Source of the DNA: Clostridia bacterium
Lineage (GTDB): Bacteria > Bacillota > Clostridia > Oscillospirales > CAG-272
Reading direction: 5' to 3'
Assembly: GCA_017619885.1 (NCBI GenBank)
Contig: JAFZRM010000213.1
Location: 1 to 45,334 of the forward strand
Length of the DNA: 45,334 nt
Shown here: one piece after another, positions 1 to 45,334 of the stretch
Layout: each line of letters starts with the position of its first letter
Numbering within the stretch: the first letter of the stretch is position 1
The notes under the pieces: model-generated
Database searches by the model: none
What the model was told of the DNA's origin: nothing
Seen by the model: only the letters and a program-made list of their open reading frames with translations
Translations under genes and position numbers: made by a program

Positions 1-107
1 ACCCCCAACCCCCCTGTTCCCCTCCCATCCCTGATGGGGCACGCATCCGGGTTTTATACACAACCAATATTTCTACTCGCTCAGAATTTTTTAATCAAGG
101 TGGTCAT

Positions 108-2192
108 ATGAAAAACTATACCTTCAGAAAAGCCGTTCCGGTCTGGATCCCCGGACTCGAAAACGAGATGAACGTCAATCTGCTGTTGACGTCGAAGGCC
201 GGCGCGGACGCGCGTCTGCATATCGCCGGGCACAGCAAATATCAGGTGTTCGTCAACGGCGTGCTCGCCGCGGACGGGCCCGCGAGAGCCGGACACGGCT
301 ATTACCGCGTGGACAAGCTCGATCTGTCGCCGCTCTGCAACAAGGACGAAAACGAGCTTGCCGTGATCGTCGCCGGTTACTGTACGAACAGCTTCTATCT
401 GATAGACGAGCCCTCGTTCGTCTGCGCGGAGCTGTACGACGGCGAAACGCTCACAGCTTACACGGGCGGGCCGGGGTTCGTATACGAATCATACGCCGAC
501 CGCGTCAGAAAAACGCAGCGTTATTCGTTCCAGCGCCCGTTTGCCGAGGCGTACGTACTGCCCGCACAGCGCAAGCCGGTCGCCGCGGTGCCGGTCGCTT
601 CAAAGAAATTCATCGAACGCGGCATACCGTTCCCGGATTACGATTTCACGCCGTTTGACCGCGTCGTCTCGGAAGGCGCTTTTGAGATAAAGGAACGTCA
701 GAAATATTTTGACGATCGCGCGATCTCCGCAGTCGGGCGTAAGCTGAGAGGCTTCCCGAAGGACGAGCTTGAGATCTTCATATCAAAAGACGTAGAAAAA
801 CTCGACTGCAAGCCGAATCCGTGCGACAAGCCGGCGGACGTGATCGAGCTTTGCCGTGATTCGTTCGCCGTCGCCGCGCTGCCGTCCGAGCTTACCGGTT
901 TCATACAATTCGAGATCGAGACGACCGGCGGCACGCTGTGGATCAGCTTTGACGAAATACTTATCAATGACGACGTGGATTTCACGCGCCTGGGCACCTG
1001 CTCAGCAGTCGAATACAGGCTCGGCGCGGGCACGTACAAGCTCACGGGCTTCGAGCCTTACTCGATGAAATACGCGAGATTTGCCTCGGACGCGGAGAAG
1101 ACCGTCATCAAACGCGCCGGTCTGCGCCGCTTTGAATACACGGCGAAGGAACTGCGCAAACGGCCGGATTTCGGCGACGAGGCGCTTGAGCGCGTTTACG
1201 ACGCGGCTGTGTCGACGTTTTGCCAGAATACGGTCGACATCTACATGGACTGCCCCTCGCGCGAGCGCGCCGGATGGCTGTGCGACAGCTATTTCACCTC
1301 CCGCACCGAATACGCGCTGACCGGGAAGAGCAGAGTCGAGCGCAACTTCCTCGAAAACTTCCTGATGCCCGACAGATTCCGCGTGATACCAGAAGGGATG
1401 CTTCCGATGTGCTATCCGTCGGATCACTACGACGGCGTATATATCCCAAACTGGGCGATGTGGTACGTGCTCGAGCTTGAAGAATATCTCGGAAGAAGCG
1501 GAGACGCTGAACTCGTTTCCCGCGCAAAAAAGCGCGTATACGACCTGCTCGGCTTCTTCCGCCGGTTCGAAAACAAAGACGGGCTGCTCGAGCGGCTTCA
1601 GAGCTGGGTGTTCATCGAATGGTCGAAGTCGAACGAGCTGACGCAGGATATAAACTATCCGACGAACATGCTTTACTGCCGCTTCAAAAAAGCGATCTCA
1701 GCGCTTTTCGGCGACGACGGGCTTGAAAAAGAAGCGGAAGCGCTCGCCGCGAAGATAAGAGAGCAGTCATATACGGGAAAGTGGTTCTGCGACAACGCCG
1801 TATACGACGGCGACGAAGCCAAACTGAGCGGGGAATGCACGGAATCGTGCCAGTATTACGCATTTTTCACCGGCGTCGCGACGAAAGAGCTTTATCCCGA
1901 TTTGTGGGAAACGCTCGTGACGGATTTCGGACCGTGGCGCAAAAAGAACAACAAACACCCGGAAATTTATTTCGCCAACGCGTTCATCGGCAACTATCTG
2001 AGGCTTGAGCTGCTTTTCAGAGCGGGGCTTTACGACGAGCTGCTCGACAACGTGCGCGGATATTTCGACTATATGGCGCAGAAGACCGGCACGCTGTGGG
2101 AGAACGACGGCGATTACGCCTCCTGCAACCACGGCTTCGCCTCACACGTGGCGGTATGGCTGCGCGAAATATACGGAAAAGAAGATAAATGA
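108..2192 (+). CDS. Glycoside hydrolase, alpha-L-rhamnosidase-like (GH78-type)
   Basis: 694-aa ORF with ATG preceded by AAGGTGG. The DCPSRERAGWLCDSYF motif resembles the DCPxR-ER-GW-GD signature of GH78 enzymes. No signal peptide. Confidence 0.6.
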   Translation: MKNYTFRKAVPVWIPGLENEMNVNLLLTSKAGADARLHIAGHSKYQVFVNGVLAADGPARAGHGYYRVDKLDLSPLCNKDENELAVIVAGYCTNSFYLIDEPSFVCAELYDGETLTAYTGGPGFVYESYADRVRKTQRYSFQRPFAEAYVLPAQRKPVAAVPVASKKFIERGIPFPDYDFTPFDRVVSEGAFEIKERQKYFDDRAISAVGRKLRGFPKDELEIFISKDVEKLDCKPNPCDKPADVIELCRDSFAVAALPSELTGFIQFEIETTGGTLWISFDEILINDDVDFTRLGTCSAVEYRLGAGTYKLTGFEPYSMKYARFASDAEKTVIKRAGLRRFEYTAKELRKRPDFGDEALERVYDAAVSTFCQNTVDIYMDCPSRERAGWLCDSYFTSRTEYALTGKSRVERNFLENFLMPDRFRVIPEGMLPMCYPSDHYDGVYIPNWAMWYVLELEEYLGRSGDAELVSRAKKRVYDLLGFFRRFENKDGLLERLQSWVFIEWSKSNELTQDINYPTNMLYCRFKKAISALFGDDGLEKEAEALAAKIREQSYTGKWFCDNAVYDGDEAKLSGECTESCQYYAFFTGVATKELYPDLWETLVTDFGPWRKKNNKHPEIYFANAFIGNYLRLELLFRAGLYDELLDNVRGYFDYMAQKTGTLWENDGDYASCNHGFASHVAVWLREIYGKEDK

Positions 2193-2193
2193 T

Positions 2194-3054
2194 ATGATCA
2201 CGGATTCACAGGGCAACAGATGGTATAAAGGCAATCTGCACACGCACACGACGAACAGCGACGGGGCGCGCTCGCCCGAAGAGGCGTTGCGGATCTACAA
2301 GGAGCTCGGCTACGATTTTATCGCGCTGACGGATCACTGGCATTACGGCGGCGAACGCGTCTGCGACGGCATGCTCGTGCTGTCCGGTATAGAGTACGAC
2401 CGGGCGAAGGACGGCTGTTATCACGTAGTCGGTTACGGTATGGTCTCCGATCCCGGGCTTGAGCGTGGCGCCGGCCCTCAGCAGATGATCGACGCGATAA
2501 AACGCTGCGGCGGCGTCGCGACGCTCGCGCATCCGGCGTGGTCGCTTCAGCGCCCGGATAAGATGATACTTCTGCATGGTATAGACTGCACGGAGATCTA
2601 CAATTCCGTCTCGGGATATCCTTACTCCGCGCGCCCGTACTCCGGCACGCTGATCGACGTCGCGACGGCGTACGGCTACCGCACGGTCCTTACCGCGGCG
2701 GACGACACGCATTTCTACGGCGATGAGGTCGGCCGCGGCGCCGTCTACGTAAAAGCGGACGAGCTGAGCCGCGACGCGATCGTCGGCGCGATACTTCGCG
2801 GCGACGTGCTTGCGACGACCGGACCGTTCATCAGTTGTTCGGTCGAGGACGGGTATTTCGTGCTCAGATGCGAGGCCGGATGCCGTTACGTCCAGTTCTT
2901 TTCAAACAACTATTTCAATCCCGATACGACGACGACCGGCGGCGTGGTGCGTGAGGCAAGGTTCCGCATAAAACGCGCCGACAGATTCGTGCGCGCGGAG
3001 GCGGTCGATTTCGAAGGCCGCGTCGCGTATTCTCAGTATTATTATTTACGGTAA
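2194..3054 (+). CDS. PHP-domain metal-dependent phosphoesterase (CehA/McbA-like)
   Basis: ORF-track frame 2005..3054 trimmed to ATG 2194, 1 nt after the upstream TGA; the 5' extension overlaps the previous gene. GNLHTHTTNSDG, LTDHW and LAHP motifs fit the PHP fold. Confidence 0.6.
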   Translation: MITDSQGNRWYKGNLHTHTTNSDGARSPEEALRIYKELGYDFIALTDHWHYGGERVCDGMLVLSGIEYDRAKDGCYHVVGYGMVSDPGLERGAGPQQMIDAIKRCGGVATLAHPAWSLQRPDKMILLHGIDCTEIYNSVSGYPYSARPYSGTLIDVATAYGYRTVLTAADDTHFYGDEVGRGAVYVKADELSRDAIVGAILRGDVLATTGPFISCSVEDGYFVLRCEAGCRYVQFFSNNYFNPDTTTTGGVVREARFRIKRADRFVRAEAVDFEGRVAYSQYYYLR

Positions 3055-3059
3055 GGCGT

Positions 3060-5156
3060 ATGAACAAGATTTACATCGACGTTATGACCCTGCCGGCGGC
3101 GATGATAGAGGGTACCGATCCTTTGCCGAGCTTCCGCAGGATGACGGGCTTCGGCCTGTTTTCCACGAAACCCGGCTTCCCGGAGGAGGCGAAAACAGAC
3201 CTAGGCACCTGCACGCGCACGCTGCCGTACCGCATACAGGACAGATACGGCAGAAAACGCAGGATGACTGAACTGAAGACCGTCGTGCTCGAAAACGAGC
3301 ATCTGAAGGCGACGTTCGTGCCGTCCTTCGGCGGCAAGCTCTGGTCGCTGTACGACAAGGACAACCGCCGCGAGGTGTTGATGAGCAACCCGGTCGTCCA
3401 GCCCGGGAACCTTGCGATCAGGAACGCCTGGACCTCCGGCGGCATCGAATGGAATTTCGGCTCGGCCGGTCACACTTATTTCTGCTGTGACGACGTCTGG
3501 GCGGCAATACTTACCGACCCTGACGGCGATAAATTCCTGCGCATCTACGAGTTCGAGCGTGCGAAAGAATGCTTTTTCGCAGTCGATTTCCACCTGCCCG
3601 AGGGCAGCCGTCAGCTTTTTTCGCACGTCAGACTGACCAATCCGGGCGAGGATACGACGACTTACTGGTGGAGCAACGTCGCGATCCCGGACGACGGCGG
3701 GACGCGCGTGCTGTCGTCGTCGGAGGACGTGATCGTCTTCTGCGGCGGCGCAGCTTCGTATGAAAAGCTGCCGCACCTGTCCGAGATGGACGGCGATATG
3801 TCGTATCCGCACAACGCGACGCGCAGCTTCGATTACTTTTTCCAGCCGCCCGAGGGCGTGAAGACGACGTGGGAGAGCGGAGTCGACAAAAACGGCTTCG
3901 CGTTCTACGACAGATCGACCGCGCCGCTCGTATATCATAAAATGTTCTGCTGGGGCAGTCACCGCGGCGGCATCCGCTGGCAGCAGCACCTGTCCGACGG
4001 CGACCGCGGCAGATACATAGAACTGCAGGCGGGCATCGCGCGCAGTCAGCTGCACGACAAGCCTTTTCCGGCACACTCGTCGTACGAATGGACGCAGTGC
4101 TTCGGCGGCACGTACGTCGACCCCGGCATGGTCCACGGGCTGACGCTGAGTGAAGCGAACGCGAGATTCGCGCTTCACGTGCAGGAGCTGATCCCGGAAA
4201 ATCAGTTACTCAGCCTCGATAAAAAATACGCCGCCTGCGCGCAGATAAAGGTAAAAGAAGAAAATATAGTCCACCGCGGCTCGGGCTGGGGCGCGCTTCA
4301 TCTGCGGCTCTGCCCGCAGATCTCGGTGCCGCTGTGCTTCCCCGACGACTCGCTCGGGGAGGAGCAGAGACCGTGGCTTCATCTGCTCGAGCGCGGCATT
4401 CTGCCCGGATCGGATCCGTCAGGGATCTCGGTCTCGTGGATGACGTCGGAAAAATGGCTTCGACTGCTGCAGACAAGCGTATCCGGAAAGGGCGGCGACG
4501 ACTGGGCGGCGCAGCTTCATTACGGCAACGCGCTGTTCGAGTTCTGGGACAACGCGCACACCGTGCCGACGGCGCGTTATTTCGACGGCGCCGAATATGA
4601 AAAACGCGCCGCTGAGGCGTGGAAGCGCTCCGACGCGCTCTGCCCGAACGTATGGGCGAGGCGCAACCTCGCGGTGCTGTACCGCCTGCGCGGCGAAAAC
4701 GAGCTTGCTGAGCAGACTTACCGATCCGTGTTCTCGCTGCCCGCCTCGGTCTGCGATCCGTGCTTCGCGTCCGAATATATGGGCTGGCTGATCGGCGCCG
4801 GAAAACACGAAGAAGCGCTGCGTCTGTACGAAGGGCTGCCGGAGAATATCCGCGGCGCCGATCGCGTGACGCTTCACGCGCTGCGCTGCGCCGTAAAGCT
4901 GGGCAGGGAAGTGCTGCCCGGCGGATTTGAGCGCGAATACGCGGCGATAAGAGAGGGCGAGACGTCGCTGTCCGATCTGTGGTTCGAGTATCACGCGAGA
5001 CGGCTCGCGGCTGAGCGCGGTGAGGATTTCGACGCGCTCGGCAAGGAGGAAAAAGCGGCTCTGACGGAGCGTGCGGAAGAACTTTTCCCGCCGCCGCACG
5101 GTATAGATTTCCGCATGAGCTATGACAAAAACAAAAAATACCGCGTGTCGGAATAA
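3060..5156 (+). CDS. DUF5107-like protein with C-terminal TPR-like helical repeats
   Basis: 698-aa ORF. The N-terminal half (LENEHLKATFVPSFGGKLWSLYDK...GGIEWNFG) resembles mutarotase-like DUF5107 proteins, and the C-terminal half is helical-repeat-like. Sits 5 nt after the PHP gene, so likely in the same operon. Confidence 0.5.
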   Translation: MNKIYIDVMTLPAAMIEGTDPLPSFRRMTGFGLFSTKPGFPEEAKTDLGTCTRTLPYRIQDRYGRKRRMTELKTVVLENEHLKATFVPSFGGKLWSLYDKDNRREVLMSNPVVQPGNLAIRNAWTSGGIEWNFGSAGHTYFCCDDVWAAILTDPDGDKFLRIYEFERAKECFFAVDFHLPEGSRQLFSHVRLTNPGEDTTTYWWSNVAIPDDGGTRVLSSSEDVIVFCGGAASYEKLPHLSEMDGDMSYPHNATRSFDYFFQPPEGVKTTWESGVDKNGFAFYDRSTAPLVYHKMFCWGSHRGGIRWQQHLSDGDRGRYIELQAGIARSQLHDKPFPAHSSYEWTQCFGGTYVDPGMVHGLTLSEANARFALHVQELIPENQLLSLDKKYAACAQIKVKEENIVHRGSGWGALHLRLCPQISVPLCFPDDSLGEEQRPWLHLLERGILPGSDPSGISVSWMTSEKWLRLLQTSVSGKGGDDWAAQLHYGNALFEFWDNAHTVPTARYFDGAEYEKRAAEAWKRSDALCPNVWARRNLAVLYRLRGENELAEQTYRSVFSLPASVCDPCFASEYMGWLIGAGKHEEALRLYEGLPENIRGADRVTLHALRCAVKLGREVLPGGFEREYAAIREGETSLSDLWFEYHARRLAAERGEDFDALGKEEKAALTERAEELFPPPHGIDFRMSYDKNKKYRVSE

Positions 5157-5164
5157 AAAAACAG

Positions 5165-5197
5165 ACCGGAGAAGGTAACTTCTCCGGTTTGCTTTTG
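5165..5197. terminator. Bidirectional intrinsic terminator between convergent genes
   Basis: Perfect 10-bp stem ACCGGAGAAG/CTTCTCCGGT with a GTAA loop. An A-run lies upstream and a T-rich tract downstream. Confidence 0.75.
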
Positions 5198-5207
5198 ATC
5201 TTGCCTG

Positions 5208-6974
5208 TCAGTCTCTGAAAGCCTTTCTCGGCTTGTAAGAGGTGTGCAGCAGCTCGTGAGCCAGATGCGAGTTCGGCTCGCCGAGGAACTGATCGTAAAG
5301 CGCCTTGATCTGGGGATTGTTGTGAGACTGTCTCAGAGTCTGTCTCTCGTCCTCGGAATAAAGCGCGTTCGCGCGTTTCTGCTTATAGGTATCGAGGATG
5401 TCGATATCTTCGTTGGGCAAAAACTGCGGTTTGACGTAAGGCTGTCCGCCGCCTGCGATGCATCCGCCGGGGCAGCCCATGATCTCGATGAAGTGGTAGT
5501 CGCTCTTGCCGGCGCGGATATCGTCGAGCAGGACGCTCGCGTTCTTCATGCCGTGTGCTACGGCGACCTTGACCTTCATGCCGTTGATATCGATCTCGGC
5601 GCTCTTGATGCCGTCGAATCCGCGGACCGCCTCGAACTTGATCATCTCATGCTCTTTGCCGGTGAGCGCGTGATACGCGGTACGCAGAGCAGCTTCCATA
5701 ACGCCGCCGGTGACGCCGAATATGACGCCCGCGCCGGTGTAATCGCCGACGATATCGTTGTCGAATTCCTCGTCGGGAAGCTTCGTGAACTCTATGCCGG
5801 AACGCTTGATGAGTCTGCCGAGCTCTCTCGTGGTGAGAACGGCGTCAACGTCCTTGATACCGTCTCTCTGGAGCTGTTCTCTCTCTTTTTCGAACTTCTT
5901 CGCGGTGCAGGGCATCACGGAGACGACGAACATGTCCTTGGGATCGACGCCTATCTTTTCGGCGTAGAACGTCTTCAGGATCGCGCCGAACATCTCGTGA
6001 GGCGACTTGCAGGTGGACAAATGCGGAAGCAGATCGCCGTAATGGATCTCGGCAAAGTTGATCCAGCCGGGCGAGCAGGAGGTGATCATCGGCAGCACGC
6101 CGCCGTTCTTTATCCTGCCGAGCAGTTCGGTCGCCTCTTCCATGATCGTGAGGTCCGCGCTGTAGTTGGTGTCGAACACTTTCTTGAAGCCGAGGCGGCG
6201 GAGAGCGGCGACCATCTTACCGGTGACGGGGGTGCCGATCTTCATGCCGAATTCCTCGCCGAGGGCGGCTCTGACTGCCGGAGCGGTCTGGACGACCACG
6301 TACTTGCCGGCTTTCATCGCCTCGTCGACCTTGCCTATCTCGGATTTCTCCATAAGAGCTCCGGTCGGGCATACGGTCACGCACTGACCGCAGAGTATGC
6401 AGGGAGACTTGTCGAGCGTGCGGTTCTCGGCGGGAGCGACGATCGTGTTGAAGCCGCGCTTCTCAAAGCCGAGCACGGATTTGCCGTGAGCGTTGCCGCA
6501 TCTCTCGATGCAGCGGCCGCAGAGTATGCACTTTGACGTGTCGCGCACGATCGAGGGAGTGATCTCGTCGATCGTGGTGGGAGTCTTGGAACCCTGGAAC
6601 ATATCCTCGCGGGCGCCGGTGACTCTTGCCGCGTAAAGCAGCTCGCAGTACTCGTTCTTGTCGCACTGCTGGCATTTCATGGAGTGGTTGGAGAGCAGAA
6701 GCTCTACGGACGCGCGTCTCGCGGCGGTAGCCGCGGGCGAGGAGATCGTTATCTCCATGCCTTCGTTTACGGGATATACGCAGGAAGCCACGAGGCCTCT
6801 CGCGCCTTTGACCTCAACGAGACATACGCGGCAGGAACCTCTGGAGCATTCGCCGTGATTGAAAGCGCAGAGTGAGGGGATCTGATATCCGCAGGCTCTC
6901 GCGGCTTCAAGAACGGTAAGCCCTTCTTCTACCTCGTAGGGAATGCCTTCTATTTTTATATTGATCTTTGCCAT
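5208..6974 (-). CDS. hydA: [FeFe]-hydrogenase catalytic subunit (HydA of a HydABC/Hnd-type complex)
   Basis: N-terminal 2Fe-2S ferredoxin-like domain and several CxxCxxCxxxCP motifs. H-cluster signatures TSCSPGW, MPCTAKKFE and EIMGCPGGCIAGGGQP are present. RBS AAGGGGGA lies upstream of the ATG. Confidence 0.93.
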   Translation of the reverse strand: MAKINIKIEGIPYEVEEGLTVLEAARACGYQIPSLCAFNHGECSRGSCRVCLVEVKGARGLVASCVYPVNEGMEITISSPAATAARRASVELLLSNHSMKCQQCDKNEYCELLYAARVTGAREDMFQGSKTPTTIDEITPSIVRDTSKCILCGRCIERCGNAHGKSVLGFEKRGFNTIVAPAENRTLDKSPCILCGQCVTVCPTGALMEKSEIGKVDEAMKAGKYVVVQTAPAVRAALGEEFGMKIGTPVTGKMVAALRRLGFKKVFDTNYSADLTIMEEATELLGRIKNGGVLPMITSCSPGWINFAEIHYGDLLPHLSTCKSPHEMFGAILKTFYAEKIGVDPKDMFVVSVMPCTAKKFEKEREQLQRDGIKDVDAVLTTRELGRLIKRSGIEFTKLPDEEFDNDIVGDYTGAGVIFGVTGGVMEAALRTAYHALTGKEHEMIKFEAVRGFDGIKSAEIDINGMKVKVAVAHGMKNASVLLDDIRAGKSDYHFIEIMGCPGGCIAGGGQPYVKPQFLPNEDIDILDTYKQKRANALYSEDERQTLRQSHNNPQIKALYDQFLGEPNSHLAHELLHTSYKPRKAFRD

Positions 6975-6990
6975 AATATCAAATTCCCCC

Positions 6991-8865
6991 TTAAACCTTT
7001 TCGATGGCCTTGAACTTGCAGGAAGACATGCACATGCCGCACTTGATGCACTTGGACTGATCTATGACGAACGGCTCCTTGCCGACTACGCCGGTGATCG
7101 CGCCCGTGGGGCACTGACGTGCGCACAGACCGCACTTTCTGCACTTGTCCGGATCGATGACGTACTGCATCAGGTTCTTGCAGACCTTTGCGGGGCACTT
7201 CTTATCAACTATGTGGGCGATGTATTCGTCTCTGAACTGGGTAAGGGTCGAGGTGACGGGGTTGGAAGCCGTCTGACCGAGAGCGCAGAGCGAATTCGCT
7301 TTGATCGTCTTGCTGAGTTCTTCAAGCTCGTGCAGATCGTCCATCGTGGCTTTGCCGTCGGTGATCTTCGTGAGCAGTTCGAGCATACGCTTCGTGCCTA
7401 TACGGCAGGGCGAGCATTTGCCGCAGGATTCGTCGCAGATAAAGTCCATGTAGAACTTGGCGACGTCGACCATGCAGTTGTCCTCGTCCATGACGATCGC
7501 GCCGCCGGAGCCCATCATGGAGCCGCGCGCGACGAGGTTGTCGAAGTCGATCTCGGCGTCGAGGTCTTTTTCGGTAAGGCATCCGCCGGACGGGCCGCCC
7601 GTCTGGATCGCCTTGAATTTCTTGCCGTTCTGGATGCCGCCGCCGATCTCGTAAATGAGCTCGCGAAGCGTCGTGCCCATGGGCACCTCGACCAGACCTA
7701 CGTTGTTGACTTTGCCGCCGAGCGCGAAGACCTTCGTACCCTTCGATCTCTCGGTGCCGTACTTGACGAATTCGGCCACGCCTTCGCGGAGCACGTACGG
7801 TACGGTCGCCAGCGTCTCAACGTTGTTGACTATGGTGGGCTTGCCCCACAGACCCTTTACCGCCGGGAACGGAGGACGGGGTCTCGGCATACCTCTCTTG
7901 CCCTCTATCGAGTTGAGCAGAGCGGTCTCTTCGCCGCAGACGAACGCGCCTGCGCCGAGTCTGACGTGTGCGCGGAAGCTGAAGCCGGTGCCGAGTATGT
8001 TGTCGCCCATCAGGCCGAGCTCTTCGAGCTGTTTGATGGCGATGCCGAGTCTCTTGACTGCCACGGGGTATTCGGCGCGGACGTAGAAGTAACCGTTCTG
8101 CGCGCCTATCGCGTAACCCGCTATCATCATGCCTTCGATGACGGCGTATGGGTTGTCCTCAAGTACGGATCTGTCCATGAAAGCGCCGGGGTCGCCCTCG
8201 TCGCCGTTGCAGACGACGTATTTGTCGCCGTCGCCGTTCATGGCGAACATCCATTTTCTGCCGGTCGGGAAGCCGGCGCCGCCGCGTCCGCGCAGACCGG
8301 AATCAAGGACTTCCTGAACGACGTCCTTGCGCTCCATCTGCAGCGCGCGCGCCAGACCCTTGAAAGCGCCCATGCCGAGAGCTTCTTCAACGTTCTCCAA
8401 GCCTATGACGCCCGCGCCGTAAAGCGCGATCCTCTTCTGCTTCTTGTAGAAGCCGATCTCTTCCTGTTTGCTGATCTTCTGTTTCGTTTCCGGATCCTCG
8501 TACAGAAGTCTTTCGACGATCTGTCCGCCGATGATGTCGCGGTCGAGTATCTCTTCCACGTCTTCGGATTTGACAAGTCTGTAAAGGGTGTTTTCCGGGA
8601 ATACCTTTACGAACGGGCCCTGCGAGCAGAGGCCGAAGCAGCCGACCATGTTGACGCTGACCTTGTCCTCAAGGTGCTTTTCGGCGATGAGCTCTCTGAA
8701 TTTCGCTTCGATGCCGCGGACGTTTGACGCGACGCACGCGGTACCGCCGCAGAGCATTATCGCTTTCTTGCCGCCGGTGCCGTCGTATTTGGCGGTCAGT
8801 TTCGCGGCGTTTTCGGCGTTCGCTCTTGCGAGATCTTCAAAATTTCTGATTTTTTCCATGATCAC
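6991..8865 (-). CDS. hydB: NuoF-like flavoprotein subunit of the bifurcating hydrogenase (HydB/HndC)
   Basis: GRGGAGFPTGRKW (FMN/NADH) and ESCGKCSPCRIG (N3-type 4Fe-4S) motifs, plus two C-terminal CxxCxxCxxxCP motifs. The start overlaps the hydC stop (ATGA). Confidence 0.92.
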   Translation of the reverse strand: MIMEKIRNFEDLARANAENAAKLTAKYDGTGGKKAIMLCGGTACVASNVRGIEAKFRELIAEKHLEDKVSVNMVGCFGLCSQGPFVKVFPENTLYRLVKSEDVEEILDRDIIGGQIVERLLYEDPETKQKISKQEEIGFYKKQKRIALYGAGVIGLENVEEALGMGAFKGLARALQMERKDVVQEVLDSGLRGRGGAGFPTGRKWMFAMNGDGDKYVVCNGDEGDPGAFMDRSVLEDNPYAVIEGMMIAGYAIGAQNGYFYVRAEYPVAVKRLGIAIKQLEELGLMGDNILGTGFSFRAHVRLGAGAFVCGEETALLNSIEGKRGMPRPRPPFPAVKGLWGKPTIVNNVETLATVPYVLREGVAEFVKYGTERSKGTKVFALGGKVNNVGLVEVPMGTTLRELIYEIGGGIQNGKKFKAIQTGGPSGGCLTEKDLDAEIDFDNLVARGSMMGSGGAIVMDEDNCMVDVAKFYMDFICDESCGKCSPCRIGTKRMLELLTKITDGKATMDDLHELEELSKTIKANSLCALGQTASNPVTSTLTQFRDEYIAHIVDKKCPAKVCKNLMQYVIDPDKCRKCGLCARQCPTGAITGVVGKEPFVIDQSKCIKCGMCMSSCKFKAIEKV

Positions 8866-9350
8866 TCTGCACCTCCCGCATTACGGTATTCGGCGATTAT
8901 GCCGGGGACTTCCTTGACGTCCACCTTCGGGTAGACCTTGCCGTTGATCGTGACGGCGGGGGCGATACTGCAGGCGCCTATGCAGCGCAGCGCATCGATC
9001 GTGAACATACCGTCGTCGGTAGTGCCGCCGGGCTTGATCCCGAGCAGTTCGGAAAACTTGTCGATAACGCGCTGTGCGCCTTTGACGTAGCAGGCGGTAC
9101 CGAGGCAGCATCCGATAACGTATTTTCCCTTCGGCTTAAGGGAGAAGAATGAGTAGAACGTGACGACTCCGTATATCTCCGCAACAGAGATGCCGGTCCT
9201 TTCGGAGACGATCTCCTGAACTTCCAGCGGAATATAACCGTATTCCTTCTGGATGTCCTCGAGGATCATGATGAGAGGCGTCGGTTCGTCTGCGTATCTG
9301 TCACAGATACCGTTGATCTGGGCGACAGCAGCTTCGCTTAAATGGAACAT
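8862..9350 (-). CDS. hydC: NuoE-like 2Fe-2S subunit of the hydrogenase (HydC/HndA)
   Basis: CLGTACYVKG...CIGACSIAP thioredoxin-like 2Fe-2S motifs. Start set at the second ATG (MFHLSEA), which has GGGGAG 5 nt upstream; the ORF-track start at 9368 lacks an RBS. Confidence 0.85.
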   Translation of the reverse strand: MFHLSEAAVAQINGICDRYADEPTPLIMILEDIQKEYGYIPLEVQEIVSERTGISVAEIYGVVTFYSFFSLKPKGKYVIGCCLGTACYVKGAQRVIDKFSELLGIKPGGTTDDGMFTIDALRCIGACSIAPAVTINGKVYPKVDVKEVPGIIAEYRNAGGAE

Positions 9351-9408
9351 AACAGCTCCCCTTTTCATAAGTATTTATTGTATTTGAATGCCAATACACT
9401 CAACGGAC

Positions 9409-9437
9409 ATTATAACAAATATATAATAAATTGTCAA
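9409..9437 (-). promoter_or_regulatory. Sigma-A-type promoter of the hydCBA operon
   Basis: The minus strand reads TTGACA (9437..9432), a 17-nt spacer, then TATAAT (9414..9409). AT-rich sequence lies upstream, and the promoter is about 55 nt ahead of the hydC start. Confidence 0.7.
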
Positions 9438-9532
9438 GGCATAATGCACACGGAATTTCCAACATTTTTTAAAGAATAAATTTCATTTTTGTGATATTTC
9501 GGGATCGGAGCTTTCCGGCCGGAAAAATCGGA

Positions 9533-9569
9533 TGAAAAAGGCCGGCTGAAACGAGCCGTTTCAGCCGGC
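9533..9569 (-). terminator. Intrinsic terminator after the CPBP protease gene
   Basis: Stem GCCGGCTGAAAC/GTTTCAGCCGGC (9541..9569), followed on the minus strand by CTTTTTC. Confidence 0.7.
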
Positions 9570-9583
9570 GGGGACGGGGTGCG

Positions 9584-10579
9584 TCAACCCGTGAGATTCG
9601 TTATTATCCTGTACGCGCAGTAGAGGTAGAACAGCGCCGCGCCGGTGCTGATGAAATAGACCGTGCGGATCCTCGTGCCCGGCAAAAGCTCCAGCGGCGC
9701 CGGTTCGAAGCGCACGCGCCGAACCTGCTTCACGAGCATCACTATCCCGGCGGCGACGAGCCCGGCCGTGGCGGTCAGATACGCGAAGATCGCGATCAGC
9801 GGCAACAACGCCGTGAAGTCGTGCTGCTCGAATATACGGCTGAGCGTGTCGGCGTTGTACAGCGACAGCACCCACGGCGCTATGACGCCGCCGATGAAGT
9901 TAAGCGCCATATGCATCGCAATCGTGTATATCACTTTGCCCGATTTAACGTAAACGTACGCTAAAACGAGCCCCACGCCCGCGGCGTAGCACAGCTGCGT
10001 CACGTTGCCGTGAAACAGCCCGAACGCGACGGCGGAGAACAGTATCGCGTTGCCCTCGCCGTAGACCGCGACGCGGTCGATGAGCACCTTGCGGAACAGC
10101 AGCTCCTCGAATATCGGCGCGGCGATCACCGTTATGACGATGCGCAGCGGGCTCGGATCCGAGATAAGATCCTGCACCGGGTTCACCATCCTGCCGCCCG
10201 ACAGTATGAACGAGAGGATGTTGCCGATAAGACTCCCGGCGTACATGACCGGGAAGCAGATCAGAAACAGGCGGAAGAACTGCGCGGCGCCGAGCCGTTT
10301 CTTCACAGGCGCATTTTTCGGTATGAAGCGCAGCACTATGATGCCGGCGGGGATCGCCATACAGTACATGACGACGAACTGTATGACCCATTTTAGCCAG
10401 CCGGCGTCGGACAGCGACGGATAAGCGTTCGTCAACACGCCTTTCATCCAGCCCATTAAGAACGATCCGAGAAGGATAGCCGCGCCGCAGATGAACAGAG
10501 CGAACCACGCCGTCGAAAATACGCGTTTCGCGGAGGCGTCGACCGGGGGCTTAGTTTTTTTGATTTGTCCGTCTACCAT
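9584..10579 (-). CDS. CPBP-family intramembrane metalloprotease (CAAX protease-like)
   Basis: Polytopic membrane protein with EELLFRKVL, FGLFHG and HMALN motifs. Its ATG overlaps the upstream gene's stop (ATGGTAG). Confidence 0.8.
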   Translation of the reverse strand: MVDGQIKKTKPPVDASAKRVFSTAWFALFICGAAILLGSFLMGWMKGVLTNAYPSLSDAGWLKWVIQFVVMYCMAIPAGIIVLRFIPKNAPVKKRLGAAQFFRLFLICFPVMYAGSLIGNILSFILSGGRMVNPVQDLISDPSPLRIVITVIAAPIFEELLFRKVLIDRVAVYGEGNAILFSAVAFGLFHGNVTQLCYAAGVGLVLAYVYVKSGKVIYTIAMHMALNFIGGVIAPWVLSLYNADTLSRIFEQHDFTALLPLIAIFAYLTATAGLVAAGIVMLVKQVRRVRFEPAPLELLPGTRIRTVYFISTGAALFYLYCAYRIITNLTG

Positions 10580-12474
10580 AGATCTATTCTCTTTGTGTAA
10601 TCGACGTTATCGGGCACTCTTGCGTTCTCGCGGAAAAACGTGATGCGGTATTTCTTCATCAACTCGTGAAGCTCCTGCAGTTTTTCCGGTGAGGACGTTT
10701 TCGACCATTTGGTGTAAAGCTGCGCTGCTTTTACCTGCATTGACGAGCGCAGGACGTTGTCCTTGAGATCGTCGTCCGCCGCCTCGTACGCTTTGCTCCA
10801 CAGCTCTTCCATTTCGGTGAGGAACTTCGTAAGCTCTGACTGCCGCTTCGCGCCTTTGAAGACGAAAGCCTTCGTTATCGGGTCGTATATGCCCATGTGG
10901 CCGTCCTTAGCCTTCTCCGTCGTTCTGTCTATATATTCTCTGATATATCTCCAGCCGGCGCCGTAATAGCCTTTCAGAAAATCATCCATGTGTTCGTAAT
11001 ACTGTTCGCGCGTCATGTCGGGATCCCACATCATCTTCGCCAAAAGATACGCCCGCAGCTCTCCGAACTCGCCGGAAACGGACTGGCCGTTGCCCTGCTC
11101 GAAAAGCCCGATCACGTTGTGATCGACGAAGAAACGGATGTTGTCGTAAAGCACGCCGAGATTGGGGAACGGATTCAGATAATACATGAAATCCGTTGTG
11201 TAATCCCAGATGAAAAGGTTGTCGCAGATCTTCGACCACGCCTCTATGTCCTCGCAGAAGGCCTTGTTCGCCGCGCAGTCCGGGTCGTCGAGCGGATGCG
11301 TGAAGCAGCATTCGATCGAGCAGAGGCGGATTATCACGTTGTCCGCGGGCTTCAGCGTTTTGGGCGCCTTGCGCGTGTATCTGTACGCGAGCGTGTCGAC
11401 GTAAACGTCCGGAAATTCGTCCTTTATATCGTTCGCGATCCTGTTGACGAACGTCAGAAGCGATCCCATCGGCGTGCCCTGCTCGTCGTCGAGTCTGCGG
11501 CAGTTTTCGCACTGGCAGCCGCGGCCGTCGGCGTACGAGTCGTTCTGCGAGACCGAGATGATCTTCGCGTCGGGATTGTCGCGAAGCAGCTTCCTGACGT
11601 TTCCGAGCACCTTTTCGTATACCGCGGGATCGGTCAGACACGGCTGATCGTTCGGCGCCGTGGACGTGCCCGCGAGAGAGGGAAGTGAATGAACGAAAGG
11701 ACCGGCGTATTTAATGTCTGTTCCGTAACCGGAGGACACCATGTTGCGGTTGACGCCGCCGTTGATCTTGATCTTGGACGCGAACGAAGGCGATGCCGCG
11801 TCGTACCAGTAAACGTCGCGGTTAATCAGCTTCGGAGAAAACGTCCGGCAGATATCAGCCGGGACCTCCGAGCATTCAATATACTTATAGTATTTGCATT
11901 TCGACGAAAGAAAACGACAGCCGGCGTAGTCCTCGAGGAACGTATATACGCCGTACATCGTGCCGGTCGGCGTTTTGCCCGTGATGTAGAGTCTGCCGCC
12001 GTCGTAGATTATCGCGTATCCGTCGTTTACGAGCTTTTCACGCTCCGCCCTGACGAGCTCGGTGTCGCGGTCGGTCTCGCCGATACAGATCTCGTGCTCG
12101 CTTTTCACGTCGCCGCCGCGCTTAAGCTCAAGCTCCGTCGCGTATTCGATATAGCGCAGAAAATCGTTGTAGGCGTTGCCGACGGTGCGGTCGGAGCCGG
12201 ATTTTATCACGGTGAACTCGCTTATGTCGACGCCGGCGATCTTTATGCTTTTGACGTGCGGGCCGTCCCATTCCGGATCCTCCTCCGGCACGGGCTCCGT
12301 ATCTTGCTCCGTCGCCTCATCCGAGGCGGCATCCGTCACGGCGTCCGTGATCTCTGCCGTGATGATTCCGGTCGTCTCTTCATCCGTCTGCTGCGGCTCG
12401 CCGCCGCAGCCGTAAATGAATACGGCGGCAGCGGCGGTAAGTATGCATAATAATGATCTTAAAGTCTTTTTCAT
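10573..12474 (-). CDS. DUF4838-like secreted lipoprotein (GH20-related fold, carbohydrate-active)
   Basis: ORF-track frame trimmed to ATG 12474, giving MKKTLRSLLCILTAAAAVFIYGCGG (signal peptide plus lipobox). The 101-aa upstream extension overlaps pyk out of frame. An acidic linker is followed by a large conserved body. Ends in TAG at 10575..10573. Confidence 0.55.
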   Translation of the reverse strand: MKKTLRSLLCILTAAAAVFIYGCGGEPQQTDEETTGIITAEITDAVTDAASDEATEQDTEPVPEEDPEWDGPHVKSIKIAGVDISEFTVIKSGSDRTVGNAYNDFLRYIEYATELELKRGGDVKSEHEICIGETDRDTELVRAEREKLVNDGYAIIYDGGRLYITGKTPTGTMYGVYTFLEDYAGCRFLSSKCKYYKYIECSEVPADICRTFSPKLINRDVYWYDAASPSFASKIKINGGVNRNMVSSGYGTDIKYAGPFVHSLPSLAGTSTAPNDQPCLTDPAVYEKVLGNVRKLLRDNPDAKIISVSQNDSYADGRGCQCENCRRLDDEQGTPMGSLLTFVNRIANDIKDEFPDVYVDTLAYRYTRKAPKTLKPADNVIIRLCSIECCFTHPLDDPDCAANKAFCEDIEAWSKICDNLFIWDYTTDFMYYLNPFPNLGVLYDNIRFFVDHNVIGLFEQGNGQSVSGEFGELRAYLLAKMMWDPDMTREQYYEHMDDFLKGYYGAGWRYIREYIDRTTEKAKDGHMGIYDPITKAFVFKGAKRQSELTKFLTEMEELWSKAYEAADDDLKDNVLRSSMQVKAAQLYTKWSKTSSPEKLQELHELMKKYRITFFRENARVPDNVDYTKRIDLW

Positions 12475-12479
12475 CGGCG

Positions 12480-13904
12480 TTATCTTATCGTTTCGAATTT
12501 GAGCGTGCTCGTCGTGCCCGGTCTGCCGTTCGCCACGCCGCCGGTGAGGACGACGAAGTCTCCGGGCTGCGCGAGCCCGAGCCGCTTCGCGCTCTGTACG
12601 GCGTTGTAGAACATGACGTCGGTCGACTGGAACTCCTCGGTCATCACCGGAAGCACCGCCCACGACAGCGCGAGCTTGCGCCAAGTCTTCTCGTTCGAGG
12701 ACGCGGTCAGCGCCAGTATCGGCTTCGGCGCGCGGAAGCGCGAGACGAATCTCGCCGTGGCGCCGGACTGCGTGCATACGACGATGAGCTTCGCGTCAAG
12801 GTCGATCGACAGCGCGCACGCTGAGTGCGAGATCGCGTCGAGCTCGTTCTTGATCTTGAATTTCGACACGCGGAAGCGCTCGGCGTAATCTATGTCTTCC
12901 TCGGCGGCAAGCGCGATCTTCGCCATCGCCCGCACTGCCTCTACCGGGTATTTGCCGGCGGCGGTCTCGCCGGAGAGCATTATCGCGCTGGTGCCGTCGT
13001 ATACGGCGTTGGCAACGTCGGATATCTCCGCTCTCGTCGGGCGCGGCTTGCTTATCATCGACTCGAGCATCTCGGTCGCCGTGATTACGCGCTTGCCTCT
13101 GTAGCGGCACGTCGTTATCATCGACTTCTGTATCGCCGGGAGCTGTTCGAACGGTATCTCGACGCCCATGTCGCCGCGTGCGACCATTATGCCGTCGCTC
13201 GCGTCGATTATCTCCTCTATGTTGTCGACGCCCGAACGGTTTTCGATCTTGGCGATAAGGTCTATGTCGTCGCCGCCGTGCTCGTGCATGAACCGGCGTA
13301 TCTCGTTAATGTTGTCGGCGCTCGACACGAACGAGCAGGCGACGAAATCGACGTCGTTCTCGATGCCGAAGAGAAGGTCTTCGCGGTCCTTCTGCGACAT
13401 ATAGACCTGATGAAGCACCTTGTTCGGGAACGCCATGCTCTTTCTGTTGCTTATAACGCCGCCGTAAGTGATGACGGTCACGACGTCGGTGTCGGTCGTC
13501 TCCGTCACCTCGCACGCCACGAGCCCGTTGTTCAGCAGCACGGTGTCGCCCGGTTTGAGCTCTTTCGCGAGGTTCTTGTACGATACGGACACGCGGGTCT
13601 GATCGCCTTCGACGTCGAGCGTCGTGAATACGAATCTGTCGCCGTCGCGAAGCGTCACGGGCTCGTCGTTCCTGAACGTGCCTATGCGGTATTCCGGGCC
13701 CTTCGTGTCGAGCATTATCGCCACGGGCAGACCGAGACGCTCCCTGACACGCTTTACCGCGTCCATCTGTTTTCTGTGGCTTTCGTGCGTGCCGTGCGAG
13801 AAGTTGAAGCGCGCCACGTCCATACCCGCGAGGATCATTTTCTCGATGGTCTCTTCATCCTCGCACGCCGGTCCCATCGTGCAGATTATCTTTGTTTTTT
13901 TCAT
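12480..13904 (-). CDS. pyk: Pyruvate kinase
   Basis: MKKTKIICTMGPA..., ARFNFSHG and MVARGDMGVEIP motifs; 474 aa. Confidence 0.95.
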   Translation of the reverse strand: MKKTKIICTMGPACEDEETIEKMILAGMDVARFNFSHGTHESHRKQMDAVKRVRERLGLPVAIMLDTKGPEYRIGTFRNDEPVTLRDGDRFVFTTLDVEGDQTRVSVSYKNLAKELKPGDTVLLNNGLVACEVTETTDTDVVTVITYGGVISNRKSMAFPNKVLHQVYMSQKDREDLLFGIENDVDFVACSFVSSADNINEIRRFMHEHGGDDIDLIAKIENRSGVDNIEEIIDASDGIMVARGDMGVEIPFEQLPAIQKSMITTCRYRGKRVITATEMLESMISKPRPTRAEISDVANAVYDGTSAIMLSGETAAGKYPVEAVRAMAKIALAAEEDIDYAERFRVSKFKIKNELDAISHSACALSIDLDAKLIVVCTQSGATARFVSRFRAPKPILALTASSNEKTWRKLALSWAVLPVMTEEFQSTDVMFYNAVQSAKRLGLAQPGDFVVLTGGVANGRPGTTSTLKFETIR

Positions 13905-13917
13905 ATCAGCCTCCGGA

Positions 13918-14517
13918 TCACAGAACGGCTTTTATAGCCGCCAGAAGATCGTCGTATTTATCGTATGCGGGAAGCTCCGGGTGATCGGCCTTTATCTGCG
14001 CCGTGCTGCGGAACAGGAAGCCCGCCTTGCTCGCCTGTATCATGCCGAGGTCGTTGTAGCTGTCGCCCGCCGCTATCGTCTCGAAGCCTACGGACTGCAG
14101 AGCCTTGACCGTCGCGTATTTGGACTTCGCGACTCTCATTTTATACCCGGTTATCTCGCCGCTGTCGGACGCTTCAAGCGTGTTGCAGAATATCGTCGGT
14201 CTGCCGAGCTTTTTCATGAGCGGGTCGGCGAACTGCGTGAACGTGTCGGACAGGATCAGCACCTGCGTTATTTCGCGCAGCGAATCGAGAAATTTGCGCG
14301 CGCCGGGCATCGGCTTGATCTTTTCTATCGTTTCCTTTATCTGGGTGAGCCCGAGCCCGTGCTCCTTCAGTATCGCTATACGGTATTTCATCAGCTTGTC
14401 GTAATCGGGCTCGTCGCGCGTCGTGCGCGAAAGCTCCGGTATCCCGCTCGCCTTTGAAAACTCTATCCATATCTCAGGCACAAGAACGCCCTCGAGGTCA
14501 AGACATACTACGTTCAT
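13918..14517 (-). CDS. thrH: Phosphoserine phosphatase/homoserine phosphotransferase, ThrH family (HAD)
   Basis: MNVVCLDLEGVLVPEIWIEF..., ILSDTF and AAGDSYND closely track ThrH. RBS AAGGAGA lies upstream. Confidence 0.85.
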   Translation of the reverse strand: MNVVCLDLEGVLVPEIWIEFSKASGIPELSRTTRDEPDYDKLMKYRIAILKEHGLGLTQIKETIEKIKPMPGARKFLDSLREITQVLILSDTFTQFADPLMKKLGRPTIFCNTLEASDSGEITGYKMRVAKSKYATVKALQSVGFETIAAGDSYNDLGMIQASKAGFLFRSTAQIKADHPELPAYDKYDDLLAAIKAVL

Positions 14518-14549
14518 AACATCGTTCTCCTTGTATTTTGCTTATCTTC

Positions 14550-14578
14550 AGTATATCACGGCAAAATGATAATGTCAA
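14550..14578 (-). promoter_or_regulatory. Sigma-A-type promoter of the thrH-pyk-(DUF4838-CPBP) unit
   Basis: The minus strand reads TTGACA (14578..14573), a 17-nt spacer, then TATACT (14555..14550). Confidence 0.65.
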
Positions 14579-14629
14579 CAGTATTTAAATACAAAACGGT
14601 AAAAAAAGAAAGACGCGGGCTCCTTCGCC

Positions 14630-14658
14630 TTGACAAACGCCGCCGTATGGGGTATAAT
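14630..14658 (+). promoter_or_regulatory. Sigma-A-type promoter of the discoidin lipoprotein gene
   Basis: TTGACA (14630..14635), a 17-nt spacer, then TATAAT (14653..14658). RBS AAAGGAG follows at 14676..14682. Confidence 0.7.
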
Positions 14659-14690
14659 GGATACAGCTCTGTAAGAAAGGAGTCTCTTAA

Positions 14691-17000
14691 GTGAAAAACA
14701 GGATATTGAAACGCGTGACGGTCTTTGCCGCGCTGCTCGCCGCGCTGATTCTCGGCTGCGTTGCATGCACTTCGGGCGACGCGGACACACAGACCTTAAC
14801 GGAGCCGGAGACGACGGCGCCCGCCCCGGACACAGCGCCGGAGACGGAGCCGGACGAGCAGCCCGACGTGTTCCCGGAGGGGGACAACATAGAGATAGGC
14901 ATATTCTACGAGCCTCCGCACGATTTCACAACGCCGGAGCAGTACGACTGGATCCGCGACGCGAATATAACGTTCATCGAAGTGACGAACGGCAGCGGGG
15001 CGATAAACAAAGAGGTCAGCAACGAGCAGATAAGGCTCGCGAAGGAACGCGGCATAAAGATCACGTACAACGCCGGAGTCGACGGCAAAAACCTGCTCGC
15101 TATGACGGAAGACGAGATCACCGGGTACGTGAAAGAACTGGCGAAGGACCCGACGATCACGTCGATGCACGTGAAGGACGAACCGGCCCAGCCGTGGACG
15201 TACGCGAAAGTCTGCGCCGCGGTGAAGAGGGGCGGTCTGATGCCGAGGCTCAATTTCCTGCCGTATTTCGCGACGTGGATATTCGACGATTACAAGGGCT
15301 TCATCGAGGATACGATCGTCGCCGCGGGCAAGGAGGATTACGGTTATCTCAGCTACGACCATTATCCGTACCCGTATGACGGCGGCGATCCGGACACGAT
15401 GTTTCACAATCTCGAAATAATCAGACAGATCGGTCTGAAATACGACGTGCCGACGGCGTGCTACATCCAGTCGATCGGAGAACATAACAACTTCCGCCGC
15501 ACCAACGGCAACGAGATAAGATATCAGACATCGACCTGTCTCGCTTACGGCGTCAAATCCATGACGTATTTCACGTGGTGGACGACCGGCTTCTGCGATC
15601 CCGCGGATTACGCGATAATCTCGCCGTACGGCGACAAGACCGACATCTACGACGACGTCGCGCAGATAAACGCCGATATACTCAGGGTCGGCACGCTGCT
15701 GCGCAGGCTCGACGCGGTAAAGGTCTATCATACGAAGGGCACGGAGCAGAGCGTAACGCGCTGCACGAGCGACGACGTCCCCTTCTACGGAAAAAACGCG
15801 TTAATCATCTCGCTCATGGAGGACCGGGAGACCGGGCGCGACTACGTCATGCTCGTGAACAAGCATTATAAGAAAGGGGTCACCTGCGAATTCACCGTGT
15901 CCGACAGGATAACGCAGCTGTTCGACTGCACGGAAGGCAGCTACGATCCCGTGGATATATCGACCGGCAGTTTCACCGCGACGTTCAAGCCGGGAGGCTT
16001 CAGGATATACGCCGTCGGCAAAAAGGACAATATAGTCGTCCGGGAATACGACGCCGGCGAAAACATAGCGCAGGACAAGGCGGTCGCCGCGGCGGCGGTA
16101 TATCCCGGAGCGGGCTTTTACACGTACTGCGTAAACGACGGCGTGCGCGTCGGCTCCTCCGGAGAATCATACGGCTACCGCAGCGAGGCCGACACCGGAT
16201 ATCTCGAGGTCGATCTCGGCAGAGTCACGGCGTTCGACCGCGTGGATATCTACCCGACCGGGACGAATTATACGAGAGGGCAGATGTTCCCGCGCGACTT
16301 CAGAATAGAAGTTTCATCGGACGGCAAAACGTATGAAACTCTGGTCGAGCGCAAAGAATACGACGACGCGCTTCACGCGATCCCGTCGTTCACGTTCGAC
16401 CGCACCGAGGGCAGATACGTCCGGCTGACGGTCCTGCGCGGGTGCGAACAGGGCGGATTCGAGATCGGCGAGATCGAGATTTATAACGGAGGATCCGTCC
16501 CGGCGCCCGACAACGGCGCGTTCTACACCGACCCCACCGCCGTTGAAAAGGGGACGAACGTGGCGTTGGGCAAGGCTGTCAGAGTCAGGACGGAGCTTGG
16601 CGGAGCGTGGCGCAAGGAGAATCTGACGGACGGCGACAGAGAGACGAATTACAGCTCCGCGCTGAATCAGCATGAAACGGAGGACGGCGAGGAGTGGATC
16701 CTGATCGACCTTGCCGCGCCGCTCGAATTCAACGAAGTCGACGTGTACCCGCGCGGCGACGGTCAGAATTTCCCGTATAAATTCAGGATCGAGATATCAG
16801 ACGACGGAAAAAACTTCACGAGCGTATACGAGTGCGACGTGCCGGAGCTGCCGGCAAACCGCAAGCCGTCGCTTTGCGCGCTCGATAAAACGTACAAATC
16901 GAGATACGTCCGCGTGTTCGCGTATAAGCTCCGCGATCAGGAGGGCTTCAACGACGGACATATCTTCCAGGCGTCGGAAGTCGAGATATACAACAAGTGA
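14691..17000 (+). CDS. Secreted lipoprotein: glycosidase-like N-terminal domain plus two F5/8 type C (discoidin) domains
   Basis: GTG start. Signal and lipobox MKNRILKRVTVFAALLAALILGC. Two C-terminal repeats carry the pattern D(I/V)YP.G....P..FRIE(V/I)S.DGK.(Y/F), typical of discoidin/CBM32-like domains. Confidence 0.6.
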   Translation: MKNRILKRVTVFAALLAALILGCVACTSGDADTQTLTEPETTAPAPDTAPETEPDEQPDVFPEGDNIEIGIFYEPPHDFTTPEQYDWIRDANITFIEVTNGSGAINKEVSNEQIRLAKERGIKITYNAGVDGKNLLAMTEDEITGYVKELAKDPTITSMHVKDEPAQPWTYAKVCAAVKRGGLMPRLNFLPYFATWIFDDYKGFIEDTIVAAGKEDYGYLSYDHYPYPYDGGDPDTMFHNLEIIRQIGLKYDVPTACYIQSIGEHNNFRRTNGNEIRYQTSTCLAYGVKSMTYFTWWTTGFCDPADYAIISPYGDKTDIYDDVAQINADILRVGTLLRRLDAVKVYHTKGTEQSVTRCTSDDVPFYGKNALIISLMEDRETGRDYVMLVNKHYKKGVTCEFTVSDRITQLFDCTEGSYDPVDISTGSFTATFKPGGFRIYAVGKKDNIVVREYDAGENIAQDKAVAAAAVYPGAGFYTYCVNDGVRVGSSGESYGYRSEADTGYLEVDLGRVTAFDRVDIYPTGTNYTRGQMFPRDFRIEVSSDGKTYETLVERKEYDDALHAIPSFTFDRTEGRYVRLTVLRGCEQGGFEIGEIEIYNGGSVPAPDNGAFYTDPTAVEKGTNVALGKAVRVRTELGGAWRKENLTDGDRETNYSSALNQHETEDGEEWILIDLAAPLEFNEVDVYPRGDGQNFPYKFRIEISDDGKNFTSVYECDVPELPANRKPSLCALDKTYKSRYVRVFAYKLRDQEGFNDGHIFQASEVEIYNK

Positions 17001-17001
17001 A

Positions 17002-17210
17002 AGCTAAATTCGCCTTCGGCGAGCTAAATTCGGCTGCGCCGAGCTAAATTGAGCTTCGCTCAGCTAAATTCGCCTTCGGCGAGCTAAATTGACCTTCGGT
17101 CAGCTAAATTGAGCTTCGCTCAGCTAAATTCGCCTTCGGCGAGCTAAATTGACCTTCTGTCAGCTAAATTCGGCTGCGCCGAGCTAAATTCGCCTTCGGC
17201 GAGCTGAATT
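17002..17210. repeat. Tandem array of about 10.5 copies of a 20-bp unit: AGCTAAATT plus an 11-nt mini-palindrome
   Basis: Read directly from the sequence. Units start at 17002, 17022 and so on up to 17182, with a degenerate AGCTGAATT at 17202. The palindromes are CGCCTTCGGCG, CGGCTGCGCCG, GAGCTTCGCTC and GACCTTCGGTC (one copy reads GACCTTCTGTC). Confidence 0.95.
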
Positions 17211-17243
17211 TAACTGCGAGCGTATGAGAGCAATTTAGATGAT

Positions 17244-17294
17244 AAAAAAAGCCCGCTTTGACGAACTCCGGGATTGGAAGCCGTCAAAGCGGGT
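17244..17294 (-). terminator. Intrinsic terminator (GH43 gene; probably also stops the convergent + strand gene)
   Basis: 12-bp stem CCCGCTTTGACG/CGTCAAAGCGGG (17252..17293) around an 18-nt loop. The A7 run at 17244..17250 gives a T7 tail on the minus strand. Confidence 0.6.
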
Positions 17295-17302
17295 ACGTTA
17301 TT

Positions 17303-18364
17303 TCAATCAAAATCCTCTATACGCCATTCGTCGCGCCAGTCGATGACGACGCGCTCTCCCTCGAAGCGGAGCGGCAGCCAAACGTAATCGGCGAGCGCCG
17401 TGCGCTCTTTCGGCAGCGATCTCATTATCTCCGACGCCTCCGCGCGCTCTGCCGCGGTGCTGTCGTCGCGGAATAGCAGATCGAATGCGCGCTCGTATTT
17501 TTCGTACGGCACGTGCATCGCGTTCGGCATCCAGCGGTCGGCGCAGGCGATATACAGATCCTTTTTGCCGGGAACCTTGAACACGCTCGAAATCTGACTG
17601 TGAAACGACGTGCGGCTCGTGTCCGACGGGTGCGGGTCGCCGAGCACGGTGTAAGGACCGTGCCAGGTGTCGGCGACGGCGGCCTCCGACGGGTTCGGCA
17701 TATAGCCCGTCGTGCCCGACGTTATCAGATAATGCTTTCCGCCGCGGACGAAATGCGCCGTCGCCTCGCGTACGTACGGCGGATGACTGCGCGGGAAATG
17801 CGTCGAATAATAGCCGGTGACGTCCGTGTAATCAGGAGTCAGATCGGCGCAGATCGTCTCGGAATGCACGCGCTCGAAGTAGTAATACGCCTTGCCGTCG
17901 GGCGCGACGGCGAGATCGAAATCCCCGGCGCTCATGCCGAGCGGATAAAGCCGCTCGCGCACGATCGTGTAAGGCCCGGTGAAGACGTCCGCGGTCAGCA
18001 CCGTTTCGCTCTGCGTGCCGTCCTTTTCCATGATCTTGAGCCAGCAGACGAACTTTTTCGTTTTTTTGTTGTATATGATATGCGGGCGGTCCATCATCGA
18101 CGACGGATGTATGCTGCTGAGCTCGTTTTCCGTGTCGGGCGGTATGATCAGTCCGAGATCGTCCCAGTTGTACAGATCGGCCGATCTGTACGCGCGGACG
18201 CCCCAGTGCCACACGTTTTTGGCCGGGTCGGTGAACTGCTTGTTCTCCCCGTACCAGTAATAGTATCCGTCAAGATACGTGACTGAGCCGCCGTGCGCCT
18301 GTATGCGCTCGCCCTTCGTGTCGAGCCATACCTGCCCGGGTCTTATACTGCGGTATCGCTGCAT
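17303..18364 (-). CDS. Glycoside hydrolase family 43-like protein
   Basis: 353 aa. The five-bladed-propeller GH43-like N-terminus (WLDTKGERIQAHGGSV..YYWYGE) has no signal peptide. RBS AGGAGA lies upstream. Confidence 0.6.
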   Translation of the reverse strand: MQRYRSIRPGQVWLDTKGERIQAHGGSVTYLDGYYYWYGENKQFTDPAKNVWHWGVRAYRSADLYNWDDLGLIIPPDTENELSSIHPSSMMDRPHIIYNKKTKKFVCWLKIMEKDGTQSETVLTADVFTGPYTIVRERLYPLGMSAGDFDLAVAPDGKAYYYFERVHSETICADLTPDYTDVTGYYSTHFPRSHPPYVREATAHFVRGGKHYLITSGTTGYMPNPSEAAVADTWHGPYTVLGDPHPSDTSRTSFHSQISSVFKVPGKKDLYIACADRWMPNAMHVPYEKYERAFDLLFRDDSTAAERAEASEIMRSLPKERTALADYVWLPLRFEGERVVIDWRDEWRIEDFD

Positions 18365-18398
18365 ATGCTTCTCCTGATGCGCGCCGACGGCGCTTTTT

Positions 18399-19820
18399 TT
18401 ATTCTGATATCCTGCCTTCGAACAGCACGACGCCGGAGTCGTTCGTCCAGCCGGATTCGCCGGTCGTGATATAGAAACGGAACGGTTCGTCCGCTTTGAA
18501 CACCACCGGATCCGCGGGAACGGCCGTGTCCTTTACGGATATCACAGTGACGGCGGCCGCTTCGACGCCCGTCTTGTCGAGTTTTATCTTGGCTTTCTGG
18601 ATTATGTCGCTGACGTAAAGATCGTCCTTGCCCTCGATCATCCCGCTCAGATCCGCTTTGCCGGCTTCGAAAACGTCGGTTATCCCGAGCGATCCGAGAA
18701 AGCCTTTAAGCTCGTAATTGTCGAGCGACGTCTCCGTCGTGAATTCCGGTATGATGACCATGACGTTTTTTGTCTTTGCCTGCGCGATCTTCTCGGACAG
18801 ACCAGAGGTACTGCCGATAACGAACACCATGTTGACGCCGTTATCCATCGGCACGACCACGAGGCGCGTGTCGGCGTCCTCGTAATAAGCGTAATATTCC
18901 TCGGATTCTATGAAGTTTTTCTTGACCTTCTCGCCGCCTGAGGTCCTGAAATCCCGCTCGCCGATCTCAAAAAACTCGTTTCTCCAGCCGTTTTTGTAGT
19001 ACAGAGCGTTGGCGAGGACGACCGCGAGGCCCTCGGTATCGTAATCGTCGGGGAGTACCTTCGGGATCATGCCTTCCGTCTTTTCGTTCGCCCAGTCGTT
19101 GACTTTCTTTATGATATCGGAGCCGAAAAACGAATCGTACCTGGCGTTGTACATTTCAAGTCTCAGCTTGTACTCGGACTTGAAATCGTCCAGATCGCTG
19201 CGCTTCCAGACGGAATCCGCCACGTGAAGCGCTCCGCCCGGCTTTTTCAGAAAATCAGGGTTGGCGCCGGACTTGATCCGCTCGTCGTATTCGGTCAAGT
19301 CGCGCGCGATCTTGCTGTTGAAGCCTTCCTCGAACGAGTTGAACGATTTGACGTAGTTTTCAAACTCGGAAAGGTCCTTCAGCCCGAGCCCTTCGGTGAA
19401 CTGCTTCAGCGTGTTACCCTCGGCTCCGGCGATCAGCATGCCGAGCGCGTATTTGAAAGAGAGCGGGGAAATGACGTAGTTGCCAGTCTGCGTCCGCTCG
19501 ACGAACTCCGCCAGCTTCAGATCGAACTCGTCAAAGCGCGAAAGTACGCCGCCAGAAGGCTCCGGTCCGGGCTCGGCGGTCGTCTGCTCCGCGCTCGTGG
19601 CGGCTTCCGTTTCGGCAGGCTCAGTTTCTGTCGGCTCCGTCGACGCGCCGGTCGTCTGAGCCGGCTCCGTCAAGGACGGCTCGCCTGTCGCGGCGGTCTG
19701 CGACGGATCCGCGGCGGACGGTCCGCCGGTCTGCGTCCCGGCGCCCGGCGCCTCGGCGCAGGCGGAAAGCGCGGACAGCGCCATAGCGGCGATTATAATA
19801 AGCGTAATTATCTTTTTCAT
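18399..19820 (-). CDS. Serpin-family protease inhibitor, lipoprotein-anchored
   Basis: Signal and lipobox MKKIITLIIIAAMALSALSAC, then a T/E/P-rich linker. The serpin body has hinge GVEAAAVTVI and the C-terminal FKADEPFRFYI motif. RBS GGAGGAG lies upstream. Confidence 0.8.
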   Translation of the reverse strand: MKKIITLIIIAAMALSALSACAEAPGAGTQTGGPSAADPSQTAATGEPSLTEPAQTTGASTEPTETEPAETEAATSAEQTTAEPGPEPSGGVLSRFDEFDLKLAEFVERTQTGNYVISPLSFKYALGMLIAGAEGNTLKQFTEGLGLKDLSEFENYVKSFNSFEEGFNSKIARDLTEYDERIKSGANPDFLKKPGGALHVADSVWKRSDLDDFKSEYKLRLEMYNARYDSFFGSDIIKKVNDWANEKTEGMIPKVLPDDYDTEGLAVVLANALYYKNGWRNEFFEIGERDFRTSGGEKVKKNFIESEEYYAYYEDADTRLVVVPMDNGVNMVFVIGSTSGLSEKIAQAKTKNVMVIIPEFTTETSLDNYELKGFLGSLGITDVFEAGKADLSGMIEGKDDLYVSDIIQKAKIKLDKTGVEAAAVTVISVKDTAVPADPVVFKADEPFRFYITTGESGWTNDSGVVLFEGRISE

Positions 19821-19854
19821 TGTCTCCTCCGTCGGGAAATCTTCTTCCCTTTTA

Positions 19855-19882
19855 ATTATACATATAAATATCGAAAAGTCAA
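19855..19882 (-). promoter_or_regulatory. Sigma-A-type promoter of the serpin(-GH43) unit
   Basis: The minus strand reads TTGACT (19882..19877), a 16-nt spacer, then TATAAT (19860..19855). Confidence 0.6.
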
Positions 19883-20013
19883 GCGTTTGGCAGGATTTTC
19901 CGCGCGCCGCGCCTTTCGTTATATTAGACGCGGTTTTCGGTCGTTCTCTTACGGTCCCGGCGCGATTTTTTTGATCAGCGGCGGATCGCCGTATATATTA
20001 TGCGCCCGCGGGC

Positions 20014-20042
20014 TTGACAAACCTTTTTTATAGGAGTATAAT
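20014..20042 (+). promoter_or_regulatory. Sigma-A-type promoter of the GH36 gene
   Basis: TTGACA (20014..20019), a 17-nt spacer, then TATAAT (20037..20042). Confidence 0.7.
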
Positions 20043-20076
20043 CAAATATAAAGATACTGCACAAGGAGAAAACGAC

Positions 20077-22002
20077 GTGAAACAGCTTGAAAAATATCTG
20101 TCCGATCCCGCGGGATTCCCGTTCTCGTTTTGCTATGAGGGAAAAAGGATAAAAGGCTTCGGGGAAGACTTCGGGAAGATATACGATAAAAGATCCGGTA
20201 CCGCGGACGGGGCCGCGTACACCGTCGGATTTCTCCATAAGGACAGCGGCGCAGTTTTTGAAGTGCGCGCGAGATCGTATTCGGATTTTGACGCGTGGGA
20301 GTGGACGGTTTATATAACGAACGCGTCGGATCGCCCGACCGGGCTGATAAGCGATATCAACGCCGCCGACGTGATCTTCGAGGGCGGCTCGCCGGTGCTC
20401 AGCGGTCTTTCCGGCGACCTCGGCGACATGTACGCGCCGTACGAGATAGATCTGACAAAACAAAACGTGATCAGGACTTCGACGTCCGGCAGACCGACGC
20501 ACGGAAACTTCCCGTATTTCAACCTCGGATACGGAGACGGCGCCGTATTCATTGCCGTCGGCTGGCCCGGATGCTGGAGAGCGTCGTTTGAGGGCGGGGA
20601 GGACTCCGTCCGCTTCACGGCGGGTCAACTGTCGTTTTCGGCGAAGCTTTTACCGGGCGAGACCGTCCGCACGCCGCTCGTAGCGTTTTTGCACTGCGAA
20701 GGGCGGGACGCGGTCGATAATATGAACCTCTGGAGAATATGGTTCATCGGCTGCAATATGAGAAAAGACACGAACGGCGAGCCGATCCGCCCCGCGCTCG
20801 GCTGGGGCTCGATCGTGCAGGGAATGTCGACCGATGCGCTCGAGCGTATCGCGAAAGCTTATTTCAATCACGGCGTGCCGCTCGATTATCTGTGGCTCGA
20901 CGCCGGCTGGTATACCGACGAGGCGGGCGGGACGTGCGAATGGCCGAAGACCGGCACGTGGCGCGTCAACACGAAGATGTTCCCGGACAGATTCGCCGGC
21001 GTCTCGGATCTGATGCATGAAAACGGCGGCAAAACGCTTCTGTGGTTCGAATCCGAGGTGATGCGCTGCAATAAGGACGGGTTCCTTGCGTCAAATCCGG
21101 ATTTCAAGCCTGAATGGTTCCTCGGCACCGCTGCGGGCGGCTCGTGGCTCGAAGGTCAGCTGCTCGATCTCGGCGATCCCGGACTGCGCAGGTGGCTGCT
21201 CGGCTGCATCTTCCAAGTGCTCGACGAGGGCGGCATCGACATGTACCGCCAGGACTTCAACGTCGACCCGGCGCCGGTATGGAGCGCCTGCGACGGAGCG
21301 GACCGAACCGGCGTCACCGAGAACCGGTACGTTCAGGGCTACCTTGCGCTGTGGGACGCGATACTTGAAAGATATCCCGATATGACGATAGATTCGTGCG
21401 CGTCGGGCGGCGGCAGGAACGACCTCGAGACGATGCGCCGCTCCGTGCCGCTCCATATAAGTGATTTCTGGGACTGCATAACGGGCGGCTACGACGACAG
21501 GCAGGCGATAATGCTGTCGCTTTTGCCGTGGTTCCCGTATTTCAAGCTTCAGGTCAAGGATAACGAGCAGATAACGGAATACAGGCTCCGTTCCTGCATG
21601 GCGCCGTGGATGAACGTTAACGTACCGACAGCCGACCCCGGCACGCCGTGGGAGCTCGTCAGAAAAGCCTGCGGCGAATGGAAGCGGCTGTCGGAGCTGT
21701 TCTACGCCGATTTCTATCCGCTCACGCCTTTCGGCAAATCCGATACCGTCTGGCGCGGCTGGCAGTTCTACGATCGGAAGACCTACCGCGGCGCGGCGCT
21801 CGTTTTCCGGGCGGAGAAGAACGAGACCGATTCGATGACGCTCAAGCTTCACGCGCGGCCGGGGATAAATTACAAAGTCGAAGACTGCGACGGGAAGATC
21901 GACCGCGTCGTGCCGGGCGCCGAGCTGTCCGAAAACGGTCTTGCGGTAAAGCTTGAAAATCCCGGCTCGTCCGCGCTGATCTTCATACGGCGAGCCGACT
22001 GA
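20077..22002 (+). CDS. Alpha-galactosidase-like glycoside hydrolase (GH36 family)
   Basis: Start set at GTG 20077, 7 nt after AGGAGA; the ORF-track start at 20014 lies inside the -35 box. Motifs YLWLDAGWY, YRQDFN and DSCASGGGRND are typical of GH36. Confidence 0.7.
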   Translation: MKQLEKYLSDPAGFPFSFCYEGKRIKGFGEDFGKIYDKRSGTADGAAYTVGFLHKDSGAVFEVRARSYSDFDAWEWTVYITNASDRPTGLISDINAADVIFEGGSPVLSGLSGDLGDMYAPYEIDLTKQNVIRTSTSGRPTHGNFPYFNLGYGDGAVFIAVGWPGCWRASFEGGEDSVRFTAGQLSFSAKLLPGETVRTPLVAFLHCEGRDAVDNMNLWRIWFIGCNMRKDTNGEPIRPALGWGSIVQGMSTDALERIAKAYFNHGVPLDYLWLDAGWYTDEAGGTCEWPKTGTWRVNTKMFPDRFAGVSDLMHENGGKTLLWFESEVMRCNKDGFLASNPDFKPEWFLGTAAGGSWLEGQLLDLGDPGLRRWLLGCIFQVLDEGGIDMYRQDFNVDPAPVWSACDGADRTGVTENRYVQGYLALWDAILERYPDMTIDSCASGGGRNDLETMRRSVPLHISDFWDCITGGYDDRQAIMLSLLPWFPYFKLQVKDNEQITEYRLRSCMAPWMNVNVPTADPGTPWELVRKACGEWKRLSELFYADFYPLTPFGKSDTVWRGWQFYDRKTYRGAALVFRAEKNETDSMTLKLHARPGINYKVEDCDGKIDRVVPGAELSENGLAVKLENPGSSALIFIRRAD

Positions 22003-22023
22003 TCAGATGACCAAAAGGACGGC

Positions 22024-23241
22024 ATGAATATGACAATGAAATTTTTCACGAAAGAGAAGAAACCGAAGCTTTACGACGTGCTGGCGGCGGCGGCCGCCGC
22101 GGCCGCGGCGGTCGCGGTCCTGCACTTTGCGGGAAAAGGAGAGCTGCCGCTGATAAGCGCGATCGTGCTCGACGTTTTCTTCCTGTACCTGACCGCGCGG
22201 CTCGTGATCGCCTGCGAAGGGCAGATACGGTATAACCCTTATTCTTACAACACGATCTTTTACGCGGGCTTCGCGCTTTTCTCGCTTTCCGTGCTTATAA
22301 CGCATATCGTTCTGACGGTCCGCATCGCGGCGCACCCTGACGTGTACGGGACCGGCATGATCGTCTCGATCCTCGCCTCGTCGGCGAGAAACTATATGAT
22401 CCTGTCCGCGCCGTTCATCCTCGTGATTTCGATCGCGCTGTGCGTGTCGAACGTCTCGCTTATAAAGCACGAGGGCTTCCGCCCCGTCAACGTCCTCGGC
22501 ATCGTATTGTCGGCGCTTCTGATATCGGGCGAGGTCTTCATGTTCACGTTCGATCACAGCGCGTCCGGCAGTCAGAGTCAGGTGATGATACACGATCTGC
22601 TTGTAAACGTCTTCGCCGCGGTCTATCTGTATTTCGAGTGTATGATAATCGGCGTAATCTTCGCCGAGGTCCTCGTGTGCCGCCACGAACCCGCGTACGA
22701 TAAAGACTTCGTGATAATCCTCGGATGCGGTCTGAGAAAAGACGGGACGCCCACGCCGCTGCTCGCCGGCAGAGTCGACCGCGCGATCGCGTTCGCGGAA
22801 AAGCAGGAGAAGACGTCCGGCAAAAGGATAACGTTCATAACGTCGGGCGGCAAGGGAGACGACGAGCACGTCTCTGAGAGCGCCTCGATGAAGCGGTATA
22901 TGCTCGAGCACGGCGTGCCGGAGGACCGGATAATCGAAGAGGATCAGTCCGTCGACACCGTGCAGAACATGCGCTTCTCGAACGAAAAGATAAAAGCGGC
23001 GGGCGGCGGAAAAGCGGTGTTTTCGACCACGAACTACCACGTGTTCCGCTCCGGCATCTGCTCAGCGCGCGTCAAGATGCGCGCCGAGGGCATAGGCGCG
23101 CGGACTAAGTGGTATTTCTGGCCGAACGCCTCCGTGCGTGAATTCGCGTGCCTGCTCGTCGCGCACAAAAGAAAACAGGCGATCATACTCGCGGCCCTGA
23201 CCGCGGCGTACGTTGCGCTGACGCTGCTTATGTACAGATAA
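22024..23241 (+). CDS. Membrane protein with DUF218 (YdcF/SanA/ElyC-like) domain
   Basis: The N-terminal half is polytopic membrane. It is followed by FVIILGCGL...DGTPTPLLAGRVDRAI...SGGKG...ESASM, a DUF218-type core. Confidence 0.65.
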   Translation: MNMTMKFFTKEKKPKLYDVLAAAAAAAAAVAVLHFAGKGELPLISAIVLDVFFLYLTARLVIACEGQIRYNPYSYNTIFYAGFALFSLSVLITHIVLTVRIAAHPDVYGTGMIVSILASSARNYMILSAPFILVISIALCVSNVSLIKHEGFRPVNVLGIVLSALLISGEVFMFTFDHSASGSQSQVMIHDLLVNVFAAVYLYFECMIIGVIFAEVLVCRHEPAYDKDFVIILGCGLRKDGTPTPLLAGRVDRAIAFAEKQEKTSGKRITFITSGGKGDDEHVSESASMKRYMLEHGVPEDRIIEEDQSVDTVQNMRFSNEKIKAAGGGKAVFSTTNYHVFRSGICSARVKMRAEGIGARTKWYFWPNASVREFACLLVAHKRKQAIILAALTAAYVALTLLMYR

Positions 23242-23242
23242 A

Positions 23243-23830
23243 ATGGAAAGATTATATTTTGAGATACCCGGCCCGGACAGAAAAGACGACGCCGTGGATT
23301 ATATCAGGGAGTTTTACGAATACGGCTCGGATATAAACGGCGCCGGAGGCCTGCACAGATACCTCGACGACTACGGCGGATGGCTGAAAAAGCTCGAAGC
23401 AGACTATAACAGGGTCCCCGACGGGGAGAGAGTGCCGGCGCGCACGTATTTTCTCGTGCGTGAAAGCGACGGCAGGATCGTCGGTATGATAAACATAAGG
23501 CTGGCGCTTAACGAAAAACTGCGCCGTTACGGCGGCCATATCGGATACAGCATAAGGCCGACGGAGCGGGGAAAAGGCTACAATAAAATCAACCTTTATC
23601 TCGCGCTCAAAGTCTGCGAAAAATACGGTATAGACAGCGTTTTCATGGACGCGGACCTCGACAATCCCGCGTCGTGGAGGACAATGGAAGCGCTCGGCGG
23701 CGTGCGGATACGGCAGTATTTTGACGACGAGTTCGCGCACTGCACCGTGCTCGACTACGAGATCGACGTCAAAAAAGCGCTGTCAGAACACAAAGAATAC
23801 GAAAAATACGTCGCGCGGCAGCTTGACTGA
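23243..23830 (+). CDS. GNAT-family N-acetyltransferase
   Basis: 195 aa. IVGMINIRL...HIGYSIRPTERGKGY is an acetyl-CoA-binding-type motif. The start is 1 nt after the upstream stop. Confidence 0.7.
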   Translation: MERLYFEIPGPDRKDDAVDYIREFYEYGSDINGAGGLHRYLDDYGGWLKKLEADYNRVPDGERVPARTYFLVRESDGRIVGMINIRLALNEKLRRYGGHIGYSIRPTERGKGYNKINLYLALKVCEKYGIDSVFMDADLDNPASWRTMEALGGVRIRQYFDDEFAHCTVLDYEIDVKKALSEHKEYEKYVARQLD

Positions 23831-23875
23831 CCACCGCACGGCACATATATCAAAGAGTTTGAAAGGAGAGCGTTT

Positions 23876-25177
23876 ATGCCTGATATGAGATTCACGGCGG
23901 GCGCGGCGCGCTAGGACATAACCCCGCCTGTCGGGACACTGCTGTACGGATACACCCCGGACACCGTGAGCACGTCCGTCCACGATCCGCTGCAGACGAC
24001 CGCGGTCGCGATGAGTCAGGGCGGCGAGACGGCGGTGATCATGACGGTCACGGTCGGCGATTTCGGAACGGAGCTGTGCGATCAGATCAGAAAAAAGATC
24101 GGGGAGGAACTGGGTCTGCCGCCCGGACGGATAATCGTGGCGTCGACGCACACGCATTCCGCGCCGAACGTCTCCGGCATCGAGGGCTGGGGAGATATCG
24201 ACCGTCCGTACGTCGACGGCATTCTGTTCCCCGCGATGATAAAGGCGTGCCGCGCGGCGGTCGCGGGCCTGCGGCCCGCGGAGCTTGCCGTCGGCGTCGT
24301 CAGATCGAAGGTCGGCGTCAACCGGCGCCAGCAGCTGCCAAACGGCGCGATCGCGCTCGGTCAGAACCCGTGGGGCTGCTGCGATCCGTATATGACCTGC
24401 ATAGCGATCCGCGATTCGGAGACGAAAAAGGGGATCGTCAACATGATCCACTACGGGTGCCACGGTACCGCCGCGGGAAACAACCACGAGATAACGCGCG
24501 ACTGGTCCGGCATCATGACCGACCGCCTCGAGGCGCAGACCGGTATCCTGACGGCATACTGGAACGGCGCGCAGGGCGACGTCGGACCGAGACTGACGAA
24601 CGGCGCCACGACCGGCGACATCCGCTTCGTTGAGGAGCTCGGCGGCGTCGCGGCGCAGGACGCGCTGCGCGCGTGGCAGGCGCTCGGACCGTATAAGGAA
24701 GGATCGCTAAACGTATTCGAAGGCGAGCTGCGCATCCCGCGCAAGCCTCTGCCCCCGGAGGATCAGGTGCGGGCGAAGCTCGCGTCGTATACCGATCCCG
24801 ATTCGCTTATAAATATAATGCGTCTGGAATACGTCTATTACAAAGCCGTGTACGACGAATACGCCGCGGGCTGTCCGCCTTATGAAAAGGAGTGCGTGAT
24901 ACCTTCGACGGTGGTTTCGGCGGGCGATATCGCCTTCGTGCCGTATCCGTTTGAGATATTCGCGGAAATGTCAATGAGACTGCGCGCCTACTCGCCGTAC
25001 CGCTACACGCTGTGTCTTTCGAACAGCAACGGCTACAACGCCTATCTGCCGACGCAGGATCAGATCGTCCGCGGCGGCTACGAGGTCGGCTGCTTCATGT
25101 ACAGCAGTGCGCACCCGCTGGTCGATTGCGCCGACCAGGTATTGCTTGACGAAACGTTTCGCATAATGAACCGATAA
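23876..25177 (+). CDS. Neutral/alkaline ceramidase-like hydrolase, interrupted by an in-frame TAG at codon 13 (possible pseudogene or truncated start)
   Basis: ATG 23876 lies 5 nt after GAAAGGAGAG and encodes MPDMRFTAGAAR-TAG-DITPPVGTLLYGY, in frame with ORF 23966..25177. The DITPP, GY and HTHSAP motifs fit the ceramidase N-terminal domain family. The uninterrupted ORF alone begins at GTG 23966. Confidence 0.6.
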
Positions 25178-25187
25178 GGAGAAAGAT

Positions 25188-26360
25188 ATGTACAGAATAG
25201 GGCAAAACGAGATCGACGCCGTTGCGCGCGCCATTATAAGCCGCGATTTTTTCAAGATCAACGGCAGCGGGCAGGAAGTCCTGCACTTCGACGACGAATG
25301 GAGACAGACCGTAGGAACCGAATATTCGCTCACCATGACGTCGGGCTTCGCCGCGCTGACGTCGGCGCTGATCGGCATGGGCGTGGGACCCGGCGACGAG
25401 GTGATCGTGCCGGCGTATACGTATATCGCCTCGGCGCTCGCCGTGACGGCGGTCGGCGCGATACCGGTGATAGCGGACGTCGACGGGACGCTTACGATAG
25501 ACCCGGAGGACGTCGAAAGGAAGCTGTCGCCTCATACGAGGGTCGTGATGCCCGTGCATATCCAGGGCTTCCCCTCCGATATGGACGCGCTGAAAAAGCT
25601 TTCCGTCAGATACGGATTCCGGATCCTCGAGGACGCCTGCCAGGCGGACGGCGGAATGTATCACGGGAAATATCTCGGAACGATAGGCGACGCCGGCGCG
25701 TATTCGTTCAACTATTTCAAGATAATCACCTCGGGAGAGGGCGGCGCTCTCGTAACGGACGACAGGGTTATATACGAGCGCGCGCTGATATACCACGACG
25801 CGGCGGCTGTCGCGTTCTTCGGCAATCAGCTCGACGGCATCACCGAGCCTCTGTTCGGCGGCAGTGAATTCCGCGTGTCCGACATAATCGGCGCGATCCT
25901 GCGCGAACAGCTCAAGCGTCTCCCGACGCTCCTGTCTGATCTGCGGCGCAACAGAGACGAACTCGCAAAGCTCGTCTGCGGCGAAGGCAAGGCGGCGCAG
26001 GCGCCCTCGCACGATATAGAAGGCGACTGCGGAACGACGCTCTCGCTGCGCTTTGAGACGGCGGAGGAATGCCGCGCGTATCAGCAGAAATGCGCGGACG
26101 GCGGCGTAGGCACCACGGTGCCGATAGACACCGGTAAGCACGTTTACACGAACTGGACGCAGATCATGGAAAAGCGCGGCGCGATGCATCCGGCAATGGA
26201 TCCGTTCAAGATGGAGGCGAACCGCGGGCTCAACATGGACTACACGCCCGATATGTGCAGAAAGACGCTCGATCTGCTCTCCCGCACGCTCTACGTCGCG
26301 ATAAATCCCGACTGGACCGAGGACGATATCGCAAATATCGCCGCGGTGATGAACGGCTGA
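25188..26360 (+). CDS. DegT/DnrJ/EryC1/StrS-family PLP-dependent aminotransferase
   Basis: DEVIVPAYTYIAS and SFNYFKIITSGEGGALVTDD (PLP-lysine region) motifs. RBS AAGGAGA lies upstream. Confidence 0.8.
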   Translation: MYRIGQNEIDAVARAIISRDFFKINGSGQEVLHFDDEWRQTVGTEYSLTMTSGFAALTSALIGMGVGPGDEVIVPAYTYIASALAVTAVGAIPVIADVDGTLTIDPEDVERKLSPHTRVVMPVHIQGFPSDMDALKKLSVRYGFRILEDACQADGGMYHGKYLGTIGDAGAYSFNYFKIITSGEGGALVTDDRVIYERALIYHDAAAVAFFGNQLDGITEPLFGGSEFRVSDIIGAILREQLKRLPTLLSDLRRNRDELAKLVCGEGKAAQAPSHDIEGDCGTTLSLRFETAEECRAYQQKCADGGVGTTVPIDTGKHVYTNWTQIMEKRGAMHPAMDPFKMEANRGLNMDYTPDMCRKTLDLLSRTLYVAINPDWTEDDIANIAAVMNG

Positions 26361-26371
26361 CGGAGGAGCGT

Positions 26372-27121
26372 ATGAAGCTTGCACTTCAGATATATACGTT
26401 AAGATCGTATCTGTCCGCCGACCGGATAAAAGACACGCTCCGCCGGGTAAAAGAAATGGGCTACGACGGCGTCGAATGGTTCGGGCTTATGGGATATGCC
26501 CCTGCACAGCTTGCAAAGCTTACGGAGGACGCAGGACTTCTGATGTTCTCGGTACACAGAAGCTTTGACGATATCGGCTCGTGCAATACGGACGAGCTTG
26601 ACGCGCTTGCCGCCGCGGGTGTGAAATATCTGCCGATAGGCTGGCTGCCAGAAGAGCGGCTCGCGGGCGGGCCTCTGTTTGAAGAGACCGTCGCGGCGAT
26701 AAGAAAGTACGCCGAAGAAGCGCGGAAGCGCGGACTGTACGTGATGTATCACAATCACGATTTCGATCTGAAGCCTTACGGCAATGAGACGCGCCTCGAC
26801 GCGCTGCTCGCCGAACTGCCGGCAGATCTGTTCGGCGCAGAGCCCGACACGTGCTGGCTTTACAGCGGCGGCGTCGATCCGGCGGCGTATCTGAGAAAGT
26901 ACGCCGGCCGCTCCCCGGTCGTTCATCTGAAAGACTGCGTGAAAGAGGGCGGGCGCAGCGGCTTCATGCCGGTCGGTCACGGCGTCCTCGACTGGGACGC
27001 GATACTGACCGAATGCGGCGCCGCCGACTGGCTCTGCGTCGAACAGGACGAGCCTTCGGGAGGCCTCGACGCGTTCGAATGCGCAAGACTGAGCGCTGAA
27101 TTTCTGCGCAAAGCGTTCTGA
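26372..27121 (+). CDS. Sugar phosphate isomerase/epimerase (xylose isomerase-like TIM barrel)
   Basis: Trimmed to ATG 26372, 5 nt after GGAGGAG; the ORF-track extension overlaps the aminotransferase gene. MKLALQIYTLR..., GYDGVEWF, YHNHDFD and VEQD fit this family. Confidence 0.7.
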   Translation: MKLALQIYTLRSYLSADRIKDTLRRVKEMGYDGVEWFGLMGYAPAQLAKLTEDAGLLMFSVHRSFDDIGSCNTDELDALAAAGVKYLPIGWLPEERLAGGPLFEETVAAIRKYAEEARKRGLYVMYHNHDFDLKPYGNETRLDALLAELPADLFGAEPDTCWLYSGGVDPAAYLRKYAGRSPVVHLKDCVKEGGRSGFMPVGHGVLDWDAILTECGAADWLCVEQDEPSGGLDAFECARLSAEFLRKAF

Positions 27122-27159
27122 TCACGGCGCAGCTGAATAAAGTCAAAGGAGTTTTTACC

Positions 27160-27882
27160 GTGCTGTTTTTTCTGATCCGTCACGGGGATCCGATATACGA
27201 TCCCGATTCACTCACGCCGCTCGGACACCGTCAGGCGGAGGCGCTCGCAAAGCGTCTGGCGCTCTACGGTCTCGACGAGGTGTACACCTCGACCTCGAAC
27301 CGCGCAAAACTCACGGCAAAGCCTGCGTGCGAGCTTCTGCATTTGGAACCGAAACAGCTCGATTTCGCAAACGAAGCGCATACGTGGGCGGACCTCACGG
27401 TCGAGCGCGAGGACGGCAAGCCCGGCGTGACGTGGCTGTTTTACAATAAAAGGACCGTCGCGCTGCTCAACAGCAAAGAAATTCGCGAGCTCGGCGACCG
27501 CTGGTACGATCATCCCGACCTCGTCGCACATAACTACAAAAAGGGGATCGACCGCATATACGACGCCTCCGACGAGTTTTTCGCCGGCTTCGGATACGTG
27601 CACGAGCGTTATACCGGCAGATACAGGATCGAAGATCCGAGCCGGAAGCGCGTCGCGCTGTTCGCCCACCAGGGCTTCGGCCTGGCGTTTCTGAGCTGTC
27701 TGCTCGACATACCGTACCCGATGGTCTGCACGCATTTCGACATCTGCCCGACCGGCATGACGGTCATAGATTTCCAGAGCTTCGGCGAATTCGCGACGCC
27801 GAAGGTGCTCGTCCATTCGTCCGATTCGCATCTTTACCGCGAAGGCCTGCCGACCGTTTACAACGGCGGACCGAGATTCTGA
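27160..27882 (+). CDS. Histidine phosphatase family protein (phosphoglycerate mutase-like)
   Basis: GTG start 8 nt after AAAGGAG. The N-terminal LIRHGD motif (catalytic RHG) and a later FAHQG region fit the family. Confidence 0.7.
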   Translation: MLFFLIRHGDPIYDPDSLTPLGHRQAEALAKRLALYGLDEVYTSTSNRAKLTAKPACELLHLEPKQLDFANEAHTWADLTVEREDGKPGVTWLFYNKRTVALLNSKEIRELGDRWYDHPDLVAHNYKKGIDRIYDASDEFFAGFGYVHERYTGRYRIEDPSRKRVALFAHQGFGLAFLSCLLDIPYPMVCTHFDICPTGMTVIDFQSFGEFATPKVLVHSSDSHLYREGLPTVYNGGPRF

Positions 27883-27883
27883 T

Positions 27884-27919
27884 AAAAAAACAAGCGGTGC
27901 TTCAACGCACCGCTTTTTC
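27884..27919. terminator. Bidirectional intrinsic terminator
   Basis: Perfect 9-bp stem AAGCGGTGC/GCACCGCTT (27892..27915), flanked by an A7 run and a T5 run, between convergent genes. Confidence 0.75.
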
Positions 27920-28583
27920 ACATCGTGATCGGCACGAGCCCGACCGCGATCAGAAGAACTCCGCAGATATACGTCAGCATGACGCAGAAGTCCGTTTTAT
28001 AAAACCGCGGACGGTCGTCGTAGCGGATCAGGAACAGCACGCAGTCGGACAGGAAGAATAGGACCGCGCCCGCGTACGACAGCGCGGACCATAAGCCGGG
28101 GGCGCAGATCAGCCGCGTCAGCGCGAAAACGTTCATGACGGAATTGCAGATCAGATACAGACACAGCGGCACAAGCATTATGCGCGGCGCTTTTTTGAAC
28201 GACAGCGCCATGACGGCCGCCGACACGCAGAGATAAGCGGCCGCCGCCGGAACGATTATCGATGCCGGTGCGGCGCCGAGACCCGCGAACCGCGCGAACA
28301 AGAGGATCAGCAGGACGTGACCGGCAAAGAACGAGACGCCGCCCGCGAAAAACCAGAGCTCGCCGTTAAACATCAGCAGCACGTCGCCGAGCCAGCAGGC
28401 GAAGAACGCCGCGATCAGAAGCAGATCCGGAGACGGCAGACCCGAAAACAGGCAGTAAAGGCAGAGCAGAAGCAAAAGCGCCGGCTTCGTCGCCCGGGAG
28501 ATCTTGTCGTTGTGTTTTGCCGCGGCGTAAAGATTGAAGGCAGCCGCGAAAAGATACAGGATAAGAAATATCAAAGAAGGCAT
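27918..28583 (-). CDS. YhhN-family membrane protein (lysoplasmalogenase-like)
   Basis: Trimmed to ATG 28583 (MPSLIFLILYLF...), 4 nt after GAGGAG; the ORF-track start at 28694 lies upstream of this gene's own promoter. About 8 TM segments, with a WLGDVLL motif. Confidence 0.6.
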   Translation of the reverse strand: MPSLIFLILYLFAAAFNLYAAAKHNDKISRATKPALLLLLCLYCLFSGLPSPDLLLIAAFFACWLGDVLLMFNGELWFFAGGVSFFAGHVLLILLFARFAGLGAAPASIIVPAAAAYLCVSAAVMALSFKKAPRIMLVPLCLYLICNSVMNVFALTRLICAPGLWSALSYAGAVLFFLSDCVLFLIRYDDRPRFYKTDFCVMLTYICGVLLIAVGLVPITM

Positions 28584-28640
28584 AAAACTCCTCTGTAAAC
28601 GTCGTATTGCCGCCGCAGCTTTGCAGGCGGTCACGGGGAT

Positions 28641-28669
28641 ATTATAAACAAAAAATCCGGTTTTGTCAA
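28641..28669 (-). promoter_or_regulatory. Sigma-A-type promoter of the YhhN gene
   Basis: The minus strand reads TTGACA (28669..28664), a 17-nt spacer, then TATAAT (28646..28641). Confidence 0.65.
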
Positions 28670-28710
28670 CTGCCGCCGGCATAAAATCGGGCAAGACGGG
28701 GCAAAAGGTG

Positions 28711-28739
28711 TTGACAAAACCGTTCGTTTGTTGTAAAAT
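28711..28739 (+). promoter_or_regulatory. Sigma-A-type promoter of the 544-aa surface protein gene
   Basis: TTGACA (28711..28716), a 17-nt spacer, then TAAAAT (28734..28739). It diverges from the YhhN promoter. Confidence 0.65.
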
Positions 28740-28771
28740 ATAAGCACAACGGAAAAAGGAGAGTAATAAAA

Positions 28772-30406
28772 ATGAAAAAAGTATTTGCGATCCTCACGGC
28801 CGCCGTCATCGCGCTGTCGCTTTGCGGCGCCGTTTCCGCCGCCGGAACTGAGGAGGAAGCGTTCGCCACGGTCGACGCCCTGCAGTTCGACGTACTTCCG
28901 GATATCGACGGCAAGGTGTCGGTCGAGGAATGGGGACAGCCCACCGTCGCGCACATCAAATATCCGGAAAATCCGCAGACCGATATCTGCAAAGACGATC
29001 AGACAGACGTGGAATTCACTATATGGTTCAGATATACGTTCGACGGCTTTTACGTAGCGGCGCAGGTGCCGGACACGAGCCCGTGCAACAAATACGTGCA
29101 CGATCACAACATCTGGAACGGCGACGCCCTTCAGATGAGGTTCGACCCGTACGGCTGTACCGAGGACCAGGGACTCACGCCCGCGTCGGCGAGGGAAGCA
29201 AACTATTCCGCCGACTATCAGGAGCTCGTGTTCGCCTATAACACCGAGGACGGGCTCTGTTATACGTACTGCTGGCACGGCATAATGGTCGGCCTCGCGC
29301 TTCAGAGCGAGGGCGGCAGCTACGCCGCGTCAAACGACGGAGCGCTGACGACGTACGAGATATTCATCCCGTGGAACGAGCTCGTGACGGTGCTGCCGCA
29401 CGTCGGCACGACGTACGGCATATCCGCGGCGATCCTCACCGCGACCGACGGCGAGAACAACAACGAATGGCAGAACTGGCTCGAATGGGGCGCGGGCGTA
29501 ATCAACGGCCGCGACGACAACATCTGCGGAACGAGCCGCATGGTCATGTCCGGCGAAACGGTGTTCGGCGGCGCGCCTCTCGTGGATCCGGCGCCCGACG
29601 CCACGGAGACCGTGAAGACCTCGATACCCGAGGCGGAGGGCGACGCGGTCATAATCGACTTTTCAAAGCTTTCCGGGCAGAACGCACTGCGTTTTGAGAA
29701 TAACGACGACGGCAGCGTGAAATTCACCTTTGAAGATAACAACGACCCGTACGTGACGCTCAACATTTCCGGTCAGGTCAAGATTAACGGCGAGGATTAC
29801 CCGTATTTCGCGATATATCTGCAGACGAACGACACGGACAGCAACGGCGAGCTGTTCTACTGCACGACCGGCAGCGTCAGCGATTTCACGCCGTATTACA
29901 GCGTCCCGCTCGAATACAGCTACGTCGACGGCAGACAGGTCGTCGTCGCGGACATGACCGACGCGCTCGAATACGAGGGTATCGTCGTCAAATTCCGCTT
30001 CGACCCGTACGACGGCTACTGCGCCGACCCGGACGAATCGCAGATCACCGTGTATTCCGCGGGCTTCTTCAAGAATTACGAGGACGCCGTGATGTTCCGT
30101 GCGAACGGCGTGTCGGTCGAGCTCGACCCCGAGTACGTCAAAGAGGTGTCAAACGATCCGGCCGGCACGACGACCGAAGCCGCCGCGACGCAGGCCGAGT
30201 CAACGACCGAACCTGCCGACGACACGACTGCGGCGACCGGCGACGTAACGGACGACGCCGGCACGACGGCAGCCGATACCAAAGACGGCGGAGAGCAGAG
30301 CAAAGGAAACAAAGCCCTCCCGTTCATCATCGCCGGCGCCGTCGCGGCCGCCGCCGCGATCGCGGCCGTGATCGCGGTCATTGCGGTTAAGAAAAAGAAG
30401 AAATAA
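28772..30406 (+). CDS. Cell-surface protein: signal peptide, CBM9/DOMON-like sugar-binding region, uncharacterised beta-module, T-rich linker, C-terminal TM anchor
   Basis: The signal peptide is MKKVFAILTAAVIALSLCGAVSAAG. The C-terminal ALPFIIAGAVAAAAAIAAVIAVIAVKKKKK is a TM helix with a positive tail. Assignment of the middle region is tentative. Confidence 0.5.
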   Translation: MKKVFAILTAAVIALSLCGAVSAAGTEEEAFATVDALQFDVLPDIDGKVSVEEWGQPTVAHIKYPENPQTDICKDDQTDVEFTIWFRYTFDGFYVAAQVPDTSPCNKYVHDHNIWNGDALQMRFDPYGCTEDQGLTPASAREANYSADYQELVFAYNTEDGLCYTYCWHGIMVGLALQSEGGSYAASNDGALTTYEIFIPWNELVTVLPHVGTTYGISAAILTATDGENNNEWQNWLEWGAGVINGRDDNICGTSRMVMSGETVFGGAPLVDPAPDATETVKTSIPEAEGDAVIIDFSKLSGQNALRFENNDDGSVKFTFEDNNDPYVTLNISGQVKINGEDYPYFAIYLQTNDTDSNGELFYCTTGSVSDFTPYYSVPLEYSYVDGRQVVVADMTDALEYEGIVVKFRFDPYDGYCADPDESQITVYSAGFFKNYEDAVMFRANGVSVELDPEYVKEVSNDPAGTTTEAAATQAESTTEPADDTTAATGDVTDDAGTTAADTKDGGEQSKGNKALPFIIAGAVAAAAAIAAVIAVIAVKKKKK

Positions 30407-30454
30407 ATCAACCGCAAAATCCGGCGTTTGAAAGCCACTGCATAAAAAAATAAA

Positions 30455-30500
30455 CCCGCTGTAACGTCTTTCCGGCCGGGAAAGCGTCACGGCGGGTTTT
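30455..30500 (+). terminator. Intrinsic terminator (long imperfect hairpin plus T-run)
   Basis: CCCGCTGTAACG...CGTCACGGCGGG encloses the inner palindrome CTTTCCGGCCGGGAAAG and is followed by TTTT. An upstream A-run may also let it serve the convergent ROK gene. Confidence 0.6.
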
Positions 30501-30506
30501 GCTGTT

Positions 30507-31448
30507 TCAGCGCCGCGGCGCAAGGCAAGCCGCGACTGACAGCGCGGCGACGTCTCCTATGTCGTCCCCGAAGTAAGCGGGCACGACGCGGCACACCGAG
30601 GCGGAGAAGGAAAGAGCTTCTTTTTTGATGACTTTCATCATCTCTTTTTGCATCAGGTCAGTACAGCGCGGATAAATGCCGCCTATGACGACGGCCTCGG
30701 GATTCAGCAGATCTATAATCACGGATATTCCGGAGCCGAGGCACCGAGCCGACTTTCTGTATATATTGATCGCGGTCTTGTCGCCTTTGTACGCCGCCTC
30801 GGCTATGCTTTTTGCGGTGACGAACGGTAATCCGTCCTCGTTTTCGCAGAACGCCGGTCCCGGCGCTCCTTTCGCAAACAGCTTTTTTGCGGCGGACACG
30901 CCGAGCTGTTTTATCCCTCCGCCGCTGCAGAATCCCTCAAACGATCCGGCTTTATTATATCCTACCGGTCCTTTTGCGGCGAGCCTTATATGCCCCGCCT
31001 CCCCGGCGTTGCCGTTCGTACCGGAATACGGCGCGCCGTTTATGATAAGTCCCGCGCCCATGCCGGTGCCGAACGTCAGGAACACCATGTTATCGGTGCC
31101 TTTCCCGGCGCCGTATTTCCATTCGGCGACGGCGCAGGCGTCGGCGTCGTTCTTTATCGCGCACTTTATCCCGAATCGTTCTTCTATCATATCGCGGATC
31201 GGGACGTTGTCCCAACCCGGAAGGTTCGGAGGCGACAGTATCACGCCGGCTTTTTCATCAAGCGGACCGCCGCAGCTGATCCCGACGGCGTCCGCCGTCC
31301 CGGCGGCCGAAACGGCGTCGAAAATAAGCGACAGCGTTTCCGCGCAGCCTCTCGTCTCAAATTTCGTCTTTCCGGTGACACGTCCCGTTTCGTCGCCCGT
31401 TACGACAGAACACTTCGTTCCGCCTATATCTATTCCGATAAGCTTCAT
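30507..31448 (-). CDS. ROK-family sugar kinase
   Basis: MKLIGIDIGGTK N-terminal ATPase motif, the GxGxGxG region FGTGMGAGLI, and GEAGH. Confidence 0.8.
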   Translation of the reverse strand: MKLIGIDIGGTKCSVVTGDETGRVTGKTKFETRGCAETLSLIFDAVSAAGTADAVGISCGGPLDEKAGVILSPPNLPGWDNVPIRDMIEERFGIKCAIKNDADACAVAEWKYGAGKGTDNMVFLTFGTGMGAGLIINGAPYSGTNGNAGEAGHIRLAAKGPVGYNKAGSFEGFCSGGGIKQLGVSAAKKLFAKGAPGPAFCENEDGLPFVTAKSIAEAAYKGDKTAINIYRKSARCLGSGISVIIDLLNPEAVVIGGIYPRCTDLMQKEMMKVIKKEALSFSASVCRVVPAYFGDDIGDVAALSVAACLAPRR

Positions 31449-31452
31449 ATGA

Positions 31453-32094
31453 TCACCCGAAAAACTCTTCTTCCAGACATAGACATACGGCGTGATAGAC
31501 GGGGAGGTGGAGCTCCTGGACTTTATACGTCTCGGTCTCCGGCACGGTCACGCATATGTCGCATATGTTTTTTAACTTTCCGCCGGTCTTTCCCGTCAGC
31601 GCGGCGGTCGTCATTCCCCGGGCTTTCGCTGCGGGCACGGCGAAGCACACGTTTTCTGAGCTGCCTGACGTGCTGATACAAAGCAGAAGATCGCCCGGTC
31701 TGCCCAGCGCGTACACCTGCTGAGCGTATATCAGAGACGGATCGGCGTCGTTCGAATACGCGGTTATAAGCGCCGTTTCGTTATACAGCGATATCGCCGG
31801 CAGCGGTGACTGCAGCTTTTCCGCAAGGACCGCGCCGTCTTCGCCGAGTTTTTCAAGCTCCGACTTTTCCTTCGCGTCAAGCGGTCTTTTCTTGCAAAAG
31901 CCCTTCATAAGCTCGCCTACGATATGCTGCGCGTCGGCGGCGGAACCGCCGTTGCCGCATATGAGCAGTTTGCCTCCGTTTTTATAACAGAGGATAAGCG
32001 CCTCCGCCAGCTTTTTTATATCGTTTGTGCATACCGACAGCGCCGGATATCTTTCCGTCAATCCGTCGAGCACAGTCATCGAAGCTTTTTTCAT
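31453..32094 (-). CDS. SIS-domain sugar-phosphate isomerase, GmhA/DiaA family
   Basis: Trimmed to ATG 32094; the ORF-track start at 32154 lies in the -35 box. LICGNGGSAADAQHIVGEL, ISTSGSSENV and TGKTGGKL match phosphoheptose-isomerase-type SIS domains. Confidence 0.7.
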   Translation of the reverse strand: MKKASMTVLDGLTERYPALSVCTNDIKKLAEALILCYKNGGKLLICGNGGSAADAQHIVGELMKGFCKKRPLDAKEKSELEKLGEDGAVLAEKLQSPLPAISLYNETALITAYSNDADPSLIYAQQVYALGRPGDLLLCISTSGSSENVCFAVPAAKARGMTTAALTGKTGGKLKNICDICVTVPETETYKVQELHLPVYHAVCLCLEEEFFG

Positions 32095-32125
32095 CCCGCA
32101 CCCCGCTAAGTTTATTTCATGATGG

Positions 32126-32154
32126 ATTATAGCACGGACGGCATGATTTGTCAA
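32126..32154 (-). promoter_or_regulatory. Sigma-A-type promoter of the SIS-ROK operon
   Basis: The minus strand reads TTGACA (32154..32149), a 17-nt spacer, then TATAAT (32131..32126). Confidence 0.7.
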
Positions 32155-32226
32155 CGCCCCGGGCGCTGCTGCACCGAAAAAAACGGCGTCATCCTCATTT
32201 TTTAAAGAAAATTTGCATAATGCGTG

Positions 32227-32255
32227 TTGCTTTGTCCGGCGCCGCGGTTTATAAT
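32227..32255 (+). promoter_or_regulatory. Sigma-A-type promoter of the GH2 gene
   Basis: TTGCTT (32227..32232), a 17-nt spacer, then TATAAT (32250..32255). RBS GGAGGGA precedes ATG 32287. Confidence 0.6.
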
Positions 32256-32286
32256 CGTATCATAAAAAATAAAAACCGGAGGGACA

Positions 32287-34683
32287 ATGGACAGGTCGAT
32301 ATTACTCGGGCTTGACGGCGAATGGACGCTGTCGTATATGCGGGACCGCGAATACGCCGGACTCGCCGAAAAACCGCGGCGAGGCGCGGAGCTGCCGCCG
32401 CTTGAAAAGCTGACGGTAAAAGTGCCCGGCGTTTTCGGGCAGGATCTTTACCTGGCCGGAAAGACCAAAGATCCTTATTACTCGCTCAACATCCTCGATC
32501 AACAGGATTACGAGGATATGCATCTGTTTTATTACCGCCGCTTCCCGGCCGTGCCGGGCGGCAGGCTTTTTCTGCGCCTTGAAGGGACAGACACGTTTGC
32601 CGACGTGTTCGTAAACGGCTGTCTGATCGGCAGGACCGACAATATGCTGATACCGTTTGAGATGCCGGTGCCGGACGGTCTGCTGACAGATGAGAACGAG
32701 ATATTCATACACATAAAGCCCGCCTCCGCGGTGAGCAGACTGCGCCCGACTCCCGCGAATTCTGCGTGTTTGCCGTATCTGTCGGATATGCTGTACATCA
32801 GACGCGCGCCGTCGCTGTGCGGCTGGGATATTATGCCGCGCATACCGTCGGGCGGGATATGGCGCTCCGTCAGTATCGTAAAAAAGCCCGAAAACGGCAT
32901 CGGCGACGCGTTTATTTATACGGTGTCAGCCGTTGACGGCGGCGACTCGGTCCTGTATCTGCGCTACACGCTCGATATCCCTTGTGACGATCTGAAGGAC
33001 TTTACGATCGCAGCCGGGGGCGTATGCGGCGACAGCCGGTTTTACGCCGAAAGCCGCGTTTACGGTATCTGCGGATCGCTGCGGATTAACGTTCCGGACT
33101 CAAAACTCTGGTATCCGAAAAATTACGGAGAACCGTCGCTTTACGACGTCAGGATAACGCTGTATAAGAACGGAATACCGGCAGACGTGTACGAGACGCG
33201 CGCCGGTATACGCACCGTCCGGCTCGACCGTACGAGCACCACGGACGTCGGCGGGAACGGAGAATTCTGTTTCGTGATAAACGGGAAAAAGATCTTTTAT
33301 CTCGGCACGAACTGGGTGCCGCTCGACGCGTTCCACTCGAACGATATAAAGCGGCTCGATCAAGCGTTTGCGCTGCTTCTCGATTCCGGCTGCAACGGCG
33401 TGCGCTGCTGGGGCGGCAACGTCTACGAAAGCGACCGTTTCTATGAGCTGTGCGATGAACACGGGATCATGGTGTGGCAGGATTTCGCGATGGCGTGCGG
33501 CGTTTACCCGCAGGAACCGGAGTTTTATGAAATGATTCGCGCCGAGGTCAAAGCGACGGTGAAGCGTCTGCGCAACCATCCCGGCGTCATACTCTGGGCG
33601 GGGGACAACGAATGCGATTACTCGTATATGTACGGCAGCGGCGTCACGCTCGATCCGAACGGCAACGCGATAACGAGGCGAGTGATACCGGAGATACTGA
33701 GAGCCGAGGATTTTTTGCGTCCTTATCTGCCTTCTTCCCCGTACATCGACGAGGAAGGGTTCAGATCCGGCGGAGGCGACGGATACGGCGCGCTGTCGGA
33801 GGATCACATCTGGGGACCGCGCGATTACTACAAAGGCAAGTATTATAAAAGCACGTTATGCCATTTCGCAAGCGAGATCGGGTATCACGGCTGCCCGTCC
33901 CCGTCCTCGCTTTCGAGGTTCATTTCACCGGAAAATCTGTATCACTGGTATGACGAAAAGATACTGCAAAATGAGGGCAGATATACGTCGAACGCCGAAT
34001 GGCGCGTACACGGCGCCTCGCCCGAGATAAGCGAAAACGCGCCGTTTGCATACCGCACCGCCCTTATGGTAAACCAGATAAAAACGCTGTTCGGCGGCGT
34101 GCCGGAAGATCTGACCGATTTTACATTTGCGAGCCAGATATCGCAGGCGGAAGCGATGAAATTTTTTATCGAACGGTTCAGACTGTCGAAATGGCGGCGC
34201 ACGGGCATAATCTGGTGGAACCTGATCGACGGCTGGCCGCAGATATCCGACGCGGTCGTGGATTATTATTACGGCAAAAAACTCGCGTATCACTACATAC
34301 GGCGCGCTCAGCAGCCGGTCTGCTTCATGTTCGACGAACCGGAGGAGCGCGAAGGCAAAACGTGCGTAAGGCTCTGCGGCGTAAACGACCTGCAGAAAGA
34401 CGCAGACTGTGAATACCGTGTTTACCGCATAGGCGTACTTTCTCTCGACGCGCCCGAAGATTTCGGAAAAATAAAGATCGCAAACGGCGCTATAACGCTT
34501 AAAAACAACGAAAGTGTAACGGTGGCTTACGTCGACTTTGAAGATCACGCGTTTTATCTGATAGAGTGGGAATACGGCGGGCAAACGTACCGCAACACGT
34601 ATCTGTGCGGCGACCCGGTCGTAAGCCTTGAAAAATACGTAAAAGCGCTCGATATAACGGGAATGAACGACTTTTCGGAATAA
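32287..34683 (+). CDS. Beta-mannosidase-like glycoside hydrolase (GH2)
   Basis: 798 aa. WGGNVYESDRFYELCDEHGIMVWQDFAMAC, WAGDNEC (acid/base region) and FASEIGYHG (nucleophile region) match GH2 beta-mannosidases. Confidence 0.8.
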   Translation: MDRSILLGLDGEWTLSYMRDREYAGLAEKPRRGAELPPLEKLTVKVPGVFGQDLYLAGKTKDPYYSLNILDQQDYEDMHLFYYRRFPAVPGGRLFLRLEGTDTFADVFVNGCLIGRTDNMLIPFEMPVPDGLLTDENEIFIHIKPASAVSRLRPTPANSACLPYLSDMLYIRRAPSLCGWDIMPRIPSGGIWRSVSIVKKPENGIGDAFIYTVSAVDGGDSVLYLRYTLDIPCDDLKDFTIAAGGVCGDSRFYAESRVYGICGSLRINVPDSKLWYPKNYGEPSLYDVRITLYKNGIPADVYETRAGIRTVRLDRTSTTDVGGNGEFCFVINGKKIFYLGTNWVPLDAFHSNDIKRLDQAFALLLDSGCNGVRCWGGNVYESDRFYELCDEHGIMVWQDFAMACGVYPQEPEFYEMIRAEVKATVKRLRNHPGVILWAGDNECDYSYMYGSGVTLDPNGNAITRRVIPEILRAEDFLRPYLPSSPYIDEEGFRSGGGDGYGALSEDHIWGPRDYYKGKYYKSTLCHFASEIGYHGCPSPSSLSRFISPENLYHWYDEKILQNEGRYTSNAEWRVHGASPEISENAPFAYRTALMVNQIKTLFGGVPEDLTDFTFASQISQAEAMKFFIERFRLSKWRRTGIIWWNLIDGWPQISDAVVDYYYGKKLAYHYIRRAQQPVCFMFDEPEEREGKTCVRLCGVNDLQKDADCEYRVYRIGVLSLDAPEDFGKIKIANGAITLKNNESVTVAYVDFEDHAFYLIEWEYGGQTYRNTYLCGDPVVSLEKYVKALDITGMNDFSE

Positions 34684-34688
34684 AAAAA

Positions 34689-34721
34689 ACGGACCGCAGC
34701 CCCGGGCTGCGGTCCGTTTTT
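34689..34721. terminator. Bidirectional intrinsic terminator
   Basis: GC-rich stem CGGACCGCAGC/GCTGCGGTCCG, flanked by an A8 run and a T5 run, between convergent genes. Confidence 0.75.
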
Positions 34722-34777
34722 CGTTCATGGCGGCGGTAATTTCGCGGTCATTTGTCCGCCGTCGTTTGAAGTGTTTT

Positions 34778-37768
34778 TTAATAAAGCGCTCTGTACAGTG
34801 TCGTGAGCACGTTCGTGTCGGTTATTTTTTCGTTCGATATCACAAGAAGTCCGTCGCTTGTTACCGTAACAGCTTTGCCCGCCTTTTCTACCGGGGCGTT
34901 TGCTTTTACGTATTTAACACCGTAATGATCATATACGGTCTCGCCCGCGCAGTCTATACCGAGTATTTTCAGCGTGTCGACCGGAAGATAGAAATCATAG
35001 CCGGTCGCCAGAAGCGTCGTTTTCGTGCTGTCGCCGAGCTTCGTGAGCTTGCCGTTTATATATGCGCAATAGCCGTTGGATTTGAAGACCGCCATATCGG
35101 ATGTCAGGCACGCCGGGACCGCCGCCTTCGTCTCCTCCGTCGTGAAACGGTAGCAGAAACGCGCGTCCGGCGCGGCGTCGCCTTTATCGAGGAAGCACAT
35201 TATTTCGCCGTCGTTTACCGAATTGTCAGCCCATTTGAAATCGAGGAGCTTTCCGTTATAGCCTATGAGCGAGGCTTTGATTTTTATCTGTATCGTCTTT
35301 CCGTCGACCTTGTATTCCGCGTCGCCGACTTTTTCAAACTCCCAGCCGTCCTTGAATTTTTCTACCGAGGCTTTGCCGCCCTCTCCCGATCTGTTTATGA
35401 TATAATCGAAGCCGTACCAGCCCGTTTTATCGTCGTTATCCGATTTTATGAACAGATTCATCCAGTTGTCGCCCTCACGCGGCGTGATGTCCGCGGCGCA
35501 TTCCGCCATAAAGTACAGATATTCGTTATCGGAGCTTACCTTTGCCGTAAGTATGTCGTTTCTCCCGGTCTCGTTTATGTATCTCAATTTTCCGACGTTT
35601 GAGGCGTGGTTGCGCTTTATAGTATCTCCGTAAACGTCGCGGAATTCCGGCCCCACGGTGTACCACTGCACGGCGCTGCCGTCAAGGTCTATCGTGCTCT
35701 GACCGAAAGCCGCCTCCGGCGGACGCGAGCCCTTGTATCTTCTGACGTTTTGGACCATCTGATAATAGTAGTTATCCTTGAAGCCTCCCGTCATCGGCTC
35801 TATATCTCTCGAATACTCGGCGTTGAAGTTGTCGCAGTAGGTGTTTTTCGTATTGCCGCCCTTTGTAGACGTATATTCGCCCGCCATACGTTTTCCGGAG
35901 TCCTCATATCGGCCAGCCCACCATTCGTTCCAGCCGGTTATCATTATAAGCTCGGGATCTCTTTTGATGGCTTGGTCGAAGCATTCCTGGAAAGCAAGCC
36001 CGAGACCGCTCGTCTGCGGATAAAGACCGAAGCCCATGTTCCAGTCGCCCTGAGCGAGCTCAAATGGCTCGCCTGACTTTTTGGTGTAGCTTCTTCCGGC
36101 GTCGGTACCATAGCTTCCGTCAGCCCAGAAGCCGCACATGACCACCATCTGCTCGATGACGCGCTTGCCGTCGTCCTTGCGGAAGCCCGGTTTCTGCGGA
36201 TACATCGAAGCCCACGGCCAGCAATCGTAGCCGCTTCTGTTTTTATACCAGCCGTTGCCGAATTCCTCGGCTTCCGTAGCCCATGAAATACGTATCGTAA
36301 AGAAATCCTTTTGTTCCTCGGATATGTCGAAAAGCGAGGATATGAACATAAGCACCGGCTTGCCGCGCCATTTGAACCATATATCCTCATACAGATTCGC
36401 TTTATACAGGTCGTTCCATATCGCGTCGAATTCCTTTTTGTCCGTGTCTTTTAAAATAAAGCAGACGTCGGGAGTTTTCAGGCCCTCTTTTCTCATTTTC
36501 GTCCATACGCGCATGACCGCCTCGTAATTCGTTTTATAAAGAGGACCGTTCGTCGCGTCGAAATAGACGAAGTCTATACCTGCCTCCGCTAACATCGCGC
36601 CGTGTTTGCGGAGCACCCATTCGTCGTTTGTACAGTAGTAGCCGAAATACGGCTGTCCCCAGTAGTGAAGGCTTCCCAATTCGCCCTGGTTTATCGTTTT
36701 CCATACCTGATCCATACCGCCGTCTTCATAAGCCGTCGTATGGTCGTATACGGGCTTGCCCGTATTCGCCTCCTCGTGCCAGAGAAAATAGAATATACCG
36801 ACCTTTTTTTCATTCGGCGTAACGCCCGAATACGTTATTTCTCTGCCGACGTCGTCGTACGCCGTCCAGGTGTCGGCGTGTATGTCGACGGTGTTCTGCT
36901 TTATGCCGTCGTTTTCTCCGCCTGTAACGACAGTTTTCATAAGACCGTCGCACGAATAATCGGTTATAACGGCGTCCTGCGGCAGGATGTGGCTCCAGAG
37001 GTGGAAATAACCGCATTTCGGGATTTCCTTATCGACGGTGTCAGTCAGCTTCGTTTCGGTTTCGCCGGGCTTATACAGACCGTAGCTTTTACCGTCGATC
37101 TTTACGATTGCGATCTCGTGATAATCCGCGCCGCCGTAAATCGTTATCGTGTTCGACACGGGATCGTCGACGATCCTTATCTTCTCGCCTTCCGATACGT
37201 CGATGCCGCTGTCCGTGTACGTCGTCTCGGGCCATTCGCCCATCCTCATGCCTATTTTGGTGTTTCTTATGGCGAGCCATACGCCGGTGTGCGCGGTCGG
37301 GTCGTTTGTCGGTTCGGCAAGCCTTAAACCGATGAAAATGGTAAACCACCTGTACTGACCGCTTTTGGCGGGATTTTTGAGCGTGAAGGAATACGTCGAT
37401 TTTCCGGTATCGGACGACGGAAATTTCGTGTAAACTCCGCCGACGTCGTCCTTCGGGTACGTTATCGTGCCGTCCTTTGTAACGACGTTTCTGACAAAGC
37501 CGAAATAACCGTCCTCAGAGCCGCCGTTTTTGAATTCGACGCTCGTGCTCTTAAGCTCGGTCTTGTCTTCAAAATCATAATCTTTAAGCGTTATGTCGGT
37601 ATTGAGGCTGTACTCGATCGCGGGCGCGGACGTATCCTCCGGCTCCGTCGTCACCGCTTCGGTCGCCGTTATATCCGTCGTCGTCTCAGACGTGCCGCCG
37701 CACGATACGAGCGCCGTTAAAGCGAAAAAAGCTGACAAAAAATAACATAAAAGTCTTTTGATTTTCAT
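34778..37768 (-). CDS. Large secreted lipoprotein, probable carbohydrate-active enzyme (family not recognised)
   Basis: Signal and lipobox MKIKRLLCYFLSAFFALTALVSCGG, then a T/E-rich linker. The central region (VGIFYFLWHEE...HYWGQPYFGYY...AGIDFVYFDATNG) looks like a TIM-barrel glycosidase. RBS GAGGAGG lies upstream. The function is inferred. Confidence 0.45.
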   Translation of the reverse strand: MKIKRLLCYFLSAFFALTALVSCGGTSETTTDITATEAVTTEPEDTSAPAIEYSLNTDITLKDYDFEDKTELKSTSVEFKNGGSEDGYFGFVRNVVTKDGTITYPKDDVGGVYTKFPSSDTGKSTYSFTLKNPAKSGQYRWFTIFIGLRLAEPTNDPTAHTGVWLAIRNTKIGMRMGEWPETTYTDSGIDVSEGEKIRIVDDPVSNTITIYGGADYHEIAIVKIDGKSYGLYKPGETETKLTDTVDKEIPKCGYFHLWSHILPQDAVITDYSCDGLMKTVVTGGENDGIKQNTVDIHADTWTAYDDVGREITYSGVTPNEKKVGIFYFLWHEEANTGKPVYDHTTAYEDGGMDQVWKTINQGELGSLHYWGQPYFGYYCTNDEWVLRKHGAMLAEAGIDFVYFDATNGPLYKTNYEAVMRVWTKMRKEGLKTPDVCFILKDTDKKEFDAIWNDLYKANLYEDIWFKWRGKPVLMFISSLFDISEEQKDFFTIRISWATEAEEFGNGWYKNRSGYDCWPWASMYPQKPGFRKDDGKRVIEQMVVMCGFWADGSYGTDAGRSYTKKSGEPFELAQGDWNMGFGLYPQTSGLGLAFQECFDQAIKRDPELIMITGWNEWWAGRYEDSGKRMAGEYTSTKGGNTKNTYCDNFNAEYSRDIEPMTGGFKDNYYYQMVQNVRRYKGSRPPEAAFGQSTIDLDGSAVQWYTVGPEFRDVYGDTIKRNHASNVGKLRYINETGRNDILTAKVSSDNEYLYFMAECAADITPREGDNWMNLFIKSDNDDKTGWYGFDYIINRSGEGGKASVEKFKDGWEFEKVGDAEYKVDGKTIQIKIKASLIGYNGKLLDFKWADNSVNDGEIMCFLDKGDAAPDARFCYRFTTEETKAAVPACLTSDMAVFKSNGYCAYINGKLTKLGDSTKTTLLATGYDFYLPVDTLKILGIDCAGETVYDHYGVKYVKANAPVEKAGKAVTVTSDGLLVISNEKITDTNVLTTLYRALY

Positions 37769-37835
37769 ATATGCCTCCTCGTTATCCGTTATTTTTCTTT
37801 ATTGATCCGCCGGCGGAAATGCTGATCTTTCGCAA

Positions 37836-37919
37836 TCATTCCCATCCCACCGTTGCCGGGGGCTTTGAGGTGATATCATAAACGACACGGTTTATCGAGC
37901 GTACTTTGTTCGTGATCCT
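37836..37919 (-). pseudogene. Orphan duplicate of the guaA 3' end (last 27 codons plus stop)
   Basis: The minus strand encodes [27 protein letters not shown]-stop. The intact guaA ends [27 protein letters not shown]-stop at 40534..40617. My manual alignment gives about 12 mismatches in 84 nt. Confidence 0.85.
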
Positions 37920-37981
37920 TCCGCGCCCGTCGGTGACGACGAGAACGGCGGTCAGAGGGTCGCGCCCGTCAGTCCTATCAT

Positions 37982-40341
37982 TTATTTTATGAATGCTGCC
38001 GATCTGACGTAGAAGACGTCGCCCGCGTCCGCCGCGGCGAAATAGTCGTAACGGAGCGCCTTCAGCGCGCCTTCATGAGTTTTGAACGAGCTCATCGGTA
38101 TCTCTATCGTGTGATATCCGCCGTCTTTTATGTATTCCGCCCTGACGGCATTGTCCTCCGTAGGCTCGGTGACGTTTCCGGCGCAGAGATACATTTCAAG
38201 CGTGTACGCGCTTCTTTTGTTCGTCTCCGGTATCATGTATTCGATCTCGATGCGGGAGAATACGGACGCGTCCTCAAAGGCGCCCGGGATAAGCGTGAAA
38301 TTCACGTCGTTTCCGGTCACCGTCAGCTTCAGAGCGTTTTCCGCCGGATCATACGAAGCGTCGGTCGCGTTCACGCCCGGCAGCGACGAGACTGCGTCTT
38401 CGCTGTCGAAGGTGATCTTTCCGTTTGAAAAACCGGCGACCTTTTTCATCTTCAGTGATCTTATGTAAATGCAGTCGCCTTCGGCGCAGTCGAAGAAATA
38501 ATCGAGACGGAGAAGATTTACCGTGCCCTGCCAGCATTTGTTCGACGAGGCGGGGAAGACGGCTTTGTGATAGACGCCGTCGGCGATGAGATTCGCCGTG
38601 ACGGAATTGCCGGCGACCGCGCCGCCGTATTCACCGCACGCGAGGAAAAGCTCCGCGGTGTACCGCTCTTTGCCGTTCGATTCCGGGAGCATATATTCGA
38701 TCACGACGGAATCGTAATCTTCCGCCTTCACGTCTTTATCCGAGTTGTCGGCAAAGCTGAGCGTCACGTAAACGTCGTCCGGGTTGTTTACCGTGAGCTT
38801 TGCCGCCCTCTCACTCCCGCTGTACGTTATCCCCGTATTGTGCGGATCCGTGAACAGTTTTTCCGTGCCTTCGACCGAGAAGTCAACGTCTGTCATGTCG
38901 AACAGCCCGTCTGTACCTTCCGGGAGTTTTCTGTTTTCCGAAAGGGAAGCGTTATCGGAAAACGATCTGTTTTCAGTGAATCTTTCCCTTATTTCGCCGA
39001 TATCGCCGGCGGTTATCAGATATCCGTATTCTATGGGCTCGAAGCTCACCAGTTTTATATCGGAAAGCGGCGCCAGATAGTTCGTGGAATCGGAGAGCGC
39101 GCTCATCGATCCGTCGTATTTATATCTTCCGGCGTGGAAAACGTCGACGTTCGGGGTGTAGACGCCGATGCCGTAGCCGTCGCGGTCGACCCACGCCGCC
39201 CAAGTCTCCGTGTTGCCGCGCGGTATCAGAAAGATGTTTTCGCCGCCGGAGGCGTCCACCCAGCTCGTAAGGTCGGACTTGAAGGCCAGCCTGTCCTGTG
39301 TCCACGGCTTTTTGCCGTAGTAATATACGAACGTGTCGAGATAGCTTACGGTATAGAACGCCGGAAGCTCCTGCAGAAGATACGGATGCTCAAATCCCGA
39401 GAAGTCCACGAATCTGTTGCCGACGCGAATGACGTTTCCGTCAAGCGTATACGTGTTCTCCATATACGACGGCGTAAGAGAGCCGTTCAGCGCCCAGTCC
39501 TTCGCCTGAGTTTTCACGTAGACCGAATCCGCCCCGATCTCAAGATCTATAAGACGCGACGGAGTCCCCGCGACGTCGCCGCCCTGTACCGGGTTGTAGT
39601 TCCATTTTGCGCCGTTGAACACGCCGGGATCGTATACGCCTTCAATTTTCGGCGTGCCGTAGTACGACTGCTGTACGAGTCTGCCGGTGTCGTGCTGGTT
39701 TATCAGGTTCTCAAGTCCTTCGACCTTGCAGTGCCTGTCCGCTATATACGATATTCCGCCGCCCCACGCAAGTCTGACGCCGAGGCGCAGATCACCGTTT
39801 TCGATATAGAAATTGCCGTCCGCGTCGGTCGCGGGGATCTGCACGCTTTCGGTCGTTATTTTCCCGAGCCCGAAACCGTACGTCCCGGGCAAAAGCGGAG
39901 AGACCTCCGCGTAAGCTATCCCGTCGGCGGATCCGCCGGACAGGAAGCCGCTGATCAGACCACGGAAATCCCCGTTTCCGGAAGCTTCGAGAAAGTACCG
40001 CTCGACTGCCGTTTCACCGTCTTTTTTCAGTGCGACGTCTATCACGCACGGCGCCGTGCAGCTGTATCCGATCCGGATGCGGTTGAAAGGAGCGCCGGCT
40101 TCCACGTCCGTCAACGTGAACTTTACGGTTTCGTCCGAATAATACATACCGTCCCTTTCTTCATATTTACCCGATACCTCGTATATTTTCTCCTCCGCGG
40201 TAACGGCGTCCGTATCCGTAACGGCGTCCGTAACGGTATCCGTAACCGTTCCGCCCCCGCATGACGGCAGCGTTATGAGTGCTGCCGCGGCGAGCGCCGG
40301 CGCGAGAATCTTTTTTATTGCTGTTGAAACGTTCGTTTCAT
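37982..40341 (-). CDS. Secreted lipoprotein-like protein with repeated beta-sandwich modules; start region out of frame
   Basis: The long ORF 37982..40405 has no in-frame ATG or GTG before its signal sequence ([23 protein letters not shown]). The ORF-track 'M' is a TTG inside a -35 box. The RBS-preceded ATG at 40341 is offset by one nucleotide. Two C-terminal modules of about 150 aa are paralogous to each other. Confidence 0.55.
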
Positions 40342-40376
40342 ACGGCGCCTCCCGGTCAACCTGTTCTCCATTATGT

Positions 40377-40405
40377 ATTCTACCATATATTTCCGGTATC
40401 GTCAA
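40377..40405 (-). promoter_or_regulatory. Sigma-A-type promoter of the 807-aa lipoprotein gene
   Basis: The minus strand reads TTGACG (40405..40400), a 17-nt spacer, then TAGAAT (40382..40377). GGGAGG (40353..40348) and ATG 40341 follow. Confidence 0.6.
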
Positions 40406-40439
40406 GAGCGTATCCGTTACGAGCGGTTAATTTTATGAT

Positions 40440-40471
40440 AACGAAAACGGCGCCGCCCGCGCGGTGCCGTT
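40440..40471 (-). terminator. Intrinsic terminator after guaA
   Basis: On the minus strand, AACGGCACC-GCGCGGGC-GGCGCCGTT (one mismatch) is followed by TTTCGTT. Confidence 0.55.
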
Positions 40472-40533
40472 GCATATCGCGTTTTATTCGGTCTTCATCG
40501 GGAAAAGTCTGCCGTTTCTTTCTTCCTAAGGTT

Positions 40534-42060
40534 TCATTCCCATTCCACTGTTGCCGGGGGCTTTGACGTGATATCGTATACCACGCGGTTGATAGAGCGG
40601 ACCTCGTTCGTGATCCTTCTGCTCGCACGGTCGAGCACTTCGTACGGAACGCGCGTCCAGTCGGCGGTCATGAAGTCGTCCGTCGTCACGGCGCGCAGTG
40701 CGACGGTATAGCCGTACGTACGCGCGTCGCCCATAACGCCGACGCTCTGCGTGTCGGTCAGCACGGCGAAATACTGGCTCGGTCTGTCGCCGGCTTTTTC
40801 AAGCTCTTCTCTGAATATCGCGTCCGCTTCGCGAAGCGTGTCCGCTTTATCCTTCGTTATCTCTCCGATTATCCTCACCGCGAGGCCGGGTCCGGGGAAC
40901 GGCTGGCGCATAACGAGCTTTTCCGGTATGCCGAGCTTCAGACCGACGGCGCGGACCTCGTCCTTGAACAGCTCGCGCAGAGGCTCGACGATGCCCTCAA
41001 AGTCCATCACCGACGGCAGACCGCCGACGTTGTGGTGGCTTTTTATAGTGGACGCGTCGCCTTTGCCGCTCTCCACGACGTCCGGATATATCGTGCCCTG
41101 CACGAGATAATCGACTTTGCCTATGACGCGGCTCTGCTCCTCGAATATCCTGATGAACAGCTCGCCTATGATCTTGCGTTTCTTCTCCGGCTCCTTTACT
41201 CCCGCGAGCGCCGACAGGAACCTGTCTTCGGCGTTTACGCGGATCAGCTTCATGTTGAATTTATCGCGGAAAACGCGCTCGACGTCGTCGCCCTCGTTTT
41301 TGCGCAGCAGCCCGTGATCCACGAAAACACACGTCAGCGCGTCCCCTATGGCGCGGTGCATCAGAACGGCGGCGACGGAGGAGTCCACACCGCCGGACAG
41401 CGCGCACAAAACGCGCTTGCCCTGAAGCTCGCTTCTGTATTTTTCGACCGATCTTTCAATGAAATCATCCGTCCGCCAGTCTCCGGCGCAGCCGCATATA
41501 CTGAACAGAAAGTTGTGAAGCATCGTTTTTCCGTATTCGGTGTGCGTCACCTCGGGGTGGAACTGCACGCCGTATATCCGGCGGGACACGTCCGCCATTG
41601 CGGCGCAGGGGCAGTTGTCCGTGTGCGCGGTGACGTCAAAACCGTCCGGCACGGCTTTTACGTAATCCGTGTGGCTCATCCAGCAGACGCTCTGCGACGG
41701 CACTTTGTCAAACAGTTTGCCGCCTCCCGTGTAAACTACGGTCTTGCCGTATTCGCTTATGTTTCCGGCGGAGCATATCTGTCCGCCCGCCATATACGCG
41801 ATCAGCTGATGACCGTAGCAGATGCCGAGTACGGGAATGCCGGCGTCGAGTATGCCCTTGTCGTAATGCGGCGAGGTCTCGTCGTAAACGCTGTTCGGAC
41901 CGCCGGTGAATATCACGCCTTTATAGCCCCGCTCCTTTATTTCGGCGAGGCTGATTTTGTTATAGGGGAATATCTCGGCGAAAACGCCCTGCTCGCGCAC
42001 GCGGCGCGCTATAAGCAGATCGTACTGGCCGCCGAAATCGAGAACGAGTATCTTTTCCAT
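40534..42060 (-). CDS. guaA: GMP synthase (glutamine-hydrolysing)
   Basis: The N-terminal GATase region contains GICYGHQL. The ATP-PPase P-loop is [10 protein letters not shown]. The C-terminus reads [12 protein letters not shown]. Confidence 0.95.
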
Positions 42061-43478
42061 TATACCGATATCTCCGAATCCATATCTTTAGCCTGCGCGA
42101 TGATCGGCGCAAGCTTGTTAACGTATCTTTCGACCTGCTCGCCGCATCTGCCGGTGTAAAGCGACGGGTCGAGCACCGAGTTCATCTCGTCCTCGGTCAT
42201 GCCGAATTCGGGATGCTTTGAAAGCGAGGAGATCAGATCGCAGCCCTCGCCGTTCTTCATCTTCGCCGTTGCCTCCATCGAAGCCTGTCTTATGACCTCG
42301 TGAAGCTTCTGCCTGTCGCCGCCGCGCTTGACGGCTTCCATCAGCAGATTTTCCGTTGCGATGAACGGCAGATATTCGCGGACCGTGCGTTCGATTATCT
42401 TTTCGTTCACGACCATGCCGGACGTGACGTTCATCATCAGCCGCAGAATCGAGTCGGCGCACAAAAACCCTTCGGGCATCGAGATGCGGCGGTTTGCCGA
42501 ATCGTCGAGCGTGCGCTCGAGCCACTGAGACGACGCGGTCATATAAGCGTTGGCGCCGTCCGCCATAAGATAGCGGGACAGAGAACAGATGCGCTCGCAT
42601 CTCATCGGGTTGCGCTTGTACGCCATCGCGGACGAGCCGATCTGGCTGCTCTCGAACGGCTCCTCGACCTGTCTGTCGTGCTGAAGCAGACGCATGTCGC
42701 AGCCGAATTTGTAAGCGCTCTGCGCTATCGCAGACAAGGCGTTCAGGATCGCCGAATCCGTCTTTCTCGTGTAAGTCTGACCGCAGACGTCAAAGCAGGA
42801 ATCAAAGCCGAACTGCTCACAGATCATTTCGTTCATGCGGTCGATCTTTTCGCCGTCGCCGCCGAAAAGATCCATGAAGCTCGCCTCGGTGCCGGTCGTT
42901 CCGCGGCAGCCGAGCAGCTTCAGCCTGCCGGCGGTGAAATCGAGCTCCTCCAGATCCGATACGAGATCCTGCAGCCACAGAGACGCGCGTTTGCCGACGG
43001 TCACGAGCTGCGCCGGCTGATAATGCGTATAGCCGAGCGTCGGCAGATCCTTGTATTTGAGCGCGAACGCGGCTAGATTCTTTATGACGCAGAGCAGCTC
43101 GGCGCGTATGTATGCGAGCGCGTCGCGGTAGATTATCATATCAGCGTTGTCGGTGACGTAGCAGCTCGTCGCGCCGAGGTGGATTATCCCCGCCGCCGAC
43201 GGCGCCGCCTTTCCGTACGCGTGCACGTGAGCCATGACGTCGTGGCGGACCCTTTTCTCGTCCTCCGCGACGAAGTCGTAGTCGATGTCCGTTACGTGCG
43301 CTTCAAGCTCCGCTATCTGTTCCGCACTCACCGGCAGACCGAGCTCGTGCTCGGCGCGTGCGAGGGCGACCCAGAGCCGCCTCCACGTCTGATAACGCGT
43401 GTCGGCGGAAAAGAGCCCGAGCATGTATCCCGAAGCGTAACGCGACGATAACGGCGATTCGTATTTGTCCCTGCTCAT
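42060..43478 (-). CDS. purB: Adenylosuccinate lyase
   Basis: N-terminal SPLSSRYAS... and the fumarate-lyase signature region [11 protein letters not shown]. The stop overlaps the guaA start (TAATG). RBS AGGAGGA lies upstream. Confidence 0.93.
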
Positions 43479-43496
43479 AAGATCCTCCTGTTTATC

Positions 43497-45290
43497 TTAT
43501 TCGGAAACGGCCGTCAGACACAGAAACGTCATCCCGTGACCTGTGACGACGGGTTTGTCGTAATGCTTTATCTCAAAGCCGTTGTTATTAAACGAGTATT
43601 CGTCAAGAACTATCTGCGTGCACGACTCGACCGCGTATCCGTCGACGGCGATCTGCCACTCGTCTCCGCCTCTGTTGACGACGGACATGAACAGATGATC
43701 GCCGTGATCGGTGCAGAGCACGTCGAGGTCGCGGTTATCCGCCGAGCACTCCACTACGGTGCCGTCCGTGTGTCCGTGGAGCAGGCGGAACGCCTCGCCG
43801 GCGCACTCGACGGTGCAGGCGGCGCCGTTCACGGTTATCATACCTTCGCTTACCGGCATGAAGAAACGCGCGTCGGTCACCCCGTATTTTTCATAAGAGC
43901 GGGCGAAGAAGTGGAATTCCAGGATGTTAGACAAGAACATCGCGTTGTTCGCGTCGCAGCCCCAGCTGAAATTCCATTCGTCGACGTTGACGGGCATTTC
44001 GACTCCCGCGAAAAGCTCGTCGTGTACGTACGCGAGACCTTCGTCGACGCCGCCGTAAAACGATCCCGGTATGCCGTCTTCGGCGGCCTTTCGCTCGGCT
44101 TCGCTGCCGGGTTTGCTGCCGCAGTAGCGGTGATAAGAAACGCAATCGTATCTGCATTCGAGCGTGTTCACGAAGTCGCGGCTCCAGCCGCGCAGACCCG
44201 TGTCCGCCACGACGCCGAGGCAGACCGTTATGCCGTCGTCCGCCGTGCGCATGGCGTTTACGATCTCGTTCGTGCGCTTCGCGGCCTTCACGCCGTCGTT
44301 CTGATATTCGTATCCGAAATAATATACCTCGTTGCCGACGTAGAAATATTTGACGCCGAACGGCTCCTTGAAGCCCATAGCCGCGCGCTTCGCGCCGTAT
44401 TCCGTGTCCGTGCCGCCGTTGCAGTATTCGACGAGACGGCGCGCGTCCTCGCCGTCGGAGAGGACTATGCTCACCGTGAATTCCGGCTCGGCGCCGACCT
44501 TTTGGCAGAGCATGATGAATTCGTTAAGACTTATATCCGCGCAGTCCTGATGATAGGTGTCGCGCAGCATGAAATCCTTTATCGATCCGTCAAACGGCGT
44601 CCGCAGATCCGCGGGCTTCAGGCATTGTTTCCAGTCGAAATGGTCGGCGCAGCAGCCGCCCGGGAAGCGTATCGACGTCGGGGCGATGCGCTTCAGCGCC
44701 TCTATGACGTCGACCCGCATGCCGTAATAATTATCGGCGGGCATAAGCGACGCCGCGAAGACGTCCGCCACACCCGAAGCCGACACGAAAAACGTGCCGT
44801 TTTGTACGTCTTTTCCTTCGAAGGTGAACGAAAGCTCTTTGTAATCTTGTCCGTCGTCGTTTAAAACGAACGTCTGCTCAAGCCCCGGTACGCCGAAGGT
44901 CACTGCGCACTCGCCCGACGGCCTGACGAGGATCTTAGCCTCGTACTGCCTGCCGGCTTCAAGGACGATGACGTCGGAGCTCTGCCGGATCGTGCCGTTG
45001 GTCAGCCGCACGTAGTTGCTGCCGCAGGGGCTGTACTTCTTTTTCTGACGGTATTTCGCGCCCTCGCACTCCCAGCCGTAAGGGCTCTTTTGGTCGCCGG
45101 ACAGGAATTTGCGGTTGTTCAGCATCTGCGCCGAAAGACCGCCGAAAAATCCCTTTCGCGTGACCTCGGCGTTCACGCCGAAAAGTCCGTTCTGAAATCC
45201 GTAAGTTTTCTCACCCGCGGTCACGTTCACGACCGGCAGATCCTTGCCGTAATTTTCAATTTTGACGGTTTCGGTCATCTCGGTGCTCAC
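43497..45290 (-). CDS. Alpha-L-arabinofuranosidase-like glycoside hydrolase (GH51-like)
   Basis: 597 aa. YVGNEVYYFG (acid/base-type GNE) and VDEWNFSWG (nucleophile-type DEWN) fit GH51-like (beta/alpha)8 enzymes. The start is uncertain (GTG 45290 or ATG 45278). Confidence 0.5.
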   Translation of the reverse strand: MSTEMTETVKIENYGKDLPVVNVTAGEKTYGFQNGLFGVNAEVTRKGFFGGLSAQMLNNRKFLSGDQKSPYGWECEGAKYRQKKKYSPCGSNYVRLTNGTIRQSSDVIVLEAGRQYEAKILVRPSGECAVTFGVPGLEQTFVLNDDGQDYKELSFTFEGKDVQNGTFFVSASGVADVFAASLMPADNYYGMRVDVIEALKRIAPTSIRFPGGCCADHFDWKQCLKPADLRTPFDGSIKDFMLRDTYHQDCADISLNEFIMLCQKVGAEPEFTVSIVLSDGEDARRLVEYCNGGTDTEYGAKRAAMGFKEPFGVKYFYVGNEVYYFGYEYQNDGVKAAKRTNEIVNAMRTADDGITVCLGVVADTGLRGWSRDFVNTLECRYDCVSYHRYCGSKPGSEAERKAAEDGIPGSFYGGVDEGLAYVHDELFAGVEMPVNVDEWNFSWGCDANNAMFLSNILEFHFFARSYEKYGVTDARFFMPVSEGMITVNGAACTVECAGEAFRLLHGHTDGTVVECSADNRDLDVLCTDHGDHLFMSVVNRGGDEWQIAVDGYAVESCTQIVLDEYSFNNNGFEIKHYDKPVVTGHGMTFLCLTAVSE

Positions 45291-45334
45291 CCCTTCCGTT
45301 TCAGTCGTCTGTACTCCGGTGCTCTCCGGCGGCG

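Follow-up and report, generated by a model that had tools for sequence, protein, structure and literature searches.

Results

Organization of the repeat locus

The window, that is, the whole 45,334-nucleotide stretch of DNA analysed, contains among its genes glycoside hydrolases, a serpin, and a pyruvate kinase, and the repeat described here lies between two convergent genes, a discoidin-domain lipoprotein gene and a GH43 gene (17303..18364, minus strand) (Table 1). A single base, A17001, separates the TGA stop codon of the lipoprotein gene from the array, and the only terminator-like hairpin lies beyond it; this order, already described in an earlier note on this DNA, is confirmed by the ORF list together with the hairpin scan.

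Table 1 Features of the repeat locus in window coordinates
Feature	Position	Strand	Basis
TGA stop codon of the discoidin-domain (F5/8 type C) lipoprotein gene (14691..17000)	16998..17000	+	ORF list, Pfam PF00754/PF22633
Ten full 20-nt units, each AGCTAAATT plus an 11-nt palindrome	17002..17201	+	Sequence, repeat finder, family covariation, variant arrays
Degenerate eleventh linker and element centre, AGCTGAATTTAACT	17202..17215	+	Comparison with 27 canonical elements
One large-hairpin (L-type) unit, GCGAGCGTATGAGAGC	17216..17231	+	Sequence, family hairpins
Inverted linker AATTTAGAT, one mismatch relative to AATTTAGCT	17232..17240	+	Mismatch scan, canonical FFFFRRRR layout
Terminator hairpin, 12–13 bp stem, common to the convergent genes	17251..17294	.	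Hairpin scan, folding

Tandem Repeats Finder reports a single array (17002–17210) of 10.4 copies at a period of 20, and the linker AGCTAAATT occurs in ten exact copies at 20-nt steps from 17002 to 17182, with no other exact copy in the 45 kb, which establishes that the tandem 20-bp array is real. An eleventh linker copy, AGCTGAATT, with one mismatch, begins at 17202. When one mismatch is allowed, AGCTAAATT has 16 matches in the window against 6.0 ± 2.5 in shuffled sequences; a search at two mismatches gave no further copies of the repeat elsewhere in the window, and GTGAAAT-type arrays were also absent from it.

The palindrome within each unit has a 4-bp stem and a 3-nt loop, or six pairs when the flanking U-A and U.G are counted. 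The spacers of units 1–10 are, in order, CGCCTTCGGCG, CGGCTGCGCCG, GAGCTTCGCTC, CGCCTTCGGCG, GACCTTCGGTC, GAGCTTCGCTC, CGCCTTCGGCG, GACCTTCTGTC, CGGCTGCGCCG, and CGCCTTCGGCG (unit order A B C A D C A D* B A), a listing that bears out the four palindrome types of the earlier note, with their sole broken pair in unit 8, and the recurrence of the CGCC type at units 1, 4, 7, and 10; the same array is also reported by Tandem Repeats Finder at a period of 60 (3.5 copies, 90% matches, score 320). Loop sequences are TTC or TGC, and the linkers lack GGA, so that the stated absence of GGA motifs holds, as does the non-coding nature of the array, across which the ORF list of the window has no frame of 40 aa or more. 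A consensus scan found no promoter-like site between 14931 and 17783, array included.

The hairpin at 17251–17294, previously taken as the terminator of the array, does exist, but its seven-T run is on the minus strand (plus-strand 17244–17250 being A) and its plus-strand tail is only UACGUUAUUU, a weak U tail; it is therefore primarily the terminator of the convergent GH43 gene, and it is context of the repeat, outside the repeat proper. Folding of 16995–17300 on both strands with RNA and DNA parameters gave energies better than those of shuffled sequences in all four cases (z from −4.4 to −6.1); the minimum-energy folds mix the unit registers and single out neither strand.

A dispersed family of linker–hairpin elements

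Linker-plus-palindrome units were found at no fewer than 99 loci in at least 73 assemblies, nearly all from rumen or gut Oscillospirales. The underlying genome scan covered one genome per species and matched at least 117 stretches, nearly all in rumen or gut Clostridia; because two exact linkers 11 nt apart were required, these counts are lower bounds and are biased to the AGCTAAATT linker. Matches in Nostoc, Bathyarchaeia, and Campylobacter have non-palindromic spacers and were for this reason discounted as chance or unrelated hits. The family was defined by at least three AGCTAAATT linkers (one mismatch allowed) with 7–18-nt spacers pairing from their ends; in the window array, eleven linkers are present and nine of the ten spacers are perfect palindromes, unit 8 being the exception. 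Among the matches listed, there are at least 162 modules and at least 674 linkers, of which 83.5% are exact, with up to at least five loci in a single MAG, and one carrier is a cultured Ruminococcus with a complete isolate genome (Ruminococcus sp. JL13D9). All loci are intergenic. Linker subfamilies with AGCTAAATT, GTGAAAT, and GTGATATT can be distinguished. The literature contained nothing on the 9-mer.

The usual element consists of four forward units, a centre, and four inverted units bearing larger hairpins, and this canonical FFFFRRRR layout is seen in at least 27 elements among the matches listed. The ten-unit stretch 17002..17201 is an expanded small-hairpin (S) module of this family. 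Behind it, the degenerate segment AGCTGAATTTAACT takes the place of the canonical centre AGCTnnnnGCGAATTTAATTTAGCT. The L-type unit (17216..17231) is a decayed version of the family's GCGAGC-GUAA-GCGAGC hairpin with tandem G.A pairs, and the inverted linker at 17232–17240, which the earlier note had correctly noticed as an inverted core, is what is left of the element's inverted half. The order of stop codon, S module, and terminator also occurs in the isolate genome of Ruminococcus sp. JL13D9, near position 864,950 of NZ_CP162392.1.

Conservation in the family lies in the linker; the spacers comprise 315 distinct sequences of 7–26 nt among the matches listed. At least three Watson-Crick pairs can be formed from the ends in 396 of 522 spacers (76%) among the matches listed, against 12.6 (2.4%) in shuffles. 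In the family covariation analysis, 96.7% of cells are paired among the matches listed, both sides are changed in 141 cells against 43.6 in shuffles (0 of 500 shuffles being as high), and the covariation score is 0.744, shuffles scoring 0.145 and slid controls no more than 0.15. Thus, the contention that hairpin potential is kept by compensatory changes is borne out overwhelmingly on the scale of the family, and the variable parts of the relatives are palindromic, whereas the changes within the array are not independent events: the array is made of four hairpin types reshuffled as whole units, and three of them (not GAGCTTCGCTC) recur in other genomes.

Long arrays with duplicated blocks also occur in other species (13 linkers, or 12 spacers, in L025, 9–10 in L016, and 8 in L007), where they follow unrelated housekeeping genes; the L025 array aligns with the window array in blastn at 87.5% over 184 nt (E = 3e-49). 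Arrays of six or more units abut a stop codon in 5 of 8 cases, as against 9 of 62 shorter modules (p = 0.006, among the matches listed). A phage or plasmid origin was considered and rejected, blastn giving no match in PLSDB plasmids or INPHARED phages and only two true copies being present on IMG/VR viral contigs.

The identical 9-bp cores at a constant 20-bp spacing in the window had suggested iteron-like phasing, and an iteron or centromere-like array of duplex-DNA sites, like sopC or parC, cooperatively bound by a replication or partition protein, would explain them. The units of sopC are in tandem, with an inverted repeat in each. The spacing is constant only in the window copy, however, the family showing centre-to-centre distances of 16–35 bp, and the compensatory changes in the palindromes are incompatible with a sequence-specific dimer. 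Furthermore, the long hairpins contain G.A and G.U pairs specific to one strand, which indicates that a single strand, and not duplex sites, is involved. Given also the chromosomal setting, the copies behind many unrelated genes, and the lack of nearby rep or par genes and of plasmid matches in PLSDB, we regard such an array as exceedingly improbable and the suggested phasing as a feature of the window copy.

Copy-number variation at the discoidin locus

The array is present at the same site in four other contigs from different samples, with flanks 92–97% identical. Eight units (A* B C A D E C A) are found in L130 and six (A B C A D E) in L128; of the remaining two contigs, L118 ends inside the array after A B C and the other is a scaffold with an N gap. 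The first five units are the same across these contigs, as far as the contig end in L118. The degenerate centre at 17202..17215 is identical in L128 and L130. Between the window and L128, the intergenic flanks are identical at 99 of 101 and 100 of 101 positions, and the third codon positions of the two flanking genes at 95.3% and 89.3%. At orthologous loci with 65–71% protein identity, the array is absent. The array at the discoidin locus is therefore a variable-number tandem repeat of 6, 8, or 10 units, the count of ten coming from the window contig only. Units would be gained and lost in blocks, presumably via slipped-strand mispairing or unequal recombination between identical linkers.

Short-read assemblies break or are gapped inside the array, and neither the window junction nor the first three units had an exact match in JGI metagenome contigs, as would be the case for an assembly artefact or a meaningless strain-private minisatellite, either of which the earlier note had named as fatal to its reading. 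Against this stand the four same-site contigs from different samples with their shared first units, and the occurrence of the same unit type in at least 73 assemblies, a complete isolate genome among them, which leave the artefact or meaningless minisatellite with a probability close to negligible. Although the locus does turn out to be a variable minisatellite, it is neither strain-private nor the sole copy of its kind.

Relationship to the Gut-1 RNA motif

A search of the whole window at the gathering cut-off gave no Rfam match. Below threshold, three plus-strand matches to Gut-1 (RF01706) were obtained (37.7, 35.1, and 21.4 bits; E = 6e-6), the gathering cut-off of this model being 50 bits, and the cmscan alignment extends over the full model, positions 1–77, with each hairpin and linker in register. 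Gut-1 is characterized by three or more consecutive short hairpins with a conserved linker, of which the window has ten units, and by the linker GUGAAAU / GUGAUAUU, in place of which the window has AGCUAAAUU, a linker with 0 occurrences in the seed file. The two share a row of short GC-rich hairpins, CUUCG-like loops, an A/U-rich linker ending in AAAU, and a gut habitat, and differ in that the curated model contains three hairpins only, whereas the window contains ten units right behind a stop codon.

In the flanks of the Gut-1 seed sequences, which often follow a terminator hairpin or a tRNA, we found a terminator hairpin, forward units, a centre GCGAAUAUAAUAUCAC, and inverted linkers with larger hairpins, an arrangement that agrees with the canonical elements of the present family. 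The window keeps part of this wider layout at 17202–17240, where a degenerate centre is followed by a single large hairpin and a single inverted linker. True Gut-1 matches (52 bits) lie 1 kb from a AGCTAAATT element in the same rumen MAG, and no above-threshold Gut-1 match falls on a AGCTAAATT element in the 20 family loci scanned. From these sequence comparisons, the AGCUAAAUU family appears to be an uncurated sister subfamily of Rfam Gut-1, in which the linker AGCUAAAUU replaces GUGAAAU. The statement that the array belongs to no described repeat family can therefore no longer be upheld, since it is architecturally close to Gut-1 and a member of a dispersed family in at least 73 species-level assemblies. 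Gut-1 has been presented as a free-standing sRNA from human-gut metagenomes only (Weinberg et al. 2010, PMC2864571), and our literature search on Gut-1 returned nothing beyond the one sentence in that paper.

Strand, orientation, and the level of action

The gene upstream of the S module runs in the same direction in 70 of 100 cases, and sense modules outnumber antisense ones by 31 to 10 in tandem-gene contexts; about a fifth of the S modules with both flanking genes called (15 of 73) lie between divergent genes (all among the matches listed). GC skew, in turn, puts AGCTAAATT on the G-rich strand in 58 of 72 clear-skew cases (58 to 14); gene orientation and replication strand, for which the skew is a proxy, are confounded here, the discordant cases splitting 6 to 9, which keeps single-stranded DNA as a candidate. 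In the long hairpins, tandem G.A pairs and 12 G.U versus 0 A.C pairs are found on the element top strand, whereas the small hairpins (6 G.U versus 8 A.C) are uninformative on the strand. Their sense-strand UNC/UNNC loops are the complement of stable GNA/GNRA loops on the other strand, and are not predicted by selection on the sense RNA of the S module, which counts against an action at that level. Moreover, in most of the 27 canonical elements among the matches listed, a terminator-like hairpin stands directly upstream of the first unit, so that these copies may be poorly transcribed from the upstream gene.

Several of these observations would suit a mobile or recombining element acting as DNA, in which the 9-mer is bound by a family-specific recombinase or transposase or by another DNA-binding protein, single-stranded DNA folds into the hairpins as it does in REP/RAYT, IS200/IS605 ends, and attC, the four direct and four inverted sites are the ends of a miniature element, and the window array is a by-product without an RNA role. 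A duplex-DNA binder could cope with both linker orientations within one element, whereas an RNA binder confined to a single transcript could not; in most clear-skew cases the AGCTAAATT strand is the G-rich one, and the C-GNA-G loops on the AATTTAGCT strand belong to a type that makes very stable DNA mini-hairpins. Also in keeping with DNA mobility, the copies are multiple per genome, follow tRNA genes and terminators of differing identity, vary in presence or absence between relatives and in module content at orthologous sites (e.g., L008 versus L114), and bracket small accessory genes such as PF05635 genes and, in L047, a RelB/DinJ-like gene. On the other hand, recurrent transposase, integrase, or RAYT-like genes are lacking within 1.5 kb of the elements in about 100 loci, neither target-site duplications nor defined ends were seen, the viral and plasmid collections contained only the two IMG/VR copies, copies within one genome differ widely in hairpin sequence, unlike recent transposition products, and GNRA loops with tandem G.A pairs are classic RNA features. 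Taken together, we consider an origin purely at the DNA level unlikely.

An RNA platform or sponge, by analogy with CsrB/RsmZ, would instead have single-stranded AGCUAAAUU linkers binding an oligomeric RNA-binding protein, or RNAs with the complementary AAUUUAGCU, the ten-unit array being its high-valency version. This would be consistent with a linker kept in sequence and hairpins kept only in structure, with hairpins of whatever length placing consecutive linkers at similar spacing, and with a candidate nucleic-acid binder encoded downstream (see below). The linkers of the inverted half are exactly complementary and are paired in RNAfold, the predicted nested linker–linker pairing being without covariation support within the subfamily. 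Forward and inverted linkers deviate in a position-specific manner and without compensation, as with AATTTCGCT in the third inverted linker, and between the loops of small and large hairpins no position-specific complementarity was found beyond a general TTC/GAA bias. The array moreover has no promoter of its own in the consensus scan and would form the tail of an mRNA, members of the family lie in many copies after unrelated genes, neither GGA nor any other known protein-binding motif is present, and unit numbers of 6 to 10 in near relatives speak for a weak constraint on valency. A sponge thus seems to us distinctly unlikely.

PF05635 genes near the elements

In 11 non-orthologous loci among the matches listed, the element is followed 20–200 nt downstream by a PF05635 four-helix-bundle gene, whose side and orientation are the same in every case, and about a tenth of the elements have such a gene directly downstream; the window contains none, which weakens the sponge further. 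It might be speculated that Gut-1 and its AGCUAAAUU sister are the nucleic-acid partner of these proteins (the '23S rRNA intervening-sequence protein' family), an oligomer of which would bind the 9-nt linkers between the mini-hairpins, that element and gene together form an RNP or mobile unit, and that gene-less copies, including the ten-unit array, are non-autonomous or high-valency derivatives. We consider this partnership very improbable; if it exists, element and PF05635 gene would amount to a ribonucleoprotein or mobile unit that has so far escaped recognition. The Pfam accession PF05635 is cited in a review on diversity-generating retroelements (PMC10053308), and our search found no literature linking PF05635 genes to repeats.

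Discussion

The recurrence of the units, their layout, the copy variation, and the gain or loss of blocks make it very probable that the array represents an enlarged small-hairpin module belonging to a dispersed and modular family of intergenic repeats in gut and rumen Oscillospirales. As to the mechanism, the position of the array 1 nt past the stop codon, with the only terminator-like hairpin beyond it, suggests that the plus strand is read out as the 3′ UTR of the discoidin mRNA, in which each unit would form a GC-rich mini-hairpin and the AU-rich linkers would stay unpaired. It is assumed that the hairpin row is for the most part a selfish or neutral passenger that the host tolerates, comparable to REP/BIME or BOX repeats, and that its main effect, which the unit number may tune, is to slow 3′-to-5′ decay or to offer cleavage sites in the linkers. 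A purely passive element leaves the conservation of the 9-mer over more than 70 species unexplained, which counts against it, and this strict conservation points to a putative sequence-specific partner of the 9-mer. A mechanism at the RNA level, from 3′ UTR transcription through mini-hairpins and single-stranded linkers to a tolerated passenger with an effect on decay or cleavage, appears possible to us while falling somewhat short of probable; identity and mechanism together, as a compromise, come out slightly on the probable side.

Gut-1 has been an Rfam orphan since 2010, regarded as 'human gut only' and without a cultivated host. Its motif now becomes one half of a larger modular element, with a sister subfamily that has another linker and extends across at least 73 species-level rumen and gut Oscillospirales genomes, including one cultured and fully sequenced Ruminococcus, and single copies behave as variable-number tandem repeats directly after stop codons. 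The cultured carrier and a candidate protein family (PF05635) open the element to experiment. These repeats also disrupt short-read gut MAG assemblies, in which contigs end or are gapped within them. Even if the element were only a REP-like passenger, its description would be a useful annotation of a common gut-bacterial feature, and not a new mechanism.

The family is worth comparing with known repeat systems. Iteron and partition arrays are constant, helically phased duplex sites beside rep or par genes, from which it departs in its spacing, its neighbours, and the lack of a plasmid match. As in CsrB/RsmZ, multiple copies of a short motif alternate with hairpins; in those RNAs, however, GGA is located in the hairpin loops, and each RNA is encoded by a separate gene that has a promoter and terminator of its own and is present once or a few times per genome, whereas here the motif is in the linkers, without GGA or a detected promoter, and the copies are many. 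Integron attC sites are conserved in structure and variable in sequence, lie behind ORFs, have complementary end boxes, and are read as a folded single strand. They differ in having one box pair per site and in requiring the IntI integrase and cassette arrays, neither of which was seen within 1.5 kb of the family elements in about 100 loci.

A resemblance in distribution is offered by the REP/BIME sequences of Enterobacteria and Pseudomonas, which come with REPINs and RAYT transposases, are transcribed as 3′ UTRs, and can stabilise the upstream mRNA or affect termination or translation. Like them, the present family is dispersed, multi-copy, and extragenic, and forms clusters of direct and inverted units with conserved linkers and varying size, mostly behind genes. 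REP palindromes, in contrast, are imperfect, about 35 nt long, and conserved in sequence; they carry a GTAG-type head tetranucleotide and have a cognate RAYT (Y1 transposase). In the window family the palindromes, 7–18 nt long, vary freely in sequence and conservation resides in the linker; no transposase family recurs within 1.5 kb of the elements in about 100 loci. The BOX elements of Streptococcus pneumoniae (boxA-boxB(n)-boxC) are modular and intergenic, have variable tandem internal modules and pairable ends, and occur in many copies beside unrelated genes; their modules are sequence-conserved stretches of 45–60 bp and not single mini-hairpins, they show no sequence similarity to the present family, and they belong to another host lineage. 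Altogether, the array is best read as a dispersed REP/BIME- or BOX-like module, placed here in a predicted 3′ UTR and probably enlarged by slippage.

Results

Only one array was detected in the window by Tandem Repeats Finder, with 10.4 copies at period 20 and also 3.5 copies at period 60 (90% matches, score 320). The linker AGCTAAATT, which together with an 11-nt palindromic spacer makes up one 20-nt unit, is present exactly 10 times in the 45,334 bases, all at 20-nt steps within the array and with no further exact copy elsewhere in the window; an 11th, degenerate copy reads AGCTGAATT. The ten spacers, each of 11 nt, are of four palindrome types, with a broken pair only in unit 8 (GACCTTCTGTC), just as the earlier note had described. 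One base separates the discoidin stop codon from the array, in keeping with the 3' UTR position proposed earlier, and no ORF of ≥40 aa was found across the array, which had likewise been called non-coding.

Unit 10 is followed by AGCTGAATTTAACT, then GCGAGCGTATGAGAGC and then AATTTAGAT; comparison with the elements of relatives shows these to be the centre of an element, now decayed, a single large hairpin and a single inverted linker. The terminator-like hairpin beyond it has its T run on the minus strand and is therefore foremost that of the convergent GH43 gene; on the plus strand, an A run precedes the stem and a weak U tail follows, so that the hairpin may be bidirectional. A serpin gene (473 aa) adjoins the GH43 gene; serpins are uncommon in bacteria.

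Coordinates of features in the window and at other loci (L-numbered: contigs from the genome scan or from protein-cluster relatives)
Feature	Sequence	Position	Strand	Source or remark
TGA stop codon of discoidin gene	window	16998-17000	+	ORF list
Discoidin (F5/8 type C) protein gene	window	ends 17000	+	Pfam; upstream of array
Tandem array	window	17002-17210		Tandem Repeats Finder
Degenerate 11th linker	window	17202
Element remnant	window	17202-17240
Terminator-like hairpin	window	17251-17294		T run on minus strand
GH43 glycoside hydrolase gene	window	17303..18364	-	Pfam; downstream, convergent
Serpin gene	window	18399-19820	-	PF00079, E = 4e-55
Sigma-70 promoter	window	14630-14658	+	perfect consensus TTGACA-17-TATAAT; upstream of discoidin gene
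Divergent promoter	window	14578-14550	-	near-perfect, TTGACA-17-TATACT with TG; towards HAD hydrolase and pyruvate kinase genes
Segment matching Ruminococcus MAG	window	40545-43500		80% nucleotide identity
Expanded array	L025	3627-3876
Expanded array	L016	4014-4231
Expanded array	L007	53-199
Expanded array	L057	5342-5472
Expanded array	L044	3868-3996
Expanded array	L087	5258-5532
tRNA-associated site	L015	1314-1389
tRNA-associated site	L019	6436-6512
tRNA-associated site	L085	4230-4306
tRNA-associated site	L026	3638-3722
tRNA-associated site	L030	6761-6836
PF05635 gene	L015	1655-2011
PF05635 gene	L019	5532-5873		modules on both sides
PF05635 gene	L085	3487-3843		modules on both sides
PF05635 gene	L061	6790-7146
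PF05635 gene	L050	5790-6143
PF05635 gene	L114	225-578
PF05635 gene	L069	3508-3858
PF05635 gene	L104	2098-2442
PF05635 gene	L086	837-1181		modules on both sides
PF05635 gene	L105	4335-4676		modules on both sides
PF05635 gene	L031	855-1187
Gut-1 match	L047	1439-1526
Gut-1 match	L047	2057-2137
AGCTAAATT element	L047	3163-3338
GTGAA-rich stretch	L123	5056-5200		past stop of array-less discoidin orthologue

A scan of one genome per species for AGCTAAATT-N11-AGCTAAATT, a search proposed in the earlier note, yielded at least 117 stretches and, after clean-up, a dispersed family at no fewer than 99 loci in at least 73 assemblies. Among the matches listed, it comprises 162 modules and 674 linkers (83.5% exact), with up to 5 loci per MAG, and the hosts are nearly all rumen or gut Oscillospirales (Ruminococcus, Oscillospiraceae, Faecousia, Acutalibacteraceae, other Clostridia), the group to which the host of the window (57% GC) also belongs. 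NCBI lists the proteins encoded on either side of the array as 'MAG: Clostridia bacterium'. The isolate Ruminococcus sp. JL13D9 (complete genome) carries a module of 3-4 units between a TAA stop codon and a terminator, arranged exactly as in the window. Only two true copies were present in IMG/VR, and none was found in the plasmid (PLSDB) and phage (INPHARED) collections. A few matches in Nostoc, archaea and Campylobacter were set aside, their spacers not being palindromic; those in eight Nostoc genomes among the matches listed share a non-coding stretch, with the spacer CGATACGTGTA, that seems unrelated to the Clostridia family but is itself conserved across Nostoc species.

The commonest element (160-180 bp; 27 distinct copies among the matches listed) begins with an S half, in which small hairpins accompany four forward linkers, and passes through a centre, ...GCGAATTT-AATTTAGCT, to an L half, in which larger hairpins accompany four inverted linkers; lone halves, reversed orders and expanded arrays also occur. 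The expanded arrays of other species contain 7-13 linkers (6-12 spacers) with duplicated blocks of their own and arose by independent expansion. Most begin 1-3 nt past a stop codon, the genes concerned being housekeeping genes unrelated to each other, and at one further locus (L059) the linker's first A completes the TAA stop codon.

Among the matches listed, 396 of 522 spacers (315 distinct) form at least three Watson-Crick pairs from their ends, against a mean of 12.6 in shuffles. An ungapped alignment of 82 distinct 11-nt spacers from these matches has 96.7% of its cells paired; in 141 cells both partners are changed, where shuffles give 43.6 (0/500 as high), and its covariation score is 0.744, compared with 0.145 when shuffled and ≤0.15 in slid controls, upholding the earlier claim of conserved stem potential. 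Such pairing and covariation argue that the hairpins must form in a single strand; duplex iterons, which the 20-bp phasing had brought to mind, are highly improbable. On the element's top strand, L-type hairpins (e.g., GCGAGC-GUAA-GCGAGC or AUCGAGC-GCA-GCGAGAU) contain tandem G.A pairs, which are C.U mismatches on the opposite strand, and GNA or GNRA loops closed by C-G; their non-Watson-Crick pairs include 12 G.U vs 0 A.C. Polarity is uniform across units, with the favourable C-GNA-G or C-GNRA-G loops on the AATTTAGCT strand, so that the sense strand of S modules, the type enlarged in the window, has UNC/UNNC loops. The leading long hairpin, like the L half, looks optimised for the strand sense to the upstream gene.

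Among the matches listed, 70 of 100 S modules share their direction with the gene upstream (p = 8e-5), S modules between tandem genes are sense in 31 cases vs antisense in 10, and many modules start ≤50 nt past a stop codon. GC skew favours the same strand in these matches (58 vs 14, absolute skew >0.03) and is confounded with gene orientation, so that RNA and replication-strand explanations are inseparable here; a recombinase-like factor recognising the linker at the DNA level, with hairpins in single-stranded DNA, we regard as unlikely. Of the arrays with at least 6 units among the matches listed, 5 of 8 abut a stop codon at ≤10 nt, vs 9 of 62 shorter modules (Fisher p = 0.006, window counted in, numbers small). 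Long arrays follow housekeeping genes unrelated to one another, among them those for topoisomerase I, phosphofructokinase, ribulose-phosphate epimerase and rubrerythrin. The array therefore does not serve as the regulator of any single function.

Several elements lie directly 3' of a tRNA gene and its terminator hairpin; the tRNA differs from locus to locus, and the pattern could reflect a preference for tRNA or terminator-proximal sites. Among the matches listed, 11 loci with different neighbours carry, 20-200 nt downstream of the L half, a gene for a PF05635 '23S rRNA intervening-sequence protein', always on that side and always co-oriented. Its product is a four-helix bundle, closest among solved structures to the uncharacterised 2rld. 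Some of these loci follow a tRNA gene (tRNA-Arg, tRNA-Val or tRNA-Met) and others do not. Within the matches listed, no second protein family was recurrent beside the elements. This association prompts a speculative and, in our view, very unlikely reading in which PF05635 proteins would be the partners of the repeats.

Comparison across strains, also suggested earlier, places the array in related contigs with a variable number of units. A contig of 2,677 bp encodes a 97%-identical discoidin protein and breaks off within the array after A B C, where the spacers are coded A = CGCCTTCGGCG, B = CGGCTGCGCCG, C = GAGCTTCGCTC, D = GACCTTCGGTC and E = CGCCTGACGGCG. Three spacer-spanning contigs were reached via cluster members of both flanking proteins: the order A B C A D C A D* B A of the window corresponds to A* B C A D E C A in L130 and A B C A D E in L128, and L129 has a 100-N gap inside its array. 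The flanks are 92-97% identical, and the degenerate centre, large hairpin, inverted linker and terminator are the same in all spanning contigs. This makes the discoidin-GH43 locus a variable-number tandem repeat that changes in steps of whole units; the count of ten in the window is plausible but unconfirmed, because assemblers struggle with the array. Between the window and L128, the first and last 101 nt of the intergenic spacer agree at 99/101 and 100/101 positions, and third codon positions of the flanking genes at 95.3% and 89.3%, which in this single comparison hints at constraint or homogenisation. No array is present at orthologous loci of 65-71% protein identity, one of which retains the upstream HAD-hydrolase neighbour, and the element was therefore gained in the window's lineage. 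One such orthologue (L123) has a GTGAA-rich stretch with hairpins, GTGAAGCG...GTGAGAAACGTGAAAC...GGGCAGGGTGAAGACCCTGCC, which might be another repeat type.

Discussion

That the array is an expanded S module of a dispersed repeat family, sister to Gut-1, is well supported. In Rfam cmscan, the array gave three plus-strand matches to Gut-1 (RF01706) of 37.7, 35.1 and 21.4 bits (E = 6e-6 for a 451-nt search; gathering cut-off, 50 bits), aligned hairpin on hairpin and linker on linker; it therefore lies outside formal Gut-1 membership, yet has the same architecture. The Gut-1 consensus has three hairpins with CUUCG loops and GUGAAAU between them. The seed alignment (Weinberg et al.) also takes in flanking sequence, running from a long hairpin or terminator through small hairpins with forward linkers (GUGAAAU or GUGAUAUU) and a centre, GCGAAUAUAAUAUCAC, to larger hairpins and, after them, the inverted linker AAUAUCAC; AGCUAAAUU has 0 occurrences in the alignment file. 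By match and layout, the array is thus a sister-type relative of Gut-1, where the earlier note had recognised no described repeat family. A goat-rumen Clostridia MAG (L047) has two above-threshold Gut-1 matches (52 bits, linker GTGAAATA) bracketing a small RelB/DinJ-like gene, 1 kb from a AGCTAAATT element; the range of Gut-1 therefore exceeds human-gut samples, and both linker subfamilies coexist in one genome.

Conservation of the 9-mer in >70 species is the strongest sign of a candidate sequence-specific linker partner. A multivalent RNA platform for such a putative partner, the form that the sponge analogy of the earlier note would take, is quite unlikely in our estimation. We tentatively prefer, as possible rather than probable, a reading by analogy in which the window module would be part of the discoidin mRNA, transcribed at its tail end, and would fold into ten mini-hairpins with AU-rich single-stranded linkers between them, a row that might protect the 3' end or guide processing, the module itself being a tolerated, slippage-prone passenger in the manner of REP/BIME or BOX repeats.

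Follow-up and report, generated by a model that had tools for sequence, protein, structure and literature searches.

A displaced guaA 3′ end in an uncultured Clostridia genome, probably a scar of homology-facilitated illegitimate recombination

Why does the 3′ end of guaA, a housekeeping purine gene, occur twice in the same orientation at one locus of an uncultured Clostridia bacterium (CAG-272)? The window analysed here comprises positions 1 to 45,334 of contig JAFZRM010000213.1. A first-pass annotation, made from the letters alone, had read the two copies as the att-like footprint of a decayed island that has lost its integrase or is served by a recombinase in trans. We therefore asked what the two copies are, what lies between them and which process could have produced the arrangement. 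The features of the locus, from purB downwards, are as follows (codes beginning with G or L are our handles for genomes and contigs).

42060-43478: purB, directly upstream of guaA.
40534..42060, minus strand: guaA, GMP synthase, 508 aa, with Pfam GATase and GMP_synt_C and with orthologues in the genus; conserved left anchor of a variable region.
40534..40617, minus strand: resident repeat copy, the final 27 guaA codons and stop.
40484..40525, minus strand: GH43 lipoprotein gene remnant of 42 nt, the final 13 codons (EERNGRLFPMKTE) and stop, aligning to the intact GH43 3′ ends of G005 and G008.
40440..40483, minus strand: hairpin and T-run, formerly the GH43 terminator and now behind guaA; in G005, L079 and G007 this block is found behind the GH43 stop.
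40377..40405, minus strand: promoter-like site of the 807-aa gene, TTGACG-17-TAGAAT, conserved upstream of its orthologues in G002, G005, G007 and G008.
37982..40341, minus strand: p807, the lipoprotein gene of the 807-aa ORF, without a Pfam family.
37963..37981, minus strand: native 3′ flank of p807, common to relatives; homology to G005, G002, G008 and L079 stops at about 37963-37965.
37920..37962, minus strand: remnant of dinB (IMS, Y-family DNA polymerase), 43 nt, codons ~26-42; both edges are illegitimate junctions.
37836..37919, minus strand: orphan guaA 3′ end, codons 482-508 and stop, of another guaA lineage and now non-coding.
37812..37835, minus strand: 24 nt of native guaA-downstream sequence (TTGCGAAAGATCAGCATTTCCGCC) that apparently moved along with the orphan.
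34763..37811, minus strand: p996 cassette, carrying a 996-aa lipoprotein gene (34778-37768) that used to follow guaA.

The orphan and the resident guaA end align without gaps and differ at 12 of 84 bases. Nine codons carry synonymous changes only, the amino acid is altered in just two of the 27 (E to K, through two bases, and E to G) and the stop is kept, so that the description of a diverged, protein-conserving duplicate given in the first-pass annotation is accurate. Nei-Gojobori estimates are dS 0.85 and dN 0.033, and two or fewer amino-acid-changing codons would be expected with P ~1e-4 given 12 random substitutions. Because the divergence is almost wholly synonymous, both copies appear to have diverged inside functional guaA genes of different lineages, as had been proposed. 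No start codon was found to open the guaA frame of the orphan, and its K and G replacements are unique, E being present in 13/13 functional genus-level guaA ends compared; this is consistent with relaxed constraint following displacement. A genome-wide search returned two copies only (E 4e-22). Their identical core is TCAAAGCCCCCGGCAAC and the longest identical run is 17-22 nt. The 17-nt core is simply guaA coding sequence, conserved in many guaA genes in the alignment of their ends. The sequences right after the two stops are unrelated, AACCTTAG.. behind one copy and TTGCGAAAG.. on the orphan side, before p996. In an early MAFFT alignment the 43 nt upstream of the orphan had looked like badly diverged guaA; this was rejected, as they align to dinB codons 26-42.

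The genome is a fragmented metagenome-assembled genome (218 contigs, 82% complete) and contigs of relatives often end at the guaA end, as might be expected if two strains of a metagenome bin had been joined into a chimera. Such a chimera is highly improbable. The same layout is present in a second assembly, L078, which is 99.98% identical and has a longer, independent contig, and in L085, a ~96% identical strain from another sample, in which the orphan is identical. The junctions are identical in both, and the longest identical run between the copies is too short to mislead an assembler. Thus, the layout is not an assembly artefact.

In a search of 401 family genomes, the nearest relative of the orphan was the resident end (86%), followed by a next best match of 80%. 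Among the guaA ends sampled, 12 differences separate orphan and resident and 15-27 separate either from the others, making the two mutual nearest relatives. Exact and degenerate pattern scans for an orphan donor in JGI metagenome contigs and GTDB genome contigs gave nothing or chance matches in unrelated phyla. Base 40549 of the resident copy is polymorphic, A here and G in L078, and the orphan also has G. The mutual proximity of the two ends, this shared base and the mosaic nature of guaA alleles (below) would all fit a local origin, in which a piece of guaA’s own end (84 nt or longer) was duplicated at the insertion of p807 and the resident 3′ part was later overwritten by a diverged allele. 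We consider this quite improbable: it requires the additional replacement event, the post-stop sequences are wholly different, and the bases downstream of the orphan match the native guaA downstream sequence of other lineages.

That native sequence was seen in a metagenome contig, L081, where guaA is followed after 415 nt by a p996 orthologue (93% nucleotide identity) as the directly adjacent gene. The first-pass annotation had placed an insertion between guaA and the 996-aa gene, which is supported, and had predicted this very empty-site order, which does exist. The first ~12-27 nt after the L081 guaA stop match the bases after the orphan (37812-37835), and the guaA of L081 is a distant allele, with 24/84 differences from the orphan. 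The same 24 nt and p996 lie directly behind the attR of an element in L084 (~96% identical to the window), on a contig that begins inside the element. A close relative with an intact guaA of the orphan’s allele right before TTGCGAAAG..p996 was sought and not found; in L084, guaA lies off the contig. An empty site is predicted by a recombination model as well as by an element model. The p996 cassette has sharp boundaries, and its contexts vary among genomes. The sequence from the orphan stop to p996 had also been considered as a remnant of p807 codons 150-159, which it resembles (GATCAGC..CCGGCGGATC); its first 24 nt fit the native guaA downstream sequence of L081 better. In G007, L082 and L096, p807 is truncated at codon 159 via CCGGCGGATC, which probably acted merely as microhomology for the G007- and L082-type deletion.

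Upstream, purB-guaA is conserved throughout the genus. Compared with the nearest species representative (G005), guaA of the window is ~99-100% identical over bases 270-810 and 80-93% identical in most later 90-nt windows, with one at 98%. This points to guaA as a recombination mosaic between close relatives. G005 could not be used to polarise the event, because the 3′ half of its guaA was itself imported from a G008/G011-like lineage.

We next consider the DNA between the copies. It consists of the 13-codon GH43 stub, p807 and the 43-nt dinB stub, in the order in which these genes occur downstream of guaA in relatives. In G008, guaA is followed by GH43 and p807, and p807 by dinB, a gene with Pfam IMS; in L079, p807 lies downstream of guaA and dinB after p807. 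In G005, guaA and GH43-p807 are on two separate contigs, consistent with the same order. p807 orthologues were found downstream of guaA in G002 and G003 as well. At 94-95% identity, the p807 block matches the blocks downstream of guaA in G005 and L079, so that the insert can be traced to the homologous locus of a related lineage. Since the order matches that of relatives and stubs of both neighbouring genes are kept, the bracketed DNA is ordinary chromosome of sister lineages and not element DNA. The dinB stub has a BLASTN match of 56 nt to L079 dinB (79%, E 5e-5), with the translation GRDPLT..LVV.D. At the other end the remainder of GH43 is deleted, and 8 nt (40526-40533) are left behind the guaA stop. 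p807 itself is intact in L078, with 786 aa from ATG. In the window a 1-nt deletion in an A-run at ~40339 has shifted the frame; the true start is probably the ATG at 40341.

The inventory given earlier for this interval (guaA terminator, promoter and 807-aa gene) was right as to the promoter-like site and p807. The supposed guaA terminator is really that of GH43, and the GH43 and dinB remnants of 42 and 43 nt had been overlooked. A terminator scan gave a plus-strand candidate only at the hairpin (40459-40482); the minus-strand reading, hairpin and T-run, was made by eye. As the annotation had stated, there is no recombinase between the copies: in the ORF and Pfam check the sole gene-sized ORF was p807. 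An island is not apparent in base composition either, GC being 0.51-0.56 in p996 and p807 against 0.56-0.60 around them (30-45 kb). The inner edge of the orphan is a microhomology junction with the dinB stub, where the ambiguous bases are GAGCAGGA on the dinB side and GAGCAGAAGGA on the guaA side (GAGCAG(G/A)A-type), joining dinB codon ~42 to guaA codon ~481. The reading as an integrase-less island is not supported, the interior being GH43-p807-dinB chromosome and the inner edge a dinB microhomology joint.

A site-specific element nevertheless deserves consideration, as attachment at the guaA 3′ end is proven. GIsul2 integrates there through GAGTGGGA as att core (PMC9376610). The exact guaA 3′ end is also the target of ICEs and IMEs of streptococci, for example ICE_SmiB6_guaA and Tyr_3-family IMEs (PMC4701971, PMC5357655). 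The first-pass annotation had pointed to such use in some Firmicutes, and it is now documented in this genus too. G007 carries, exactly at the guaA end, a 13.8-kb IME with a tyrosine integrase and a Mob_Pre relaxase, and G006, G008 and L084 carry miniature derivatives. The guaA 3′ end is an actively used attachment site in this genus. Target gene and codons (E-W-E-stop) are those used by GIsul2 and the streptococcal elements, and the relatives carry both such an element and short GAGTGGGA..TGA direct repeats. In the relatives, the att repeats measure ~12 nt, are of the GAGTGGGA type (GARTGGGARTRA) and sit at the very end of guaA. Genome-wide in G000, the GARTGGGARTRA 12-mer occurs in guaA, at the end of a guaA paralogue and at one further site, at chance expectation only.

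One could accordingly picture the site-specific integration of a small element that carried p807 together with an attP resembling the end of guaA, with the 84-nt repeats as attL and attR and an integrase since lost or supplied in trans. In favour of this, the repeats have the same orientation and guaA is kept intact by one hybrid copy. We regard this as unlikely. The window repeat is far longer than the att repeats of guaA ICEs and IMEs and is 14% diverged; its homology extends 72 nt further upstream than theirs and stops at the dinB stub. The bases behind the two stops are unrelated, the core is coding sequence, and between the repeats lies chromosome in its syntenic order, including stubs of the genes on either side, without integrase, relaxase or element-specific DNA. 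A close homologue of the G007 integrase was sought in the genome, as had been recommended for guaA-targeting integrases; there was none, the best match having 25% identity and lying on another contig.

Two further systems bear on the same comparison. Prophage e14 and phage 21 integrate in E. coli icd and leave an icdC 3′ pseudogene. The likeness lies in a functional gene with a diverged, protein-conserving replacement 3′ end and a displaced native end downstream, but there a prophage with its own integrase brings the replacement end and the repeat ends are the att boundaries, neither of which is seen in the window. CIMEs are cis-mobilizable derivatives that have no integrase and arise by accretion in tandem at a single att site. 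They are matched by ~303-nt tandem units and IVP-gene units downstream of guaA in G006, G008 and L084, which have their right end in common with the G007 IME and terminate in an att repeat. In contrast, the p807 segment of the window shares no sequence with those element ends.

The sequences directly show the junctions and gene stubs, an insert that is syntenic in relatives, a gene order matching the empty site and a divergence confined to synonymous change; the recombination mechanism, the direction (which block came new) and the order of deletions are inferred. In our best explanation, with a probability of roughly 0.6, one-sided homology-facilitated illegitimate recombination displaced the 3′ end of an earlier guaA allele, and the orphan is what was left of it. 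The ancestor would have carried guaA, a spacer of ~24 or more nt and then the 996-aa gene. DNA of a sister lineage, in the order guaA-GH43-p807-dinB, would have entered; its left end would have recombined homologously within the conserved purB-guaA region, and its right end, early in dinB, would have been joined illegitimately, at short microhomology, to resident guaA codon ~481. The incoming DNA would have supplied a complete guaA 3′ end, leaving the gene intact, and the old final 27 codons, along with the stop and the native bases behind it, would have ended up 2.7 kb further down and no longer coding. Additional deletions at microhomologies, in the donor or later, would have taken most of GH43 and the first ~25 dinB codons. 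The reverse direction could equally apply, with a guaA′-p996 block appended to a GH43-p807-dinB chromosome. There are three illegitimate junctions in all (guaA stop/GH43 stub, p807 flank/dinB codon 26 and dinB codon 42/guaA codon 482), and therefore a pre-deleted donor or later deletions are needed, not one clean event.

The same junction anatomy would result from a two-step origin, which we rank as possible though clearly less probable. A foreign segment with a complete second guaA (guaA2-spacer-p996-GH2 and beyond) would have come to lie downstream of guaA-GH43-p807-dinB, and a later deletion at microhomology, running from codon 42 of dinB to codon 481 of guaA2, would have removed all that lay between and left the 84-nt stub. 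The GH43 stub, the dinB 5′ deletion and the p807 truncation at codon 159 represent several independent microhomology deletions at this locus, in keeping with such a step. However, none of the genomes examined carries two full-length guaA orthologues, whether in tandem or close to p996, G008 is without a guaA copy within 30 kb downstream of dinB, and more events are needed than in one-sided recombination.

One-sided recombination of this kind has precedents. Homology-facilitated illegitimate recombination and orphaned 3′ regions have been described (Kirchberger et al. 2017, PMC5361080; also PMC3240628), the former citing De Vries & Wackernagel 2002, Prudhomme et al. 2002 and Meier & Wackernagel 2003, and “3′-end displacement” has been put forward to account for orphan immunity genes and for orphan 3′ regions of effector or Rhs genes (PMC5361080). 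As in those cases, a conserved upstream gene, here with signs of allelic exchange, serves as homologous anchor and the other end is a non-homologous joint at microhomology; the incoming DNA contributes a working 3′ end and the ancestral one is shifted downstream and orphaned, here retaining its native flank; the insert is traceable to a donor locus; and independent scars recur at a single hotspot. Unlike in those cases, the anchor is a housekeeping purine gene, the cargo consists of surface lipoprotein and glycosidase-type genes instead of toxin/immunity modules, the organisms are uncultured Clostridia and the mechanism is deduced from junction anatomy.

The recurrence of scars is seen in two relatives. 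In L079, p807 and dinB codons 1-72 are joined to an orphan p807 fragment (codons 102-159), followed by p996, and this scar is independent of that in the window and structurally identical to it. In G002, there is a further orphan guaA end with another boundary (codon 443, 189 nt, 96%). The event falls within a hotspot behind guaA that is found across the genus and also receives integrase elements; an integrase is not needed to explain the scar, which is of a known kind, at an often reshuffled chromosomal spot, and leaves current concepts unchanged. Both processes have left their marks at this one locus, the first as 12-nt GAGTGGGA att repeats, an IME and its miniatures, the second as orphan gene ends of 84-189 nt with illegitimate joints. 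To tell an integrase footprint from a recombination scar at a duplicated 3′ end, one should check what the inner repeat edge joins and whether the interior is syntenic chromosome. The terminal codons of guaA were already known to serve as an att site in Proteobacteria and streptococci, and they do so in uncultured Clostridia too.

Lineages exchange large lipoprotein genes of unknown function at the guaA locus. One speculative extension, to which we give little credence, is that the stretch downstream of guaA works as a cassette-accretion platform, in which integrase elements and guaA-anchored recombination would deliver single-gene surface-protein cassettes (p807, p996, GH43) to a single expression site and move earlier arrivals further downstream; the orphan, with its near-core GGATGGGA, might then be a secondary att site at which an integrase in trans would excise or exchange p807 as a cis-mobilizable unit. 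Because no promoter-like site was found ahead of the p996 cassette, p996 is probably co-transcribed with p807 through the orphan. Record names suggest that these Clostridia come from ruminant-gut metagenomes.

The last 27 codons and stop of guaA occur twice on the minus strand, and the features of the region are:

40534-42060, minus strand: guaA (Pfam GATase + GMP_synt_C), its own end being the resident copy at 40534-40617
40484-40525, minus strand: GH43 remnant, last 13 codons (EERNGRLFPMKTE and stop), the 3' end of relatives' GH43 gene
37982-40341, minus strand: p807, a lipoprotein gene (807-aa ORF)
37920-37962, minus strand: dinB remnant, 43 nt, codons ~26-42, found by alignment to dinB (BLASTN E 5e-5)
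37836-37919, minus strand: orphan guaA end, 27 codons plus stop, the second occurrence of guaA's last 27 codons
34778-37768, minus strand: p996, a lipoprotein gene (996 aa)

In an ungapped comparison, the resident and orphan ends differ at 12 of 84 nt, their longest identical run being the 17-mer TCAAAGCCCCCGGCAAC. Nine codons show synonymous third-position differences only, while the orphan's replacements are E to K (two bases) and E to G (one base), so that, as the first-pass annotation had read it, 2 of 27 residues are changed and the stop is kept. Twelve random substitutions leave two or fewer changed residues in about 1 in 10,000 trials. The suggestion that one copy is an allele from a foreign lineage is upheld by a dS of 0.85 against a dN of 0.033. 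The 2.59-Mb metagenome-assembled genome holds these two copies of the sequence only (E 4e-22). No start codon opening the guaA frame of the orphan was found, and the orphan is thus non-coding.

A near-identical 71.7-kb ENA contig (L078) matches the window at 99.98% over 12.8 kb with the order unchanged, and L085, from a ~96% identical strain in another sample, reads p807 3' end, orphan, p996, its orphan being identical to the window's. These two contigs show that the layout did not arise in assembly. L078 and the window differ at two places. Firstly, window 40336-40341 reads ATGAAACG where L078 reads ATGAAAACG. One nucleotide of an A-run is missing from the window, so that the body of p807 is no longer in frame with its ATG, RBS and promoter, p807 being intact in L078 (786 aa); the cause is an assembly error or else a frameshift at strain level. 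Secondly, position 40549, inside the resident copy, is A in the window and G in L078; G is the orphan's base and extends the core identical with the orphan to 22 nt. This difference may reflect a polymorphism, or else gene conversion involving the two guaA-end copies.

The p807 gene between the copies is not private cargo: its orthologues (76-95% aa) lie 0.4-11 kb downstream of guaA in four genus relatives (G002, G003, G005 and G008) and in locus L079. The order in G008 is guaA, a GH43 lipoprotein gene, then p807; G005 is consistent with this but split over two contigs, one with guaA and the GH43 start, the other with the GH43 end and p807. The window keeps the GH43 stub, beginning 8 nt past the guaA stop, together with the GH43 terminator. 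A Y-family polymerase gene (dinB; Pfam IMS) follows p807 in G008 and L079, and the window retains 19 nt of p807 3' flank and then the dinB stub. An earlier inventory of terminator, promoter and one gene was incomplete, as it lacked both stubs, and the terminator that it gave to guaA is that of GH43. The dinB stub directly abuts the orphan, and the bases at the junction can be assigned to either dinB (GACGAGAGCAGGA) or guaA (GCGAGCAGAAGGA), which makes it a microhomology joint. No other dinB homologue was detectable in the rest of the assembly. A 10-nt direct repeat, GACGGGCGCG, lies at both stub edges (37926-37935 and 37964-37973), and the three bases at which the second copy deviates from the dinB consensus make it identical to the first; this could have arisen by templated repair, or by chance, the DNA being GC-rich.

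On the other side, the 24 nt past the orphan stop (TTGCGAAAGATCAGCATTTCCGCC) are unrelated to the 8 nt past the resident stop and resemble the bases past the guaA stop of L081 (TTGCAAATGATCCTTTCCACC). This 147-kb metagenome contig reads purA, purB, a 262-aa gene, guaA, 415 nt and a p996 orthologue (93% nt), the very empty-site order, guaA followed by p996, that had been predicted. L084, ~96% identical to the window, has the same 24 nt plus p996, and these directly adjoin a small guaA-targeting element on their upstream side, whose right end terminates in GAATCAAGCGACTTGAAATGA. From the L081 order and the L084 sequence, the native arrangement of the window's lineage appears to be guaA, TTGCGAAAG and p996, guaA itself being off the contig in L084. 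The p996 family has 14-21 detectable copies per genome in the genus. Near-identical orthologues of p996 (a cluster of 24) occupy at least five different neighbourhoods, with sharp cassette edges: after guaA, p807, ROK or a GLUG-repeat protein, and between TetR and HTH genes.

Genuine att footprints at guaA are found in relatives. In G007, a 13.8-kb element directly after the guaA stop (L070, G007:C332, 982-14770) encodes DUF6076, a tyrosine integrase (Phage_integrase + SAM_3 + Arm-DNA-bind_4), AAA_25, a Mob_Pre relaxase and an LHH toxin/SUKH immunity pair, and is an integrative mobilizable element (IME). It is bounded by GAGTGGGAATAA and GAGTGGGAGTGA and terminates in GAATTAAGCGAGTGGGAGTGA, beyond which comes the sequence found directly past guaA in G005 and G008; another remnant of this type is found 0.5 kb beyond. 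Close to each of its ends the IME contains an internal 22-nt direct repeat, GCWTTGATACKATTTTGATACT, which may be an arm site. A relaxase 90% identical to that of the IME is present in the window's genome (contig C88, 1317-2540) without a matching integrase. Tandem units of ~303 nt lie downstream of guaA in G006 (L072, G006:C64, 3817-4434) and G008 (L037, G008:C22, 3279-4268), and units with a 23S-rRNA-IVP gene in G008 (one unit) and L084; the units of G006, G008 and L084 all close with ~35-130 nt shared with the G007 element plus an EWE-stop 12-mer, GARTGGGARTRA. The G006 and G008 units contain GC-rich mini-hairpin arrays with spacer AATTATGA, and the mini-hairpin sequence also lies past a guaA paralogue on contig C167 of the window's genome (113-185). 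G316, from another genus of the family, has three tandem units of ~100-150 nt past guaA (L055, G316:C32, 90-430), each ending in GGCTTAACAGTTGAGTGGGAATAA; they differ in type from the G007 element and look like a second family of guaA-end mini-elements.

The 12-mer includes GAGTGGGA, the core reported for GIsul2 at guaA (PMC9376610), and its length falls within the 12-54-bp range of streptococcal ICEs and IMEs, whose repeats contain only the exact guaA 3' end (PMC4701971, PMC5357655). The use of the guaA 3' end for integration, as the first-pass annotation had stated it, is thus borne out by the G007 element, the 12-mers and this literature. At this locus, however, a true att scar covers ~12 nt at the extreme 3' terminus of guaA, whereas the window's repeat extends upstream by another 72 nt and stops against a dinB stub. 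An integrase-less island with an att core is not supported: the repeat overruns att size, a dinB stub forms its edge and the interior is syntenic. Four points of that first reading stand, namely that DNA was inserted, that one allele is of foreign lineage, that the empty-site order exists and that guaA serves as an att site.

One-sided homologous recombination, or homology-facilitated illegitimate recombination, explains the region most simply. Donor-lineage DNA carrying guaA, GH43, p807 and dinB would have paired with recipient purB-guaA on the left, and its right end, early in dinB, would have been joined illegitimately to recipient guaA at codon ~481. The newcomer would now supply the working guaA end, while the 27 terminal codons of the recipient gene, along with their native flank, would have been displaced to a position ahead of p996. 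The synonymous-only divergence would follow from the copies having been two functional guaA alleles, and the orphan's two unique replacements would fit decay after displacement. Such an event would also account for the synteny of the interior and its gene stubs, for the lack of similarity past the two stops and for the absent recombinase. A 'displacement' of this kind has been put forward to explain orphan immunity genes as well as orphan Rhs/CDI 3' regions (PMC5361080). The direction could be the reverse, in that the newcomer may instead have been a guaA'-p996 block, or the origin may have been two-step, by way of a short-lived second guaA of full length. The GH43 and dinB 5' deletions may predate or postdate the event. 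If one-sided recombination is correct, strains should exist with an intact orphan-allele guaA (E at both changed positions, at most two other differences) followed directly by TTGCGAAAGATCAGC and p996. No intact guaA with this allele was found in close relatives, the best match among 401 family genomes being the resident end, and scans of JGI metagenome and GTDB genome contigs for a donor were empty or gave chance matches in unrelated phyla.

Comparable scars occur in relatives. In L079 (4220-4601), a partial second copy of p807 (codons 102-159) is joined to dinB codons 1-72 a short way ahead of p996, giving the order p807, dinB codons 1-72, orphan p807 piece, p996; this is exactly analogous to the window's guaA scar, one gene further on. 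A further deletion, seen in G007, L082/L083 and L096, has brought codon 159 of p807 up against the leader of p996, the fusion running through CCGGCGGATC. G002 has an independent orphan guaA end of 189 nt (L044, G002:C6, 2-190; codons 443-505+), with its boundary at codon 443, unlike the window's; it is 96% identical to G002 guaA, the last 88 nt being identical. The G002 contigs (L042-L045) break at the guaA-end repeat, which leads on either into an amylase/pullulanase cluster or into SIMPL-MBL-ParE-...-resolvase fragment-p807. We conclude that the window's feature is most likely a known kind of recombination scar, at a newly documented hotspot. The guaA gene of the window is ~99-100% identical to that of G005 (L041) over bases 270-810 and 80-93% in most later windows, a pattern indicating that guaA is mosaic between the two genomes. 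The 3' part of G005 guaA is closer to G008 and G011 (0.89-0.96), so that G005 is the one that imported its 3' half. Recombination breakpoints within guaA are common.
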